NCBI GenBank assembly: GCA_009786925.1
Contig: WRGY01000125.1
Location: 21,810 to 85,809, forward strand
Source: Defluviitaleaceae bacterium
GTDB taxonomy: Bacteria; Bacillota; Clostridia; Lachnospirales; WQUN01
DNA: 64,000 nt
Direction of reading: 5' to 3'
Shown: one piece after another, positions 1 through 64,000 of the stretch
How the letters are laid out: every line of letters starts with the position of its first letter
Position numbering within the stretch: position 1 is the stretch's first letter
Notes under the pieces: model-generated
What the model saw: the letters and a program-made list of their open reading frames with translations, nothing else
Told to the model about the DNA's origin: nothing
Database searches by the model: none
Program-made: the position numbers and the translations under genes

Positions 1-16
1 AAGACTACACTGATAA

Positions 17-59
17 CATGAAAATATGGTAAAATAAGGGGGCGGCGTATGCTTAATGA
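17..59 (+). repeat. Direct repeat copy A (~42 nt; core TGAAAATrTGGTrAAATAArGGGGCGGCGTATG)
   Basis: Hand alignment with 399-440 gives about 37 of 42 identical positions. A degenerate third version (TGAAAATAGAGGGGGTGCGTCTGTG, 716-742) directly precedes the Rpn-family CDS, so the motif resembles an RBS/start region of that gene family. Confidence 0.6.
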
Positions 60-96
60 ATGATAATGTTCGCGTAGAAGAATGCCGCATTGGGTG

Positions 97-272
97 AATT
101 TTTTTGCATCTACGCGGAAAGTGTACGCTAGCAGATTTCCCTCTGGTGATGTTCTTGGATTGATAATCGTGCCTGCACGGAATCCAAATACGTTCATTGG
201 TAGCATGGAAATAACCATGACCAATGCTAAAAGTAATGCTGCTTCTACATTATTAAGGAAATACGTCCACAT
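97..272 (-). pseudogene. Truncated 5' fragment of a paralogue of the surface protein gene at 2157
   Basis: The minus strand reads MWTYFLNNVEAALLLALVMVISMLPMNVFGFRAGTIINPRTSPEGNLLAYTFRVDAKKF. This is colinear with ALLLALVMVMAMLPMNVFGAVRAGTVLNPQLSPQWGLQSFTFRIDAAAF of the 2157 gene. Similarity stops near nt 97, there is no convincing RBS, and the frame then runs into repeat copy A and off the window. Confidence 0.5.
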
Positions 273-398
273 TCCGATTGAAATTAAGAAGAAATATGTT
301 AGGATGGTTATCGTATACTGTCGACGTTCGTAGGAGCGAGTTTTGTTCGAGTCCTCATGTTGTTACTCATTTTTCTTGATTTTCAATACGTCCTACAA

Positions 399-440
399 CC
401 TGAAAATGTGGTGAAATAAAGGGGCGGCGTATGTTTATGA
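399..440 (+). repeat. Direct repeat copy B of the 17-59 motif
   Basis: CCTGAAAATGTGGTGAAATAAAGGGGCGGCGTATGTTTATGA matches about 37 of 42 positions of copy A. It runs straight into dispersed repeat R1. Confidence 0.6.
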
Positions 441-462
441 GCGGTTATGACCAAAACATCTA
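439..462 (+). repeat. Dispersed repeat family R, copy R1 (GAGCGGTTATGACCAAAACATCTA)
   Basis: This 24-nt string is identical to 59751-59774. It also occurs in reverse orientation at 19937-19962 (1 mismatch) and split by a 27-nt insert at 5313-5363. Confidence 0.7.
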
Positions 463-739
463 AACTTACAATGAAAGGGCGTGACATTATGCTTTTGTAC
501 CATGGTGGAGAGTAAATTCTCAATACCTTGTGATAGAGATGCAGGTATCGAGCGCGTATATAGCAAATCACTATGGCAAAAAAATTTTTAGATGGATAAT
601 AGATAACGAGTCATGGCTACACACGATGGGTACAAATCTTTTCATTAAATACATCACAGAAGAGTTTGGCGCGTTGACCGAGATAGCTAAAAATGCTAAT
701 ATTCCAACATAAAAGAATGAAAATAGAGGGGGTGCGTCT

Positions 740-1582
740 GTGGCAAAACAGAGAGACACTATGTTCCGTCATCTATTCAAAATTCCCTCGCATTTTATCC
801 CGCTTTTAGAAAAATGCAGGGGTGAAAATGTGAATCTGACAGAAAATCAAATTACACTCTTCGACTTGGACACAGATTACGCCATACGCCCTCGCAGGAA
901 TGACATCTCATTTCTTGTTGATGGCAAAATTGTTATCTTGGTAGAGCATCAATCTACAATAAATCCAAACATGGCACTGCGTCTCTTCCTATATTATAAC
1001 GAGCTATTGCAACTATGGATAAAACAAAATAATATAAATCTATATGGCAACAAAAAAATAGAAAGCCTCCCCCTGCCTGAGTTTTATGTAGTCTATGATG
1101 GCAGGGAAAAGCTCAAGAACAACTATTCCACGCTCCGGATATGCCACAATAATATAGTAATCGATGTCAGTGTAAAAATAATCAATATCCACTATAATAG
1201 CCTGGAGGATACATCTCTCGGCAATCCACTGGCAGGATATGCGTATTTTCAAAAGGTATATGACGAAAATATAAAGCTCGGGTTATCAATGCAGGAGTCC
1301 TTTGAATTGGCAAGGCAAACATGTATAAAAAATGGGTATCTTACGGGGCATATCGAGAAGGAGGAGTTTATCATGTTTTACAAGGATTTTTTAAACTATG
1401 ACAATCAGGTAAAGGCAGAAGTGTGGGAAGAAGCACTTGCAGAAGGCAAGGCAGAAGGTGTCTTTGAGATAATATCTAACATGCTAAAACGCAACAAGTC
1501 TGTCGATGATATTGCTGATTTTACCGGTCTCACGAGAGAGTATATAATGGAAGCACAGCAAAAAGCGGCAGCACAATCCTAA
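740..1582 (+). CDS. Rpn family recombination-promoting nuclease / putative transposase (PD-(D/E)XK, YhgA-like)
   Basis: 280-aa ORF with the N-terminal DTMFRHLF motif and a core IVILVEHQSTINPNMALRLFLYY typical of the Transposase_31/Rpn family. The C-terminal AEGKAEGVFEIISNMLKRNKSVDDIADFTGLTREYI tail is DUF4351-like. Confidence 0.8.
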   Translation: MAKQRDTMFRHLFKIPSHFIPLLEKCRGENVNLTENQITLFDLDTDYAIRPRRNDISFLVDGKIVILVEHQSTINPNMALRLFLYYNELLQLWIKQNNINLYGNKKIESLPLPEFYVVYDGREKLKNNYSTLRICHNNIVIDVSVKIINIHYNSLEDTSLGNPLAGYAYFQKVYDENIKLGLSMQESFELARQTCIKNGYLTGHIEKEEFIMFYKDFLNYDNQVKAEVWEEALAEGKAEGVFEIISNMLKRNKSVDDIADFTGLTREYIMEAQQKAAAQS

Positions 1583-1589
1583 ATTCCTA

Positions 1590-1634
1590 AAAAATCCAAT
1601 CGGCTGTGGATTTCAGCCTGTTGGATTTTTTATT
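1590..1634 (+). terminator. Rho-independent terminator after the Rpn gene
   Basis: AAAAATCCAA (1590-1599) pairs with TTGGATTTTT (1621-1630), there is additional inner pairing, and a T-run follows. Confidence 0.6.
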
Positions 1635-2156
1635 ACATTCTTATAACAAGTAATAAATCCGGGATAAAAAAAAAGCGCAAACAAATACTACATACACAAA
1701 CCGCAAGGAAAAAAGAAAACACAATATTACAACTTTGTTACAAACTCAAAAAAATGGTTGAAATTGCTATCCTTCACATGATACTATCCCTTGCGGCTTT
1801 TCGGAAAAGTCTCGTTTTTGTCTGCAAAAGCATAGTTTGGTTACAATTTGCTTACACTATGCTTCATGGCATTGACTGTATTTTTTCGAAGTGCTATATT
1901 ACAATTCATTAGGCGGCAAAAAGGCCGTCACACTCAGAAAGGAGGTATCGGTTTTTGCGGGAAACGGCAAAGAAGAAAGCCAAAGTACCGTCGTTTCACC
2001 CACTGGGCTGTGGCCCTAATAAGCAAAACAAGCAAAACGGGCATAGCCCACAATGGCGCAAAGCTTCCGTGTAAACACGCGCCACACTACACGCGCGATA
2101 GGGAAGCGGCGCGAAGAAACGAAAAAATTATTTTTCAAAAACCGAAGGGAGAAATT

Positions 2157-5100
2157 ATGAAAAAGAAAGTAGCATTACTTTTAGCATTGGTTATGGTTAT
2201 GGCCATGTTACCAATGAACGTATTTGGTGCGGTAAGAGCAGGTACTGTTCTTAACCCACAACTTAGCCCACAATGGGGACTGCAATCATTCACATTCCGT
2301 ATTGATGCAGCAGCATTCTCAAACCTTAGCCCTGGTGTTATCCAGTTCGCTATGCTTGACTTCCAACTTAGCGGTGGAGCCAGCTCCAACGCAGTAGGTT
2401 TTGCAAGCCGTGCGGCACTTAACATCAACTTCACCGCAGGCCCTGGTTTTAGAGTAAACAATGACGTTAGTCAAAACGCAGCGTTCTTGGCAAGCCTGAA
2501 TGCAGCATCAACAGCAGGTAGCGGCAACCGCGAATTCTTTGACTACACTGAAACACTAGCTTATGAAAACTGGCTAGATGTAAATTCAGGACGCACACCA
2601 CGTCACCTAAACGTACTTGGTCAATCTGACACAGGCGTATGGGGTGGACTCCTCGGCGGTAGCTACGATGCCGCAGCAGGAACAGTAACAGCTATCCCTG
2701 CCACCGGCGTAAGGTATAGCGCAACCAGACTTATGGTTGACTTGCTCGGTGGAGACCCTGCTCGTCTTAACAACACAGTAGAAGGTTTCATCGACGTGCA
2801 AATCGACAGCATCCGTCCTGATGCAGCAGATGCTACCATGGCAATCTACCTGCGTACAGGCGGTAACAACATCATGCACGTACCTGTACAACTTGCTAAC
2901 GTGCCTCTGGTAGGCGACTGGGGCAATGGCGTAGTCATCAGCTCTAGAAGCGTAGTGCCAATGGCAGGTATTGCACAACTTTCAGGTATCAGAATCACAG
3001 AAGCTATCCCAGGTCGTCTTATGACCAACGATGCTACTGTAGCTGGTAACTTTGATGTTCGTCTTGTAGCTCCTCGCGGTTTTGTATGGGATACAGGTGC
3101 ACTCGTGGGTATTGTTCCTCGTGCGCTCGAAGTAGAGCTAAACAGCGCGATAGGCACACCAAGTAATCCAACAATTTCACTTATTACCCTTCCCGGAAAT
3201 GCTGCTAACCCACATCTCAACCCATCTACAGATAGAAGCGAACTATATCTCCGTATTAGTCATGCAGGTAGAGGTGGAAGCTTCGTAAACAGAACAACCA
3301 CTGCAGAATTTACAATTACAGGTCTTACACTTATTCCTGTAAGAGGCGCAGCAAGTTCTGGTAATGTTGCAATCGACGCATTTATCGGTTCTGGTCCCGC
3401 AAATAGCAGCATGAGCCCACCAGCAGGATTTAATGCTGATCAAATGCGTGCCACAGACAATATCGTAGGAACAACAGGTAGCTGGGGTCGTGGATTCCTT
3501 ATGCCACACCTTGTAACATCAACATCTGCTACGCCAATCCCAACATTCACAGACCACATGGGTTCTTTCTGGTCTGAGCATAACAGCGGCGGTAGCAACT
3601 GGAGAAACCTCGGTCTTGTAGTTGCATCACTCGATGCTACAAACGACATCGAAGTAGTAGGCCCTACAGCTCCTGCTAACGTAATCTCTGGTAGACTCAC
3701 AAACGGCGAACTCACAAACTCTTTCTTCGGACCTGGCTTTGGTGTTCGTGGTAATGCATTCAGCAATATCAATATCGCAGGCAACCCACGTTGGCTGCAT
3801 GGCAGTAGCCACACCATCAGACTCCAAGAAGTAACACCAGGTACACTCTTCCGCAACTTCGATACCTTCGAACTCCGTCCTGTACAAGAAGGCGTTCGTA
3901 TCGTAGATGCAAGAGCACAAGCTGGTCGTGAAGGCGCAGTTGACACAAACTTCGCATGGAGAGGTTTTGAAAACGACGCAAGCTTCATCGGAGCTATCAC
4001 AGATTTCACAGGTGAGAGCCTCATCTTTGCACCAAGAACAATCGACGCAGAATCTCAATCTCGTCTACGTCGTATGGACATCGGCCTCCTTCTTAGTATC
4101 GAAGCAGGATTCGAAGCAAAATATGGCGAAGCAGTAGAAATCGAAGTATTCCGCAACGGCGTTTCTATCGGTATAGCTCATGTTGCTAACGCATCTGACC
4201 TCATCCGTGTAGTACCCGGTCCAGAAACAGTAATCACACGTAACGCATTTGACGTACTCGCTCTCACACAAGTGTCTAGCTTCTCTATCGAAGAAACAGA
4301 AGCAGGTGCTTTCCGTAGCGGTGACACATTCCGCATTGGCCTACGCGCTATCCAAAATGGCCGTGAAGTAAATGCAGGAAACCTCACAGGTATGGGTACA
4401 ATGGCTCTTACACTCGGCTTAGTTGAATTCAACGAAGCTGAAAGCGGCATAGTAGTAGAAGCAGTACGCGGACAAGACAACACCTTCCGTGTAGTAAGAG
4501 GCTCTTATGATGTACCTGGTGTAATTGAATTCCAAGATGTATATCTTGCAGGTCCTTCTGTACCAGGTCTCGAATGGCATGTAGTAGTTTTCGGTCCCGA
4601 AATCTCTGCAAACCATGAAGAAATCATTCTTCCTCCGGTAGCATCAGAACTCAACAATCCTGCTGCTCCAACTGGACAAGAAGCATCTCCAGTAGGCTAC
4701 CGCTCTGTATGGGAACAACGCGCAATCTTCTACACCATGCCATTCCATGCGCAAGTTCTTGACGTACGTGGTACACCTGTAATCGGAAGCCCAGGCTATG
4801 CCGGTGGCGCAGCTGGTCCAGGTGGCACAGTAACAACATCCTTCACGCTCGCAACACGCGACATCGAAGGACATCCTGCACTTCACTTTGAGCGTATCGG
4901 CGCATTCAACGTTTCTATGTTTGGTGCTCGTATGTTTGCAGACTTCATTGGAGCAGCTATCGACTTTGAAGGCGCAGGCGTTGGCCAAACAGTTACCCTT
5001 ACAGGCAACCACGCAGCAACAGGCGCAGCTGTAGAAGTAGTTCTTACAGTAGGTAGCAACATGGCTCGCGTAAACGGTAACAACGTAGACATCGCTTATG

Positions 5101-5249
5101 GCTCTAACCAACCTGCTCTCCAAAACCAAATCTCTCCTGTTAACGTAGGCGGAAGAGTATTTGTACCCGGTCGTTTCCTTGCAAATGCTTTCGGCGTTGC
5201 AATTGACTTCCAAGGCGCAGGCGACAACATGACAGTAATCCTCGGCTAG
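2157..5249 (+). CDS. Large secreted cell-surface (S-layer-like) protein with C-terminal copper amine oxidase N-terminal-like repeats
   Basis: I place the start at ATG 2157, behind AAGGGAGA and in frame with the 1848 track ORF. The signal peptide is MKKKVALLLALVMVMAMLPMNVFGA. The body is Ala/Gly/Thr/Asn-rich. The tail (GARMFADFIGAAIDFEG..., GRVFVPGRFLANAFGVAIDFQG) matches the Cu_amine_oxidN1 'stalk' pattern also seen at the end of the 44083 protein. Confidence 0.75.
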   Translation: MKKKVALLLALVMVMAMLPMNVFGAVRAGTVLNPQLSPQWGLQSFTFRIDAAAFSNLSPGVIQFAMLDFQLSGGASSNAVGFASRAALNINFTAGPGFRVNNDVSQNAAFLASLNAASTAGSGNREFFDYTETLAYENWLDVNSGRTPRHLNVLGQSDTGVWGGLLGGSYDAAAGTVTAIPATGVRYSATRLMVDLLGGDPARLNNTVEGFIDVQIDSIRPDAADATMAIYLRTGGNNIMHVPVQLANVPLVGDWGNGVVISSRSVVPMAGIAQLSGIRITEAIPGRLMTNDATVAGNFDVRLVAPRGFVWDTGALVGIVPRALEVELNSAIGTPSNPTISLITLPGNAANPHLNPSTDRSELYLRISHAGRGGSFVNRTTTAEFTITGLTLIPVRGAASSGNVAIDAFIGSGPANSSMSPPAGFNADQMRATDNIVGTTGSWGRGFLMPHLVTSTSATPIPTFTDHMGSFWSEHNSGGSNWRNLGLVVASLDATNDIEVVGPTAPANVISGRLTNGELTNSFFGPGFGVRGNAFSNINIAGNPRWLHGSSHTIRLQEVTPGTLFRNFDTFELRPVQEGVRIVDARAQAGREGAVDTNFAWRGFENDASFIGAITDFTGESLIFAPRTIDAESQSRLRRMDIGLLLSIEAGFEAKYGEAVEIEVFRNGVSIGIAHVANASDLIRVVPGPETVITRNAFDVLALTQVSSFSIEETEAGAFRSGDTFRIGLRAIQNGREVNAGNLTGMGTMALTLGLVEFNEAESGIVVEAVRGQDNTFRVVRGSYDVPGVIEFQDVYLAGPSVPGLEWHVVVFGPEISANHEEIILPPVASELNNPAAPTGQEASPVGYRSVWEQRAIFYTMPFHAQVLDVRGTPVIGSPGYAGGAAGPGGTVTTSFTLATRDIEGHPALHFERIGAFNVSMFGARMFADFIGAAIDFEGAGVGQTVTLTGNHAATGAAVEVVLTVGSNMARVNGNNVDIAYGSNQPALQNQISPVNVGGRVFVPGRFLANAFGVAIDFQGAGDNMTVILG

Positions 5250-5270
5250 TATCTAGCCTTAAAGCAAGAC

Positions 5271-5306
5271 AAAAAGCTCCGAGCCTCGGCTCGGAGCTTT
5301 TTTGTA
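5271..5306 (+). terminator. Rho-independent terminator of the surface protein gene
   Basis: AGCTCCGAGCC / GGCTCGGAGCT forms a perfect inverted repeat followed by TTTTTT. Confidence 0.85.
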
Positions 5307-5312
5307 TTCGTC

Positions 5313-5363
5313 GTAGATGTTTTGGTCTGAACGCGATTCGGCCACTCTCTTCTAAACCGCTCA
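5313..5363 (-). repeat. Dispersed repeat family R, copy R2 (interrupted)
   Basis: GTAGATGTTTTGGTC (5313-5327) and AACCGCTCA (5355-5363) are the two halves of the R unit, separated by a 27-nt insert. Confidence 0.55.
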
Positions 5364-5436
5364 TTTGCCCCATGTACAAATATTTGGTATAATATAACGA
5401 ATTGATTACAAAAATTTTAAAAACAGGAGAGCATAA

Positions 5437-7905
5437 ATGAGTGAAGTGAACACAAGAATAAAGGGTATAGATATAACCGACGAAATGCAAAAGTCATATC
5501 TCGACTATGCAATGAGTGTAATTGTAGCACGCGCTTTGCCTGACGTGAGGGATGGGCTAAAACCTGTCCATCGCCGTATTTTGTATGCCATGAGCGAGCT
5601 TAACCTTGCGCCAAATTCTGCATACAAAAAATCTGCTCGTATCGTGGGTGACACTATGGGTAAGTACCATCCTCATGGTGATTCTTCTATTTATGATGCT
5701 ATGGTGCGTATGGCGCAGGAGTTTTCTATGCGGTATGTGCTGGTGGATGGACATGGTAACTTTGGCTCTATGGATGGTGATGCGGCGGCGGCACATAGGT
5801 ATACTGAGGCACGACTTTCGCGGCTTTCTATGGAAATGCTTACGGATATTGAAAAAGAAACAGTAGACTTCGCGCCAAACTACGATGAGCAGTTTGATGA
5901 GCCTACGGTGTTGCCGGCGCGTTTTCCAAATTTGTTGGTAAATGGCTCTTCGGGTATTGCAGTTGGTATGTCTACAAATATACCGCCGCATAATTTGACT
6001 GACGTAATCACTGCCATACTTTATAGGATAAATCATATGCGTGAGGGTGTAGAGACCCCGCTAAAAGACCTGATTGATATAGTAAAAGCACCCGACTACC
6101 CTACAGGTGGGGCAATACTGGGCACCGCAAGTATCCGCGAAGCATATGAAACAGGACGTGGAAAAGTAATCTTGCGAGCTGATGCGACCATAGAGCCGTT
6201 GCCAGGTCAAAGCGGACGTGAACAAATCCGTGTGACAGCTATTCCGTATCAGGTAAATAAGGCCAATCTTGTCAAAAAGATGGCAGACCTTGTAAAAGAC
6301 AAAAAAATAGACGGAATCACCGACATCCGCGATGAATCCAACCGAAACGGTGTCCGTATAGTAATAGAATTGCGCAAAGATGCAAACGCAAATGTAGTCC
6401 TTAATCAACTGTATAAGCTTTCTCCTTTGCAAGAGAGCCACGGCATAATCATGCTCGCTCTTGTAAAAAATGAGCCGAAAATTCTAAATCTCGGCGAAAT
6501 GGTCGAGTATTATATCGAACACCAAAAAGAAGTAATAACCAGGCGTACGCGGTTTGACCTAGCTAAGGCAGAACGTCGCGCCCATATAGTTGAAGGGTTG
6601 TTAAAAGCACTCGACCATGTAGATGACATCATCGCACTCCTACGTTCTCATCAGGATGAGGCCGAAGTAACCCCAATTATGATGGAGCGATACGGTCTGT
6701 CAGAAATCCAAGTAAAAGCCATATTAGACCTGCGCTGGCGCACATTGTTAAAGCTTGCACGCGAAAAATTGGAGGACGAGTATCGTGACCTCCAAGCCCT
6801 AATCGCCGAGCTAAACAGAATCCTGTCCGATGAAAACTACCTTCTCCAAGTCCTGACAGATGAGTTGACCCGCATAAAAGATAAATATGGCGACTCGCGT
6901 CGTACAGCCATAGTCCATGATTATGGTGATATAAATATGGAGGATTTGATTGACGAAGCCCAGAGTGTAATCACGCTTTCTCAACTGGGCTATATCAAGC
7001 GTATACCTCTTGATGCATACCGTAGCCAAGGCAGAGGCGGCAGGGGTGTAATCGGAATGCAAACCCGCGAGGAGGACTGGGTCACAGACCTTTTTGTGGC
7101 TAATACGCACGATAATGTGTTGTTCTTTACTACACGCGGGCGGGCGTTTAGCTTGCGCGCCTTCGAAATCCCCGAGGCAGGCCGCCAGGCCAAGGGAATG
7201 CCCCTTGTTAACCTGCTCAACCTAGCAGGTGAAGAAAAAATAGCCGCCATGATTCCCGTAACCAAAAACGATTGGGAAGGATTCCTAATTATGGTGACAC
7301 GCAAGGGTCTGGTTAAGCGTTCTTTGTTGGAGCTGTATTCGCGCATAAACAGGGCGGGTCTAAACGCCATCACATTTAAAGAGGATGATACCCTCATCGA
7401 GGTATTGCGCTCCGATGGCGACAGAGAACTCTTCCTTGCTACAAAAGAAGGTCGTGGCATCCGTTTCCATGAGTCACAGGCGCGTGCCGTAGGTCGTACA
7501 GCAATGGGTGTGCGCGGTATGAAGCTGCGCGAAAATGACGAAATCATAGGCTCAACAGTGGCTGATGGACAAGTCCTGCTCGTCGCCGCAAACGGATACG
7601 GCAAAGTAACTCCTGTGGAAGCCTTCCGAGGCCAAAACAGAGGCGGATTTGGCGTGATTATTTATAAAACAACAGAAAAAGCCGGCGACCTCGTAGGCAT
7701 AGAGGCCGTACAAGAAAACGATGGGCTTATGTTAATCAACTCCGAAGGTGTAGTAATCCGCATACGCATAGCCGATATATCCGTACAAGGCCGCTACGCC
7801 TCGGGCGTAAAACTTATCAACATGGCAGACGAGAGTACGGTGGTGTCCATTGCAAAGATTCCGGATGATGATGACAATGGTGAAGAAGAGGATGTTAACC
7901 CCTAA
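5437..7905 (+). CDS. gyrA: DNA gyrase subunit A
   Basis: 822 aa. It has [42 protein letters not shown] (catalytic Tyr region), C-terminal beta-pinwheel repeats and an acidic tail. Confidence 0.97.
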
Positions 7906-8950
7906 GATTGTTTCTCATCAGTATCATGTCATGGAAGGCTTCCAGCCGTGTTTTTATGCCTGTTTCGCTTGTCTGGGTATCGAATGTAAGATATAGGATT
8001 GGGATTTTGCAATCGTGACTTATGTTTTGCAGTATTGACATTGCGTCTATTTCCGGCATACAGCCAAATGATTTTACATGGATGAGTCCATCATAATTGT
8101 GCCGCGCAAAACTTAGCGCGGCGTTTATTGTGTCTACGCCTGTCGCGCCTATATCGTATTTTACATAGTGCTGTACACGCTTTAACAGCTTTGGGACATC
8201 GTGGTGGAATACTGTGGTAGAGGCATTTAGGTTGCGGGTTACATAGATTTGCATCTGTGCCAGTTCTTTTTCTAAAAAATGATTGGCAAAGGGTTCCATC
8301 ACTGTATAAAATTCGCCGATTATGCCTACTTTCAGCAGATTTTTTGGTAGATTTATTTTTACGCTTTTTATTTCTTTGTGATAATGGTGGTAGAGGCGTT
8401 TTAGCTCTTTTTTGTTGTTTACCTGAGAAGCGTCAGTCAGATAGGCTTTGTATAGGCGGTCGTATTCGCCCTTTGTCTCAAAGCCTATGTTTTTACGGAT
8501 ATGCTTTTCCAGCTCGTCCATCTGCTTTACCATGGTGTAGGTGGTGGGTAGGGTGTTTGCCAGAGTTTCGAGTGAAAGATTTTCGTTATATGTTTTAAAA
8601 ACATCCCACACGGATTTTGGATTGCGAATGCGTAGCCCCGCAAGGTTGATAAAGTCGAAATCGTAGCCGAGGTCACGTAGGATTTGCTCGTGGAGTTCGC
8701 CATAATAACCGAGGCGGCATAGCCCACCAAACTGGATTAATGTATCTGCTCCTTGTTCCAAGGCTTCCAGATAGTTGCCGAGGTTGAATTTGAAAGGAGC
8801 GCACACAAAATCGGGGCTGTGCATCGCACCGAGTTCCATTGTCTTTTTTGTGATGGCCGGCGGTATGATTACCTCTGCATCAAATACTCGACTAAAAAAA
8901 TATCGGAAGGGAACGTCGTAATTGCCCATTCTGGGAAAACTAATTTTCAA
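7895..8950 (-). CDS. 2-hydroxyacyl-CoA dehydratase/activase-associated family protein (DUF2229-like), second subunit
   Basis: 351 aa. Its start overlaps the upstream partner's stop by 11 nt. The [10 protein letters not shown] segment and overall pattern resemble the non-ATPase part of CoA-substrate-specific enzyme activase proteins. Recognised by eye only. Confidence 0.5.
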
Positions 8951-9857
8951 CGGTGTATCCCCCCATCATATCTACAAAGCTCTCCAGTCGGGTTTCCATA
9001 CCCGCTAATCCTTCTTGTTCGTCTACGAGTAGGCTTATGATAGGCTTATCTTTTATTTTTCGTATGATTACTTCGTTTACGAGGGAATCGGGGCCGCAAG
9101 GGAAGGCCGTGAGCAGGATGATTCCGTCAACTTGTTCTTTGTATAGCGAGATTGCGCCAAGGAGTTCTTGGTTATAGTTCCATTGCAGTGTTGGGCTGAT
9201 TTCGCGGGCGCGTTGGACGGCGGTGTCGCGTTCGACGATTTCTGCGATGATGGGTGTCGCGCCATAGGAAATAAGACGCTCTATGATTGGGCGGCCGATG
9301 TATGGGTCGTTTATATTATACGAATGCGATACGATTAGAATTTTTGGGTGACTGCCGTGAGAAAGTAGCTTGTTTTGTTCTTCCAGTCGGCGTTCGTTCA
9401 TCATTTTTTCGGCTTGTTTCGCCATAAAATATGCGCGCAATATACTAAAGCGGCGTTTTTTTAGCCTTCGCCCCATACTAAGGAAGGCCAAAAACTCGTT
9501 TTTGTTTTGCTTGTAGTCTATATTGTAGTCCAAAATGCTGATGTCTCGCGCACGGAAGGTGTTTTTTACTACATCATATGCCGACCAGAGTTTGCTGCAT
9601 ACGATTTGGTCGCGTGAGTATGTCGCTACACGCGGCACGAGGATGTAGTTGCATTTGCCAATCAACCACTCCACATGACCGAGATATATTTTTGACGAGA
9701 GACAACTCTCGTCTATAGAAAAAGTCGCTCCTGTTTTTATTATCTGTCGGTTTGTGTCGGGGCTGACAAGCACCGTACAACCCAGCTCCTCAAAGAATGT
9801 CTCCCAGAGCCAGCGATAGCGGTAGTATAAGAAAGCTTTTGGTATGCCGATTGTCAT
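8940..9857 (-). CDS. 2-hydroxyacyl-CoA dehydratase/activase-associated family protein (DUF2229-like), first subunit
   Basis: 305 aa. The N-terminus MTIGIPKAFLYYRYRWLWETFFEELG and LLTAFPCGPDS are typical of this family as I recall it. It is co-oriented and overlapping with 7895-8950. Confidence 0.5.
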   Translation of the reverse strand: MTIGIPKAFLYYRYRWLWETFFEELGCTVLVSPDTNRQIIKTGATFSIDESCLSSKIYLGHVEWLIGKCNYILVPRVATYSRDQIVCSKLWSAYDVVKNTFRARDISILDYNIDYKQNKNEFLAFLSMGRRLKKRRFSILRAYFMAKQAEKMMNERRLEEQNKLLSHGSHPKILIVSHSYNINDPYIGRPIIERLISYGATPIIAEIVERDTAVQRAREISPTLQWNYNQELLGAISLYKEQVDGIILLTAFPCGPDSLVNEVIIRKIKDKPIISLLVDEQEGLAGMETRLESFVDMMGGYTVEN

Positions 9858-9871
9858 AGTTAATTTACTAC

Positions 9872-10450
9872 TTACTCTGCTAATTGGTCTACGTTATCGA
9901 CATCCAATAAAAGACAAAGCAATCTCTTGATGCAACTATGCTCAGGACTAGCAGCAAGTCTGCAATCGCCGCAATTTAGATTGTTGCATCCGCCACATTC
10001 TCCTGTTTTTAACGTATAGTCAGAAGCAATAACGGAGCATATGGGTATGTAACGTGCAATTTGAACTCCTTTAATAAGTGCTTTAAACACAGATGCATTC
10101 TTAAAATCTTGACTGTCGAAAACAACAGCAATATTTGCTCCTTGATTCATGCTACTGTGCTTATCTTTTATTTTATTAATCACATATCTGTTAAACCTAG
10201 AAGTTATTTCTACGAAATCGCCAGACTCATCGATTTGAGAAATAGCATTATACACTTCATATTCGGGGGTTGGTATGTTATAAACTTTAAAAATAGAGTC
10301 ATCCACAGAGCATATTTCTCTCGCCTTATCAAGCTTTAACTCAATTTGCTCCTCATAAGATTGTTTGCCTAAAAAAACAATTAACCATGTATAAGGATTG
10401 AGTGTTAACTCTTCCGGTTGGTGGTATTCTCCATAGTTATTAAATATCAT
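9872..10450 (-). CDS. Cys-rich 192-aa protein of unknown family, partner of the AAA_21 ATPase
   Basis: ATG 10450 sits behind AGGTGA and 11 nt inside the ATPase 3' end. The C-terminal cluster is CGGC-x4-CGDC plus two more Cys. IAVVFDSQDF and WLIVFLGKQSYEE are faintly RloB/Toprim-like but lack the canonical Glu. Confidence 0.6.
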   Translation of the reverse strand: MIFNNYGEYHQPEELTLNPYTWLIVFLGKQSYEEQIELKLDKAREICSVDDSIFKVYNIPTPEYEVYNAISQIDESGDFVEITSRFNRYVINKIKDKHSSMNQGANIAVVFDSQDFKNASVFKALIKGVQIARYIPICSVIASDYTLKTGECGGCNNLNCGDCRLAASPEHSCIKRLLCLLLDVDNVDQLAE

Positions 10451-11699
10451 TTTGCTCACCTATAGAAAAATTATTTTGAATAGCACCAAATCTCCCCGCT
10501 AAGTATGCTTTTCCAAACTCGCGGTCTACCTTAGACTTGTTAACACTGGCAGGCAATTTTGCAATCCTAGAGTATCCGTCGTCATTTTTTTCAACAAAAT
10601 AAACCTCATCTGTCCGCATATCCTGGTCGTTTAGGGCAACTAAATTATGCGCGGTAAAAATGAGTTGTGCTTTGTTTGCTTTTTGTTTTTGAAAACTTTT
10701 CACAATTTCTCGTAGTATTTTGGGATGAAGCTTTGTATCTAACTCATCTGCAATTACCAATCCGCCATGATTCAATGCGCGGAGAATAATACTACAAATA
10801 CTTGCGATTTTTTGTGTCCCTGCCGATTCTTCAAATATCGAAATCTCACGCATCTGCTTTTTGGGGTCTTTTGGGGTATGAGCTTTATGTTTAACATAAA
10901 GCTCATACCCCTCCACTGTGGATTTGTCGGGTTTGGATACTATATCGACTATACACGGGTCAAACTTTTGCATAAACTTTAAATAACGTTTTCTGGCTTT
11001 GTCATTACGAGCGACTAAACGAGCTAATGATGAAATCCGGCTCCTCATATCTTCATCATCAAAAAACTGCGGAGGAGTTGTTTCCTCACACCAGTCATGG
11101 ATTGATGAATACGGCTCTTCCCATGTTCTCCCCGCCAGTGGCAAAAAGAGCATACTTTTACTTTTTCCGATGGTCGCTTTTAATGCCGCAACAGCATCAG
11201 GAACATTTTCTCCAAAGTCTATACGATTGCCTACGCGCTTAAAAACGACGGTAAAATCATCGCCACTTTCCATTATCCGAGATTCCAACCATTCTTCAGC
11301 AATAACCTTATAATCCTTGTCGCTAAGGCTCCGCTCTTCTTCGCGTGAAATTTTATAGCCATATTTATATTCCTTGTATTCCGTTTCACCATTTTCATTT
11401 GGCAAACAAAAAATCATCTCGCATAACATCGGCTCGTCTGCTAAATTATCATCAAAAGCAAACACATCACCACGCAAATATATGTCACCGCGGCATATAT
11501 TCCAAAACATACTGCTCAAAGCCTTTATGTAGTTACTTTTACCGCTTGCATTTGCACCGTAAATAGAAATAACAGGTAATACATTTATATTACCTCTTTC
11601 AATTGCAAACCTTTTTTCATCCACATTTGATGCAACTAACGAAATATTTGCATTTTTTGCAAATGAATAGCAATTTTCACAGCGAAAAGAAAGTAACAT
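10440..11699 (-). CDS. AAA_21/ABC-type (SMC-like) ATPase
   Basis: Best start is ATG 11699, 7 nt after AGGAG; the track start 11735 lacks an RBS. Walker A is GANASGKS (nt 11535-11558), Walker B/D-loop is VIADELDTKLHP and the H-loop is FTAHN. A long insert lies between the Walker motifs. Confidence 0.8.
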   Translation of the reverse strand: MLLSFRCENCYSFAKNANISLVASNVDEKRFAIERGNINVLPVISIYGANASGKSNYIKALSSMFWNICRGDIYLRGDVFAFDDNLADEPMLCEMIFCLPNENGETEYKEYKYGYKISREEERSLSDKDYKVIAEEWLESRIMESGDDFTVVFKRVGNRIDFGENVPDAVAALKATIGKSKSMLFLPLAGRTWEEPYSSIHDWCEETTPPQFFDDEDMRSRISSLARLVARNDKARKRYLKFMQKFDPCIVDIVSKPDKSTVEGYELYVKHKAHTPKDPKKQMREISIFEESAGTQKIASICSIILRALNHGGLVIADELDTKLHPKILREIVKSFQKQKANKAQLIFTAHNLVALNDQDMRTDEVYFVEKNDDGYSRIAKLPASVNKSKVDREFGKAYLAGRFGAIQNNFSIGEQNDI

Positions 11700-11819
11700 A
11701 GGATGTCTCCTCTTTCCATTACATAGCTCGTCCATATTATCACTCCAAAAGTTAAATTACAACACTATTCTCGCCTTATGCTATATTTTTTTATACTTGT
11801 GTCTAACGATGCCTCGTGT

Positions 11820-12629
11820 TTACAGGCTTTCTTCGCTTTTGACCAAAACATCTACTATTATTCCTCCCACCGTCCCCGCTATTCCATGCTTAAACACATG
11901 GTTGATTAGTGTTTGTTCACGTAGTGGTTGTTTATTGTCATCTATGTAAAAATTTATAAAGTAGTCGCCGGTCAGGCGTTCCATTGCTTGTTTTATATTT
12001 GTATCCGGCGAGATTTTTATTTTTTTTATTGGAAGGGTGCGGGCGCGGTTTATGTGATTTTTTCCGTCAATGGCCAGATGGAAAGCGGCCTCCAGCTCGG
12101 AAGGTAGGGTTTTGTGTTTTTTACGGATAAAAAAACCTGCAAGCAGTAGTGAAATATTAAACGGAAATAATATGGCCTGTACAATGCCAAACAAAATAAA
12201 AGTGTATGACACAACGATGCCAAGGCGAAGCATAAAACGGTTTGCACGCAAAATACCTATGCGATTGCCCAGGAATTGGTGCAAAATCCGTCCGCCGTCC
12301 ATAGGGAGAGCGGGCAAGAGATTAAAAATGCCCAGTACCGCACTATAAAATGCTAAATCATCAAGAAAACCGACACCTACATATGAAATATGCGACACGG
12401 CAAAAGCCCATAATGCGATGGCGATGTTTGCGGCGGGTCCTGCAACAAACACGGCGTATCTTTCCCATGCGTTTAGGGTTTCCAGCCGTCGTGCCTTTGC
12501 CATCATTCCCAGTGGGAAAAAGCCGACCTTTTCTACCTTGGCACCCATAAATTTTATGACAAAGACATGCGCCCACTCATGAATCAAGAGTGAGGCGGCT
12601 ACCATCAATATTGTGATTACAATTGTCAT
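11820..12629 (-). CDS. spoIVFB: Site-2 (M50) intramembrane metalloprotease, SpoIVFB-like
   Basis: 269 aa with the HEWAH zinc motif in TM1, NLLPALPMDGG and a C-terminal CBS-like domain. It has a 4-nt overlap with the upstream M23 gene, matching the spoIVFA-spoIVFB arrangement. Confidence 0.7.
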   Translation of the reverse strand: MTIVITILMVAASLLIHEWAHVFVIKFMGAKVEKVGFFPLGMMAKARRLETLNAWERYAVFVAGPAANIAIALWAFAVSHISYVGVGFLDDLAFYSAVLGIFNLLPALPMDGGRILHQFLGNRIGILRANRFMLRLGIVVSYTFILFGIVQAILFPFNISLLLAGFFIRKKHKTLPSELEAAFHLAIDGKNHINRARTLPIKKIKISPDTNIKQAMERLTGDYFINFYIDDNKQPLREQTLINHVFKHGIAGTVGGIIVDVLVKSEESL

Positions 12630-13426
12630 GGGCTGACCCTTGTGAGCGGGTCTACAAACTGACCGTTTTGGAAAATACCAAAATGCAGATGTGGGCCTGT
12701 TGATTGGCCGGTGTTTCCGGAATAGGCGATATTGTCCCCCTGCTCGACTGTATCACCGAGTGCGGCTACATGGCGGCTTAGGTGGCCGAAGAAGGATATA
12801 TAGTTGTTTTCGTGAGCGAGACGCATAAAATTTCCGAATCCGGGGCAAAAACCTGCGGCGATTACTTCTCCCGCCTTTGGCGCGACCACAGCTGTGCCTG
12901 TGGCGACTGCAATGTCGATTCCGTCGTGGAACTCGCGGCGACCCGTCACAGGATTGTATCTGTGACCCGAAGGCGAAGAAATTCGACCGCTTACAGGGGT
13001 GAGCCATGTTTGTATGGTGGGGCTGTGATGTATCGGTGTGACAGCCTCCGTCAGTGGCGGAAGCGGCAAAATCGGGTCGATTTGTACAGGCTCTGCAACA
13101 GGCTCCTGCGGAGGCGGAAGCAGGATTTCCCAATCAGTATCTATGTCATTGCCAAAAAACTCCTCACTAAAAAGGAGTGCCTCATTTAATAGCTGCTGTG
13201 GGGTCTCCGCTCCTGTTAGCAGTTGTTGCAGATTTTCGCGTATTGTCGCGGCGGGAGCGAGATTTGTCATGCCTATGAGCAGTATACAAACGACCAAGAC
13301 ACCACATACTATACTCTGTACGACCAATGTTTCTGCGGCGGTCGGCTCTTCGTTTTCTTGTATCCTTGCCGAAGGTCTGCCATCCAAACGTGACGGCCTT
13401 ACCCGCCTGTAATGTACCCTGTCCAC
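12626..13426 (-). CDS. M23 family metallopeptidase (in the SpoIVFA position)
   Basis: 266 aa with one N-terminal TM helix, a Pro-rich linker, and the motifs HDGIDIA and GNTGQSTGPHLHFGIF (HxxxD and HxH). Confidence 0.75.
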   Translation of the reverse strand: MDRVHYRRVRPSRLDGRPSARIQENEEPTAAETLVVQSIVCGVLVVCILLIGMTNLAPAATIRENLQQLLTGAETPQQLLNEALLFSEEFFGNDIDTDWEILLPPPQEPVAEPVQIDPILPLPPLTEAVTPIHHSPTIQTWLTPVSGRISSPSGHRYNPVTGRREFHDGIDIAVATGTAVVAPKAGEVIAAGFCPGFGNFMRLAHENNYISFFGHLSRHVAALGDTVEQGDNIAYSGNTGQSTGPHLHFGIFQNGQFVDPLTRVSP

Positions 13427-13532
13427 ATTTTACCCCCTCATTCAATACGCCTCTCGTTATTCTATTAATTACGAATAAAAAATATGCATATTTTTACAGT
13501 GTTCTGAGAATAGTAATATGGGAGGTTTTTGT

Positions 13533-14123
13533 ATGAAAAAAATGGTTTTGTTATCAATATTGTTTACGGTTTTTGCACATTTGACAGCATACGCCCATGG
13601 TGATAATGTTGGCGAAACAATCGGTTATGTGATTGATATAGAGGGCGATGTAGTGCATTTTGTGGGTGAGCCTGTTACGCCGCGTGGATTTTCTAATGCG
13701 CGTGTGAGTATCGGAGGCGCACCTGTCTATGACCTGCGTACAGGATATAGGGTATCTGTGGACGACATAATGGTGGATGATGATATACGCATAGCCTATC
13801 ATGTCCCACTGAGCCAAAGCGGAAAGCTTGAGCCATATCCTGCCGTAGTGGCATGGTTAAACTGGGACTGTGACACTGCCGCCGTTTTTACTGTAGTAGT
13901 GAGTGACAATATAAGCAGTAGCGAAGAGTCAACGGTTTTCCTGTGCGAAAACGAAAGATACCGCGTGGCCATCACACCCGACACCATAATCCAAGACCAA
14001 TACAGCGGGCGACTGACCCCGGCAGATATACACCCGGGCATGGAATTTTTTGTGTGGGTGGATGTACTGACAGCAAGCACACCGGCCTTGGTGTATCCGC
14101 ATAAGGTTGTGGTGGTGTATTAG
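13533..14123 (+). CDS. Secreted protein of unknown function
   Basis: ATG 13533 follows GGGAGG. The signal peptide is MKKMVLLSILFTVFAHLTAYA. No family recognised. Confidence 0.5.
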   Translation: MKKMVLLSILFTVFAHLTAYAHGDNVGETIGYVIDIEGDVVHFVGEPVTPRGFSNARVSIGGAPVYDLRTGYRVSVDDIMVDDDIRIAYHVPLSQSGKLEPYPAVVAWLNWDCDTAAVFTVVVSDNISSSEESTVFLCENERYRVAITPDTIIQDQYSGRLTPADIHPGMEFFVWVDVLTASTPALVYPHKVVVVY

Positions 14124-14134
14124 GGCGTGTTAGC

Positions 14135-14812
14135 ATGAAAATAAGCATAGTAATCCCTGCCTCGGGCGAAGGAAAACGCCTTGGCAGTGAAATACCGAAA
14201 CAGTTTTTGCAACCGGGAGGTGAGCCTATTTTGCGGCGCACACTTTCGGTTTTTGATGCAATGGAAATAGTTGCCGAAATCGCCGTGGCCGTCCCAAATG
14301 GCTATGCCGAAGAAGTGCGTGGTTACAAAATCGCAAAACTTCTACATATAGTGGAAGGCAAGGCTACTCGTGCAGAAAGTGTATACGCCGCATTACGAGC
14401 ATTGGACAAAAACGCCGACGCGGTATTGGTGCATGATGGCGTGCGCCCATTTGTGACCTCGGAAATAATAATGGCGGTGGCAGAAGCCGCAAAAGAATAC
14501 GGTGCGGCGGTGGCCTGCGCACCCGTAACCGACACTGTAAAGGTAGCTGACGACAGCGGCAATATTATAAGCACCCCCGACCGCAGTACACTGTGGCAAG
14601 CCCAGACCCCCCAAGGTTTTACATATGAAATAATAACTCGTGCCTACGCCACTGCTGAGGCGGACGGTATATTGGCGACAGCCACAGATGACAGTGCGTT
14701 AGCAGAGCGATTGGGCATATCGGTAAAAATAGTGCCGTCATGTCCAAAAAACATAAAAATTACGACTGCAACAGACTTAGAACTCGCTAAAGTGATTTGG
14801 GGGAATTTATGA
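14135..14812 (+). CDS. ispD: 2-C-methyl-D-erythritol 4-phosphate cytidylyltransferase
   Basis: 225 aa with [31 protein letters not shown] and WQAQTPQGF. Confidence 0.9.
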
Positions 14813-15264
14813 AAAAAGTGACAATATACACGGATGGTGCATGTAGCGGAAATCCCGGGCCGGGTGGCTATGGTGCGGTGCTGTTATATGGGAGTCATCG
14901 CAAGGAAATAAGCGGGGGCGAAGCTTTGACGACAAATAATCGCATGGAGATGATGGCTGTAATCAAGGCATTGGAAATGCTAAAGGAGCCATGCGAAGCA
15001 GAAGTATATTCCGACTCAAAATATGTAGTAGACGCGATTGAAAAGGGATGGGCAATCCGCTGGAAGCAAAACGGCTGGATGCGTAACAAAAAAGAGCAAG
15101 CATTAAATCCCGACCTGTGGGAAGAAATGCTTGCTCTGTTAGACAAGCACAGGGTGTCTTTACATTGGATAAAAGGTCATGCAGGCCATGCAGAAAACGA
15201 ACGTTGTGATGAGCTTGCACGAGCGGTTGTTGATGATTTGTTAGGTGTTGCCACTGCCGATTAG
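14809..15264 (+). CDS. rnhA: Ribonuclease HI
   Basis: The start is ATG 14809 with an ATGA overlap on the ispD stop. Motifs are [36 protein letters not shown] and [16 protein letters not shown]. Confidence 0.9.
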
Positions 15265-15507
15265 TACGGTTTCTGTAGTGCAGTCTACGAGTATAATATC
15301 GTCTCCGATTTTTTGGATTTTATCCCATGGGATTTTGTATTCTTGGTCGCGGCCGAACACGCCCAGCACACGCCCCGGCCCGGGTACGATTAATGCAGTG
15401 ATTGTTCCTTCGGTTATGTCAAGCTCTAAGTCGCTTACGAAGCCGTAGCGTGCGCCATCGCTTACGTTTACGATTTCCTTCTGGCGTAAGTCGTACATTC
15501 TCGCCAT
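15241..15507 (-). CDS. YlmC/YmxH family sporulation protein (PRC-barrel)
   Basis: 88 aa with [36 protein letters not shown]. It is convergent with rnhA and overlaps it by 24 nt. Confidence 0.8.
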
Positions 15508-15523
15508 ATATTTTCCCTTTCAT

Positions 15524-16342
15524 TTAAAAAATTCTTGGTGTAATGAATAAGAAATCGATTACAAGGAATGCGGCCAAAGCCCATAGGTAATATGAAAAGT
15601 AGCGGAGTTTGCAAGCCTTTATGAGCCGTAGCAACAAGCGTATGGCGGCATAGCCCACCACTGCCGAAACAATCAATCCTATGATGATAGGTACTGCGCC
15701 GAGTGTTGCTATGGCTGTGCCGCCCGTGACTACATCTATGCCTTCGAGTAGGCTCGCTCCTGCTATGGCGATGAGTGCCAGCATAAAAGAAAATCTTGTC
15801 GCTGTTTCTCTGTTAAGCCCACGAGTTAGCCCGCCTGTGATTGTCATGCCACTGCGCGAAATCCCGGGCGGCAGGGCAAGAGCCTGCATAAGGCCAACAA
15901 CCAAAGCATCGAGATATGTTATATCCTTGTCGTCCTTTGTGTTTTGTGTAAACTTATCTGCAACGATGAGCAAAACGCCTGTGACTGTAAAAGCAACTGC
16001 CAGCCATATCCCTGTACGCAAATTCGCGATAATAGAATCCCGCAAAACAAATCCCAAAATCGCTATAGGGAGCGACCCGACAATCAGCAGTCCCGTCATT
16101 CTGGAAAACGGATTTTTGACCAGCTTCCAAATTTCGGGCCAAAAGGCAACAAAAATCGCAACCAATGTACCAAGATGCACCACTATATCAAATGTAAACA
16201 GATATGATTCAGAAATATCCATATCTACGTTAAAACATCCAAAAATTCCATGCAACAGCACCAAATGGCCGGAAGAGCTTATTGGCAAAAACTCTGCAAT
16301 CCCTTGTACAATCCCCAGTATGATTGCTTGAAAAATTGTCAT
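15524..16342 (-). CDS. uppP: Undecaprenyl-diphosphate phosphatase
   Basis: 272 aa, polytopic, with QGIAEFLPISSSGHL and PGISRSGMTITGG. Confidence 0.9.
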   Translation of the reverse strand: MTIFQAIILGIVQGIAEFLPISSSGHLVLLHGIFGCFNVDMDISESYLFTFDIVVHLGTLVAIFVAFWPEIWKLVKNPFSRMTGLLIVGSLPIAILGFVLRDSIIANLRTGIWLAVAFTVTGVLLIVADKFTQNTKDDKDITYLDALVVGLMQALALPPGISRSGMTITGGLTRGLNRETATRFSFMLALIAIAGASLLEGIDVVTGGTAIATLGAVPIIIGLIVSAVVGYAAIRLLLRLIKACKLRYFSYYLWALAAFLVIDFLFITPRIF

Positions 16343-16355
16343 TTGTGCCTCACTC

Positions 16356-16730
16356 CTATTTCTTCATGTTTATTCCAAAAATCCCGCCGAGTCCACCACC
16401 CGCTATACCCAACGCGAAAGTGGTAACGAGACGCATTCCCGCAGAAAACTCCGGAATAAGCACTGCCATAAATATTGCCATAAATATTACATAAATAAAC
16501 CCTGCGAGCATCCCCCATGCCCATCCGCGGTTTTCTGCCGCTCGCGCCGCATCAAACCCTGCGACCATCACCGACAGCACCGTCGTGATTGCTACCACCA
16601 TGGGCAAACTGCGCTCACTTACATTGGTGTAAGTAATCAATACCGCATAGCCCAAAAAAACAATCGCTGTGATTGCATACGCCATCAAAATGCCTATGCT
16701 TAGATGTTTAACCTGATTTGTAATTGCCAT
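16356..16730 (-). CDS. Small integral membrane protein (TIGR04086/YrzE-like)
   Basis: 124 aa with four hydrophobic segments and the ENRGWAWG motif. The family call comes from memory of the pattern. Confidence 0.45.
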   Translation of the reverse strand: MAITNQVKHLSIGILMAYAITAIVFLGYAVLITYTNVSERSLPMVVAITTVLSVMVAGFDAARAAENRGWAWGMLAGFIYVIFMAIFMAVLIPEFSAGMRLVTTFALGIAGGGLGGIFGINMKK

Positions 16731-16785
16731 ATTCGGAACTCCTTCAAAACGTCTGGTTTTACACTATACGCGAAGGGAGTCCGTT

Positions 16786-18099
16786 TTATGAGGGTGTTAC
16801 CCAGCCAACGGGCAAATTATTTTTTAGCCGCCCCTGTACGAGCCGCGCCCATCCCAGAGGATGACCATCATGACATACCAAAATCCACGGTTTTTTTGCG
16901 TCATTACTATAGAATAATGATTCACCGCGCAAATACCGAAAAGCGTCCTCCTCACAGAGTTCTGCAATATATTTTGCTTGTTCCTTGCGTAAGCCCATGG
17001 CAAGGGCTTGGCTCGGCACAAAACGCCCCTTTGTACACTCTCCCAGATGCCAGCCGCTACGTGCTACTCGCAAGCCGCGCAAATCGAGTGAAAGTGGTTG
17101 CAAATACAAATTTATCCCATGCAAAACAAAATTGCCTTTTGGAAAATCCATGTCCAAAAACTCATCAACAAATGCAGAAAACTCCTTTGGCGGAGCGTTT
17201 AGTCCAAAAAAATCCGCGGCTCCTGTCTCCCCATCCTTTTTCTCCAGCAAGGCGATAAAATGTCCCTCGCCGTCGGCAAGATGAGGCCAGATTCTGGCGG
17301 TCTGCGGTAGCGGTTCAAGCCCCGACCGTACTCCAAGCGCGGCATGGTCGATTTGCACCACAAAAAAATCATCATGTCGCTCCAAAAATGCCTCAATAGT
17401 CCCCTCGTTTTCATCCGAGTTAAACGTACATGTAGAGTACACCAGTCGCCCGCCCGACTTTAGCATCTTTGCCGCATAATGCAAAATATCCTGCTGTACA
17501 GCTGCACAGGCAGATGGTTTGTTAGCCGTATACGCTTTCACTGCATCGGGGTCTCGTCTAAACATCCCCTCGCCCGAACATGGCGCGTCTACCAAAATCC
17601 TGTCAAAAAAACCCGCAAATCTTTCGGCGAGCTTTTTCGGCTGTTCTGTAGTTACGACTGCATTAGTCACTCCTGCGCGTTCCAGATTCTTTACAAGAGC
17701 GCGGCTACGGCTTGGGCTTGCATCATTGGAGACAAGCAAAAACGGCTTATGCCCCGCAATCTGGACAGATTTTCCGCCCGGTGCGGCACATAAATCCAAA
17801 ACAATATGCCCCGCCTCCACCCCAAGCACCTCAGCGGGACACATGGCACTCGGCTCTTGGATGTAAAACAAGCCCGCGTGATATGCGACGGTTTTAGAGG
17901 GTCGTTCGTCATTATTATAAATAAATCCATGTTTGCACCAAGGGATAGGCACCCCTGTAATGGTGTTGGGTTTCAGTAGATTCTTGCGGATGCCGCGGAA
18001 TGGTGAGTTGCCATGTGATTCAATAAAGGCGTTATACTCATCTGCGGGCAGGATTTTTTCTATATGGCTCAAAAATGACTCGGGCAGGGATGTCACCAT
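16786..18099 (-). CDS. RsmB/RsmF (NOL1/NOP2/Sun) family rRNA m5C methyltransferase
   Basis: 437 aa with DLCAAPGGKS, ILVDAPCSGEGMFRRDP and LVYSTCTF. Confidence 0.85.
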   Translation of the reverse strand: MVTSLPESFLSHIEKILPADEYNAFIESHGNSPFRGIRKNLLKPNTITGVPIPWCKHGFIYNNDERPSKTVAYHAGLFYIQEPSAMCPAEVLGVEAGHIVLDLCAAPGGKSVQIAGHKPFLLVSNDASPSRSRALVKNLERAGVTNAVVTTEQPKKLAERFAGFFDRILVDAPCSGEGMFRRDPDAVKAYTANKPSACAAVQQDILHYAAKMLKSGGRLVYSTCTFNSDENEGTIEAFLERHDDFFVVQIDHAALGVRSGLEPLPQTARIWPHLADGEGHFIALLEKKDGETGAADFFGLNAPPKEFSAFVDEFLDMDFPKGNFVLHGINLYLQPLSLDLRGLRVARSGWHLGECTKGRFVPSQALAMGLRKEQAKYIAELCEEDAFRYLRGESLFYSNDAKKPWILVCHDGHPLGWARLVQGRLKNNLPVGWVTPS

Positions 18100-19874
18100 G
18101 AGTTTTGGCTTTTCCAGTTTTCTATAGCGGCGGATAGGTCTTGTGTGCCTTCGTCACCATTTTCGCGGGAGCGGACAGCAACTTTGTTTTCTGCAATTTC
18201 GCTGTCACCCAGAACCAGCATTATGGGTATTTTTTGCAATTGGGCTTCTCGGATTTTTAAGCCCATTTTTTCATTACGCATATCTGCCTCAGCACGTAGA
18301 TTTGCGGCAGTGAGTTTTGCGACCACTTCTGCGGCTGCGTCCTGATGACGTTCTGCAATGGGAATCACCATAAACTGTGTGGGTGCGAGCCAAAAAGGCA
18401 TTGCACCTGCGGTTTTTTCTAACAGCAATGCCAAAGTACGCTCATAACAGCCGATAGACGAGCGGTGAATGATATATGGATGTTGTTTTGTGCTTTCTGC
18501 GTCTACATATACCATGCCAAAACGCTCCGCCAGTTGGAAGTCGATTTGGATAGTGATGAGTGTATCTTCTTTTCCGTGGACATTTTTTATTTGGATGTCC
18601 AGCTTCGGGCCGTAGAATGCGGCTTCGCCATCGGCTTCTACATAGGGAATCCCCGAGTTGTCAAGGATTTTTTTCATAAAGCTTTGGGTATGCTCCCATT
18701 CTTTTTCGTCGCCGATATATTTTTCCTTTGCTGTGGCATCCCATTTAGAAAAACGATAGGTGATGTCCTCGGCGAGGCCGATTTTTTCTAATAAAAACTG
18801 TGCAAGGTCTATACAGCCTTTAAACTCGGCTTCTACTTGGTCGGGCGTACAGGCGATATGACCCTCCGAAAGGGTAAACTGGCGCACGCGGATGAGTCCA
18901 TGCATAGAGCCTGATGACTCGTTACGAAAAAGTGTAGCTGTCTCATTAAATCGCATGGGAAGGTCGCGGTAGCTACGTGTTTTTGCAAGATATACTTGGA
19001 ACTGGAATGGGCATGTCATAGGGCGCAGGGCGAGCATTTCTTTGCTTTCGTCCATGGCTTCGTCAGGATTGCCGAGCAAAAACATATCATCGCGGTATTT
19101 GTCCCAGTGTCCCGATACCTTATAGAGGTCACGTTTTGCCATAAACGGCGTTTTTGTAAGAAGATAGCCACGGCGGGCTTCTTCGTCCTCCACAAAGCGT
19201 TGCAGGAGTTGCAAGACCTTGGCTCCCTTTGGCATGAGTATGGGCAGACCCTGGCCGATATAATCCACTGTGGTAAAATATTCTAACTCGCGACCTACCT
19301 TGTTATGGTCACGTTTTTTTGCTTCTTCCAGGCGTTCCAGATGTGCGTACAATTCATCTTTTGTGAAAAAAGCGGTGCCGTATATACGTGATAGCATTGC
19401 GCGTTTTTCGTCCCCTCGCCAATACGCACCCGCAGTAGAAAGCAGTTTAAATGCCTTTACGTCACGAGTACGCGGCATATGTGGCCCCGCGCATAGGTCT
19501 GTAAAATCTCCTTGCTTATAAAATGAAGCCTCTTCCGTCAAACCTTCGAGCAACTCACGCTTATATGGCTCGCCTTGCTTGTCCACAAAAGCCAATGCCT
19601 CATCGCGAGGCAAATTAAACTGCTCCAGAGTAAGCCCTTCCTTTACAATTTTTTTCATTTCCTTTTCAATTTTAGGCAAATCATCGGGCGTAAACGGTGT
19701 GGCCGTTTCAAAATCATAGTAAAATCCATCCTCAATGGACGGCCCTATAGCAAGCTTTACATCAGGAAACAACCGCTTTACCGCATGTGCCAACACATGT
19801 GCCGCTGTATGTCGCAGGGTGCTTGAATCTTTTTCGTGCATATTATTTTCCTCCGCTTCGTCTGCATTCAACAC
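18093..19874 (-). CDS. thrS: Threonine--tRNA ligase (short form lacking the N-terminal TGS domain)
   Basis: The ORF begins directly at the editing-domain motif RHTAAHVLAHA, followed by class II catalytic and anticodon-binding parts. The true start may be the ATG at 19841 (MHEKDSS) rather than GTG 19874. Confidence 0.9.
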   Translation of the reverse strand: MLNADEAEENNMHEKDSSTLRHTAAHVLAHAVKRLFPDVKLAIGPSIEDGFYYDFETATPFTPDDLPKIEKEMKKIVKEGLTLEQFNLPRDEALAFVDKQGEPYKRELLEGLTEEASFYKQGDFTDLCAGPHMPRTRDVKAFKLLSTAGAYWRGDEKRAMLSRIYGTAFFTKDELYAHLERLEEAKKRDHNKVGRELEYFTTVDYIGQGLPILMPKGAKVLQLLQRFVEDEEARRGYLLTKTPFMAKRDLYKVSGHWDKYRDDMFLLGNPDEAMDESKEMLALRPMTCPFQFQVYLAKTRSYRDLPMRFNETATLFRNESSGSMHGLIRVRQFTLSEGHIACTPDQVEAEFKGCIDLAQFLLEKIGLAEDITYRFSKWDATAKEKYIGDEKEWEHTQSFMKKILDNSGIPYVEADGEAAFYGPKLDIQIKNVHGKEDTLITIQIDFQLAERFGMVYVDAESTKQHPYIIHRSSIGCYERTLALLLEKTAGAMPFWLAPTQFMVIPIAERHQDAAAEVVAKLTAANLRAEADMRNEKMGLKIREAQLQKIPIMLVLGDSEIAENKVAVRSRENGDEGTQDLSAAIENWKSQNSW

Positions 19875-19936
19875 GCCCTGCTACTTAGGGCGAATACCCA
19901 CATTCTATCACAAATAAAAAAACATGCCAAAAGAGC

Positions 19937-19970
19937 GTAGATGTTTTGGTCAAAACCGCTCAAGCCCTCA
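19937..19970 (-). repeat. Dispersed repeat family R, copy R3
   Basis: GTAGATGTTTTGGTCAAAACCGCTCAAGCCCTCA is the reverse complement of the R unit with 1 mismatch. It also matches the left arm at 59703-59733. Confidence 0.65.
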
Positions 19971-20071
19971 TTATTGCTTGCATTCCATTTGCCATAAGAT
20001 TACCTGCTAACGAGCCTGTTGCTTTTGGTGCTATGACCCCTGCCCAATTAAATGCCGAATTGGAAAAATGA
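19937..20071 (+). pseudogene. C-terminal remnant of a RelB/DinJ-type antitoxin gene
   Basis: The frame reads VDVLVKTAQALIIACIPFAIRLPANEPVAFGAMTPAQLNAELEK*. The IPFxIRLP..EP segment plus tail resembles DinJ C-termini. There is no start codon or N-terminal ribbon-helix-helix part. Confidence 0.35.
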
Positions 20072-20181
20072 TGCCGCCCACATCCATATTGGGGCTTTCC
20101 ATGCTATGTATTGTATAAAGCGCAAATAAGATATACAATAATGTTATAGGATGTATGCTGTGAGGGGTGTAAATAACGCTT

Positions 20182-20829
20182 CTAATACGTCGCTTTTATA
20201 TCATTTATAATTTGGCCAAAAACTTGTTCTCGCTCTATGGAGGTATCATAAATTGTGAATCCATACTTAGGTAAATAATTTACCGAATATCGACTGAACG
20301 AAATATTCTCTTCAGCAACTTTTTTTAATTCATCATTATCAAAGCCGTATGTCCAATCATCTACCGTGTCGTATTTTCTCATGTCGGCTACGAGTTCATC
20401 CACTGTTTTATGGTTTTGCACTAATCCTACAAGAACAAAACGGTCTCTTAATTCGTCTATCCCATACATTTTTACGATAGGCAATATTTGCTCAAAATCA
20501 AAAGACCAACCCTCTATTACAAAATTGTTCCCAGATAATCCACCTTGAGTATACGGAAATAATCCCTGACCATCAGGAGCAGAAAACATACCAAGGAAGT
20601 GTCCAAGGAATGGAGCAATATTTTTCCTAGTTTCTTCTCCATTACCAATTCGAATATTTAATTGTGGATATGCTTCCCCAAAAGTAGCCACAAGTCTGTC
20701 GTTGTTAATTACGAAATAATTCAATTCTTCTTTTAATTTTCTGGCTAATGTTGATTTGCCCGCCCTTCCTGCTCCTGAAATTATTATATTTTTAATCGTC
20801 CACACCCACCTAATTTGAATGTTACGCAT
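20182..20829 (-). CDS. P-loop NTPase / nucleotide-kinase-like protein
   Basis: Walker A is IIISGAGRAGKSTLARKL near the N-terminus when started at ATG 20829. The track start 20892 would overlap mazF by 26 nt. It lies downstream of, and co-oriented with, mazEF. Confidence 0.6.
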   Translation of the reverse strand: MRNIQIRWVWTIKNIIISGAGRAGKSTLARKLKEELNYFVINNDRLVATFGEAYPQLNIRIGNGEETRKNIAPFLGHFLGMFSAPDGQGLFPYTQGGLSGNNFVIEGWSFDFEQILPIVKMYGIDELRDRFVLVGLVQNHKTVDELVADMRKYDTVDDWTYGFDNDELKKVAEENISFSRYSVNYLPKYGFTIYDTSIEREQVFGQIINDIKATY

Positions 20830-20850
20830 GTACCACACTCTTTGTGGTAC
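20830..20850 (-). promoter_or_regulatory. Perfect 8-bp hairpin abutting the P-loop gene start
   Basis: GTACCACA-CTCTT-TGTGGTAC lies in the 37-nt mazF to P-loop spacer and contains ACA triplets. Its function is unknown. Confidence 0.3.
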
Positions 20851-20866
20851 ATAACAGTGCGCCCTA

Positions 20867-21217
20867 TCATTTTTCCAGATAGTGAAGCACATCGACTGCG
20901 CCTTGAATAATATCAGTTACTTGAAACAGTATTTCTTTTGGTAAAATATCACCTGTTTGATTATACCCTCTGTTTTGCAAGTCAACCGCACGAAGGTGTT
21001 CACACAAGATATAGCCTGTCGTTTTCGTGCCTTTAAGAGGTATGTCCATTGGTTTTTTCCGGTTTGTGTTGGTTATGGGGCAAATCCATATGAGATTGCT
21101 TGCTTTTCCAAAGTCCGCATTACTCACAACAAGCGCAGGACGGTATCCCGACTGTTCATGGCCTTTTACCGGGTCGAAGTTGGTTAGAATAATCTCGCCT
21201 TGTTTTGGTTTAATCAT
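20867..21217 (-). CDS. mazF: MazF/PemK family type II toxin (endoribonuclease)
   Basis: 116 aa with GEIILTNFDPVKGHEQSGYRPALVVS and ICPITN. It overlaps the mazE stop by 8 nt. Confidence 0.9.
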   Translation of the reverse strand: MIKPKQGEIILTNFDPVKGHEQSGYRPALVVSNADFGKASNLIWICPITNTNRKKPMDIPLKGTKTTGYILCEHLRAVDLQNRGYNQTGDILPKEILFQVTDIIQGAVDVLHYLEK

Positions 21218-21512
21218 ATTTTACAACCTCTGCGCCAACGGAAGGACTATTAAGCCATTCGTTATCTTCGGTGGTTATTTCGGCAGGCGTGCCGTCCCAT
21301 TCCCCTTTTTCAAGTTTGTCAAAAAGAATTTCAGCGAGTGGTTTGCGTTTACGCACTTCTGTGACGGGCATGACAAGCAAAACGCCATTTTTCATTTCTA
21401 TTTTTACATTTGATTTGTGTTTAATGTTAAATAGGTCTGTAAATTCTCTTGGGAGTCTAATTCCAAGACTTGAGCCCCACTTATTCACACTGGTTTCCCT
21501 TGCTTGCATCAT
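21210..21512 (-). CDS. mazE: MazE/AbrB/SpoVT-type antitoxin
   Basis: 100 aa with the swapped-hairpin motif VNKWGSSLGIRLPREF, directly upstream of mazF. Confidence 0.85.
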   Translation of the reverse strand: MMQARETSVNKWGSSLGIRLPREFTDLFNIKHKSNVKIEMKNGVLLVMPVTEVRKRKPLAEILFDKLEKGEWDGTPAEITTEDNEWLNSPSVGAEVVKYD

Positions 21513-21689
21513 GATTAAACACTCCTAACGTAGAATATTTGTATATACATATATTCTACGTCAATTCAACGAAATATGCAACTTTATTAATGAAACCTCA
21601 CGGCAAAACCACTTCTTTTTAGATGAGCGTTATTTACACCCTTCATATCATAAGTTCTATAACAATACACTATGAGAGGCGTGGTTTCT

Positions 21690-21887
21690 ATGTCAAAAGC
21701 AGTGGCGATACGCATTGATGACGAATTGAAGCGGCAAGCAGAACAAACACTTGAAGAAATCGGGTTAAACATGACAACCTATATTACCTCTAGCTTAAAG
21801 GCTCTCGTTCGAGAACAAAGTGTGCCTTTTGAGCTAACAACAAAACAACGTACAAACGAAAAATACCTAGAGTGGGAGGAAATTTAA
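21690..21887 (+). CDS. RelB/DinJ family antitoxin
   Basis: MSKAVAIRIDDELKRQAEQTLEEIGLNMTTYITSSLKALVREQSVPFEL is the classic DinJ RHH pattern. The start is taken at ATG 21690. Confidence 0.85.
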   Translation: MSKAVAIRIDDELKRQAEQTLEEIGLNMTTYITSSLKALVREQSVPFELTTKQRTNEKYLEWEEI

Positions 21888-23047
21888 GTGGGAAATACTG
21901 TTGGAAAAATTACGGAAGCCACTGCAAGACAATCGTAGAAGTCAAAGCCAGCCGAGAAAGAATCGCGCATATTCCTACGGACATAAAGGTTAATCCACAA
22001 CATTTAGATGGACTGACCCAAGCGCAATTTATCAAAGCTTTTGGGGAATTGCAACACTTTGTCATTAACTGTTACAAGAGTATTGAATGTGACCCTATTT
22101 CTTGGGGTTATCCAGACCCTTACAAACAAAAAAGCGGAAATGGTGGTATTTCAATCGGCCCGCATGAAAAACGCTTAACTTGTTTTCTGTATGCTATCTC
22201 TGCCGCAGGGACGCTTGAAAATGATACGTTGATGGTGGATTACAAGATGTTTAATAACCATTTCAAGCGATGGGCGCACACGAAGCCTGAAACTATGCTT
22301 GCGGGACTTGCCAAACAAGGGCTTGTTATCGAAAATTCCGGCAAGAAATCAACACATTTTACTGTTAAATATCACGAAAATTCTCATGTGTTGCAAGCTA
22401 TGCGCGCATATTTCACTGACAGACCTTGCCGCCGTTGTTACGGAGCGTGCAATCATATGGGAAGTTGTTATTGGGGAGGAGCAATAACGCCCGTAACAAT
22501 TTTCTCATACCGTTTCATAGAAGACCCTGCCGAACAAAAGCATGATGTTGAATTTCTTGCATTTGTAAGCGGAATGTCGAAAGAATTGCAAGAAATCCAA
22601 TACTATCTTTACAGCGAGTCCAAGCGGTATGGGTATAGGTTCGACCCATTCAAACCCGTGTGGTCCGGAGGGCTGTTATATGAGAAACGTGCGGTGGAAT
22701 GGCCGAGAGTGGGTTATATAGGCGACGGCTGGCACGGCGATGACTATCGTATGTTTAGTTTCAGGTGTCATGTTAAGCTCAACAAAGTATTCAAAACACA
22801 CCCAGAAAAAATAAATGAATTTGCAAAGCAAAGACCCGATACCCTTATCAACCCCGACCATATGTGCAACCAACACTGCGGTAAAACATTGAACAATATT
22901 TGCCATGCGCATCGTGTTTCCTATGAAATAGATGGCGTTACTTATCATAATTGCGGGGGTATCCGTATCCATAACCCGACACTTGATGATGTAAAATTGA
23001 TAGTGGAGTTATATGTTTTGGAAAACAACCTAACTCCCATTTTTTGA
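21872..23047 (+). CDS. Cys/His-rich 391-aa protein of unknown function in the toxin position after DinJ
   Basis: The long ORF overlaps the DinJ stop by 16 nt. There is no internal Met for about 120 codons, so the start is GTG 21872 or the 5' end is frameshifted. A strong GGGAGGA RBS at 21874-21880 instead serves an out-of-frame 16-codon GTG ORF. Cys clusters are CRRCYGACNHMGSCYWGG and CNQHCGKTLNNICHAH..HNCGG. Confidence 0.5.
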   Translation: MGGNLSGKYCWKNYGSHCKTIVEVKASRERIAHIPTDIKVNPQHLDGLTQAQFIKAFGELQHFVINCYKSIECDPISWGYPDPYKQKSGNGGISIGPHEKRLTCFLYAISAAGTLENDTLMVDYKMFNNHFKRWAHTKPETMLAGLAKQGLVIENSGKKSTHFTVKYHENSHVLQAMRAYFTDRPCRRCYGACNHMGSCYWGGAITPVTIFSYRFIEDPAEQKHDVEFLAFVSGMSKELQEIQYYLYSESKRYGYRFDPFKPVWSGGLLYEKRAVEWPRVGYIGDGWHGDDYRMFSFRCHVKLNKVFKTHPEKINEFAKQRPDTLINPDHMCNQHCGKTLNNICHAHRVSYEIDGVTYHNCGGIRIHNPTLDDVKLIVELYVLENNLTPIF

Positions 23048-23161
23048 TTTGCGCGGCATTTATGAATACCTTGAGCGAAACAACATTTAAAGAAAGGGAG
23101 CTTATGCACCACAAAAAGGGTGCGTGCGCAAAATCCACATTTTTAACAGGAGGAAATACAA

Positions 23162-23527
23162 ATGAAACGTTATAAAACAGCGGCAATTATTGTAATAATC
23201 CACGGAATGATTGAGTTGGGTGGATTTTTTTCTGTGTTGCCTATGTGGATATTTTGAATGGAACAGGCTGATTTTATTCCGTTTGAACCTCCGGCGGCAG
23301 ATATTGTAATAGCGGGTGTTGTTTTAGGCGCGCTAAGAATAATCGGTGGTGTCGCACTTTTCAAAAATTTGATGTGGGGGTTAGCGTTTTCTGTTCTTTT
23401 ATGCGCGAAGGCACTTTTCACGATGCTTACGATTTTGCCGTTCGGGATAATGGACGGCATCTTGGCGGGTACAGCATTGATTCTTGTATTAACTCAATTT
23501 TTTGGTAAAAAGAAAATTAGCGAATAG
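23162..23527 (+). pseudogene. Small membrane protein gene split by one in-frame TGA
   Basis: MKRYKTAAIIVIIHGMIELGGFFSVLPMWIF (23162-23254) is followed by TGA (23255-23257) and then, in the same frame, the 89-aa track ORF 23258-23527. Both parts are hydrophobic. Confidence 0.45.
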
Positions 23528-23550
23528 TATAAGTGCCGTCAGGGTTATTA

Positions 23551-23574
23551 GGGCGTGTTGCCACTACCTCCAAC
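23551..23574 (+). repeat. Dispersed repeat family S, copy S1 (GGGCGTGTTGCCACTACCTCCAAC)
   Basis: About 20-21 of 24 positions are identical to 54550-54573 and 43722-43745. Confidence 0.65.
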
Positions 23575-23593
23575 GCTCGACTTTTAATTCGGA

Positions 23594-24508
23594 CTAATTT
23601 GCAATATTTCGCAGCAGGGGATATGGGTTTATCCAAAAATCACCACGTACAAATGTCACGCTGGGCGAAATCGCCAGATGCAAATGCACAGGAAAGCTCC
23701 GCCCGCCACGCCCGCCGCCGCTGTTTCCCATTTGGCCGATGGTTTGCCCTGCGGCTATGTCCTGCCCTGTAGCTATACCCGTTGCGATACTGTCGAGATG
23801 TGCGTATAGATACAGGGTGTCGTTTTTTGTTATTATTGTCACAAAATATCCGAGATTATTATCCCATCCTGCCTCGCGGACATGCCCATATGTCATGCTG
23901 GATACAGGTACACGGCCTCGTATATTTTCGCGGTCTATGATTGCTGTACCCATATGCATTCGTCGGCCTTGGAAATTATGCTCAACACCCCATGAGTCAC
24001 CAAACATAATCGAAGGGTCGTACTCATACCACCCATCGGGGATGGGGAATACCTCGATTTCGCTAAAAAGATTTTCGTACATAGCAACAAAAGGAGCGAT
24101 ACTGCGGGTATTGTATCGTCGCAAAAGCCGCTTAAAGTCCGATATGTACAGTCTCTCAATGGCACTAAGGTCATAGGCTGTTAGCTTTTCGGGAAAAAAA
24201 TCGTTTTCGGCATTAAATAATACAAAAAGCTCGGGAAAGGAAATGCTGTTGCGTTCTGCATACACTTGCAACATTCCTATAGCTCTGTGCGGCACACGGA
24301 ATGCCGCTACTGTCTCTGCATCTACACGTAGCCTAATCCCCGGCCGCAAAAGGCTAAACGCACCGCCTATGATAATAAATAAAACTACAAGCACACATAG
24401 CTTAAAAAAATAATCCTTAATGCGTCGCTTAAAAATCCTCGGCAACGTTAACTTTTCCCTCATCCCAATCCTACGTTTTATGTCTCGGCTCCGCATATAA
24501 AATTCCAC
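23594..24508 (-). CDS. M23 family peptidoglycan metalloendopeptidase
   Basis: 304 aa with an N-terminal TM helix, MHMGTAI, AGQTIGQMGNSGGG and VHLHLAISP. Confidence 0.75.
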   Translation of the reverse strand: MEFYMRSRDIKRRIGMREKLTLPRIFKRRIKDYFFKLCVLVVLFIIIGGAFSLLRPGIRLRVDAETVAAFRVPHRAIGMLQVYAERNSISFPELFVLFNAENDFFPEKLTAYDLSAIERLYISDFKRLLRRYNTRSIAPFVAMYENLFSEIEVFPIPDGWYEYDPSIMFGDSWGVEHNFQGRRMHMGTAIIDRENIRGRVPVSSMTYGHVREAGWDNNLGYFVTIITKNDTLYLYAHLDSIATGIATGQDIAAGQTIGQMGNSGGGRGGRSFPVHLHLAISPSVTFVRGDFWINPYPLLRNIAN

Positions 24509-24623
24509 CCCTTATAAAATCTCTACAAAGAGTGTATTCACACCGCCGTTGCAAAATTCTATTGCTTGACTAGCCCCTTCGCTGACTATACAATGTCATA
24601 AAAACATAAAGGAGCGGACGCAC

Positions 24624-26102
24624 ATGAAAAATGTACCTGTGGTAAAACCCGGCATCGTGGCTGTTAGCCGAGACTGTTTCCCGATTACATTGTCGGAAAA
24701 ACGCAGAGAAGCCGTAATGGATGCGGCAAAAAAGGCAAATCTTAAACTAACAGAAATTAAAACAACGGTGGAGAATGAGAGAGATGCGTTAAAGGCTTTG
24801 GACGAACTAAAACAAGCAGGTTGCAACACGCTTGTAGTATATCTGGGCAATTTCGGACCGGAAGGCCCTGAGTCCATGCTTGCACAAAAATTTGACGGCC
24901 CCGTTATGTTTGTTGCAGCCGCCGAAGAAACAGCCTCCGACCTTATCCAAGGCCGCGGCGATGCTTATTGCGGAATGCTTAACGCCTCATACAACCTCGG
25001 TTTGCGTGGCGTAAAAGCCTACATCCCCGAGTACCCGGTCGGTAAGACCTCTGAAGTAGCAGTGATGATTGCAGAATTTGTTCCTATAGCCGCCATTATA
25101 CTAGGACTAAAAAAACTTAAAATATTTGGGTTTGGCCCTCGTCCCTTCGATTTTGTTGCATGTAACGCGCCGATTAAACCGCTCTATGACCTTGGCGTAG
25201 AAATACAAGAAAACTCGGAGCTTGACCTGTTTGCAAGCTTTAATGCCCTTGCAAATGACCCGCGCATAGAAAAGGTAGCAAAAGATATGGCGGACGAACT
25301 CGGCGGCGGCAACAAGCATCCGAGTCTGCTCAACAAGCTCGCACAGCTCGAAATCACATTGCTCGACTGGGCAGAAAAACATGCAGGTGCGTCAGAATAT
25401 GTTGCCTTTGCAAACAAATGTTGGCCGGCATTCCAGACCCAGTTTGGTATGGTGCCTTGCTATGTTAACAGCCGCCTCACAGGCCGCGGGATTCCCGTTG
25501 CTTGCGAAACAGACATCTATGGCGCGCTTTCTGAGTACATCCTTACTTGCGCAACCAGCCTTCCGCCGACCCTCCTGGATATTAACAACACCGTACCCGA
25601 CGACCTTTTCCTCGCGGGAGGAAGCAAATTCGACGGCTACAAGCCCACCGACGTATTTATGGGCTTCCACTGCGGAAACACACCGATTTCGCTTTTGAAA
25701 AATCCCGAAATGAAGCATCAGCTCATCATGCACCGCCTTCTCGAGCCGGACAGCGAGCCAAACATCTCTCGCGGCACCTTGGAAGGCGCATTAAAATCAG
25801 GCGACATCACACTCTTCCGCTTACAGTCTACCGCTGATTGCACACTGCGTTCATACATCGCCCAAGGCGAGACGATAGACGTAGACCCACAGACATTCGG
25901 CAGTGTAGGGGTTATTGCCATCCACGAAATGGCTCGTTTCTACCGCCATGTCCTCATCGCAAAACGTTATCCGCATCACGCCGCCATGGGCTACGGCCAT
26001 ATCGGCAAAACCCTCTTTGCGGCTCTAAAAATGCTCGGCATATGCGATGTAGCTTACAATCAACCCGTAGGGAGATTATACTGCGGAGAAAATCCTTTCT
26101 AA
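24624..26102 (+). CDS. L-fucose/L-arabinose isomerase family protein
   Basis: 492 aa. The N-terminus KPGIVAVSRDCFP...LVVYLGNFGPE and the length fit the COG2407-type sugar isomerases as I recall them. Confidence 0.5.
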   Translation: MKNVPVVKPGIVAVSRDCFPITLSEKRREAVMDAAKKANLKLTEIKTTVENERDALKALDELKQAGCNTLVVYLGNFGPEGPESMLAQKFDGPVMFVAAAEETASDLIQGRGDAYCGMLNASYNLGLRGVKAYIPEYPVGKTSEVAVMIAEFVPIAAIILGLKKLKIFGFGPRPFDFVACNAPIKPLYDLGVEIQENSELDLFASFNALANDPRIEKVAKDMADELGGGNKHPSLLNKLAQLEITLLDWAEKHAGASEYVAFANKCWPAFQTQFGMVPCYVNSRLTGRGIPVACETDIYGALSEYILTCATSLPPTLLDINNTVPDDLFLAGGSKFDGYKPTDVFMGFHCGNTPISLLKNPEMKHQLIMHRLLEPDSEPNISRGTLEGALKSGDITLFRLQSTADCTLRSYIAQGETIDVDPQTFGSVGVIAIHEMARFYRHVLIAKRYPHHAAMGYGHIGKTLFAALKMLGICDVAYNQPVGRLYCGENPF

Positions 26103-26116
26103 AACAGAGGTCGCCC

Positions 26117-26154
26117 GGGGTGCAGGCGTGTTGGAGTCAACACGCCTGCACCCC
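26117..26154 (+). terminator. Strong rho-independent terminator
   Basis: GGGGTGCAGGCGTGTTG-GAGT-CAACACGCCTGCACCCC forms a 17-bp perfect stem. Confidence 0.8.
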
Positions 26155-26185
26155 CCCATTTTCACATTTGGTGGTGATTTGCAAA

Positions 26186-26686
26186 GTGTTACAGATTAAC
26201 GATTATTCTGGTCGCAGGGGTGTGTTGGTACAGTTTTTTTCAAGGATACATGCTTTGTTAAAGGAAAACGCCGAACGCAATCCTGTACTTGTACCGCCGG
26301 AGCATGTTATTACTTGGACACAGAAGATGAACGGTGTGTTGGTGGATGTTAACCGTCGTTTTTTTATTGCTATAGATGGCAACAACCTTGCAGGTATATT
26401 TTTTTACCGATATGACGGAGACAGGATTTTAATCGAGGATGTGCAGACCGCTTGGGCTTACAGGAATAACCCCAATGTAATCGAGGGTTTTTTAAAAAAG
26501 CTGGAATATGACCAAGGTACTAAGAGTGCGACATTTTATGCAAGTGAGCGAGTAAATCTCGATGCTGACAAGGAGCTTCTTGCCACAAAGGGATTTAAGG
26601 ACACGCATGAAGGTGGTTTCGAAAAACTCGGGACATTGTCGCAGGCGGCGGGCGCGCTTAGGTTACGCTACAACAGAAGTGTTTAG
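26186..26686 (+). CDS. Hypothetical ~166-aa protein (start uncertain), first gene of the GGDEF operon
   Basis: This is the in-frame tail of track ORF 25838-26686 lying after the terminator. Candidate starts are TTG 26168 and GTG 26171, 26174 and 26186, none with a clear RBS. Its stop overlaps the next gene's start. Confidence 0.35.
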   Translation: MLQINDYSGRRGVLVQFFSRIHALLKENAERNPVLVPPEHVITWTQKMNGVLVDVNRRFFIAIDGNNLAGIFFYRYDGDRILIEDVQTAWAYRNNPNVIEGFLKKLEYDQGTKSATFYASERVNLDADKELLATKGFKDTHEGGFEKLGTLSQAAGALRLRYNRSV

Positions 26687-27722
26687 CTTCGAAAACATAG
26701 TTGAGGTTTTGGGCAGGCATGATAATCACATAACTATCGTGGCTGTCTATTTGTCTTTTTCGGCAGTGGTAATTTTACTTAGAATATTTGCGCATTTGCA
26801 TTTTCGCGGGGTGTTGCTTTCGTTTTGGCATGTCGCCGCTATTGATGATAAAAATGCAGTAAAAGAAATTAGGCATTCTGTTTTAAAAAAGGCTTGCACC
26901 GAGTATGTGCGTGTGGCCGAGCGAGCAGTTACGGCTGTGCCTACGACTCAGATTGTGGAGCGAGCTGTAGCCGGCATGGGTTTTTTTGGGTGGAAATACA
27001 CGGGGTTATTGCCTTTTGTCGAGGCTATGGAGCTTGGGCTTTTGGGCATCGGATTTATACTGGCCGTGGTTTTTAGTGACGCGGCGGCGGTTTATGGATT
27101 GCTTGCTGTTATTGTTTTTACGGCTTGTCGCATTGCGGCGGCTTTTTTTAATGTGAGAGCGGCACGAGAGCAACTTTGTGATGAGATGGTGCTTTTTATC
27201 GAGCGTGAAGTGGGAAGATTTTTTGCCGCAGACACAGGAGGGGCGTTGCTTAGGCTAAAGAACGACTTGTCCGATGCTATAGCCCATCAAAGCAAAATGT
27301 TTAAAGCGACTATGGAGTCTATCTCGGAGAGTATGATTAATGCGGCATATTCTACCGAGCCTATCATGGCTAATCTAAACACGGGTGCGGAGCGGTTTTC
27401 GCAAGCCGCCACAAAAATACAGTCGGCATCCGACCTGCTTTCTTCTCATATGCAGGGTCACAGCAATGCCATGTCGGAGCAACATGCGGCTTTGGTGACA
27501 GCTATCAACTCCATAGCCACCCATGCGGGTTTTATAGAAAAAAATCAACAGGCACTGGATAGCTCTCTTGCTTCATACGAATCATCATTGCAAAGCCTGA
27601 CCCAATCCATAGGCGACGGCCTCGGCGCGTTTATAAACCTCCATGCCCAGACGAGTGCGCAAGCCATAAACGATGCACTAAAGGCTAATATAGATAAGAT
27701 GATGAGGTGGCAAAATGAGTGA
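26679..27722 (+). CDS. Membrane protein with about four TM helices and a long Ala/Ser/Gln-rich helical tail; unknown family
   Basis: GTG 26679 overlaps the preceding stop. Hydrophobic segments are ITIVAVYLSFSAVVILL, LLPFVEAMELGLLGIGFILAVVF and VYGLLAVIVFTACRIAAAFF. About 190 aa of coiled-coil-like sequence follow. Confidence 0.55.
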   Translation: MFSFENIVEVLGRHDNHITIVAVYLSFSAVVILLRIFAHLHFRGVLLSFWHVAAIDDKNAVKEIRHSVLKKACTEYVRVAERAVTAVPTTQIVERAVAGMGFFGWKYTGLLPFVEAMELGLLGIGFILAVVFSDAAAVYGLLAVIVFTACRIAAAFFNVRAAREQLCDEMVLFIEREVGRFFAADTGGALLRLKNDLSDAIAHQSKMFKATMESISESMINAAYSTEPIMANLNTGAERFSQAATKIQSASDLLSSHMQGHSNAMSEQHAALVTAINSIATHAGFIEKNQQALDSSLASYESSLQSLTQSIGDGLGAFINLHAQTSAQAINDALKANIDKMMRWQNE

Positions 27723-28881
27723 TAAATACGAACATCCCAAGCCCATACTCACCACAGACCTCATTGCCTTGGATATAGAAACAAAGGACAGCCACCGTGG
27801 CAAGTTTTTGCTCAAAAATACAGGTGGCGGGACATTAAAATGTACGATTTTTTCTCGGTGCAAGGGGCTTACGTTTTCGCCTGAAGAGTTTGAGTCTAAC
27901 TCGCAGGAGGTTAGTTTTGTATTTAATGCACAGTCTGCGGGTTTGGGCATTGGTGAGACTGTATCGTCCCGATTTTTTATCATGTCCAACGGCGGAGAAA
28001 AAGAAATCCCTGTCACCGCAAAACTCATAAAAATGTCTATCGCAACATCCGATGGTCATGTCATCGCTAATATCTGGGATTTTTATGAATATTCACTTAC
28101 TCATCCTTCGCAGGCGCGGCGACTTTTCATAGATAGCGAGTTTTACATGTTGCTCCTTGCGAGTGGCTACGAGTATATGGAGGTATATGAGTCACTCCAC
28201 AAGGATGCAAATCGCGAGCGTGCCATGGATAATTTTTTCATATTGTCGGGTCTCAAAAGTAAAACGGAGATTTCGATTGTGGATGATAGCACATTAGAAT
28301 TTTCGCAGGCTCCGGGTAATGCCACACCCATCACGGGTAGTTTTGAGGTGCAAAAGTCTGACTCAGGATTTGCAGAGTCACCGTTGACCTTGCGCACAGA
28401 TGCTCCATGGCTAAAGCTGTCATCAGGCAAGCTGGGTACCGCTGATTTCGAAAACAACATCAGCACAGTAGGCTTTACGATAGACCCTGCTTTAATAGAA
28501 AACAATTTTGCAAGGGAGCAGATTTGTGTTGCAGACCGAGCCATAGAAATCGTATATCGCCGCCTCCCTCCGCTTATCCTAAAGCTAAATCGCGATACCT
28601 ATCGCTATGCCGACCGTGGTACGATTGAAGTAATAAACAATACAGGTGCGACCATGCAGGTGGGTGTATTTTGTCCGGAAAACTATATCCGTTTTTCGGC
28701 GCGGTCGTTTCCTATAGGTGCGCGGGGCGAAATCCCATTCGAGGTAAAACTGTCGGCATTTATGAATGCGCAGATGCTTTTTAGAAAATTGCCGTATATG
28801 CAAACCAGTATAGAAATCAGTGCGACTGTTCCCGGAGAAATACACAAAAAAACACTGCCAATCACCATAGGCGAGTGGTGA
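27715..28881 (+). CDS. 388-aa protein with two Ig-like beta-sandwich-type segments; unknown family
   Basis: It has an 8-nt overlap with the upstream gene. GKFLLKNTGGGTLKCTIFS and GTIEVINNTGATMQVGVF fit the hxhxNxGxxxh pattern of ASH/PapD-like modules. Confidence 0.6.
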   Translation: MSDKYEHPKPILTTDLIALDIETKDSHRGKFLLKNTGGGTLKCTIFSRCKGLTFSPEEFESNSQEVSFVFNAQSAGLGIGETVSSRFFIMSNGGEKEIPVTAKLIKMSIATSDGHVIANIWDFYEYSLTHPSQARRLFIDSEFYMLLLASGYEYMEVYESLHKDANRERAMDNFFILSGLKSKTEISIVDDSTLEFSQAPGNATPITGSFEVQKSDSGFAESPLTLRTDAPWLKLSSGKLGTADFENNISTVGFTIDPALIENNFAREQICVADRAIEIVYRRLPPLILKLNRDTYRYADRGTIEVINNTGATMQVGVFCPENYIRFSARSFPIGARGEIPFEVKLSAFMNAQMLFRKLPYMQTSIEISATVPGEIHKKTLPITIGEW

Positions 28882-28897
28882 AGGGAGGCATGGACTA

Positions 28898-31609
28898 ATG
28901 GTCGATATTTTAAATCATATAACAAAGCTCGAAAGCCGCCACAAACACGATGCAGCAGGTACAATCGTACTCGCATTGCGCTGTTGGCAAGCCTATCGCT
29001 TTCTTGAACCGGAGCATGAGATGCGTATCCATTTGCAACGTGCAAATCACTCGGTGGTCGCCGCTCACAGACGAAATCTCGTGCATATGGAGCTATATAC
29101 ACTCGCTATTTTTATTGCAATAGAATCGGGTCATCATGATAGTGCAAACGAAATGCTGGACAAGGCGATGGCCTTCAAATCTTTTTTGAAATCATCAGAG
29201 CCGTTTTATTACGGCGTTTTGTGTTTCCTGTATGGGTATCTGGAGCTTAACCAGCGGCGTATCCGCTCCGCAAAAAAACATCGCCGCGCACTTACCGACC
29301 ATATAAAATCGCTTGATGCACCTTCTCCGCATTACACAGTTATGCAGGGGCTTCTCCATCTGGCCGCGGGTGAGTATCCGGAGGCGTATAAATTTCTCAC
29401 AGAGGCTTTGCTCTCCGATGTTAATAGTGTTTTCTTGTACGAGGGGCTGTATCGTTATTACAAAAATGCATCCAGTGGCTTTGAAGGCATGAGCATTTTG
29501 CCTGTACTGATATATGCCGCCACTCGCGGTGCAGAAATCGGCCTCGTCGCCGCAAAATATCCCGAAACCCTATCCGCCGCCATTGCCGCAGACCCCATTG
29601 CAGGCGAAAAGCTATATCAACTAAGCAAATATCCACCTATTTTGCAGGACATATGTAAACATCGCATAAAAAATAACGACATGAGCCGCGAGGCATATCA
29701 TTACTACCGAGAAGCCGAAAAAAAACAGGTTTTTACTCGCGAGCTTTTTTACGCACTTATCCGAGCCGCATATGAAAACAATGTGCAAAAGCTAAACCAC
29801 TATCCTATAAAAAAATTTCTTGCAAATTTGCCGCCTGACGGGATTACCGACCCTGAGTTCGCCGTATATGTATATCACTTTTTGTTGTCCGACCCCACTC
29901 TGTCCGACGTACTGCCCGAAGCACAGACAAAGATATTGCAGCTGGGTACGCGCTGTCTGGAAAACAATGTGCGTGGTCGCTATGCCAACAGCATATATCA
30001 TTATCTGTGGAGCAGATTCCGCGCATTGGGTATTCAGGGTGCGCAGCTTGTACAGGCAGAAGAAATTTTAAGAGAAAATATCACTCTATACGAGTTGCAT
30101 ACCGAAGAAAACTCCGCCGTGCGTTTTGTATATGTCACCGAGTCAGAAAAACGTGGCATGGAGGTATACGAGCTGGCAAGCGCAACCTCCCCGCTTATCA
30201 TCGAAGCAGTAGCAACAAACATTCACCTTACTTGCCTTGGTGCAGGTCAGCGCACTGTCATAGGTGAAGAGGTAACAATCCGACCCATGGTCGAAAACGC
30301 CTCTCACGAGCTGTATCTCCACTTTTTCCAAAAAGGCGACCGCCGTTTTAACCTTATCGCAAACCTTGCCAATTACTACCTCTCGCAAGATACCCCACCC
30401 GACGAGGCAACCCCTGTGTTCGAAGCAGTTTTGCAGGAAAAAAACATAAAAAAGCCGTACAAAATGCGTATCCTCATTGCATTGGGTGGTTTGCATTACA
30501 ACGCTTTCAGCTTTGAGCAGGCTTTGGAGTGCTACTCCATGGTAGAAGAGGTCGAAATAAGCGACGAATATACAGAACAAGTGCTGGCTGTATATCTGCA
30601 AACCCGAGAATATGCTCGCGCCGCAAAACTAATCGCCACAAAGCATAAGAGTATCCCGAACGAGATTTTATTTGACGCGCTAAACACCCTAATCGTAAAA
30701 AATGAAAAAACAGCAACCACAGAGATAGCATACAACCTACTGATGGATAATTTTTATAGCGAAGAGCTTCTTGCATATGTATTGGAACATCACAATGCAA
30801 GCTACAGCGAGTGGGCAAATCTCTCTCGCTTGCTCGACGAAGAAAACCATCCTGCGCCGAGTCTGGATGTTCGCGTCTTGGAGTCTGCATTATATATGTC
30901 ATCCTTTGACAAAAATGCACAAAAGGCTTTTGCGCGACTACACTTATCTGACCCTGAAAACAAACTAATCGCTGACTTTACAGAGCTTGCCACATTCGAG
31001 ATGCTCGCAAACCATACCCGACCAAGCTACGATGTCATCAGCATTTTAGAAAAATTATTCTTGGAGTCAACAGAGCCATCCATTCTGCTTGCGTGTGGGC
31101 TTTCTACTATATACTTAGGTCACAACATTACCACATTCAAATCCGAAGAAATCATAAATCATGCCATAGCTGCACTGGAGAGCGAAGGCATACTCTTTCC
31201 CGTGTTTAAAGAGAGCAAGTCGTCTCCATTCATAAAAAAATTCCGCCCATTTATGTACAAAAGCTTGCCTAATAAGGATTGTCGATTATATTATCGCATA
31301 GACGATTCTTCGTCATACACATCAGTACCCATGCAGTATGTACGCTACGGTCTGTATGTTGCCGCCGTACCTATGTTTTACAATGAGACTTTCACTTATT
31401 ACTTTAGCGAAGAAATGGCCTCGGGCAGTATCACCACTCGAGAAGAAAGTGTAAAAAACAACATACCCTTTTTACATGAGGACAGCGACCAATATTTTAC
31501 AATAAACAATGCAATCATATACGAGCAGATGTTTAAACATGACCAAGTAGAAAAACTAATCTCCCGTCTCGTAAAAGACATACGACCTGTGAGGAGCCAA
31601 CTGCTATGA
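28898..31609 (+). CDS. 903-aa predicted all-helical (TPR-like) protein; unknown family
   Basis: ATG 28898 lies 9 nt after AAGGGAGG. The composition suggests helical repeats throughout. No catalytic motif recognised. Confidence 0.6.
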   Translation: MVDILNHITKLESRHKHDAAGTIVLALRCWQAYRFLEPEHEMRIHLQRANHSVVAAHRRNLVHMELYTLAIFIAIESGHHDSANEMLDKAMAFKSFLKSSEPFYYGVLCFLYGYLELNQRRIRSAKKHRRALTDHIKSLDAPSPHYTVMQGLLHLAAGEYPEAYKFLTEALLSDVNSVFLYEGLYRYYKNASSGFEGMSILPVLIYAATRGAEIGLVAAKYPETLSAAIAADPIAGEKLYQLSKYPPILQDICKHRIKNNDMSREAYHYYREAEKKQVFTRELFYALIRAAYENNVQKLNHYPIKKFLANLPPDGITDPEFAVYVYHFLLSDPTLSDVLPEAQTKILQLGTRCLENNVRGRYANSIYHYLWSRFRALGIQGAQLVQAEEILRENITLYELHTEENSAVRFVYVTESEKRGMEVYELASATSPLIIEAVATNIHLTCLGAGQRTVIGEEVTIRPMVENASHELYLHFFQKGDRRFNLIANLANYYLSQDTPPDEATPVFEAVLQEKNIKKPYKMRILIALGGLHYNAFSFEQALECYSMVEEVEISDEYTEQVLAVYLQTREYARAAKLIATKHKSIPNEILFDALNTLIVKNEKTATTEIAYNLLMDNFYSEELLAYVLEHHNASYSEWANLSRLLDEENHPAPSLDVRVLESALYMSSFDKNAQKAFARLHLSDPENKLIADFTELATFEMLANHTRPSYDVISILEKLFLESTEPSILLACGLSTIYLGHNITTFKSEEIINHAIAALESEGILFPVFKESKSSPFIKKFRPFMYKSLPNKDCRLYYRIDDSSSYTSVPMQYVRYGLYVAAVPMFYNETFTYYFSEEMASGSITTREESVKNNIPFLHEDSDQYFTINNAIIYEQMFKHDQVEKLISRLVKDIRPVRSQLL

Positions 31610-32910
31610 CAGAGATAAGAACGACACTCATGCAAATAATAGACAATTTACCAATACCATGCATCCTGCGCAACGAGGAATGCGTAATGGTGTATTCAAA
31701 TAAAGCGGCGGAGAGCATGTTTTCTTCGGACGGCGAGTTTACAGGTGATTGCGAAGAATTTTCGCCCCCCTTCCAGCCTGACGGAAGCCCTTCTATGCGC
31801 AAATATCGCGTACTCATACGCCATATCCTCGACCAAGGCCAGCCCATCAAACTCGAATGGCTGTACTGCCGGAGAGACAAAGAGCTAATCCCGTCAGAAA
31901 TTACACTTATGCGTGTAGAGCTTGGCGGTGAGCCTCACATCCTTGAGTTTTTGCAAGACCTGCGCGAGTCTCACCAGACTCGCATCGCCGAACGCGAAAT
32001 AAGACAACGACTGCAAGTAATGATGGACTCATGCCCTGTGACCTGCGGCATAGTAGATATACATTTTAATGTGTTGGAAGTAAACAATGTAGTGATGAGC
32101 CTTTTTGGAATTTTAAATAAGCAGACATTCTTAAACCGTTTCTTCGAACTCTCTCCTGAGTATCAGCCCGATGGGCAGCTATCCCGCAGGAAGGCTTTGG
32201 ATAAACTAAAACAGGCCTTCGAATCCGGTCGTATACATTATGAGTGGCTCCACCAAAGCATCTACGGTGAGCAAATCCCCTGCGAGGTCACGCTCGTGCG
32301 AGTAAAGTTAAACAACCAAAACATGGCCATAATCTATATTCACGACCTCCGAGAAATAAAAAAATCCATCGCAATGATGGAAAAAATGGAATCAATAGCC
32401 TATAGTGACGAACTTACGGGTCTTTTTAGCCGCCGATATTTTGTAGAAAAAGCAACCCCTGCTCTGGAGCGTGCAAAAGCTAACGATGAAACATTCCACC
32501 TAATCATGGCAGACCTCGACCATTTTAAGGCTGTAAACGATACCTACGGTCATCCCATCGGTGACGAAGTATTAAAAATCACTGCGAAACGCATGACAGG
32601 TGTAACACGCCAAGGTAGTATAATAGCTCGTTATGGCGGCGAAGAGTTTATAGTCCTGCTATCAAATATGACTCATGATGCTGCCCTAAAAACTGCCCAA
32701 CGCATCCAAAAATCAATGGAAGAATCCGCAATCACAATAAAAGGCATGTCCCTAAACGTAACCGTATCACTCGGCCTTGCTTCCTTCTCGGACCCATCAG
32801 AATCCCTTGATGACATAATACACAAGGCCGATGTAGCCCTATACGGCGCGAAACGCACAGGACGCAACAAAGTCATGGAGTACGAAAACGCGAAGGATTT
32901 GACGTGGTAG
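31606..32910 (+). CDS. Diguanylate cyclase, PAS-PAS-GGDEF
   Basis: It has an ATGA overlap with the upstream gene. There are two PAS-like modules (..FSPPFQPDGSPS.., ..LSPEYQPDGQLS..). The GGDEF domain has an intact RYGGEEF, and the I-site position reads RQGS, not RxxD. Confidence 0.85.
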   Translation: MTEIRTTLMQIIDNLPIPCILRNEECVMVYSNKAAESMFSSDGEFTGDCEEFSPPFQPDGSPSMRKYRVLIRHILDQGQPIKLEWLYCRRDKELIPSEITLMRVELGGEPHILEFLQDLRESHQTRIAEREIRQRLQVMMDSCPVTCGIVDIHFNVLEVNNVVMSLFGILNKQTFLNRFFELSPEYQPDGQLSRRKALDKLKQAFESGRIHYEWLHQSIYGEQIPCEVTLVRVKLNNQNMAIIYIHDLREIKKSIAMMEKMESIAYSDELTGLFSRRYFVEKATPALERAKANDETFHLIMADLDHFKAVNDTYGHPIGDEVLKITAKRMTGVTRQGSIIARYGGEEFIVLLSNMTHDAALKTAQRIQKSMEESAITIKGMSLNVTVSLGLASFSDPSESLDDIIHKADVALYGAKRTGRNKVMEYENAKDLTW

Positions 32911-32918
32911 AGTGATAT

Positions 32919-34091
32919 TTACTCCGACGTATAATCGTCAAAATACCCACGCACAAGTATTACGGGTGTACCCTTGTCGCCGCTGCCGCCCATGAGGTCG
33001 CAGAGGCTACCTACGAGGTCGGCATATTTGCGAGGGGTTGTGCCTTCGCGGTAGGCGTTTGGGGTGGAGGCCTTTTGCTTTATTATGTTTGAGACAGCTT
33101 CTCGTTTTTGGTCGCCGCGTAGGTCGCCAAAGACGGAGTCAGCAACTAATTTTATTTTTATTTCTATGGGCTGTAGACCCAGTCTTGTAGTGTAACCCGG
33201 TGATACTACGGGGTCGGCAAGCTCCCAGATGCCGCAGGTGGGGTCTTTGAACGCGCCGTCACCGAATACCATTACTTCTGGTGCTACGCCTGTCTTTTTT
33301 TCCAAGCGGTTTTGCACTGCCAGCACAAAATCATTTGCTTTTGCAGGGAAGAGCTTTAATGTGTCGTCTGTAGAAAGGTTTGAGCCTAAGATACCGTATT
33401 GTGGGTTATAGCCGCTTCCATTTATGGGGGCGTTTAGGATGTCTGATAGGGTATATACTCTTTCTGCTCCTGCTTTTAGCAAGCGGTCTTTTGTGCGATT
33501 GCGGTTGTGGATTTCTGCTACAAGGACATTTTTAGTTAGCTTCAAAATGTCGCGAGGGTCGTTTGAAAAATAAATCTTTATGTTGTCGCTTACACTTTCG
33601 TAGAGTTGTACATAGTCTACCCCTGTAAAATTGTGATTGTATTTCCCTGCTACTGCCTCAAACTCGCTGGACATTACCATTCGGTTTTTCAGCTTGTCTG
33701 ATACTTCGTCGAGTTTATCTATGTCCATTATGGGGTTGCCCACTTCGTCATGGGGATAACTTAGCAGTATGTGGACTTTTTCTGCACCTGCGGCTATGCC
33801 TTTCAGTATGTTAAGGAAGCGGTTGCGTGAAAGTATGGGATATACGAGTCCGATTTCTGCCCCGCCGTATTTTCTTTTTATATCAGTGGAGACATCAGAG
33901 ACCTTTGCAAAGTTGCCTTCCGCCTTTGCGACGATGGCCTCAGTGACTGCCACTATGTCGTTTTCGTGCAAACTGCTGTTTTGCTGGGAGATTACGTCCA
34001 ATATATGGTCAGATACTATACTCACAAGGTCGTCACCGGGGCTGATAATCGGTAATCTTACACCCATTGCTGTTGTTCCTGTTAAGCGCAT
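32919..34091 (-). CDS. CofE-like (F420-0:gamma-glutamyl ligase family) protein
   Basis: 390 aa. The N-terminal GVRLPIISPGDDL pattern resembles CofE-family proteins. Weak, by-eye assignment. Confidence 0.4.
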   Translation of the reverse strand: MRLTGTTAMGVRLPIISPGDDLVSIVSDHILDVISQQNSSLHENDIVAVTEAIVAKAEGNFAKVSDVSTDIKRKYGGAEIGLVYPILSRNRFLNILKGIAAGAEKVHILLSYPHDEVGNPIMDIDKLDEVSDKLKNRMVMSSEFEAVAGKYNHNFTGVDYVQLYESVSDNIKIYFSNDPRDILKLTKNVLVAEIHNRNRTKDRLLKAGAERVYTLSDILNAPINGSGYNPQYGILGSNLSTDDTLKLFPAKANDFVLAVQNRLEKKTGVAPEVMVFGDGAFKDPTCGIWELADPVVSPGYTTRLGLQPIEIKIKLVADSVFGDLRGDQKREAVSNIIKQKASTPNAYREGTTPRKYADLVGSLCDLMGGSGDKGTPVILVRGYFDDYTSE

Positions 34092-34240
34092 ATTTTTTTG
34101 CCCCTTTTGTTAGATTTTTTATTGCACAAAGTATAACACCATCGCTATATCTTGTGCAAATAATCGTATTATTGTACAATGACAAAGTATTGGAAAATGT
34201 CATATCGCTTTACATATGCGGCGACCCTCGGTCGTTATCT

Positions 34241-34726
34241 ATGAAGGGAATGGTCGGTTTGACAAGCGAGTACGAAAAGCTTGATGCATTTATAAAAAAC
34301 TTGCCAACAAAAAAGGGTGCGCTCATTGCCGTATTACATCATGCGCAAGATATATTCGGTTATTTGCCTGTAGAGGTGCAGGATTTTGTGGCACAAAAGC
34401 TGGAAATCCCCGCCGCAAAAGTATATGGTGTAGTTACGTTTTATTCATTTTTTTCACAACAAAAAAAAGGGCAGTTCCGCATAAATGTATGCATGGGGAC
34501 TGCCTGTTTTGTAAAGGGGGCAGAAGGTATTTTGGAAGAGTTTAATGCACTGCTCGGCACAGAAACCAGTGTTGTTACTGATGACGGGCTTTTTTCTGTA
34601 GATGCTCTGCGCTGTATAGGTGCGTGCGGCCTTGCACCCGTTATCACTGTAAACGGAAAATACTATGGTAGGATTAAAAAAAGCGATGTAAAGGATATTA
34701 TCGCCGAATACAAGGGTAAAATATAA
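34241..34726 (+). CDS. NuoE/HndA-like [2Fe-2S] subunit of an NAD(P)H-dependent flavoprotein complex
   Basis: The start is taken at ATG 34241. Cys ligands are CMGTACFVKG and CIGACGLAPV. Confidence 0.8.
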   Translation: MKGMVGLTSEYEKLDAFIKNLPTKKGALIAVLHHAQDIFGYLPVEVQDFVAQKLEIPAAKVYGVVTFYSFFSQQKKGQFRINVCMGTACFVKGAEGILEEFNALLGTETSVVTDDGLFSVDALRCIGACGLAPVITVNGKYYGRIKKSDVKDIIAEYKGKI

Positions 34727-34764
34727 GACGCGCAAAGTGTGCGTATTATGCCAAGGAGAAAAAA

Positions 34765-36507
34765 ATGCATAAGATTTATATAGGTATGGCAACATGCGGT
34801 ATCGCCGCAGGTGCGCAGGCCATCCACGATGTACTGGTTGCTGCAAATATGCAAAATACACAGATTATCCCCACAGGCTGTATAGGGATGTGCTATGCTG
34901 AGCCGCTTATAGAAATAAAAAAGCAAGGCGAAGGGTCAGTCTTTGTGAGTGGTTTGGATGCAAAAGAGGCTAAAAAATCCATCACCGACTATATCGAAAA
35001 TGGTAATAAGGATAAAAACATACTGCCTAACAAAGGCTATGGGAAACAAGTCCGTATAGCCCTACGTAATTGCGGTATCATCAATCCCGAAAAAATAGAA
35101 GATTATATAGCAGAAGGCGGATACGAAGCACTCCGCAAAGCCCTGAACACACTGGGCCGTGAAGGCGTAATTGAGGAAATCAAAGCATCTAATCTGCGTG
35201 GTCGTGGTGGTGCCGGTTTTCCTACGGGTTTAAAATGGGAATTTGGCTACAAAAGCAATGAACATAAAAAATACATTATCTGCAATGCTGACGAAGGCGA
35301 CCCCGGCGCGTTTATGGACAGGTCTATACTGGAAGGCGACCCACACTCTGTTCTCGAAGCAATGGCAATCGCGGGTTTTGCTGTAGGTGCTGATGAGGGT
35401 ATTTTCTATATCCGTGCAGAGTATCCCTTGGCTGTCGAGCGTCTTTATACAGCAATTTCTCAAGCCGAAAAACTGGGTAACTTGGGCGAAGGTATAATGG
35501 GTACGGATTTTAACTTCAAGATAAGCATAAATCTCGGGGCGGGAGCGTTTGTATGCGGCGAAGAAACCGCACTACTCAACTCGCTCGAAGGCAAACGCGG
35601 AGAGCCGCGCCTTCGTCCCCCGTTCCCGGCTCAAAAAGGGCTTTGGGACAAACCAACGGTTAACAATAATGTAGAGACATACGCAAACATTCCTGCCATT
35701 ATCACACGCGGTGCGGAGTGGTTCCGTTCCATTGGCATAGAAAAGTCCCCTGGCACAAAGGTGTTTGCCCTTGCAGGCAAAATAAATAACGTAGGCCTTG
35801 TAGAAGTCCCTATGGGTACCACCCTCCGTGAAATCGTATACGAACCGGAGCTTGGAGGAGGCCTGCCCGACGACAAGGCCTTCAAGGCTATACAGACGGG
35901 TGGTCCTTCGGGCGGGTGTATACCGGCTGTGCATATTGATATGGGTGTGGATTATGAGTCACTTGCGTCTATAGGCTCTATGATGGGTAGTGGTGGCATG
36001 ATTGTCATGGACGAGGACGACTGTATGGTAAATATAGCTAAGTTTTACCTTGACTTTACAATGGAAGAATCCTGTGGCAAATGCACACCCTGCCGCATAG
36101 GCAACACCCGTCTGCACGAAATTCTTTCTAAAATAACCACAGGCAAGGGTTCACACGACGACATCAGTGAGCTGAAATCACTTGCAAGGGTGATTAAGGA
36201 CACATCTTTATGCGGATTGGGAATGAGCGCGCCAAACCCTGTATTATCCACCCTAAACTTTTTTGGTGATGAGTATAACGCCCATGTAAACGATAAAAAA
36301 TGCCCGTCCCTCACCTGCAAAGACCTCATAACCTTCAAAATAACAGATAAATGTATAGGTTGCGGGATTTGTTCGAAGGTATGCCCTGTAAACGCAATAA
36401 CCGGTGAGCCAAAAAAAATTCATACAATCGAGCATGGCAAATGCATAAAATGCGGCGAATGTCTGCCAAAATGCCCGGAAAAAGTGCGGGCAATCATAAA
36501 GGAGTAA
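34765..36507 (+). CDS. NuoF/HydB/HndC-like NADH-binding FMN flavoprotein with ferredoxin domains
   Basis: 580 aa with GRGGAGFPTGLKWEF, ESCGKCTPCRIG, and C-terminal CIGCGICSKVCP and CIKCGECLPKCP. Confidence 0.85.
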   Translation: MHKIYIGMATCGIAAGAQAIHDVLVAANMQNTQIIPTGCIGMCYAEPLIEIKKQGEGSVFVSGLDAKEAKKSITDYIENGNKDKNILPNKGYGKQVRIALRNCGIINPEKIEDYIAEGGYEALRKALNTLGREGVIEEIKASNLRGRGGAGFPTGLKWEFGYKSNEHKKYIICNADEGDPGAFMDRSILEGDPHSVLEAMAIAGFAVGADEGIFYIRAEYPLAVERLYTAISQAEKLGNLGEGIMGTDFNFKISINLGAGAFVCGEETALLNSLEGKRGEPRLRPPFPAQKGLWDKPTVNNNVETYANIPAIITRGAEWFRSIGIEKSPGTKVFALAGKINNVGLVEVPMGTTLREIVYEPELGGGLPDDKAFKAIQTGGPSGGCIPAVHIDMGVDYESLASIGSMMGSGGMIVMDEDDCMVNIAKFYLDFTMEESCGKCTPCRIGNTRLHEILSKITTGKGSHDDISELKSLARVIKDTSLCGLGMSAPNPVLSTLNFFGDEYNAHVNDKKCPSLTCKDLITFKITDKCIGCGICSKVCPVNAITGEPKKIHTIEHGKCIKCGECLPKCPEKVRAIIKE

Positions 36508-36511
36508 AATC

Positions 36512-37630
36512 GTGAAAATAATTATGCCTTATAAGACGATTGGTGTTATTGGTGGTGGGCAGCTTGGTCGGATGATGTGTTTAGCGGCAAAAGCAATGGG
36601 ATACAACGTTGCAGTGCTTGACCCTACGCCAAACTGCCCCTGCGGCCAAGTAGCGGATATTGAAATCACCGCCGAATATAATGACCTAGAGGCAATCAAA
36701 AAGCTGGCCGCTGTTAGTGATGTAATTACTTATGAATTCGAAAACATAGATTATGAGGCTTTGTTGTGGTTAAAGGAAAATGCCTATTTGCCACAAGGCA
36801 GTGAGGTGCTAAAAATCACACGTCATCGTTTTTTGGAGAAATCAACAATCGCAGATATGGGAATACGAGTGGCAGATTTCCACCTGATAGAAAACGCCGA
36901 TGACTTGCAAAAGTATATAACCTACCCAAGTGTCCTAAAGACCACAACGGGCGGCTATGACGGCAAGGGGCAAATCGTTATCCGTACAGAAGCAGATTTG
37001 TCTGCGGCAAAGGCACTCGTTGCTTCTCAGGAATGCATATTAGAAAAATTCGTGCCTTATGAAAGAGAAGTCTCCGTCATCGTTGCTCGCAGTACTACAG
37101 GCGAGGTAAAAACCTTCCCTGTTGCGGAAAACATACATGTTGACAATATATTGCATCAGAGCATTGTTCCTGCACGTATTTCATCCGCTGTAGAAAAGCA
37201 AGCAATTGAATACGCATTAAAAATAGCCGAGGGAATAAACTCCGTCGGCGTTCTTGGCATAGAAATGTTTGTCGTAGATGGTGGCATAGTCATAAACGAG
37301 CTTGCTCCGCGCCCGCATAACTCGGGGCATTACACTATGGATGCATGTGCCACAAGCCAGTTTGAGCAACATGTTCGGGCGATTTGTGGTTTACCGCTTG
37401 GTGACACCTCCTTGCATACACCCGTGGTAATGGTAAACATCCTCGGAGACCATATGGATAAACAAAATATGCATAACCTGTCTCCGTATCTCCCCCTCTT
37501 GGAAAACGGGAAAATCCATCTGTATGGTAAAGCCCAAGCCGTAGATAAGCGCAAAATGGGACATGTGAATGTTTTAGGCCAATGTGACGAAGCTTTGAAA
37601 ATCATAAATGAGGCGAAGATATGGGTGTAA
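36512..37630 (+). CDS. purK: N5-carboxyaminoimidazole ribonucleotide synthase
   Basis: 372 aa with IGVIGGGQLGRMM and the ATP-grasp layout; ELAPRPHNSGH. Confidence 0.85.
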   Translation: MKIIMPYKTIGVIGGGQLGRMMCLAAKAMGYNVAVLDPTPNCPCGQVADIEITAEYNDLEAIKKLAAVSDVITYEFENIDYEALLWLKENAYLPQGSEVLKITRHRFLEKSTIADMGIRVADFHLIENADDLQKYITYPSVLKTTTGGYDGKGQIVIRTEADLSAAKALVASQECILEKFVPYEREVSVIVARSTTGEVKTFPVAENIHVDNILHQSIVPARISSAVEKQAIEYALKIAEGINSVGVLGIEMFVVDGGIVINELAPRPHNSGHYTMDACATSQFEQHVRAICGLPLGDTSLHTPVVMVNILGDHMDKQNMHNLSPYLPLLENGKIHLYGKAQAVDKRKMGHVNVLGQCDEALKIINEAKIWV

Positions 37631-38508
37631 TGACCTTCAAAACATATAAAGACATAAAAACATTTTATACGGCAGTCTATGACATCTTGCTCTGTGGTGA
37701 AGTGCAAAACCTCGTCCCGCTGGGAAACATAATCATCGGCAACGAAGGTAAGGATAAAACCGAATGGCGTGACAGTGCAAACTGGTTTATGGCCACGGTA
37801 TCGGATGCAAATGGGATAAAACTCACGGCACTCATGACACCACCGTTTAATTTGACACTTTACATGACGGATAACATAGAAAACGAGGACGCGCTCGACA
37901 GCTTAGTCGACGGTCTGCTTTCTGAAAATATAACCATCCCCGGCATACTAGCAGAAAACTCTCTTGCGATTTTATTTGCCGAGAAATATGCCAAAGTATT
38001 CGGAAAGCCCTATCACACAAATATGAAAATGCGAATACATCAATTACAAAAGGTTAATCTACAACCTAATCCAACAAACAAAATACGCCTTCTTACAGAA
38101 AACGACATGGATTTTTTTCCATTTTGGGTGGAATGTATGAACTACGACTTCTTTGAAAAACCAATAAAAATAAACGACGATATTAAAAAATATTTGCATC
38201 TCATAAACCAAAAAAATTGCTATATCCTTGAGGATAACGGTATACCCGTGACCATTGCAAAAGCAAGTAGGCCAATGCAGACTGTATGTGGTGTGGCAGA
38301 TGTCTATACGCCGCCGTATTTTCGCAGGAGGGGTTACGCCACCTCATGTGTAGCGCAGTTGAGTCAGCTTTTGCTGGATAAGGGATATGAAAAATGCGCA
38401 CTCTACACGGATTTGTCAAATCCGATTTCTAACAGCATTTATAAAAAAGTCGGGTATACACCCGTTTGCGATACATTGGATATAAAATTTGAGGAGGAAC
38501 AAAAGTGA
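37621..38508 (+). CDS. GNAT family N-acetyltransferase-like protein embedded in the pur operon
   Basis: 295 aa. It overlaps purK by 10 nt and purL by 4 nt. The C-terminal acetyl-CoA motif region is [20 protein letters not shown]. Confidence 0.6.
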
Positions 38509-40727
38509 TTTCACCACAACAAATTGAGGAGCAAAAAATTTACACCCAAATGGGAATGACAGAGCAGGAATACGACAGGGCAAAGGTGATTATGGGACGA
38601 CAGCCAAACTATACAGAGGTTGGACTGTTTTCTGCCATGTGGAGCGAGCATTGCTCTTACAAAAATTCTAAACCTGTATTGCGCAAGTTTCCGACAGAAG
38701 GCGAGCATGTCTTGCAAGGTCCGGGCGAAGGTGCGGGTGTTGTGGATATAGGAGATGGGCTTGCGGCAGTCTTTAAAATAGAATCACATAACCACCCATC
38801 GGCGGTAGAACCCTATGCGGGTGCTGCTACAGGTGTCGGTGGGATTTTGCGCGATGTGTTTAGCATGGGAGCCATACCGGTGGCCGCGCTTAACTCATTG
38901 CGCTTTGGTGAGATGGACAACGATAGGACAAAATTTCTTTTTAAGGAAGTTGTGCGTGGTATTGCTGACTATGGCAATGGCGTAAAAGTGCCTACCATCG
39001 GCGGCGAAGTTTGTTTCGACCCTTGCTATGCGGGCAACCCGCTTGTTAATGCAATGGTAGTGGGCATTGTCAAACATGGCGGTATAAAAAAAGGTGTTGC
39101 CAAAGGTGTGGGCAATCCGGTCCTATACGTAGGCGGAGCTACGGGGCGTGACGGTGTGCAGGGAGCCTCTTTTGCAAGCACGGAGCTTTCGGAAGAATCA
39201 AAAAAAATAAGCTCATCCGTACCCGAGGGTAATCCCGCTTTAGAAAAAAAGCTTATCGACTCATTCCTTGCAATAATGGACAATCGTAATCTGGTGGGTG
39301 TACAGGATATGGGTGCGGCGGGATTGATTTCGTCCTCTTGCGAAATGGCATCAAAGGGCGGCACGGGCATGGAGCTAAACCTAGACAATGTGCCACAGCG
39401 TGAAGAAAACATGACAGCCTATGAGATGATGCTGTCAGAATCCCAAGAGCGTATGCTCATGGTAGTAAAAGAAGGCACTGAACAAGAGTTTATCACCCAT
39501 TTTGCAGGATATGGCTTGACCGCAGTAGTCATCGGCAAGGTGACAGATGACGGTCTTATGAAAATATATCACGAGGGTAAACTGGAGGCGGAGGTTAGGG
39601 CAGATGCGCTTGCAGAATCCGCGCCGGAATATAGAAAACCATCAAGAGAAGCGGCCTACTACAGTGAGCTAAAGGCTCGTGATGCAGAAATCAACGTCAC
39701 AGACTTTAACCAAACCCTGTTAAACCTACTCGGTCAACCCACAATTGCAAGCAAACGATGGGTGTACAAGCAGTTTGATACGGACAAAAACACTGCCGTA
39801 CCTGCGGGGTCTGACGCAGGGGTTGTTTTGGTGGAAGGCACAAACAAAGCACTCGCGGCCACCACCGATTGCAATGGGCGTTATGTATACCTTGACCCCC
39901 AAATCGGCGGAAAAATAGCCGTTGCAGAAGCCGCACGTAATATAGTGGCGAGTGGTGCAAGACCCCTCGCAGTTACAGACAATCTAAATTTTGGCTCACC
40001 CGAAAATCCCGAAATATTTTGGCAGTTGCAAAAAGCCGCAGACGGTATTTCGGAGGCGTGTCTGACATTTGGTACACCTGTCATCGGAGGCAATGTTTCT
40101 CTTTACAATGAGCATGGTGGCACGGCGATTTATCCTACGCCGGTGATTGGTATGGTCGGGCTTGTGGAGGATGTAAAGCATATTACGACACAGTATTTTA
40201 AAAACGCAGGGGATTTTATATATCTTCTTGGCGATACAAAGCCTGAGTTTGGTGGCAGTGAGCTGCAAAAACTCACTTATGACGAAATTTTTGGTGAGCC
40301 ACCCTTGATTAACCTTCAAAAAGAACGTGACATACAGAGTCTCGTGCTTGCCGCTATTCAAAAGGGACTAATAGCGTCGGCACATGATATATCTGAAGGC
40401 GGTTTTGCTGTTGCAATAGCAGAATGCCTAATGCCGAGTGATAATGATTATTCGCTCGGGGCTGATGTTTTTGCCGATGTTTTCACCGCAGGAGAAAATG
40501 TTACGCCCACGGCATTCCTGTTTTCAGAAACACAGTCGCGTTTTATTGTCAGCGTTTCTCCAAAGGATAAAGATGTGTTCGAAGAGTTGGCAGGTGGGAT
40601 TAGCCCCATAGGCAGTGTAACAAGCGACGGAAATCTCGATATAGAGCTAAACGAAGAAAAGGCTGTCAGTATTCCCGTTAAAATATTGCAAGATATTTGG
40701 GGAGGGGCAATAGAGTGTCTTCTATAA
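38505..40727 (+). CDS. purL: Phosphoribosylformylglycinamidine synthase subunit PurL (small type)
   Basis: 740 aa with [24 protein letters not shown] and GGILRD. Confidence 0.95.
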
Positions 40728-42103
40728 AGCATGAATGCGGACTTTTTGGCATTTGGAAAAATAAAGACGCGGCGTTGTTTACCTATTATGGCCTGCATAG
40801 CTTACAGCATCGTGGTCAAGATGCAGCAGGCATAGTTGTAAAAAATGGTGACAAGCTCACCCGCACACGAGGAACGGGTCTGCTTACCGAAGTGTTTAAC
40901 AGAGATATGTTTAGTGATATGGTCGGGGATTCGGCCATTGGGCATGTGCTGTATGCCACAGGTAAGATGACAAGCAACACCAGTGTGCAACCCCTACTCT
41001 TCCATACACAGCGGACTAACTTGAGCCTTGCGGTTTGTCATAATGGGGCTTTTGTTAACTCTGCAAGTTTGCGTAACAAACTGGAAGATTTGGGTAGTAT
41101 TTTTCATACTACATGTAATTCCGAAATCCTTGCGCATCTTACAAAGCGTGCGGGTCAGGATGGTTTTAATCAAAATCTAAAATATGCACTTGCACAGATG
41201 TATGGTGGATTTGCCTTTCTTTTGATGACGCAGTGGGGTATGTTTGCCGCACGCGACCCGCATGGTATCCGCCCGCTTGTCATCGGCAAGATAGGAGAAT
41301 CATACATCATCGCGAGCGAGACTTGTGCATTAGAAAATGTAGGCGCGTCGTATGTACGTGATGTGGAACCCGGTGAAATGGTGATGGTGGACAACAATGG
41401 TTTGGCATCGGACTTTTTTACAGAGGAGCGAGGGCAACGTATCTGCGGCATGGAATATATCTACATTGCGCGCCCTGATTCTAATATCGAGGGAGTGAAC
41501 GTGCATACGTCACGCAAAAACGCGGGACGTATACTTGCGGCAGAGTCACCCACCCATGCAGATGTAGTAATCGCATCACCTGATACGGGGATTTCTGCGG
41601 CGATTGGCTATGCTGAGGCAATGGGGATTCCATATGAGATTGGACTAATCAAAAATAGATATATAGGTCGTACATTTATTGCGCCTGCACAAAATCTACG
41701 TGAGCAGGGTGTTAAAATGAAACTCTCCGCCGTGCGTTCTATAGTGGAGGGCAAGTCCGTTGTGCTTGTGGATGACTCCATTGTGCGCGGTACCACCATG
41801 CGTCATGTCGTTGAGTTGTTAAAAGACACGGGCGCGAGGGAAGTACACATGAAAATCGCATCGCCGTTATACAAATATCCATGTTACTACGGCATAGACA
41901 CACCTTCACCAAAGGAGCTGGTTGCACATAAGCGTACGGTGGAAGAAATCACGGAGTTGCTCCGTGTAGACTCATTGACATTCATCAGTGCTACAGGGCT
42001 TTCCAAGGCCGTAGGGCGTGGGCTTTGTTTGGCTTGCTTTAATGGTGATTACCCCACACATTTACAAGATTTTGCAGGAGAAGTTGTCGGAGGAGGACAT
42101 TAA
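40715..42103 (+). CDS. purF: Amidophosphoribosyltransferase
   Basis: GTG 40715 lies 8 nt after GGGGAGGGG. The N-terminal nucleophile context is HECGLFGIW, and the PRPP loop is [12 protein letters not shown]. Confidence 0.93.
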
Positions 42104-42105
42104 TC

Positions 42106-43137
42106 ATGGCAGATAGTTACAAAAACGCTGGTGTGGATATACATGCAGGCTACGAGGCTGTATCGCGCATAAAAAAACATGTGGAACGTACAAAAACCCC
42201 GGGGGTATTGGGTGGACTGGGCGGTTTTGGAGGGTTGTTTGACCTCGCCGCCGCTGGCAAATACGACGAGCCTGTACTGGTAAGCGGGACTGACGGAGTA
42301 GGTACAAAACTTGTACTTGCATTCGAGATGAATAAACATGACACCATAGGTATAGACGCAGTTGCAATGTGTGTAAACGACATAATCACCGTGGGTGCAA
42401 AGCCTCTTTTTTTTCTTGACTATATAGCATGTGGAAAAGTAATCCCACATGTGATGGAAGAAATCGTAGCAGGGATTAGTGAGGGCTGTGTACAATCAGG
42501 TTGCGCCCTCATCGGTGGTGAGATGGCAGAGCATCGCGGCTTGATGCCCGATGAAGAATATGACATAGCGGGTTTTTGTGTGGGTATTGTAGAAAAAAAG
42601 AAAATGCTCTCGGGCAAAAGCATAAAAGAGGGTGACATCCTCATAGGGCTTGCGTCGTCGGGTGTGCATTCCAATGGATTTTCGCTCATACGCAAGATAA
42701 TCAAGGACAACAAACTTGACCTAAACTGTAAGTCTGATGGCTTTGGCAAAAGCTTGGGGGACGAGTTGCTATGTCCCACGCGGCTATATGTAAAATCTAT
42801 CGGCAAGTTATGCGAAAGTTCAACCCTCCGTCCGCTCGGTATGGCAAATATCACAGGCGGCGGCTTTATAGAAAACATACCGCGCATCCTACCCGATGGG
42901 CTTTGTGCAGAAATTACTCGCGGCTCATGGGTTATCCCGCCGATTTTCTCATATCTTCAAAAACACGGCAAAATTTCTGAAAATGAAATGTACAATATTT
43001 TCAACATGGGTATAGGAATGGTTGTTGCGACTTCTCCCGACGAAGCCGAGTCTATCTTGCGTTTGCTGACCGAAAACGGCGAAACAGCAACCATCATCGG
43101 CCGTGTTAAAAAGGGCGAAGGTGTGAGCCTTATATGA
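42106..43137 (+). CDS. purM: Phosphoribosylformylglycinamidine cyclo-ligase
   Basis: 343 aa with SYKNAGVDI, DGVGTKL and NITGGG. Confidence 0.95.
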   Translation: MADSYKNAGVDIHAGYEAVSRIKKHVERTKTPGVLGGLGGFGGLFDLAAAGKYDEPVLVSGTDGVGTKLVLAFEMNKHDTIGIDAVAMCVNDIITVGAKPLFFLDYIACGKVIPHVMEEIVAGISEGCVQSGCALIGGEMAEHRGLMPDEEYDIAGFCVGIVEKKKMLSGKSIKEGDILIGLASSGVHSNGFSLIRKIIKDNKLDLNCKSDGFGKSLGDELLCPTRLYVKSIGKLCESSTLRPLGMANITGGGFIENIPRILPDGLCAEITRGSWVIPPIFSYLQKHGKISENEMYNIFNMGIGMVVATSPDEAESILRLLTENGETATIIGRVKKGEGVSLI

Positions 43138-43715
43138 ATACCGACAAAAAAAATATAGCGGTATTTGCATCGCATGGCGGGTCGGATTTGCAAGCTATAA
43201 TCGACGGCTGCAAAGCGGGCAAAATCAATGCCCGCGTCTGTGTCGTAATCAGCAATAATAGCGGTTCACGCGCCTTGCAACGCGCTCGCGACGAAAACAT
43301 ACCTTCACTGCATATCAGCGAAAAGACCCATCCAAATGGTTTGGATGAAGCCATTTTTAAGATATTGGTACAATATCAAACCGATGTTGTTTTTTTGGCG
43401 GGATATATGAAAAAAGTCCCGCTTAATGTGCTTTCTGCCTATCGAAATAGGATTTTTAACATACATCCCGCCCTCCTGCCAAAACACGGGGGCAAGGGCA
43501 TGTTTGGCATAAATGTTCATAAGGCCGTACTGGAAGCGGGCGACAATGAAACAGGTATTACCATCCATCGCGTAACCCAGGACTACGACGCGGGCGACAT
43601 CTTAGAACAACGCAAAGTAGAGGTGCGCGAAGGCGACACCCCTGAAACCTTGGCCGCCAGAGTACTGGAACAGGAGCATATTTTTATAGTAGAATTTCTG
43701 GCAAAAATATTATGA
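43134..43715 (+). CDS. purN: Phosphoribosylglycinamide formyltransferase
   Basis: 193 aa with IAVFASHGGSDLQAIID, NIHPALLP and the TIH..D catalytic region. It has an ATGA overlap with purM. Confidence 0.9.
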   Translation: MNTDKKNIAVFASHGGSDLQAIIDGCKAGKINARVCVVISNNSGSRALQRARDENIPSLHISEKTHPNGLDEAIFKILVQYQTDVVFLAGYMKKVPLNVLSAYRNRIFNIHPALLPKHGGKGMFGINVHKAVLEAGDNETGITIHRVTQDYDAGDILEQRKVEVREGDTPETLAARVLEQEHIFIVEFLAKIL

Positions 43716-43721
43716 GGCCTA

Positions 43722-43745
43722 GGGCTTGTTGCTACTACCGCCAAC
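43722..43745 (+). repeat. Dispersed repeat family S, copy S3 (GGGCTTGTTGCTACTACCGCCAAC)
   Basis: It lies 7 nt after the purN stop and aligns with S1 and S2 with few mismatches. Confidence 0.6.
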
Positions 43746-43848
43746 CTCATCAGTTAAACCTTTATCCAAAACGACAACGCAGTTTTTGCAGAAGAGCTAT
43801 TTTCACTGGTGGAGCAATGTTTGTTGCGTAAACTTGCTTTAATCACGA

Positions 43849-43998
43849 ATGCTTGCACATTCGGAATCAAAAATCATAGATGTCGCAACCTCCGTTGGAT
43901 TTGAAAACGTTAATTATTTCACATACGTATTTAAAAAAGAAACAGGTTTAACGCCAAGCGAGTATAGGGCTGATGCTAAGGCAGGAGCTGTTGTATAA
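43849..43998 (+). pseudogene. AraC-family HTH remnant (last helix-turn-helix only)
   Basis: The 49-codon ORF reads ..KIIDVATSVGFENVNYFTYVFKKETGLTPSEYRADAKAGAVV*. This is the canonical second HTH of AraC/XylS regulators. No upstream domain is present. Confidence 0.55.
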
Positions 43999-44082
43999 AT
44001 GGACAGGGTTTGATATTATGAATTTAATAGTGCTAATGTAAATTTATTAAAGCACAATAATAAACCTGAAGGGGGATTTAAA

Positions 44083-47000
44083 ATGAAATTGCTTCAAAAA
44101 CGCACTCTGGCATGGGTGATTGCTGTACTTATGGTTATTGCCATAATGCCAACGAGTGTGTCTTTTGCGGAAGAGCCGGAGTATGTACCTGAGTACGAAA
44201 CGGAGTATGTTCCGGAGTGTTTACCTGAGTACGAAACAGAAGACATTGCATACGAATACTATGAACACTATGAGGACAACTATTTTCCCATAGCAGCGTT
44301 TTCTGCAAACTTACCTGCTACTGCGGCAACGGTCAATTTGACCGGCATACCCACGGAGCAAATACTCTTTAACACAGCCACAGGAGGCATTGCCACCATT
44401 GCAGTTAGCAGCATGGTTACAGCTTCTTCTGCGGCAGGTGGCTCTCTCATGGCCGCATACGGTTTTAACCATAATGACGGTGTAGTTTTTACATTGACAG
44501 TACCTGCCGCCGCACAAGCGGGGGACTATCTCATGGTTGCGGGACGCAGACATGCCGCAGGCAGTGACGGCAACATTTCTTTTGGTGACGTACAAATCGG
44601 CCAAGGCGGCGCAAGTGGAGCAGGACAGTTTAACTTTACGGGCAACTGGGCTGTTACCATACCAAATGTATCTCCAGGTCAAACCATCACACTTACCGTC
44701 AACTCATGGTTTGCAGGTCCGGCAGCGGAAAGACTAAACGCCGCAGGTTTTACTATCTCCATCGACCAAGTGGTCATCCGTGCAAACGTTGACCCATATG
44801 CCGGTCAGCGTACTGCACTGCAAACCGCAATCACTACAGCACAGCGTATTGTGCGTCAGGCATATACATCCGAGACTTGGACAGCTTTTAATAACGCACT
44901 CACGGCCGCTGTTGCGGGTGTAGGCAATACAGCAACAGGTGCAGGCTTGGCAATGGACGGATTGCGTACTACTCTTGCAACTGCGCAGGGGAATTTGACA
45001 CGCACCACCGCAAGTCCATCATGGAATGCTGTAAATGCTTCTGATTTAATATCAAGCAGACATTCAACATTTACGGTAGTAGGTAACGGCATCCATATAA
45101 CAGGACGCGGTGTAGGGCCAAATGACCATAACAACGGAATGTGGCTCAATATCAACGCAATGCGTCAAGCCTATGCGGCCGGAGGTGGCACTGCAAATGC
45201 TCAGATTGTCATCACAGGCTATATGGCACAGGTGGGCGGCATCGCTACACAGGGGCTTGCACCTTCAAATATAAATGCTAACGTATCTGCCGCACATGGT
45301 GCATTTACGCTTACCATACCTTCTGCTACGAGTGCGGCGGTATGGGCACCCGGTACTTGGTGGGGAACCGCCGACAACCCCTTCCCTGTGTTGGCGACGG
45401 CGGGCGGCGTACACGCCGAAATTCTTGTCACAGGCATACAAGTTGGAACATTACAAATCGCCGACCTGCTTTCACCACCAACAACAGATGTACGCACCAC
45501 AAACTTCAGGAGTAGGCTAAACGGTTGGGATGTAGAACTTTGGACACAGTATCCCGGCGGCGTAGAAATGACAATCCATCCGAGTGGCGCGTTTACCGGC
45601 ACATGGGATGGCACGTTTAATACACTTTTCCGTTCGGGCAGAGGTTTCCCCGGGCGTGGTACGCGCATTGCCGATATCGGTGACATCTTGATGCGTTATG
45701 ATGTTCCCTATTTTTCTTCCACTCGCGGACCCACATATCTCGGTATATATGGTTGGGCCAGGACTGCCACAGCGGGAGATACCATCGTCGAGTGGTATAT
45801 CATAGACAATTGGCGTGAGTGGATAGTGGGCGGAGGGAATCCTCCTGCTACCATCACGGGCAACTACACAAACCACGGTAACGTAACAATAGATGGCCAT
45901 ATATACGACATCGCTACCGCATGGAGGGTGGAGCAACCCTCTATAGAAGGTACGACGACATTCTTGCAAATTTTCAGCGTAAGGCGCGGTAGCCGCCAAA
46001 CCATAAACACAGGCCCGTTTAGTGGTACGATAAATGTATCTGCGCATTTCGAGGCATGGGACGAAATCATAGGATTGCAAACCCATGCAGGTTCCGGCAG
46101 GACAGTTCATTTTACACGAGACATGTTGCTCACAGAGGTGTCTTTCTTAGTAGAAGGCTTTGGTGGTAATACGGGTAGCGCGGGTCGTGGTCAAGTAGCA
46201 AATCTATGTCTTGCATATGGTTCCGACTATATCTGTACATGGAATGGCTGTGTAAACTGTGACGACTTAACAAGCCCGGGACCGGGTACGCCGGGTACAC
46301 CTAACGAAAATATTGTATGGGAATTGGATATTACCCCCGCTTTGGCAGAAGGCCTAAATACGGGCGAAGCGGCGATAGGTGGTGTGCAGCGTGCGGCACC
46401 TACGCCTATTGGAGCCTTTGGGTTTGACTACGTTGCGGGTGCATTGGTAGTTAGGGGTCGTACCGAAAACTGGCATTCTTTAGACATTTTGCTTGGGGAT
46501 AAAGGGCTTTCGACCGGTGGTGAATATCGTATCACGGCAGTAGGTGTTGGTACCGGTACCACTCAATTGCAATTCTCTTGGCCACTGGATGGTACACCTT
46601 GGGAAATAGGAAATGTTAATGGGAGCGGCGGCACTGTTTCTCAAACATTTACCTCGACTATGCCGTCAGCACCAAATGGGGTAACTGTAACACCTCCAAG
46701 AATCAGATTGCGCACAAACGGTGGTACAGGCAACTTTACAATCACAAGCATAGTGATAGAGCGTGTCGGAGAAGCACCACCACCACCGCCACCACCGCCA
46801 CCATACTGTGACTACAACTCCTATGATTTTCAATCATGGCTATCTAACCATGGCGAGGGTCTGCTGGGAGGAGAAAGAAATAGTGGCTCGTGGCCTTTCT
46901 GGAACACAGGCAACCAAGACATAATAGTAGAAAATATCGACGGCAGCTGGCAAATGGCTGTACCCGGTTCAGGTACAGGCGGTGCTACAGGATATGGCAC

Positions 47001-48513
47001 ACATGGTGTACTCCTACGCCTTACAGGCCCAAACAGCTTAAACATTCGGGCAGGCTATCGCATAGAAGCAGTCGGATATATCCGAGGTGAGATGACCGCC
47101 ACTATTGCACCTCCGGGTGTAGCATTCCGTCCGGGGCATGAGGGAGGTTCGCCAGGGTCAAACTTGGTGCATGTTCCTATATCCACAGGAGTACCCGACC
47201 AACCCTTTACGATTTCATATGTGGTAAGGCATGAGGACTTTATCGAAAATGCCGCACACTGGAGCGAACATCCCGCATTGCAAATCGTAAGGCAACCGAG
47301 CCAGTTCGGTTTGTTTATGGTAATCCAAGATTTAAAGATTTTCCCCATTTGTGACTGTGCAGATGTACAGCCGACAGGCATAACGATTGCTCCCGCAGGC
47401 AACTTTAGCTTAGAAACAGGGGAAACACGGTCACTGACCGCTACAGTTATACCGGCAGATGCCAACCAAGCAGTGGTGTGGGAATCAAGCAATACAAGTG
47501 TTGCAACAATAAGTGTGACATCCGCAGGGGCGACAGTTACTGCCGTCGCTGCCGGTACTGCAACCATCACCGCAAGGAGCGCGCAAGCAAATACAGTCAC
47601 ATCCTCTGTAGACGTAACGGTTACAGTTGCTAATGGTGGCACCGTTCCCAGACCACCCGCAGGTGGTGGTGGTGGAGCGATTGTCAGGCCGTCACAGCCT
47701 TCCACACAGCAACCACCGGGTCAACAGCCACCGATTCAACAACCTCCGGGTCAACAACCTCCGGGTCAACAACCTCCGACACAACCGCAACAAGCCCCGG
47801 CAGAAGTCATCGTATTAGACAATGCGACTGTCACTATTCCATCTAATGTAAGAGCCGATATCATCGCACAAGGTGACAATAATTTCCGTGTTAATGTAGC
47901 AGTCGAAGAATCAAACGTAGGTATAGCCTCTGTAGATGTTTCGATTGTTTCAGCCGACACACAAATCACAAGTCTTGTGTCATATATCGAAATAGCGGTT
48001 GTTCTCGACGATGTAGATGTCGCTAACACACACAGAATCATCGCCCTCGATGCAGATGGCACAATCATGGGAGGCAGTTACAATCCCGAAACGGGTGAGT
48101 TTGTGTTCGAGACAGCTGTGACAGGCGAGTTTACGATTGTATATGTAGAAAGCCTTGTCCGTGTAGTCGTTACAATGGGTTCCCCCATAATCTACGACTT
48201 AGCAGGCAACTCACCTACTGTCACGATGGACGTACTGCCCATCATACAAGAAGGCCGTACACTACTGCCTGTACGTTTTGTTGCAGAGGCATTGGGTGGA
48301 AGTGCAGACTGGGACGCGGTATCACAAGAAGTCTCCATCACCATAGGCGACACATCACTCTCCTTTGTACTTGGGCAGATAGTACCCGGCATGGATGTTC
48401 CGCCGCAAAGCATAGACGGTAGGACAATGGTTCCCGCACGCTTTATTGCAAACGCCTTTGGTGCGTTTGTTGGTTGGGACTCAGGGACACAGTCATTTGA
48501 GATAATCATATAA
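44083..48513 (+). CDS. Multidomain secreted GH11 endo-xylanase with FIVAR-like, Big_2 and copper amine oxidase N-like anchor domains
   Basis: It has a signal peptide. The GH11 core spans about nt 45514-46185, with the nucleophile context TIVEWYIIDNW (Glu codon 45790-45792) and the acid/base context FLVEGFGG (Glu codon 46153-46155). The Big_2 domain lies at about 47365-47580. The C-terminal segments are GRTLLPVRFVAEALGG...GRTMVPARFIANAFGA. Confidence 0.85.
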   Translation: MKLLQKRTLAWVIAVLMVIAIMPTSVSFAEEPEYVPEYETEYVPECLPEYETEDIAYEYYEHYEDNYFPIAAFSANLPATAATVNLTGIPTEQILFNTATGGIATIAVSSMVTASSAAGGSLMAAYGFNHNDGVVFTLTVPAAAQAGDYLMVAGRRHAAGSDGNISFGDVQIGQGGASGAGQFNFTGNWAVTIPNVSPGQTITLTVNSWFAGPAAERLNAAGFTISIDQVVIRANVDPYAGQRTALQTAITTAQRIVRQAYTSETWTAFNNALTAAVAGVGNTATGAGLAMDGLRTTLATAQGNLTRTTASPSWNAVNASDLISSRHSTFTVVGNGIHITGRGVGPNDHNNGMWLNINAMRQAYAAGGGTANAQIVITGYMAQVGGIATQGLAPSNINANVSAAHGAFTLTIPSATSAAVWAPGTWWGTADNPFPVLATAGGVHAEILVTGIQVGTLQIADLLSPPTTDVRTTNFRSRLNGWDVELWTQYPGGVEMTIHPSGAFTGTWDGTFNTLFRSGRGFPGRGTRIADIGDILMRYDVPYFSSTRGPTYLGIYGWARTATAGDTIVEWYIIDNWREWIVGGGNPPATITGNYTNHGNVTIDGHIYDIATAWRVEQPSIEGTTTFLQIFSVRRGSRQTINTGPFSGTINVSAHFEAWDEIIGLQTHAGSGRTVHFTRDMLLTEVSFLVEGFGGNTGSAGRGQVANLCLAYGSDYICTWNGCVNCDDLTSPGPGTPGTPNENIVWELDITPALAEGLNTGEAAIGGVQRAAPTPIGAFGFDYVAGALVVRGRTENWHSLDILLGDKGLSTGGEYRITAVGVGTGTTQLQFSWPLDGTPWEIGNVNGSGGTVSQTFTSTMPSAPNGVTVTPPRIRLRTNGGTGNFTITSIVIERVGEAPPPPPPPPPYCDYNSYDFQSWLSNHGEGLLGGERNSGSWPFWNTGNQDIIVENIDGSWQMAVPGSGTGGATGYGTHGVLLRLTGPNSLNIRAGYRIEAVGYIRGEMTATIAPPGVAFRPGHEGGSPGSNLVHVPISTGVPDQPFTISYVVRHEDFIENAAHWSEHPALQIVRQPSQFGLFMVIQDLKIFPICDCADVQPTGITIAPAGNFSLETGETRSLTATVIPADANQAVVWESSNTSVATISVTSAGATVTAVAAGTATITARSAQANTVTSSVDVTVTVANGGTVPRPPAGGGGGAIVRPSQPSTQQPPGQQPPIQQPPGQQPPGQQPPTQPQQAPAEVIVLDNATVTIPSNVRADIIAQGDNNFRVNVAVEESNVGIASVDVSIVSADTQITSLVSYIEIAVVLDDVDVANTHRIIALDADGTIMGGSYNPETGEFVFETAVTGEFTIVYVESLVRVVVTMGSPIIYDLAGNSPTVTMDVLPIIQEGRTLLPVRFVAEALGGSADWDAVSQEVSITIGDTSLSFVLGQIVPGMDVPPQSIDGRTMVPARFIANAFGAFVGWDSGTQSFEIII
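47707..47793 (+). repeat. In-frame 15-nt tandem repeat encoding a (QQPPG)n linker
   Basis: CAACAACCTCCGGGT-type units repeat about five times. A separate run of nine Pro codons lies at 46777-46803. Confidence 0.8.
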
Positions 48514-48654
48514 GTTTTAAAAGGGGCTCGCCTTGTGTGAGTCCTTTTTTTATTGATTTCGTTATATAACCGGAACAAATGACATAAAAGTGTCGTTTAC
48601 ATATGCGTTGACATATTCTAAAATAATGTCAAACTTTCTGTGGGGGGGTAACAT

Positions 48655-51225
48655 ATGAAAAAATTGATATTTTTTGTGTTTTTGGTGGTGTTTTTTCCGA
48701 TGCGTACTTATGCATTGGATATTTTGTTTGAACATAGAGAGGTAGTTGAGATTTCTCGCGGGGTGGTGTATGAACAAAACCGCATGATGACCACACGCGG
48801 AATGCTGGATGTTCATGTTTTGACAGTGGATGTGAGGCAACCGTATATTACGCTTGCACCGGTTTATTCTGACGAAATGGGGCTTAGGGAAACTACTTCT
48901 CGTATGCTTTCGCAGGCGGGGGCTGTAGCAGGGGTCAATGCCGACTTTTTTAATACTGCAAGGATGCATTCTACTTATTTTGGGTCTATGGTGCGTGATG
49001 GTGAGGTTATTTCGCTAAATGCAGGGGTCAATGCGGAGAGTCATGAGCTTGCTACATTCCTTTTGGATTTTAACGGAAATCCGTTTTTCAGATATATGCG
49101 TACAACTATGCGCCTCTATGCAAATGGCGTGTTTGCCGCAAATGTAATAGCATACAATTCTGTCGGGCCTACGATGTACTCGCCGATGGTAGTTAGTCGT
49201 GCATTTGTGGAGGATACAGCGGATATAGATTGGCGCATACCGTATATCACAAAATTTGTTGTACAAAACGATATTGTCACACAGGTCACTACCGCAACTG
49301 TACAAACACCCGAAAATGGGTTTGTTATTTTGGTGCCACATATGAGCTTGCCGTATTATCGAGATTTATTTACTGTCGGTACGCATGTGCGGTTTTTTGT
49401 GGGGACGGATTTGAATGTGGATTTTTCGAGTATACAGGCGGCGGTTGGTGGCGGCGCGATTATTTTAAATAACGGTGTACAAACAGAAGGCGGCGGAGTA
49501 CAGCCTAATCTTCGCCATCCACGTACCGCGGTGGGGGCTACCCGCGATGGGCGTATTATACTCATGGCGGTGGATGGGCGTTCGCATTCCATTGGGGTGA
49601 CACATGCCGAGCTTGGGTCGCTTTTGCAACGGTATGGCGCAGTTAATGCAATGCATATGGACGGTGGTGGCTCTACCACTATGGTGACACGCTCACATGC
49701 AGGTGTTTATTCTGTAGCAAACAGGCCGTCTGACGGTGCACAACGCCGTATTACAAACGCGCTTGGTGTGTTTAATAATGCCCCTGTGGGAGAAATGATT
49801 GGGATTGTTTTGGAGCCTGTGGAGACGCGGGCGGTCATGGGTGTGCCTTTGCCCGCCAATGTTTTTGGCGTGGATGTGTGGGGGAATAGGCTTGCTTTGG
49901 AAGAAGGAGCCGCGCCTGTGTTTTTATCTAACCCTGAATATGGGTTTTGGAGTGGTGGCAGATACACACCTACTCGTGTGGGTACCCATCTAGTCGAAGT
50001 GCGATATGGTGCATTCCATGCGACGGCTAACGTTGATGTATTCGCGCTGGGTGAGTTGCGCTTTAGGCAAGAAATCATCGGCCTCTTGGAAGGTGGACGC
50101 GCAAATGTCGGCTTTACCGGGATTGCGACGGATGGTACACAGGTAAATATCCCCGAGGTTACGTCTCTGACGGTGTCACCCGCGTATCTTGGCGTATTCG
50201 ATGGAAACGAGTTTATCTCACTGCGTGGCGGGACGGGACATATAGCTGCCGCTGTGGGTGGCATACGAGCGTATATCCCTGTTACTGTTGGTGGTTTTCC
50301 GTGGCCTGTAGATATGTTTGGGGCGGAGCTTGGCTTTTTAAGCACGCCTGCGGAATATGTATTTACTCAGGTCACGACAGAAAATATCGGCGGTACTGAT
50401 GCGATTCGTTTGACCTATAACTTTGGTCGGACGGCACGGACACAGGCTTCTTATGTAACATTCTATCCGCCGCTGGCTCTGCCCGGTGAACCGATTGCAA
50501 TCAGGATGCAAGCCTATGGCGATGGGTCAGGGCATTGGTTTAGGGCGCGTGTACGTGATGCTGACGGTTATTCTCATAACATAGACTTTGCGCGGGAAGC
50601 GGATTTTGTCGGATGGGAAACAGTGACCGCTAATTTGCCTAACGCACCCGTACCCTTTACACTCGACCAAATTTATATGGTTGTGCTGGAGCATTTTGAG
50701 GCCTCACGCCATACTGTTGCCTTCCATTCGCTGGAAGCTCTTTTTGCACCAAACCATATGTTGCCTGTACCTGTGGGGACTGTGTTCCAAGATAATTTGC
50801 GTGCCGCAGAAGGCTTTTCCGGAGTGCCGGGCGGCGGAAGCTACGAATTTGCTATCCCTGAACAAGCAGAATTTTCTATCAGGGGTGTTTCGCAGTTTGC
50901 CGTAGTAAATCTGACCGCACATGGTGGAGGAATACAAGCGGCAGACGTAAACCAATGGCTGTATTTTTCGCCGGGGATACGTGCCTTGGATTTGCCGTAT
51001 GTAGTGATTTTGCTCGACCGATGCCCCACGACTTTTTCGCGTAGGATGGAGGCGGAGCTTTTGCATTTGGCATTGCGTCAAATCAGTGATGATGGGCGTA
51101 CTGTGTTTGTGGTAAGTGGCGGAGAAGAAACGCGGCTGGACATGCGCGATAATATCAGATATATAAATGCAGAAGGTGGGAGCATCAGGTTTTTTACGGA
51201 TGGGGATAGAATTTGGTGGAACTAG
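48655..51225 (+). CDS. Phosphodiester glycosidase (NAGPA/DUF2233) family secreted protein
   Basis: 856 aa with a signal peptide, GVNADFFN, AVGATRDGRIILMAVDGR and NAMHMDGGGSTTM. Confidence 0.75.
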   Translation: MKKLIFFVFLVVFFPMRTYALDILFEHREVVEISRGVVYEQNRMMTTRGMLDVHVLTVDVRQPYITLAPVYSDEMGLRETTSRMLSQAGAVAGVNADFFNTARMHSTYFGSMVRDGEVISLNAGVNAESHELATFLLDFNGNPFFRYMRTTMRLYANGVFAANVIAYNSVGPTMYSPMVVSRAFVEDTADIDWRIPYITKFVVQNDIVTQVTTATVQTPENGFVILVPHMSLPYYRDLFTVGTHVRFFVGTDLNVDFSSIQAAVGGGAIILNNGVQTEGGGVQPNLRHPRTAVGATRDGRIILMAVDGRSHSIGVTHAELGSLLQRYGAVNAMHMDGGGSTTMVTRSHAGVYSVANRPSDGAQRRITNALGVFNNAPVGEMIGIVLEPVETRAVMGVPLPANVFGVDVWGNRLALEEGAAPVFLSNPEYGFWSGGRYTPTRVGTHLVEVRYGAFHATANVDVFALGELRFRQEIIGLLEGGRANVGFTGIATDGTQVNIPEVTSLTVSPAYLGVFDGNEFISLRGGTGHIAAAVGGIRAYIPVTVGGFPWPVDMFGAELGFLSTPAEYVFTQVTTENIGGTDAIRLTYNFGRTARTQASYVTFYPPLALPGEPIAIRMQAYGDGSGHWFRARVRDADGYSHNIDFAREADFVGWETVTANLPNAPVPFTLDQIYMVVLEHFEASRHTVAFHSLEALFAPNHMLPVPVGTVFQDNLRAAEGFSGVPGGGSYEFAIPEQAEFSIRGVSQFAVVNLTAHGGGIQAADVNQWLYFSPGIRALDLPYVVILLDRCPTTFSRRMEAELLHLALRQISDDGRTVFVVSGGEETRLDMRDNIRYINAEGGSIRFFTDGDRIWWN

Positions 51226-52304
51226 ACAAACAAAAATACAGGGGTAGTCGCGGGTATCGCAACTACACAAGGGAAGCGAAGGAGCTAAGAAAACCTGCGG
51301 TTATTTTGGCTTTGCTAACCTCATTTATGTTTGCTTTGATTTGTTTTGCGCAGGAGGAGCAGAGTGTACCCGTTTTTGTTTTTGCAGAGACGGAGGATAC
51401 ATCTGCTCTTGCGCATATGCCGCAAATTTTGTCGTTTGAGGGGATTGTGGAAAGGGGGGACATGCCTGTTATCCCGATATGCTGGAAGAGCGGGATATTT
51501 TTTGATACATATGTAAGTGAGTTGTTCTTCCCCGATAATTTGATTTTTAATGTAGAATCCAACTACTACCACCGAGAGCATACAATCACTTTCGAGGGGT
51601 TGGGTCTGGCTCGCCGTAGCTTTCCGCTACTGCCATATGATATTTTGCCTATGCGTTTATTACAGGAAAATGACGGCGTACATATCCGCACTCGTCGCGG
51701 TGCATTGGTCGAGTACACAGAAAGCAGTGTGCAAATAATTGACCCGCGAGAACGCTATCGCACCATAGTAGTCATAGATGCAGGGCATGGTGGCCATGAC
51801 CCCGGCGCACCTTCTGTGCTAAGGAATGCCCCTTACGAATCGGAAATAGTGCTGAATATTGTGCAAAAAGTATTGGGGATATTCGACCATCCCGAGATAT
51901 TGTTAATCCCGACACGCAGGTGTGACTACTTTTTATCCACAAGCGAACGTGTGCGTATCGCAAACACCATAGGTGATTATTTTATCTCCATCCACTGCAA
52001 TGCTGACTCTCGTAGCAGCCGCTCCAACGGCACCCTGACACTGTATGGCACAGCCGAAGGAAGCAATGGCCTTGCACAGCTATTTCAAGACTCGCTCATC
52101 ACAGCACTGCAAAGCCCTGACCGCGGAGTCCATTACGCCCCTCGATTTTATATATTGCGTGAATCGCAGATACCCGTAATCATCCTGGAGCTTCTCTTCC
52201 AAAGCAACCCCGCCGACGCAACTCGCCTCTCCGACCCCGATACGCAACAGCTAATCGCACGGACTATTGCAGATACCATAGCAGAGTTGCCATATGCCAG
52301 ATAA
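51213..52304 (+). CDS. N-acetylmuramoyl-L-alanine amidase (Amidase_3)
   Basis: VVIDAGHGGHDPGA, ISIHCNA and ELLFQSNPADA are present. It overlaps the upstream gene by 13 nt. The start is not certain. Confidence 0.8.
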   Translation: MVELDKQKYRGSRGYRNYTREAKELRKPAVILALLTSFMFALICFAQEEQSVPVFVFAETEDTSALAHMPQILSFEGIVERGDMPVIPICWKSGIFFDTYVSELFFPDNLIFNVESNYYHREHTITFEGLGLARRSFPLLPYDILPMRLLQENDGVHIRTRRGALVEYTESSVQIIDPRERYRTIVVIDAGHGGHDPGAPSVLRNAPYESEIVLNIVQKVLGIFDHPEILLIPTRRCDYFLSTSERVRIANTIGDYFISIHCNADSRSSRSNGTLTLYGTAEGSNGLAQLFQDSLITALQSPDRGVHYAPRFYILRESQIPVIILELLFQSNPADATRLSDPDTQQLIARTIADTIAELPYAR

Positions 52305-52432
52305 ATTTAATGTATATTTTTCTCAAATCTGCCAATACTGTACTCATGTAGCGAATTAATTCGCTCTTATCACTTGAGGTACTTACCATCGCCGCCGAAA
52401 CCTCGGTGGGTGACGAAGGGAGGTAAAACAGT

Positions 52433-52567
52433 ATGGATAACAAGAAAACAAGCCAATCAACAAATAAACACAACAATGCAGAGTTTTGTAACGAGACAAG
52501 CAACAATGCATCAAACAACACAAGCAACAATGCATCAAATAACACAAACCAAAAGAAAAATAAGTAA
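52433..52567 (+). CDS. Possible 44-aa Asn/Ser/Thr-rich small protein
   Basis: ATG 52433 lies 7 nt after GGGAGG. The product is MDNKKTSQSTNKHNNAEFCNETSNNASNNTSNNASNNTNQKKNK. It contains a roughly 24-nt internal direct repeat and ends at the bidirectional terminator. It is shorter than the 60-aa minimum seen in the ORF track. Confidence 0.35.
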   Translation: MDNKKTSQSTNKHNNAEFCNETSNNASNNTSNNASNNTNQKKNK

Positions 52568-52573
52568 AGCAAA

Positions 52574-52598
52574 GGGGCTGTCCGGTGAGGACAGCCCC
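52574..52598. terminator. Bidirectional terminator hairpin between convergent genes
   Basis: GGGGCTGTCC-GGTGA-GGACAGCCCC forms a 10-bp perfect stem. Confidence 0.75.
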
Positions 52599-52605
52599 TT
52601 CTGCT

Positions 52606-52917
52606 TTACCAGCGTCGCCCGAAACGAGGTGTGGGTGCGTAGGCATCATTGCAGGGTGCATTGCAGGATGCTTGTGGGCAGTAGGATGGGTTGTGGGGGA
52701 CGTAGTCGTTGTGCAAAACTACTTCGCGCTCACGTACTACGTCGCGTGTGTTGTACTCATGCTCGTGGATTACTTCGATTTCATTAATTGTGTCATGGCA
52801 GTGCTTTACTATATGCTGGTGACGGACTACCCTTTGGGTAGCGGGGCAGGTAAAGACCTGGCGGTTTACAGCTTCGGACATGCAGTTGTTGCAGCCGTTT
52901 GTGCAATTACAATTCAT
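52606..52917 (-). CDS. CotD-like spore coat protein
   Basis: ATG 52917 lies behind GGAGGT. The 103-aa product has CPATQRVVRHQHIVKHCHDTINEIEVIHEHEYNTRDVV, the His-rich V.H..V.H pattern of CotD-family proteins. Only the last 103 codons of track ORF 52606-53406 are used. Confidence 0.6.
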   Translation of the reverse strand: MNCNCTNGCNNCMSEAVNRQVFTCPATQRVVRHQHIVKHCHDTINEIEVIHEHEYNTRDVVREREVVLHNDYVPHNPSYCPQASCNAPCNDAYAPTPRFGRRW

Positions 52918-53031
52918 GATATTACCTCCGTTAGGATAGATTATGGTACATGTTAACAGTGTATTCGGGTGGGGGTTTTTGGTGATTGTTATGGAGGGGA
53001 TGAAGATATATAATGGGTGCGGTGAATATTT

Positions 53032-54270
53032 TTGAAAAAATTTGTACTTATGGTGATTTGTGTTTTGTTGATGAGCGTGCCTGTGTGTGCGCAGATTTTT
53101 ATGCCTTGGACTTTTGAACTCTATGAAGAGGCGGATTTTTTGTCTCGTGATGTGGGTCGATTTTATGCGCAGCCTGTGGAAGTCGTCGAGTATGGGGTGA
53201 GGGACTGGGTCAATGTCGCTACAGTAGATGGGAGTATGGGCTGGGTCAATATGCGGCATACGCCTGATTTTGGTGAGCTTGGAAGGTTTTTTGACAGGCT
53301 TGGGCGCAATATTTCTGTTTTCTATAAAAACCTGGACACGGGGTTTACATATGTACATAACCCTGACAGGGTGTTTTTTGCGGCCAGTTTTTCTAAGATG
53401 ACGCACGCATTTTACTCATATAAAATGGCGGAGCGTGGATGGCTGGAAATGTATGACTACCATATATTTAGCGGTGCAGATATGTGGGGCGGAACGGGAA
53501 TTATGCGGTTTATGCCGTTTGGCACAGAGTTTAGCACAAGGGAGTTGTTGGGACTTTCTATGCGTGAGTCGGATAATGCGGCGTTTAGGATGATGGTACG
53601 CATGATGGAGGATGCAGAGGTTAGCTATGCCGATTTTGTCCGAGAAATCGGTGCCGATACGCGGATGATACGTGATATATTTTCGCAGAACACACATGCG
53701 CGTGATGCCGGACTATGGATGACAGAAATTTTTAACTACATCGAAGGCGCGAGCTTGTTTGGACATTATTTGAGATATGATATGTTTAATACCTCGCCTA
53801 CATCACATCCGTATTTTACACGGTGGCCATACTCAAGCGGGATGGGTTGCAATGGATGGGGTACAGAGGTCAACACGGTGATACTAATGTCGGATTATCC
53901 GATAGCACGCAAATACGGCTGGGCAAACAATGCCTTTCACGATGCCGGCATAGTCTACGCACCCTCGCCGTACATCTTGGTAATTTTGTCTAATATGGAG
54001 CGTGGTGCGCACGACCTTTTCGAAGAAATATCATGGTTTGTACAGGACTTTAACTATAGGACATTTATAAACCCGCCACTGCTAAACGCGCCACTGCACG
54101 GCGCGATGGCCTATGACAGCGGATATTGGGAAAATGACATCGCAATTGCACTCTACCCACCCCAAACCGTAGCGGCGTTTTTGCCGATACGCAGTGCCGA
54201 AGAAAATCGCGTGCCAAAGTTTAAAGACACACCACCAAAACAGCATAATATAAGAAAAAGCTTGCACTAG
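53032..54270 (+). CDS. Secreted serine hydrolase (class A beta-lactamase-related) with N-terminal SH3-like segment
   Basis: It has a signal peptide and WVNVATVDGSMGWVNM (SH3b-like). Active-site type motifs are SFSK (SxxK), ESDN (SDN) and KYGW (KTG-like). Confidence 0.6.
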   Translation: MKKFVLMVICVLLMSVPVCAQIFMPWTFELYEEADFLSRDVGRFYAQPVEVVEYGVRDWVNVATVDGSMGWVNMRHTPDFGELGRFFDRLGRNISVFYKNLDTGFTYVHNPDRVFFAASFSKMTHAFYSYKMAERGWLEMYDYHIFSGADMWGGTGIMRFMPFGTEFSTRELLGLSMRESDNAAFRMMVRMMEDAEVSYADFVREIGADTRMIRDIFSQNTHARDAGLWMTEIFNYIEGASLFGHYLRYDMFNTSPTSHPYFTRWPYSSGMGCNGWGTEVNTVILMSDYPIARKYGWANNAFHDAGIVYAPSPYILVILSNMERGAHDLFEEISWFVQDFNYRTFINPPLLNAPLHGAMAYDSGYWENDIAIALYPPQTVAAFLPIRSAEENRVPKFKDTPPKQHNIRKSLH

Positions 54271-54301
54271 AGAGCTGTGATATGTATAATATCCCACGCA
54301 A

Positions 54302-54384
<83 letters not shown>

Positions 54385-54549
54385 AGGAAACATTGGATTA
54401 TCTGCATTATCCAGTGTTTTTTTATTTCTCTTTTAAGCGAGATAAAAACACTAGCCCTATTCCGCTTTATGTTATGGCCTTGTATTCACAAGGCTGTCTG
54501 CGGCACAAAAAATATTTTGTACAAAAAATGGCGTAGAAATCAATAACCG

Positions 54550-54573
54550 GGGCGTGTTGCCACTACCGCTAAC
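54550..54573 (+). repeat. Dispersed repeat family S, copy S2 (GGGCGTGTTGCCACTACCGCTAAC)
   Basis: It lies about 165 nt downstream of tRNA-Leu. The first 21 nt are identical to S1. Confidence 0.65.
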
Positions 54574-54663
54574 ACTTCTTGGTTAGCAATTGACGTTTTC
54601 ATGGGAAAACTGGTATTATATTCCTTGACAAATTCCAAGGTTTTGTCAGAGGAAGGTGGTCGC

Positions 54664-55578
54664 ATGGATTTTAAAAATACTATACTGGTTATTGATGATG
54701 ACCCATTGATGCTTGGGGCGTTGTCGAGTATTCTTTCGCCGCTTTATCATATAAAGGCGGCGCGTGATGGCGCAACGGGTTTGGTTTTGGCTAACAAGTA
54801 TGATATTGATTTGATTCTGCTGGACATCATAATGAAGAATATGTCGGGTTATGATGTGCTGGAAGAGTTAAAAAATAACGAAAATACAAAGGATATTCCT
54901 GTAATTTTTATTACGGGAAAGGAAGGACGCGGTGAGGAGGCAAAGGCATTGTCCTGTGGTGTTGTGGATTATATCCGCAAGCCGATTGTGCCGGAGATTG
55001 TGACGCTTAGGGTGGGCGTGCATATGCAACTGATTACGCAAATGCGTATCATAGAACGCTTTAGCCTGACGGACGGCCTCACGGGCGTGAGCAATCGCCG
55101 CTGTTTTGACCAGCAACTGGAAATCGAATGGAATAGAGCCGCACGGAATGAGACTTCGCTTAGTATGCTAATGCTGGATATTGACCACTTTAAAGCATTT
55201 AATGATAATAACGGCCACCTCAACGGCGACCATGCACTTAAAGCAGTTGCACGCACGCTGATTAATACAGTGCAACGTGGTGCGGATTATGTATTTAGAT
55301 GGGGTGGAGAAGAATTTGCAATCATACTGCCCGAGACTCCACAAAGCGGGGCATTAATTGTTGCAGAAAAAATACTTTACAATGTATCTGCCACGCCGAT
55401 TTTGATTGGGCATGATGTCGTCAGTGTAACGGCAAGTATAGGTGTCGCAACCACCGTACCAAAACCTGCGACATATCCATGGGACGCAGTAGACTTTTGC
55501 GAATCATTGGACAAGGCATTGTACAGCGCGAAAAATAACGGTAGGAATAGAATAGAAATCGCGGATTCACTTCCTTAA
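54664..55578 (+). CDS. Response regulator receiver + GGDEF diguanylate cyclase
   Basis: ATG 54664 follows GAGGAAGGTGG. The REC domain has ILVIDDDP and LILLDIIM. The GGDEF domain has RWGGEEF and a canonical RGAD I-site five residues upstream. Confidence 0.85.
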   Translation: MDFKNTILVIDDDPLMLGALSSILSPLYHIKAARDGATGLVLANKYDIDLILLDIIMKNMSGYDVLEELKNNENTKDIPVIFITGKEGRGEEAKALSCGVVDYIRKPIVPEIVTLRVGVHMQLITQMRIIERFSLTDGLTGVSNRRCFDQQLEIEWNRAARNETSLSMLMLDIDHFKAFNDNNGHLNGDHALKAVARTLINTVQRGADYVFRWGGEEFAIILPETPQSGALIVAEKILYNVSATPILIGHDVVSVTASIGVATTVPKPATYPWDAVDFCESLDKALYSAKNNGRNRIEIADSLP

Positions 55579-56160
55579 ACTCGCCATGATAGGACTAAGT
55601 GCGCGATATAATACAAAGCCAAGCGTAACAACAATGCCACCCTTCAATAAATTGAAAGGCACAAATGCAAAAAGAATAAGCGTATACACATCTACGACGC
55701 GGTGATTAATCGCGTGTGAGATGGAGATAATTGTTTCGAGCGGGATAAAAATCCTGGAATACAGTGGTATCAGTATTAGATAATTTACAATGCTTGATAT
55801 AACCACCAACGAAACAATACCTGTCGCCGCTCCCAGCATGTAGCCGATAGTATCGCTACGTTTTTTGAAAATGAAGCCGATGGGTACTACAAGTGATGCA
55901 CCCATAATAAAATCTGCGAGGTTGCCGATACCGCCCGTATTTGTGCCAAAAATGAGTGGGTCGAGTAGATTTTTTATGAGCAAGACAAGCAGTCCGGTGA
56001 GCGGTCCTGTGGTAATCGCGCCGACCAGTGCAGGGACATCGCTAACATCCAGCGATAAAAATCCCGGGAATATAGGCAGGCTGACCCTAAGTTGCCAAAG
56101 CACGGTTGCAATCGCACCGAGTATAGCGGCACGCACCATTATTACAGTCTTGCCATGCAT
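55567..56160 (-). CDS. ECF transporter S component (vitamin-type substrate-binding membrane protein)
   Basis: ATG 56160 lies 5 nt after AAAGGAGAG. The product is polytopic, and FLSLDVSDVPALVGAITTGP is typical of RibU-like S components. Confidence 0.55.
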   Translation of the reverse strand: MHGKTVIMVRAAILGAIATVLWQLRVSLPIFPGFLSLDVSDVPALVGAITTGPLTGLLVLLIKNLLDPLIFGTNTGGIGNLADFIMGASLVVPIGFIFKKRSDTIGYMLGAATGIVSLVVISSIVNYLILIPLYSRIFIPLETIISISHAINHRVVDVYTLILFAFVPFNLLKGGIVVTLGFVLYRALSPIMASLRK

Positions 56161-56224
56161 AAAAACTCTCCTTTTTCCCACTTTGCAAGAAAGTCCAATA
56201 TATCACAGAGAGTGAAATTAATCC

Positions 56225-56977
56225 ATGCAAATATTATTGACAATATCATATGACGGCACAAACTACGCAGGCTGGCAACGCCAAGAAAATGCGGTAGCCG
56301 TACAAGAAAAAATCGAGGACGCACTTACCTCATTGCTATATACCGCGCATCCATTTGAGCGAAAGGCAACCGTGAAGGCTTGCAGCAGAACGGACGCGGG
56401 TGTACATGCGCTGGGGCAGAGAGCGTCTTTTTTTGCCGATGACCTAAAAATCCCGCTGGACAAGTTGCCAATCGTGATTAATGGGCTGTTGCCGCAGGAT
56501 ATTTCTGTTATAAAGGCAGAAGAAGTAAGTGACGATTTTAATCCCCAGTTTGATGCAAAGCAAAAAACATATATATACAATTATTATAATTCGCCATTCC
56601 CAAACCCTCTGCTATCTCGATATAGTGCATTTGTGCCGGAAAAACTCAATATCACGGCGATGCAAAAAGCCGCAAAAACCTTTGTGGGGAAACATGACTT
56701 CGCGGCTTTTTGTGCAACAGGGGGAAGTGCAAAAACTACCGTGCGGGAAATCTTTAGCTGTTTTGTGGTGCAAAAAGGAGAGGCCATCGAAATGTGCATA
56801 ACAGGCAGTGGCTTCTTGTATAACATGGTGCGCATCATAGCAGGGACGGTGCTGTATTCGGGGCTTGGCAAGATTTCGCCTGATGATATAGGCTCGATTA
56901 TATATTTGCGTGACCGCAGAAGGGCGGGCAAAACAATGCCTCCTCAGGGCTTGGTGCTTGCACAGGTGAAATATTAA
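56225..56977 (+). CDS. truA: tRNA pseudouridine(38-40) synthase
   Basis: 250 aa with ISYDGTNYAGWQRQ, the catalytic Asp context SRTDAGVHALGQ, and FLYNMVRII. Confidence 0.93.
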   Translation: MQILLTISYDGTNYAGWQRQENAVAVQEKIEDALTSLLYTAHPFERKATVKACSRTDAGVHALGQRASFFADDLKIPLDKLPIVINGLLPQDISVIKAEEVSDDFNPQFDAKQKTYIYNYYNSPFPNPLLSRYSAFVPEKLNITAMQKAAKTFVGKHDFAAFCATGGSAKTTVREIFSCFVVQKGEAIEMCITGSGFLYNMVRIIAGTVLYSGLGKISPDDIGSIIYLRDRRRAGKTMPPQGLVLAQVKY

Positions 56978-56978
56978 T

Positions 56979-57394
56979 ATGAGATATAAAGACGGAGAAA
57001 TACCTGATGAGTTAAAAATATATGAGCTTTCGCTAATCTGGAAAGAAGCAGAGTACAATTTTGCCTTTTGGGAAGAATTGGACGGCATTATTGATTGGAA
57101 TCAGGAGTATAAAAAAGCATTGTCTTATGTATTAAAAACAAAAAATTTACATGAGTATTATTTAGTACTCATGAAATTTTTGGCATTGTTGCGAGATGGG
57201 CATATGGGGGTGTGGTTTCCGCAAGCTATTGAAAATTCTGCAAAGTATACCGCTAAGTTGCCGATAATACCGTTAATTATTTTTTAAGCTGTGGTGCTGT
57301 TGACAGTATTGTGGAATTTGAGGTTGAACATGACGGCAAAATTGAGACAATAAAATTGACTCGTACAAATGATTGTACCCCTGTCAAGTGACTT
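56979..57394 (+). pseudogene. N-terminal remnants of an S41 (tail-specific/tricorn-like) peptidase gene, frameshifted
   Basis: 56979-57287 reads ELSLIWKEAEYNFAFWEELDGIIDWNQEYKKAL..YYLVLMKFLALLRDGHMGVWFP, the typical Peptidase_S41 N-terminal module. After the stop the sequence continues in another frame (57290-57394: CGAVDSIVEFEVEHDGKIETIKLTR). Confidence 0.5.
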
Positions 57395-57477
57395 GTGAAA
57401 TTATTTATTATCAATGTAGTTATGTTCGTGATATAGTCAGTATGGGTAACAAATTATATCAGGGAAGGAATATTTAT

Positions 57478-57777
57478 ATGTTAAGACATATTGTTATGTG
57501 GAAATATAAAGAAGGACTTACTGATGCTGAAAATGAAATGAACGCTGAAAAAATAAAAAATGGTTTAGAAGCGTTGAAAAACTCAATTGACGAAATAGTC
57601 GAAATCAAGGTTAATATAAATGCTCTTTCAACAAGCAATATGGACATTGTTCTTGATAGCTTATTTGAAAGTGAAAAAGCAATGGCAACGTATAAAATCC
57701 ATCCAGAACACAAAAAAATGTCGGAGTTTATTAGCTCTGTCTTACAAAACAGAACTGTTATAGATTATTATGAATAA
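57478..57777 (+). CDS. Dabb (stress-responsive alpha/beta-barrel) family protein
   Basis: ATG 57478. MLRHIVMWKYKEG...KIHPEHKKMSEFI matches the Dabb pattern (H.V.fk.k ... HP.H). Confidence 0.75.
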   Translation: MLRHIVMWKYKEGLTDAENEMNAEKIKNGLEALKNSIDEIVEIKVNINALSTSNMDIVLDSLFESEKAMATYKIHPEHKKMSEFISSVLQNRTVIDYYE

Positions 57778-57917
57778 TTCTACAATATAATTTTCGTACC
57801 GATAGGCACGTAAGCTTCAGCAACGCGCACCACGCCGGTTTGCCGGTGTATAGGTGTGCAGATTGTATTTTTTGCTGGTCAAATCTTTGCTTATTAATGT
57901 TGAAAGGGTGATTCCCT

Positions 57918-58211
57918 GTGTCCAAGCAATTAGAAATAATAGCCCGTGGTGTGCTAATTCAATATCCTGTCAAGCGAGCGGCTTTATTTGGTTCAGCGGC
58001 AAGGGGTGAAACAACGGAGTCAAGTGATGTAGATATGTTGGTTGAGTTTTTACCTAACACCCGAGGGCTTGACTTTTTTGGGTTGCGTCTTGATTTGGAG
58101 GAAGCACTTGGCTGCTCGGTAGATTTACTAACATGGAACGCCCTCTTTAAAGCAAAACCTAGCTTTAGGCAAAATGTTGAAAGTGAGGCAAGGTTGATTT
58201 ATGAGCGTTAA
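57918..58211 (+). CDS. mntA: Nucleotidyltransferase (MNT) antitoxin of a type VII HepT/MNT module
   Basis: GSAARGETTESSDVDMLVEF is the Pol-beta NTase GS..D.D motif. It has an 11-nt overlap with the HepT gene. Confidence 0.85.
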   Translation: MSKQLEIIARGVLIQYPVKRAALFGSAARGETTESSDVDMLVEFLPNTRGLDFFGLRLDLEEALGCSVDLLTWNALFKAKPSFRQNVESEARLIYER

Positions 58212-58554
58212 AATACAAAGCATCTTGGAACATATGTTAGATGATGTCACTGATGCTATGAAATTTGCCGAAGAGGTTGGTAATTTGGATGCTTTTTCGT
58301 CTAACAAGCTTTATCGAAAAGCAATTATCATGTCTATTCTCAATATCGGAGAACTTACAAAGAAACTGCCGCAAGAATTTAAGTCATCAAACAAAGAAAT
58401 ACCTTGGAGAAAAATTACCGGCATGAGAGATATTGCAGCGCATGGCTACCATGAAATGGACGATGAAATTATTTGGGACGTTGTGACATATTCGATTCCT
58501 GAATTGCGTCAATTTTTAGATAAACAGTTGAATGAATCAACCCCTCTCGGCTGA
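58201..58554 (+). CDS. hepT: HepT (DUF86) HEPN-domain toxin
   Basis: 117 aa with the RDIAAHGYHEMD segment (Rx4-6H HEPN motif). Confidence 0.85.
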   Translation: MSVKIQSILEHMLDDVTDAMKFAEEVGNLDAFSSNKLYRKAIIMSILNIGELTKKLPQEFKSSNKEIPWRKITGMRDIAAHGYHEMDDEIIWDVVTYSIPELRQFLDKQLNESTPLG

Positions 58555-58671
58555 TATACCTGTTCATAACGTAAATGAGCCGACAGCCATGTGTTTTAGT
58601 AGGCTCATTTTCTCAATCCCCTTAGTATCATACCAACTGGTGATACTGACTGGGCTTATGAAAATCAAAAG

Positions 58672-58866
58672 TTGAACAGAGCAGAAAACTTGCGTAGGGA
58701 ATATGAGTCTGACAGTCATTCTATATGCATTACAGATGATGACATTGCAATAATTACCATACCCACCATGGGAAATGATAATCTTCCAAAGGAATTTTTC
58801 TCTAATCTTTCTATGCTAAAAAACATGAAGGGTTTTGTTGTTGACCACATATACCGCTCGAAATGA
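58672..58866 (+). pseudogene. Internal remnant of an S41 peptidase gene
   Basis: ITDDDIAIITIPTMGNDNLPKEFFSNLSMLKNMKGFVVD resembles the 'iaYirIpsF ... glIiDLR' segment preceding the S41 catalytic domain. It is truncated before any catalytic Ser/Lys. Confidence 0.4.
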
Positions 58867-58955
58867 CACTTGATGATTATAAAAATTCCGTTGATTCTGT
58901 CATGATTAGAGGCCTTGAAGAAGTACGGAAATTAGCAAAAACAGGGGGAATGTGA

Positions 58956-59720
58956 GTGAAAATAAAAATGATTGTTACAGACCTTGATGGTACGTTGTTG
59001 AAAAGTGACAAATCAATCTCGGAGTATACAAAATCTGTTTTAAGAAAGTGCAGGGATTTAGGGATTAAAGTAGCTTATGCCACGGGGCGTGGTGGCTCCG
59101 CTAAACGTGTTGCGCCATCAGAACTTTTTGACGGTCAAATCTCAATGAATGGTGCAGTAGCAAAAATTGGAGATGAAATCGTATACAAACGCCTGATTTT
59201 GCACCGGACAGCTCTTCCTATTTTGACGGCCTGTGATAAACATGGCATAAAAATCACATCAGAAAACAGTGGTATGCATTACTCCAATTTTAGTGTTTCT
59301 GATATGTGGCCTCAAATTACGAATTTTAAAATTGTAGATTTTTTGCAACACAATATTGATGCTGAAAAAATCTATACGCCTAACCCCACGGCCAATGATA
59401 GACTCTTTATTGAGCAACTACTCTCCGACGACCTTTATTTTGTCGTTACTACTGATGGTGACGGCTATCTTGGGCAGATAATGCATAAAGAAGCAACAAA
59501 AGCTAAAGCTATCGCCGCGCTTGCACAGCATTGGGGTATCACCCGGTCTGAAATCGCCGCTTTTGGCGATGACTATAACGACATAGACATGCTGCAAGAA
59601 TGCGGCATTAGCATAGCCGTTGCCAATGCCATCAACGACGTAAAGGCTGTTGCCGAATATATTTGTGACGCTAACGATAACGATGGTATCGCAAAATGGA
59701 TTGTAGATGTTTTGGCTTAA
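58956..59720 (+). CDS. Cof-type HAD-IIB phosphatase
   Basis: Motifs IVTDLDGTLL and FGDDYNDIDML are present. The last codons (VDVLA*) lie inside the left arm of the R4 palindrome. Confidence 0.85.
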   Translation: MKIKMIVTDLDGTLLKSDKSISEYTKSVLRKCRDLGIKVAYATGRGGSAKRVAPSELFDGQISMNGAVAKIGDEIVYKRLILHRTALPILTACDKHGIKITSENSGMHYSNFSVSDMWPQITNFKIVDFLQHNIDAEKIYTPNPTANDRLFIEQLLSDDLYFVVTTDGDGYLGQIMHKEATKAKAIAALAQHWGITRSEIAAFGDDYNDIDMLQECGISIAVANAINDVKAVAEYICDANDNDGIAKWIVDVLA

Positions 59721-59775
59721 ACCGCTCAAACCCGCATTCTGTGAGGGTTTGAGCGGTTATGACCAAAACATCTAC
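59703..59775. repeat. Repeat family R, copy R4: complete ~73-nt imperfect palindrome (also the HAD gene terminator)
   Basis: The left arm is GTAGATGTTTTGGCTTAAACCGCTCAAACCC (59703-59733) and the right arm is GAGGGTTTGAGCGGTTATGACCAAAACATCTAC (59743-59775). The inner 14 bp pair perfectly. Confidence 0.75.
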
Positions 59776-59883
59776 GGCAAAAATGTCAAAACCTGACGAT
59801 TTTTTCTTGCAATGCTAATAGTTGTTATAATAATATGTGGTAAGCATAGCACTAAAATCCAAAAACTAAGGGAGCTAATCACT

Positions 59884-60945
59884 ATGACAAACTTAAAAAA
59901 GCACGTAGCGTTATTGCTTGCAATTATCCTCACGTTGACCCTAATCCCCGCAGAACTCGCAATTGCATCCACTCGTACATATACCCTAAGCCGTGGTGGT
60001 TTTACCATGGAGTTTAGGGTCGTCAGTGCATGGAACACAGGCTATAATGCAGAAATCATACTGACTAACAACACAGCACAAGGCCTCTACCAGTGGGTAC
60101 TAAACCTAAATCGCGATATGGGTTTGACTGCAAATGCCCAAGGCGCATGGCTTGCGCACCAAGCGCAAGGTGTAACCACACTGGGTTATATGGACTGGAA
60201 CAGCTACATACCTGCGGGCGGTAGAATTAGTATATGGTTAACCAACACAAGCACAAACGGTGTTGTGCCTGTCCCCACGGACTTTAGGCTCAACCAAGCC
60301 ACACGCAGGCGCGTCCCTTCCGCTGACTACACCCATGAGGTGAATCATCACAGTGGATGGGCGGGCAGATTTGGGCTGGGGTTATCCACCGTCATATATG
60401 ATGTGTCCGCTTACTGCGAAAAATGCAATGTGGGTTTAGTGCAAAAAGACGATTTCTTGTTGAAAAAATCTCCCAGCTGGGGGCGCAGGGATTTTTTTTC
60501 GTTGACTTGGGTTTATGACGAGATATTTCTTTCGGATAAAGCTGAAGCAGTATTTAAGGAAAACAAGGTGACGGGTATTGAGTTCCGTGATGTGCGATGT
60601 GGTATGAAAAAACGAGAGATAATTCAAAACACTAAACAAATAATTGTAAGTAATCGCCTAAAACCCGGATTGCCTAAAACCATGATAGAGTAAAGCTTTG
60701 CTTGTCCTGATTGCTACTCTGTTAAGCATATTTTAAAAGTTGGATTTTTCTACTATGATAATGCGTCATTTGATGGGGTATGTGTTGATATAATTAAAAC
60801 CGCGGAAAACTATGGCGCAGAAGGCTCAAATACAAACCTCATATTTGCAACGCAACGATTCAGGCGCATAATCATCGACAATGAGCTGGAAAATGGGATT
60901 TATTTTATCCCTATACAGTTACTAAAAGTGCGTGTTGAAAATTGA
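59884..60945 (+). pseudogene. Chimeric ORF: signal peptide + CBM2-like module joined to immunity-protein-like (Imm11/DUF1629-like) sequence, with an in-frame TAA
   Basis: ATG 59884 gives MTNLKKHVALLLAIILTLTLIP. The CBM2-like segment is GGFTMEFRVVSAWNTGYNAEIILTNN..YQWVLNL..GGRISIWL..PTDFRLNQ. From about nt 60300 the sequence is unrelated (..IFLSDKAEAVFKENKVTGIEFRDV..). TAA at 60691-60693 is followed in the same frame by 83 more codons (..IFATQRFRRIIIDNELENGIYFIPIQL..) up to 60945. Confidence 0.45.
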
Positions 60946-61102
60946 TATAGTCCTTTATACAGACTTGAAGCTGGTGTCAGCAAATATATTGACCGCTTCA
61001 ACCGTAATCAAAATTTTGAATAAGTATCACCATAATAAAAAATCACATCCCATTTTTGCATAAATGCTAGATGTGGTTTTTTGAAATTATTGGAAACAAA
61101 CA

Positions 61103-61924
61103 TTACCATTCATACCGGGATTTCAAGTGAGTTTTCAGGCTATTGATACCCGCTTCTTTGCAAACAGATGATAGAATTTTCAGAATCTCAATTCTTGTAT
61201 GGTCAAACCAATTTGCCATTTCCCTATCGTTAAAGCAATAATACCCACTAGGATTCAGCCTAAACACGTTGTCACGCTCTGCAATTTTCAGTCTATGATT
61301 AATCGCAACAAGCATATCCACGATTGTTCCAAGTTTATCACGCCATTCGCTATTAACGAGCATCGATTTACCTTCTGCCGTTTTTATCGGAGTCCTGTCA
61401 CGAGTTCTTTGCACTCCAGTATTCAAAGCAATGATTGTATCCTCAATCGCATTGTAAAAATCATCCATAGAACCTTCTTGATTTATTTGGTGCTGAAATG
61501 CTGGGCGGTCAAAGCATTGAACATAGAACTCAATCAGTTTTTTGTCGTCATTTAATGGTGTATGCGATGTATCTGCCGTCATTTCAGCACGAGCAATATC
61601 TTCCGCTGCTTTTTTCCATGCCAAAAGCAGCTCTTTAGGGTATTGGACGACATCGTCATCAATTATCTTTGCGTGGGTTTGACACAACCAAATGCCATTA
61701 TCAAACGAAGCTCGTCCTTCTGAACTCATAGACATATCATATCGAGGCCCGCCTGGCGAAGCGGCACATATGTGAGATGCAACCCCAATATTTGTATGTT
61801 TAAAAGCATTTTCATCACTTGGCCCGCTTGTTGGTTTTCTACAATCTGGATTGCTACATTTTACACCCACGCGCTTTGCAAGTGCCTCTCTTACCTTTGG
61901 ATTAAAATCATCACGTTTACTCAT
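61103..61924 (-). CDS. HNH (His-Me finger) endonuclease domain protein with an unassigned C-terminal domain
   Basis: The N-terminal 110 aa contain CSNPDCRKPTSGP, VASHICAASPGGPRYD and NGIWLCQTHAKIIDDD. About 160 aa of unknown sequence follow. The gene is solitary with AT-rich flanks. Confidence 0.7.
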   Translation of the reverse strand: MSKRDDFNPKVREALAKRVGVKCSNPDCRKPTSGPSDENAFKHTNIGVASHICAASPGGPRYDMSMSSEGRASFDNGIWLCQTHAKIIDDDVVQYPKELLLAWKKAAEDIARAEMTADTSHTPLNDDKKLIEFYVQCFDRPAFQHQINQEGSMDDFYNAIEDTIIALNTGVQRTRDRTPIKTAEGKSMLVNSEWRDKLGTIVDMLVAINHRLKIAERDNVFRLNPSGYYCFNDREMANWFDHTRIEILKILSSVCKEAGINSLKTHLKSRYEW

Positions 61925-62254
61925 GAACTTAAATCTCCCAATCTCAAAGTATACTGTTTTTTATCAAAAAACCTTATCTTTATTATAACGTAAATTCCTT
62001 AATTTTGTTTCATTTTTAAAAAATGTCAGTCCCGAATTCTTAAACTCCGGCGCGGGCTGTGGGGGGAGCAGATACGATTGCAGAGTTATTTCCACTTTTC
62101 ACAGCTTACATCATACGAATAGAGGGATATTATTTGAAAAATGAGCCAAAATAGAGTACGTTTTATTCACTGAATGTATTATGATAGAATGTGCATATAA
62201 TCTTATTGATTGATGTATCACAAATGCTGCAATATTTAAGGGGAGAATGCTAAA

Positions 62255-62935
62255 ATGAAGCTAATCTACGAAGGTAAAACAAAAAATGTGTATGAAAATC
62301 CAAGTGGTACGATAACCTTAAAACTAAAGGACGATGCTACAGGCAAAGATGGGGTTTTTGACCCCGGCGAAAACTCTGTGGGGTTGAGCATAGATGGTCT
62401 CGGTCGCGAGTCACTAAGGCTCACGGTTTATTATTTTGGGGTGCTTACAGAGCAAGGGATTCCTACGCATTATATCGCAAGCGATATTTCTGCCGCTACC
62501 ATGGAGGTATATCCTGCCACTATGTTTGGCAAGGGAGTCGAGTTTGTGTGCAGATGTAAAGCCGATGGCAGTTTTATTCGCCGTTATGGCTCGTATGCAA
62601 AGGTCGGCGACGACCTCGACTACATTGTAGAGGTGACACTAAAAGACGATGAACGCAAAGACCCCCCCATTACAAAAGAAGCACTGGTTGCCCTAAAAAT
62701 ATTAACAGACAGCGAATACGAGACCTGTGCCGCATTGACAAAAAAGGCAACAAAAATAATAGCTGCTGACCTTGAAAAAAAAGGGCTACAGCTATATGAC
62801 CTAAAGTTTGAGTTTGGTAAAAACAGCGATGGGCAGGTGATGCTCATAGACGAAGTATCGGCGGGTTGTATGCGTGTCTATAAGGGAGGCGAAATAGTAA
62901 AGCCCATGGACTTGGGTGCGCTTGTGCTAAGTTGA
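62255..62935 (+). CDS. purC: Phosphoribosylaminoimidazole-succinocarboxamide synthase (short form)
   Basis: 226 aa with LIYEGKTKNVY, the GKD.. segment, LIDEVS and the DLKFEFG motif. Confidence 0.9.
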   Translation: MKLIYEGKTKNVYENPSGTITLKLKDDATGKDGVFDPGENSVGLSIDGLGRESLRLTVYYFGVLTEQGIPTHYIASDISAATMEVYPATMFGKGVEFVCRCKADGSFIRRYGSYAKVGDDLDYIVEVTLKDDERKDPPITKEALVALKILTDSEYETCAALTKKATKIIAADLEKKGLQLYDLKFEFGKNSDGQVMLIDEVSAGCMRVYKGGEIVKPMDLGALVLS

Positions 62936-63468
62936 AAAAACGCCGCATCGTCTGCTTCTTTAACACGTACGACAAGCGTGCAGACATCCGTGTACTCTAC
63001 ACCCAGTACCTCAATGCCCAGTTTTTCGAAATCATATTTTACTTTATCAAAGTTGGAATATGCACAGACCACGCCGTATTCTTTGGAAATGACCATTTCC
63101 TCGGGTGCGGCGTTTTCCATTGCGCCTTTTGCGGCGCGAGTATATGCACGCACAAGCCCGCCCGCACCCAGCAAAGTTCCGCCAAAATATCGCGTCACCA
63201 CGCATACATAATCAATCACACCGGTTTTTTGAAACACGGTTAATACAGGTATCCCTGCCGTGCCATGCGGTTCTCCGTCATCACTCATGCGCACAATATT
63301 TCCTGTTTCGTATGCAAACACATTATGGTTTGCACGCGGGTGTGCCGCACGAGTTTTTGCGATTACCTCACGCGCCGCCTCGTCGGTGGTCACAGATGTG
63401 CAATAGCCTAAAAACTTGGATTTCTTTTCCTCATATTCAAAAAATCCTTCTTTGGGCAAAATCAGCAT
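62878..63468 (-). CDS. YigZ/IMPACT family protein
   Basis: 196 aa with EYEEKKSKFLGY, ANHNVFAY and DDGEPHGTAG. It is convergent with purC and overlaps it by 58 nt. Confidence 0.8.
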   Translation of the reverse strand: MLILPKEGFFEYEEKKSKFLGYCTSVTTDEAAREVIAKTRAAHPRANHNVFAYETGNIVRMSDDGEPHGTAGIPVLTVFQKTGVIDYVCVVTRYFGGTLLGAGGLVRAYTRAAKGAMENAAPEEMVISKEYGVVCAYSNFDKVKYDFEKLGIEVLGVEYTDVCTLVVRVKEADDAAFFQLSTSAPKSMGFTISPPL

Positions 63469-63516
63469 AAAAACCCTCGTTTTTTCGCATAATATGTTTT
63501 AAGAGGAGAGAAAAAA

Positions 63517-64000
63517 ATGAAAAATATATTTGTATGCTGCATATTGGCGTTAGCCTTCCTGGGTGTCCCCGTCCCGCCCCAAGAAACAAAACTCCCCATT
63601 ATTATGTACCATCTTGTGACAGAAAATCAAAAATACATCGGAGCGTTTGGGATTTCGCCCGCACAATTACGTCAAGATTTTGAGTATCTGCAATCAAACG
63701 GATACAACACAGTTGTGGTAAGTGACCTCATCGCATTTGTAAACGAAGGTGTACCACTGCCACCAAACCCAATCATGCTAACATTTGATGATGGTAACTA
63801 CAGCGAGTACAAATATCTGCTCCCGCTACTGAAAGAGTTTGACAAAAAGGCCGTAATATCAATAATGGGCGAGGCTACAGACCGCGCTACGGCGGAAGCC
63901 GAAAAAAACCCAAAATCCCTGCATCCAAACCTAAACTGGGCCCAAGTAGCAGAGTTACACAATAGCGGCCACGCAGAAATCCAAAGCCATGCCTTTGACC
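63517..64000 (+). CDS. Polysaccharide deacetylase family protein (partial, runs off the window)
   Basis: ATG 63517 follows AGAGGAGAG. It has a signal peptide, and PIIMYH...LTFDDGNYSEY is the NodB-type motif. Confidence 0.75.
   Translation, partial: MKNIFVCCILALAFLGVPVPPQETKLPIIMYHLVTENQKYIGAFGISPAQLRQDFEYLQSNGYNTVVVSDLIAFVNEGVPLPPNPIMLTFDDGNYSEYKYLLPLLKEFDKKAVISIMGEATDRATAEAEKNPKSLHPNLNWAQVAELHNSGHAEIQSHAFD

Follow-up and report, generated by a model that had tools for sequence, protein, structure and literature searches.

The DNA analysed here, referred to as the window, is a 64,000-nucleotide stretch of a contig from a Defluviitaleaceae bacterium of the termite gut. On its minus strand it carries two overlapping genes, one encoding an ATPase (10440-11699) and one encoding a small cysteine-rich partner (9872-10450), within a block of about 2.0 kb that is rich in AT and foreign in composition. 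The features of this block are, in window coordinates:

9863..11871, minus strand: indel block of about 2.0 kb comprising the ATPase gene, the partner gene and a 120-nt upstream spacer (delimited by blastn against the related genome L018 and by GC content)
11700..11819, minus strand: 120-nt spacer from the spoIVFB stop to the ATPase start, with an AGGAG ribosome binding site and a weak promoter-like site at 11805-11778
10440..11699, minus strand: AbiLi/RloA-type ABC (AAA_21) ATPase, 419 aa, assigned by PADLOC, Pfam and PHROGs profiles (alternative ATG at 11735)
11535..11558, minus strand: Walker A motif GANASGKS (residues 48-55); G48 and N50-N56 invariant in 14 homologues
10873..10911, no strand: perfect 39-nt palindrome with 19-nt arms within the ATPase coding sequence (repeat search)
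10809..10829, minus strand: ABC-signature-like motif ESAGTQK (residues 291-297); S292, G294, T295 and K297 invariant
10737..10760, minus strand: Walker B motif with catalytic Glu, LVIADELD (residues 314-321); D318 and E319 invariant
10644..10658, minus strand: H-loop region FTAHN (residues 348-352); H351 invariant or nearly so
9872..10450, minus strand: Cys-rich partner, 192 aa, from a very small family lacking annotation; its gene is in translational coupling with that of the ATPase (11-nt overlap)
10367..10387, minus strand: β1 motif WLIVFLG, aligning with RloB 'LIVCEG', Leu27 at the Toprim Glu position (hhalign -mact 0.02, leave-one-out)
10103..10129, minus strand: β3 motif AVVFDSQDF, aligning with RloB 'VFDkDDF' (hhalign, hmmsearch, family alignment)
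9914..10039, minus strand: Cys/His cluster C138, C152, C155, C160, C163, H171, C173, C179, a putative metal-binding module with no RloB counterpart

The ATPase ORF spans 10440-11735 on the minus strand and encodes 431 aa if read from its first ATG. The ATG at 11699 lies behind AGGAG, gives the 419-aa form that is also the publicly deposited one (P0002) and agrees with the start of the homologue in locus L001. The partner ORF covers 9872-10459/10450; its ATG at 10450 is located 11 nt inside the 3' end of the ATPase gene (TAA 10440-10442), behind GGTGA. The coupled ORFs with their starts, overlap and ribosome binding sites, as well as motifs of both proteins, had been described in a first-pass annotation made from the letters alone, and all of them were found on the sequence. 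The pair is co-directional with both neighbours, with 14 nt between the partner and the DUF2229 start. The flanking genes, proposed in that annotation to be DUF2229 and spoIVFA/spoIVFB-like, matched the corresponding Pfam families, namely PF09989 (DUF2229/HGD-D-like) on one side and, on the other, Peptidase_M50 and Peptidase_M23. The pair occurs outside any defence-island context, its neighbours being housekeeping genes, and a promoter/terminator scan of the locus gave promoter-like matches at chance level and no predicted terminator. An independent assembly of run SRR5248941 showed 100% identity across 6579 bp, so that the gene arrangement is no artefact of a single assembly.

Among 76 PADLOC matches of the ATPase, the AbiLi profile PDLC02335 was the best (2e-66, 222 bits); AriA reached 1.2e-23 and PtuA 1e-9 or weaker, the latter in the C-terminal third only. 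Pfam AAA_21 (PF13304) matched residues 45-356 with 3.2e-22 and phrog_5836 matched with 8e-56. Homologues numbered 4134 at E<=1e-10, and the nearest solved structure by sequence was PtuA (8ee4, E 2e-4). Walker A, a signature-like motif, Walker B with its glutamate, the H-loop and a long insert between the two halves are all present, and the protein is an intact AbiLi-type ABC ATPase with every catalytic motif kept. The architecture of an AAA_21/ABC ATPase with a small partner, of the AbiL, RloAB, PARIS or Septu kind, was rightly recognised at first sight and can now be narrowed, for the ATPase, to AbiLi.

The GC content of the pair amounts to 37.6%, where the window averages 45.3% (sd 3.2), and is equally low in 11 of 622 same-size windows, in agreement with the earlier remark that the pair is AT-richer than its neighbours; values within the block range from 33 to 38% and those of the flanks from 44 to 53%. 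The pair is absent from L018 (Defluviitaleaceae MAG Co191P1bin4), a 93%-related genome. By blastn, window positions 13012-11872 correspond to L018 4815-5955 and window positions 9862-7905 to L018 5997-7957, leaving 41 bp between the two flank matches in L018 where the window has the block of about 2.0 kb. In L018, the DUF2229 gene begins at 6001, inside the end of spoIVFB (5198-6004); in the window, the block also provides the last 17 codons of spoIVFB. The cassette is an indel in the Defluviitaleaceae genome, as the proposed comparison of the spoIVFB-DUF2229 junction had anticipated. The homologous pair in L001 adjoins Sua5/LMWPc and UxaC and the one in L003 has other neighbours again, which means that the pair has no fixed linkage to sporulation genes; in all three hosts the pair is AT-rich relative to its own flanks. 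The tightly linked pair thus travels into differing genomic contexts. A repeat search found no convincing target-site duplications or terminal repeats around the 2-kb insert, and in a reciprocal empty-site test the L001 flank genes Sua5, LMWPc and UxaC were not found within the 64-kb window.

RloB is the canonical partner across the wider ATPase family. Among distant ATPase relatives (22-34% identity), RloB (PF13707, Toprim) is encoded next downstream in nearly every locus examined, including L005-L009 with 30-34% identical ATPases. On viral contigs the downstream protein matched PF13707 in 10 of 10 tested cases, nine of them above the gathering threshold, and on a plasmid of Clostridium beijerinckii the two genes are annotated 'ATP-binding protein' and 'RloB family protein'. 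The four closest ATPase relatives (47-55% identity) are followed by a homologue of the Cys-rich partner, in unrelated genome contexts. This protein was found in the RloB slot only in the closest ATPase subclade (the window, L001/L002, L003, L004, L013 and L014), and in five homologous loci the two genes overlap by up to 14 nt or lie up to 10 nt apart. The Cys-rich partner therefore holds exactly the slot that RloB holds elsewhere in the ATPase family. The canonical AbiLi-RloB pairs of L005 and L006 were seen to adjoin spoIVA.

An exhaustive phmmer search retrieved only seven true partner representatives among 1.84 billion clusters. In a word-indexed protein search the single partner sequence found only itself and the family profile only three known members; a four-sequence family alignment found no relatives on viral contigs and, in metagenomes, one new locus, a duplicate of L012. 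No homologue was found in phage and plasmid collections, and the family seems to occur in a few gut metagenomes only. The pair had been called an orphan, which in the strict sense it is not, as this small family of relatives exists. The partner matched nothing in Pfam, PADLOC, NCBIfam, PHROGs or PDB sequences, and PF13707 and PADLOC AbiLii were unmatched by any of eight family members even at E<=10. Profiles for HNH, PtuB, DUF4435 and DUF4276 did not match the partner either; for HNH and DUF4435 the first-pass annotation had supposed as much. The confident match to DUF4435, RloB or DUF4276 that, according to that annotation, would have made the pair a known PARIS/AbiL-type system is absent. 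Wherever the pair is complete, its two ORFs are intact, and P0123, P0126 and P0128 are intact partner homologues without an ATPase on their short contigs; one standalone copy adjoins an IS21-like element.

Remote similarity of the partner was detected by profile-profile comparison. Hhalign of the partner family against RloB gave a score of 31.1 (P 4.4e-4, probability only 33%). Column-shuffled alignments scored 12.2 on average (sd 2.2, maximum 18.4), with 0 of 150 reaching the real score, a reversed alignment scored 15.7 and the ATPase profile 14.5-16.5; leaving out one sequence at a time kept the score at 29-32.5 in every run. Both Toprim motifs are in register, in the same order and with the same spacing, and the C-terminal part alone yielded no RloB match. 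When the partner HMM was searched against sequences, RloB proteins scored weakly (11.6 bits or less), the best being that of L006, which is the RloB of the nearest RloB-partnered ATPase. The Toprim domain is a three-layer α/β fold with a four-stranded sheet ordered β2-β1-β3-β4. A single-sequence AF2 prediction of the partner was unusable (pLDDT 49), and a later model reached pLDDT 71.6, with a core (residues 21-140) mostly at 80-90 that runs β-α-β-α-β-α-β in sequence order and only 43-51 across residues 141-170. For this model, Foldseek ranked an 'RloB-like protein' first in BFVD (prob 0.99, E 1.4e-2, TM 0.33). Against the PDB, Foldseek gave no match at E<1e-3; generic α/β folds (vWA, GT-B, flavodoxin-like) or Rossmann-like proteins score similarly at TM of about 0.3. 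RloB is accordingly the only remote relationship of the partner that survived testing, and a weak one.

Inspection of the aligned motifs suggests that the partner would not qualify as a Toprim catalyst, as neither the glutamate after β1 nor the DxD after β3 is conserved. W22 and L23 are invariant, and the position of the Toprim glutamate is Leu or Ile in all eight members, compared with CEG in RloB; the nearest RloB sequences (L005/L006) carry it in a 'WLIVCEG' context. In the DxD region, D112 occurs in six of eight members, the second position holds K in two members, R in three and otherwise Q (in the window protein), C or E, and D115 is again present in six of eight. The faint reminiscence of RloB/Toprim and the missing first glutamate noted at first reading hence both stand, the latter now specified as Leu/Ile and the former sharpened by the in-register alignment and the top BFVD match. 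The C-terminal region contains CGGC-x4-CGDC at 9962-9997, and C138, C173 and C179 as further cysteines. C138, C155, C160, H171 and C173 are invariant in the eight members and C163 is kept in seven. This region matched no zinc-finger Pfam family and PDB matches remained at chance level; the cluster would probably bind zinc, and the earlier label 'Zn-ribbon-type' is a guess. As the Toprim catalytic residues appear lost, the protein is best termed a presumed effector.

We somewhat favour the explanation that the locus is a horizontally acquired cassette of the AbiL/RloAB lineage, in which the partner is a remodelled, Toprim-dead and probably zinc-binding protein. As the RloB match survives testing, a remodelled RloB derivative is more plausible than an unrelated protein, and the sequence and model comparisons suggest descent of the partner from RloB. 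The partner may have retained a β-α-β Toprim-like core, probably as a surface for docking to the ATPase, and Toprim catalysis would have been lost by the exchange of Glu for Leu/Ile and of the second Asp of DxD mostly for Lys/Arg. The 'SNxxFExW' region at the RloB C-terminus would have been exchanged for the invariant Cys/His cluster with its predicted zinc binding. A defence function, and the mechanism that follows, are proposed by analogy with PARIS and Septu: an ATPase oligomer would bind ATP and hold the partner, and the sensing of an invader cue would lead the ATPase to release or activate it. The partner might then act on nucleic acid via its Cys/His module, either cutting it as a metal-dependent nuclease or binding it tightly or blocking it, and not through the Toprim site. 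A bolder version, which we hold only tentatively, regards the Cys/His protein as an unrecognised effector or sensor class that combines a Toprim scaffold, all that it kept of RloB, for docking with a new metal-dependent module and is possibly active alone, as intact standalone copies exist; the locus would then represent a new defence subtype derived from AbiL and unrecognised by the profile libraries tested. The three partner homologues that stand alone fit poorly with a simple toxin/sequestration model. The weakness of the RloB homology, the poor modelling of the Cys/His region, the lack of a defence-island context and the lack of homologues in the phage and plasmid collections likewise speak against the favoured explanation.

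The locus shares with AbiL of Lactococcus and RloAB of Campylobacter type I R-M loci the AbiLi profile and an ATPase-first, co-directional and tightly coupled two-gene operon, and the partner is similar to AbiLii/RloB in size and position, with a core that aligns weakly in register. Unlike these proteins, it fails the RloB (PF13707) and PADLOC AbiLii profiles; the C-terminal SNxxFExW is missing, as are the Toprim Glu and the second DxD Asp, and an invariant Cys/His cluster is present instead. The HMM scans imply that a profile tool needing both AbiLi and AbiLii would not call the locus. AbiL has been grouped with PARIS as a system of ABC ATPase and TOPRIM protein (PMC13064643; PMC10440598), and experimental evidence of an abortive-infection or anti-phage effect is confined to the AbiL of Lactococcus (Deng et al. 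1999, as cited in PMC13064643). PARIS (AriA ABC ATPase and AriB DUF4435 Toprim nuclease) likewise joins an ABC ATPase to a small partner of Toprim fold; its ATPase hexamer sequesters the partner and frees it upon trigger binding, and the AriB substitution E26A kills both defence and toxicity (PMC11464382). In contrast, the glutamate equivalent to the essential E26 is absent from the partner described here, which is also without a DUF4435 match, and the ATPase fits the AriA profile (1e-23) far less well than AbiLi. The effector NsnC of Menshen, a precedent in that it is bound to an ABC ATPase, has an inactive N-terminal PIN domain and a different C-terminal domain that does the work (PMC12065111). 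In Septu and retron-associated PtuA/PtuB, an ABC ATPase also regulates a small nuclease, and PtuA is, by sequence, the solved structure nearest to our ATPase; PtuB is an HNH nuclease, whereas the partner matches no HNH profile and its spacing C-x4-C-x2-C-x7-H-x-C appears unlike the HNH motif. A Toprim fold together with a Cys4-type zinc module was reportedly described by Aravind, Leipe and Koonin in 1998 (cited in PMC11464382 and PMC12065111) for RecR (non-catalytic), DnaG and topoisomerase IA. No sequence or profile relationship of the partner to RecR, DnaG, topoisomerase IA or Menshen NsnC was detected, and the likeness is architectural only.

It is rather unlikely that the AbiLi-type ATPase instead recruited an entirely new, unrelated small zinc-binding effector, in the way that Septu has an HNH nuclease and PARIS a DUF4435 protein, the motif likeness to RloB being due to convergent β-α-β features. 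Such a non-homologous displacement would explain why eight of eight members match no HMM of RloB, DUF4276 or DUF4435, why every Toprim catalytic position is non-conserved and why the Foldseek PDB matches are generic folds, and a partner family also found without the ATPase is what an independent module would lead one to expect. It does not account for an hhalign signal that clearly exceeds those of the controls (shuffled, reversed, unrelated profile) with both motifs in the same order and spacing, for a single best viral fold match that is RloB-like, for the correspondence with RloB in position, orientation, size class and coupling, or for the 'WLIVCEG' context in the nearest RloB.

We consider it improbable that the two genes form a selfish module of the addiction or toxin-antitoxin type, or are what is left of a decaying AbiL system whose inactivated pseudo-enzyme has no current defence role. 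The loss of Toprim catalytic residues, the extremely small family confined to few metagenomes and the isolated position outside any defence island would suit this explanation, and AAA-type ATPases can be antitoxins to Toprim toxins (PMC10440598). Against it, the ORFs are intact in all complete pairs, the catalytic motifs of the ATPase are invariant across the family, and the Cys/His set is invariant in partners sharing 23-45% identity, which points to purifying selection on function and not to decay. A lineage-specific accessory role in the spoIVFA/spoIVFB operon or for the DUF2229 CoA-activase-like genes, suggested by co-directionality, the 14-nt gap to the DUF2229 start, the lack of a predicted terminator and the canonical L005/L006 pairs that happen to adjoin spoIVA, is very improbable and was rejected in view of the closest relative, in which spoIVFB directly abuts the DUF2229 gene and the pair is missing, the unrelated contexts of homologous pairs and the foreign composition.

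Phage defence relies to a large extent on pairs of an ABC ATPase and a small effector (PARIS, Septu, AbiL, Menshen, Gabija), which have diversified mainly through the swapping of effectors. The cassette reported here appears to illustrate another route, in which a Toprim effector was remodelled in place and not swapped, losing catalysis and gaining a Cys/His cluster next to an intact ATPase. The practical significance is limited by the very small size of the family and its apparent restriction to few gut metagenomes. If remodelling in place is true, the locus would add a family that the tested profile libraries miss and provide a natural separation-of-function case, which could distinguish the part of RloB/AbiLii needed for ATPase docking from the part needed for killing.

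With regard to the palindrome within the ATPase gene, an extended inverted repeat suggested by a tblastn self-match was rejected, nothing being found outside the 19-nt arms. The palindrome is absent from homologous ATPase genes, but the independent assembly L100 contains it too.

Both minus-strand genes that the first-pass annotation described as translationally coupled are present in the window as stated, and every motif quoted for them was found at its position.

10440–11699, minus strand: ATPase gene; best start ATG at 11699 with AGGAG 8 nt upstream; 419 aa
9872–10450, minus strand: gene of the 192-aa Cys-rich partner; ATG at 10450 preceded by GGTGA

The ATPase start corresponds to the public 419-aa form (P0002) and is also used by the closest homologue. 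The partner gene overlaps the ATPase gene, whose stop codon lies at 10440–10442, by 11 nt and ends at 9872, 14 nt from a DUF2229 gene. The pair is AT-richer than its surroundings, as had been noted, with a GC content of 37.6% versus a window mean of 45.3% (sd 3.2); values as low were found in 11 of 622 equal-sized windows. The neighbours were likewise correctly named: two DUF2229/HGD-D-like genes on one flank, Peptidase_M50 and Peptidase_M23 genes (spoIVFB/spoIVFA-like) on the opposite one. Over 6.6 kb, the region was recovered at 100% identity in an independent assembly of run SRR5248941.

The ATPase matched Pfam AAA_21 (3e-22) and, far more specifically, the PADLOC profile AbiLi (PDLC02335; 2e-66, 222 bits), with the AriA, HEC-01A, PtuA and NsnB profiles of PADLOC scoring well below AbiLi. 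The nearest solved structures by sequence, Septu and retron PtuA, were matched weakly (E 2e-4). Walker A, an SxGTxK signature-like motif, Walker B with its Glu and the H-loop His showed no variation in 14 diverse homologues, so that this intact AbiLi-type ATPase looks catalytically competent. With more than 4000 homologues, it belongs to a known family and is unremarkable within it. RloB (PF13707) is encoded directly 3′ of 30–34% identical ATPases in metagenome contigs L005–L009. A downstream ORF was present in 45 of 49 ATPase loci examined in IMG/VR contigs, and all ten downstream proteins tested matched RloB, nine of them above the Pfam gathering threshold; on a Clostridium beijerinckii plasmid the pair is annotated as ‘ATP-binding protein’ and ‘RloB family protein’. 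This combination in the wider family is the AbiL/RloAB architecture, which is classed with PARIS among the systems in which an ABC ATPase is paired with a TOPRIM/OLD-type nuclease (PMC13064643; PMC10440598). The window's ATPase has its closest RloB-linked relatives in canonical AbiLi–RloB pairs located immediately upstream of spoIVA on gut Firmicutes contigs (L005 3001–6493, L006 202–3738). Two cases of a sporulation-gene neighbourhood, spoIVA there and spoIVFB in the window, are notable; this is probably coincidence.

The partner itself gave no match in Pfam, PADLOC, NCBIfam, PHROGs or PDB sequences. No family had been nameable for it earlier, and this holds for all eight aligned members, none of which has a Pfam or PADLOC match with the threshold relaxed to E<=10. 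An exhaustive phmmer search of 1.84 billion cluster representatives returned seven true representatives including the query (P0001, P0122–P0126, P0128); one further match was a spurious repeat protein. A partner homologue lies directly 3′ of each closest ATPase (47–55% identity: P0003, P0004, P0005 and fragments in L013 and L014), spaced from a 14-nt overlap to a 10-nt gap, with identities to the window pair (ATPase/partner) of 55/45%, 49/34% and 50/39%. This linkage to every closest ATPase indicates that the two tightly coupled proteins co-diverge as a unit. Run SRR5248941 holds both the window cassette (L100) and, at a different locus, a diverged L001-type cassette (L002) with 55% (ATPase) and 45% (partner) identity to it, and therefore at least two co-resident populations with different versions.

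Toprim hallmarks are a Glu after β1 and a DxD after β3, both present in RloB (PMC12065111), and substitution of the equivalent Glu in AriB (E26A) led to loss of PARIS defence and toxicity (PMC11464382). The canonical first Glu, already suspected to be missing from the partner, is indeed replaced by Leu or Ile in 8/8 members. D112 and D115 are each found in six of eight, and the second Asp position of DxD is occupied by Q, C, K, R, R, E, K and R. With the Glu replaced and DxD not kept, canonical Toprim catalysis by the partner is very unlikely. Invariant throughout the family are W22, L23, I94, A108, F116, C138, C155, C160, H171, C173 and L177; the sole invariant polar residues, four Cys and one His, lie in the C-terminal third and point to a putative metal-binding module. 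This region matched none of the zinc-finger families compared.

RloB proteins share the motifs LIVCEGxxTE, VFDkDDF and SNxxFExW, and the partner carries WLIVFLG and AVVFDxxDF at matching positions. Profile–profile comparison of the 8-member partner family with 28 non-identical RloB partners yielded a score of 31.1 (P 4.4e-4, probability 33%), reached by 0 of 150 column-shuffled partner families (mean 12.2, sd 2.2, maximum 18.4); the reversed partner alignment scored 15.7 and ATPase-profile controls 14.5–16.5. Leave-one-out scores were stable (29–32.5), several of these runs lengthening the aligned region to span both motifs, and relaxed extension placed both motifs in register. The C-terminal 52 residues alone gave no match in profile comparison. 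HMM-to-sequence scores were low (<=11.6 bits), the best RloB match being that of L006, which belongs to the nearest RloB-partnered ATPase. The AF2 model of the partner (7-sequence alignment; pLDDT 71.6, pTM 0.71) showed a confident core at residues 21–140 of the order β-α-β-α-β-α-β and a poorly defined Cys region (141–170). Foldseek found nothing significant in the PDB; among viral models the top match was an ‘RloB-like protein’ (prob 0.99, E 1.4e-2, TM 0.33). The relationship with the best support is homology between the N-terminal core and RloB/Toprim, though this falls short of being established.

The α/β core may be an RloB relic that serves as docking surface for the ATPase, and the Cys/His module would bind zinc and provide the output activity, namely nucleic-acid binding or cleavage. 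By analogy to PARIS, sensing of an invader by the ATPase would release or activate the partner. Taken as a whole, from intact ATPase and mobile pair to PARIS-like release, we regard this reading as somewhat probable. Its main rival, an unrelated Zn-binding effector recruited by the ATPase, would accommodate the absence of HMM matches to RloB in all eight members, is opposed by the motifs in register and seems rather unlikely. The locus is of the AbiL/RloAB type, but its partner family is unannotated and lacks the defining RloB and Toprim features; it is therefore neither a strict member nor categorically new. A defence effector remodelled in place with loss of its Toprim active site would be an interesting evolutionary case, and the family may be a blind spot of the profile-based libraries tested, although diversification of ABC-ATPase effectors is expected and the family is tiny and known from sequence alone.

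Three intact partner members have no ATPase on their own contigs, which are short (2–6 kb), so that an ATPase may lie beyond.

L011 645–1247: P0123; flanking genes on opposite strand; no AbiLi-type ATPase on the 4-kb contig
L012 1–2236 and L017 1–3207: P0126; directly upstream of IS21-like istA/istB
L010 327–866: P0128; no AbiLi-type ATPase on the 4-kb contig

The independent contigs L012 and L017 start at precisely the same position (GTGTGTAGATCAC...), which suggests that the P0126 gene is situated at the border of a repeated or mobile element and may be an IS passenger. An ORF fragment upstream of the L010 copy may resemble the N-terminus of replication-initiator-like proteins of Firmicutes mobile elements. 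The standalone members argue against a partner that is an obligately ATPase-sequestered toxin. That the pair is an addiction module or a decaying remnant, which the invariant ATPase motifs speak against, we consider improbable.

When the DUF2229 protein was used to scan GTDB, it led to two related Defluviitaleaceae MAGs, L018 (Co191P1bin4) and L019, neither of which encodes either protein of the pair in the 13 kb compared. In L018 (93% protein and ~83% nucleotide identity), spoIVFA, spoIVFB and DUF2229 genes are contiguous, with spoIVFB overlapping the DUF2229 start. Homology stops at window position 11872 and restarts at 9862, leaving ~2009 bp of window sequence opposite 41 bp of L018. At its C-terminus, the window's SpoIVFB-like protein differs wholly from that of L018 over the last 17 residues (window 11820–11871, L018 5956–6004); apparently, the insertion replaced the spoIVFB 3′ end and abolished its overlap with the DUF2229 gene. 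Elsewhere, homologous pairs lie between Sua5/LMWPc and UxaC (L001/L002) or adjoin a GH95 fragment (L003), with GC contents of 36.6% versus 48% and 35.9% versus 41–47% in the flanks. No repeats flanking the cassette were found. Absence from L018, varied contexts and AT-richness mark the pair as a horizontally mobile cassette that belongs to neither the sporulation nor the DUF2229 operon. A sporulation-linked function is largely refuted and highly improbable.

A low-GC ORF at 20182–20892 (minus strand) encodes a 236-aa P-loop (GAGRAGKST) kinase-like protein, 34% identical (E 7e-32) to L019 4946–5584 just upstream of the DUF2229 gene, and looks like another variable, moving gene in these genomes. 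Other window stretches below 40% GC are 1–600 and 56100–57100, the latter covering a truA-like gene and small ORFs. The ATPase coding sequence contains a perfect 39-nt palindrome (10873–10911; 19-nt arms, 1-nt centre) encoding ...EGYELYVKHKAHTP, far above chance expectation for a 2.5-kb region. The homologous genes of L001, L003 and L004 lack this palindrome, and it recurs in the independent assembly L100. It may have arisen as a template-switch mutation or may form a functional hairpin.
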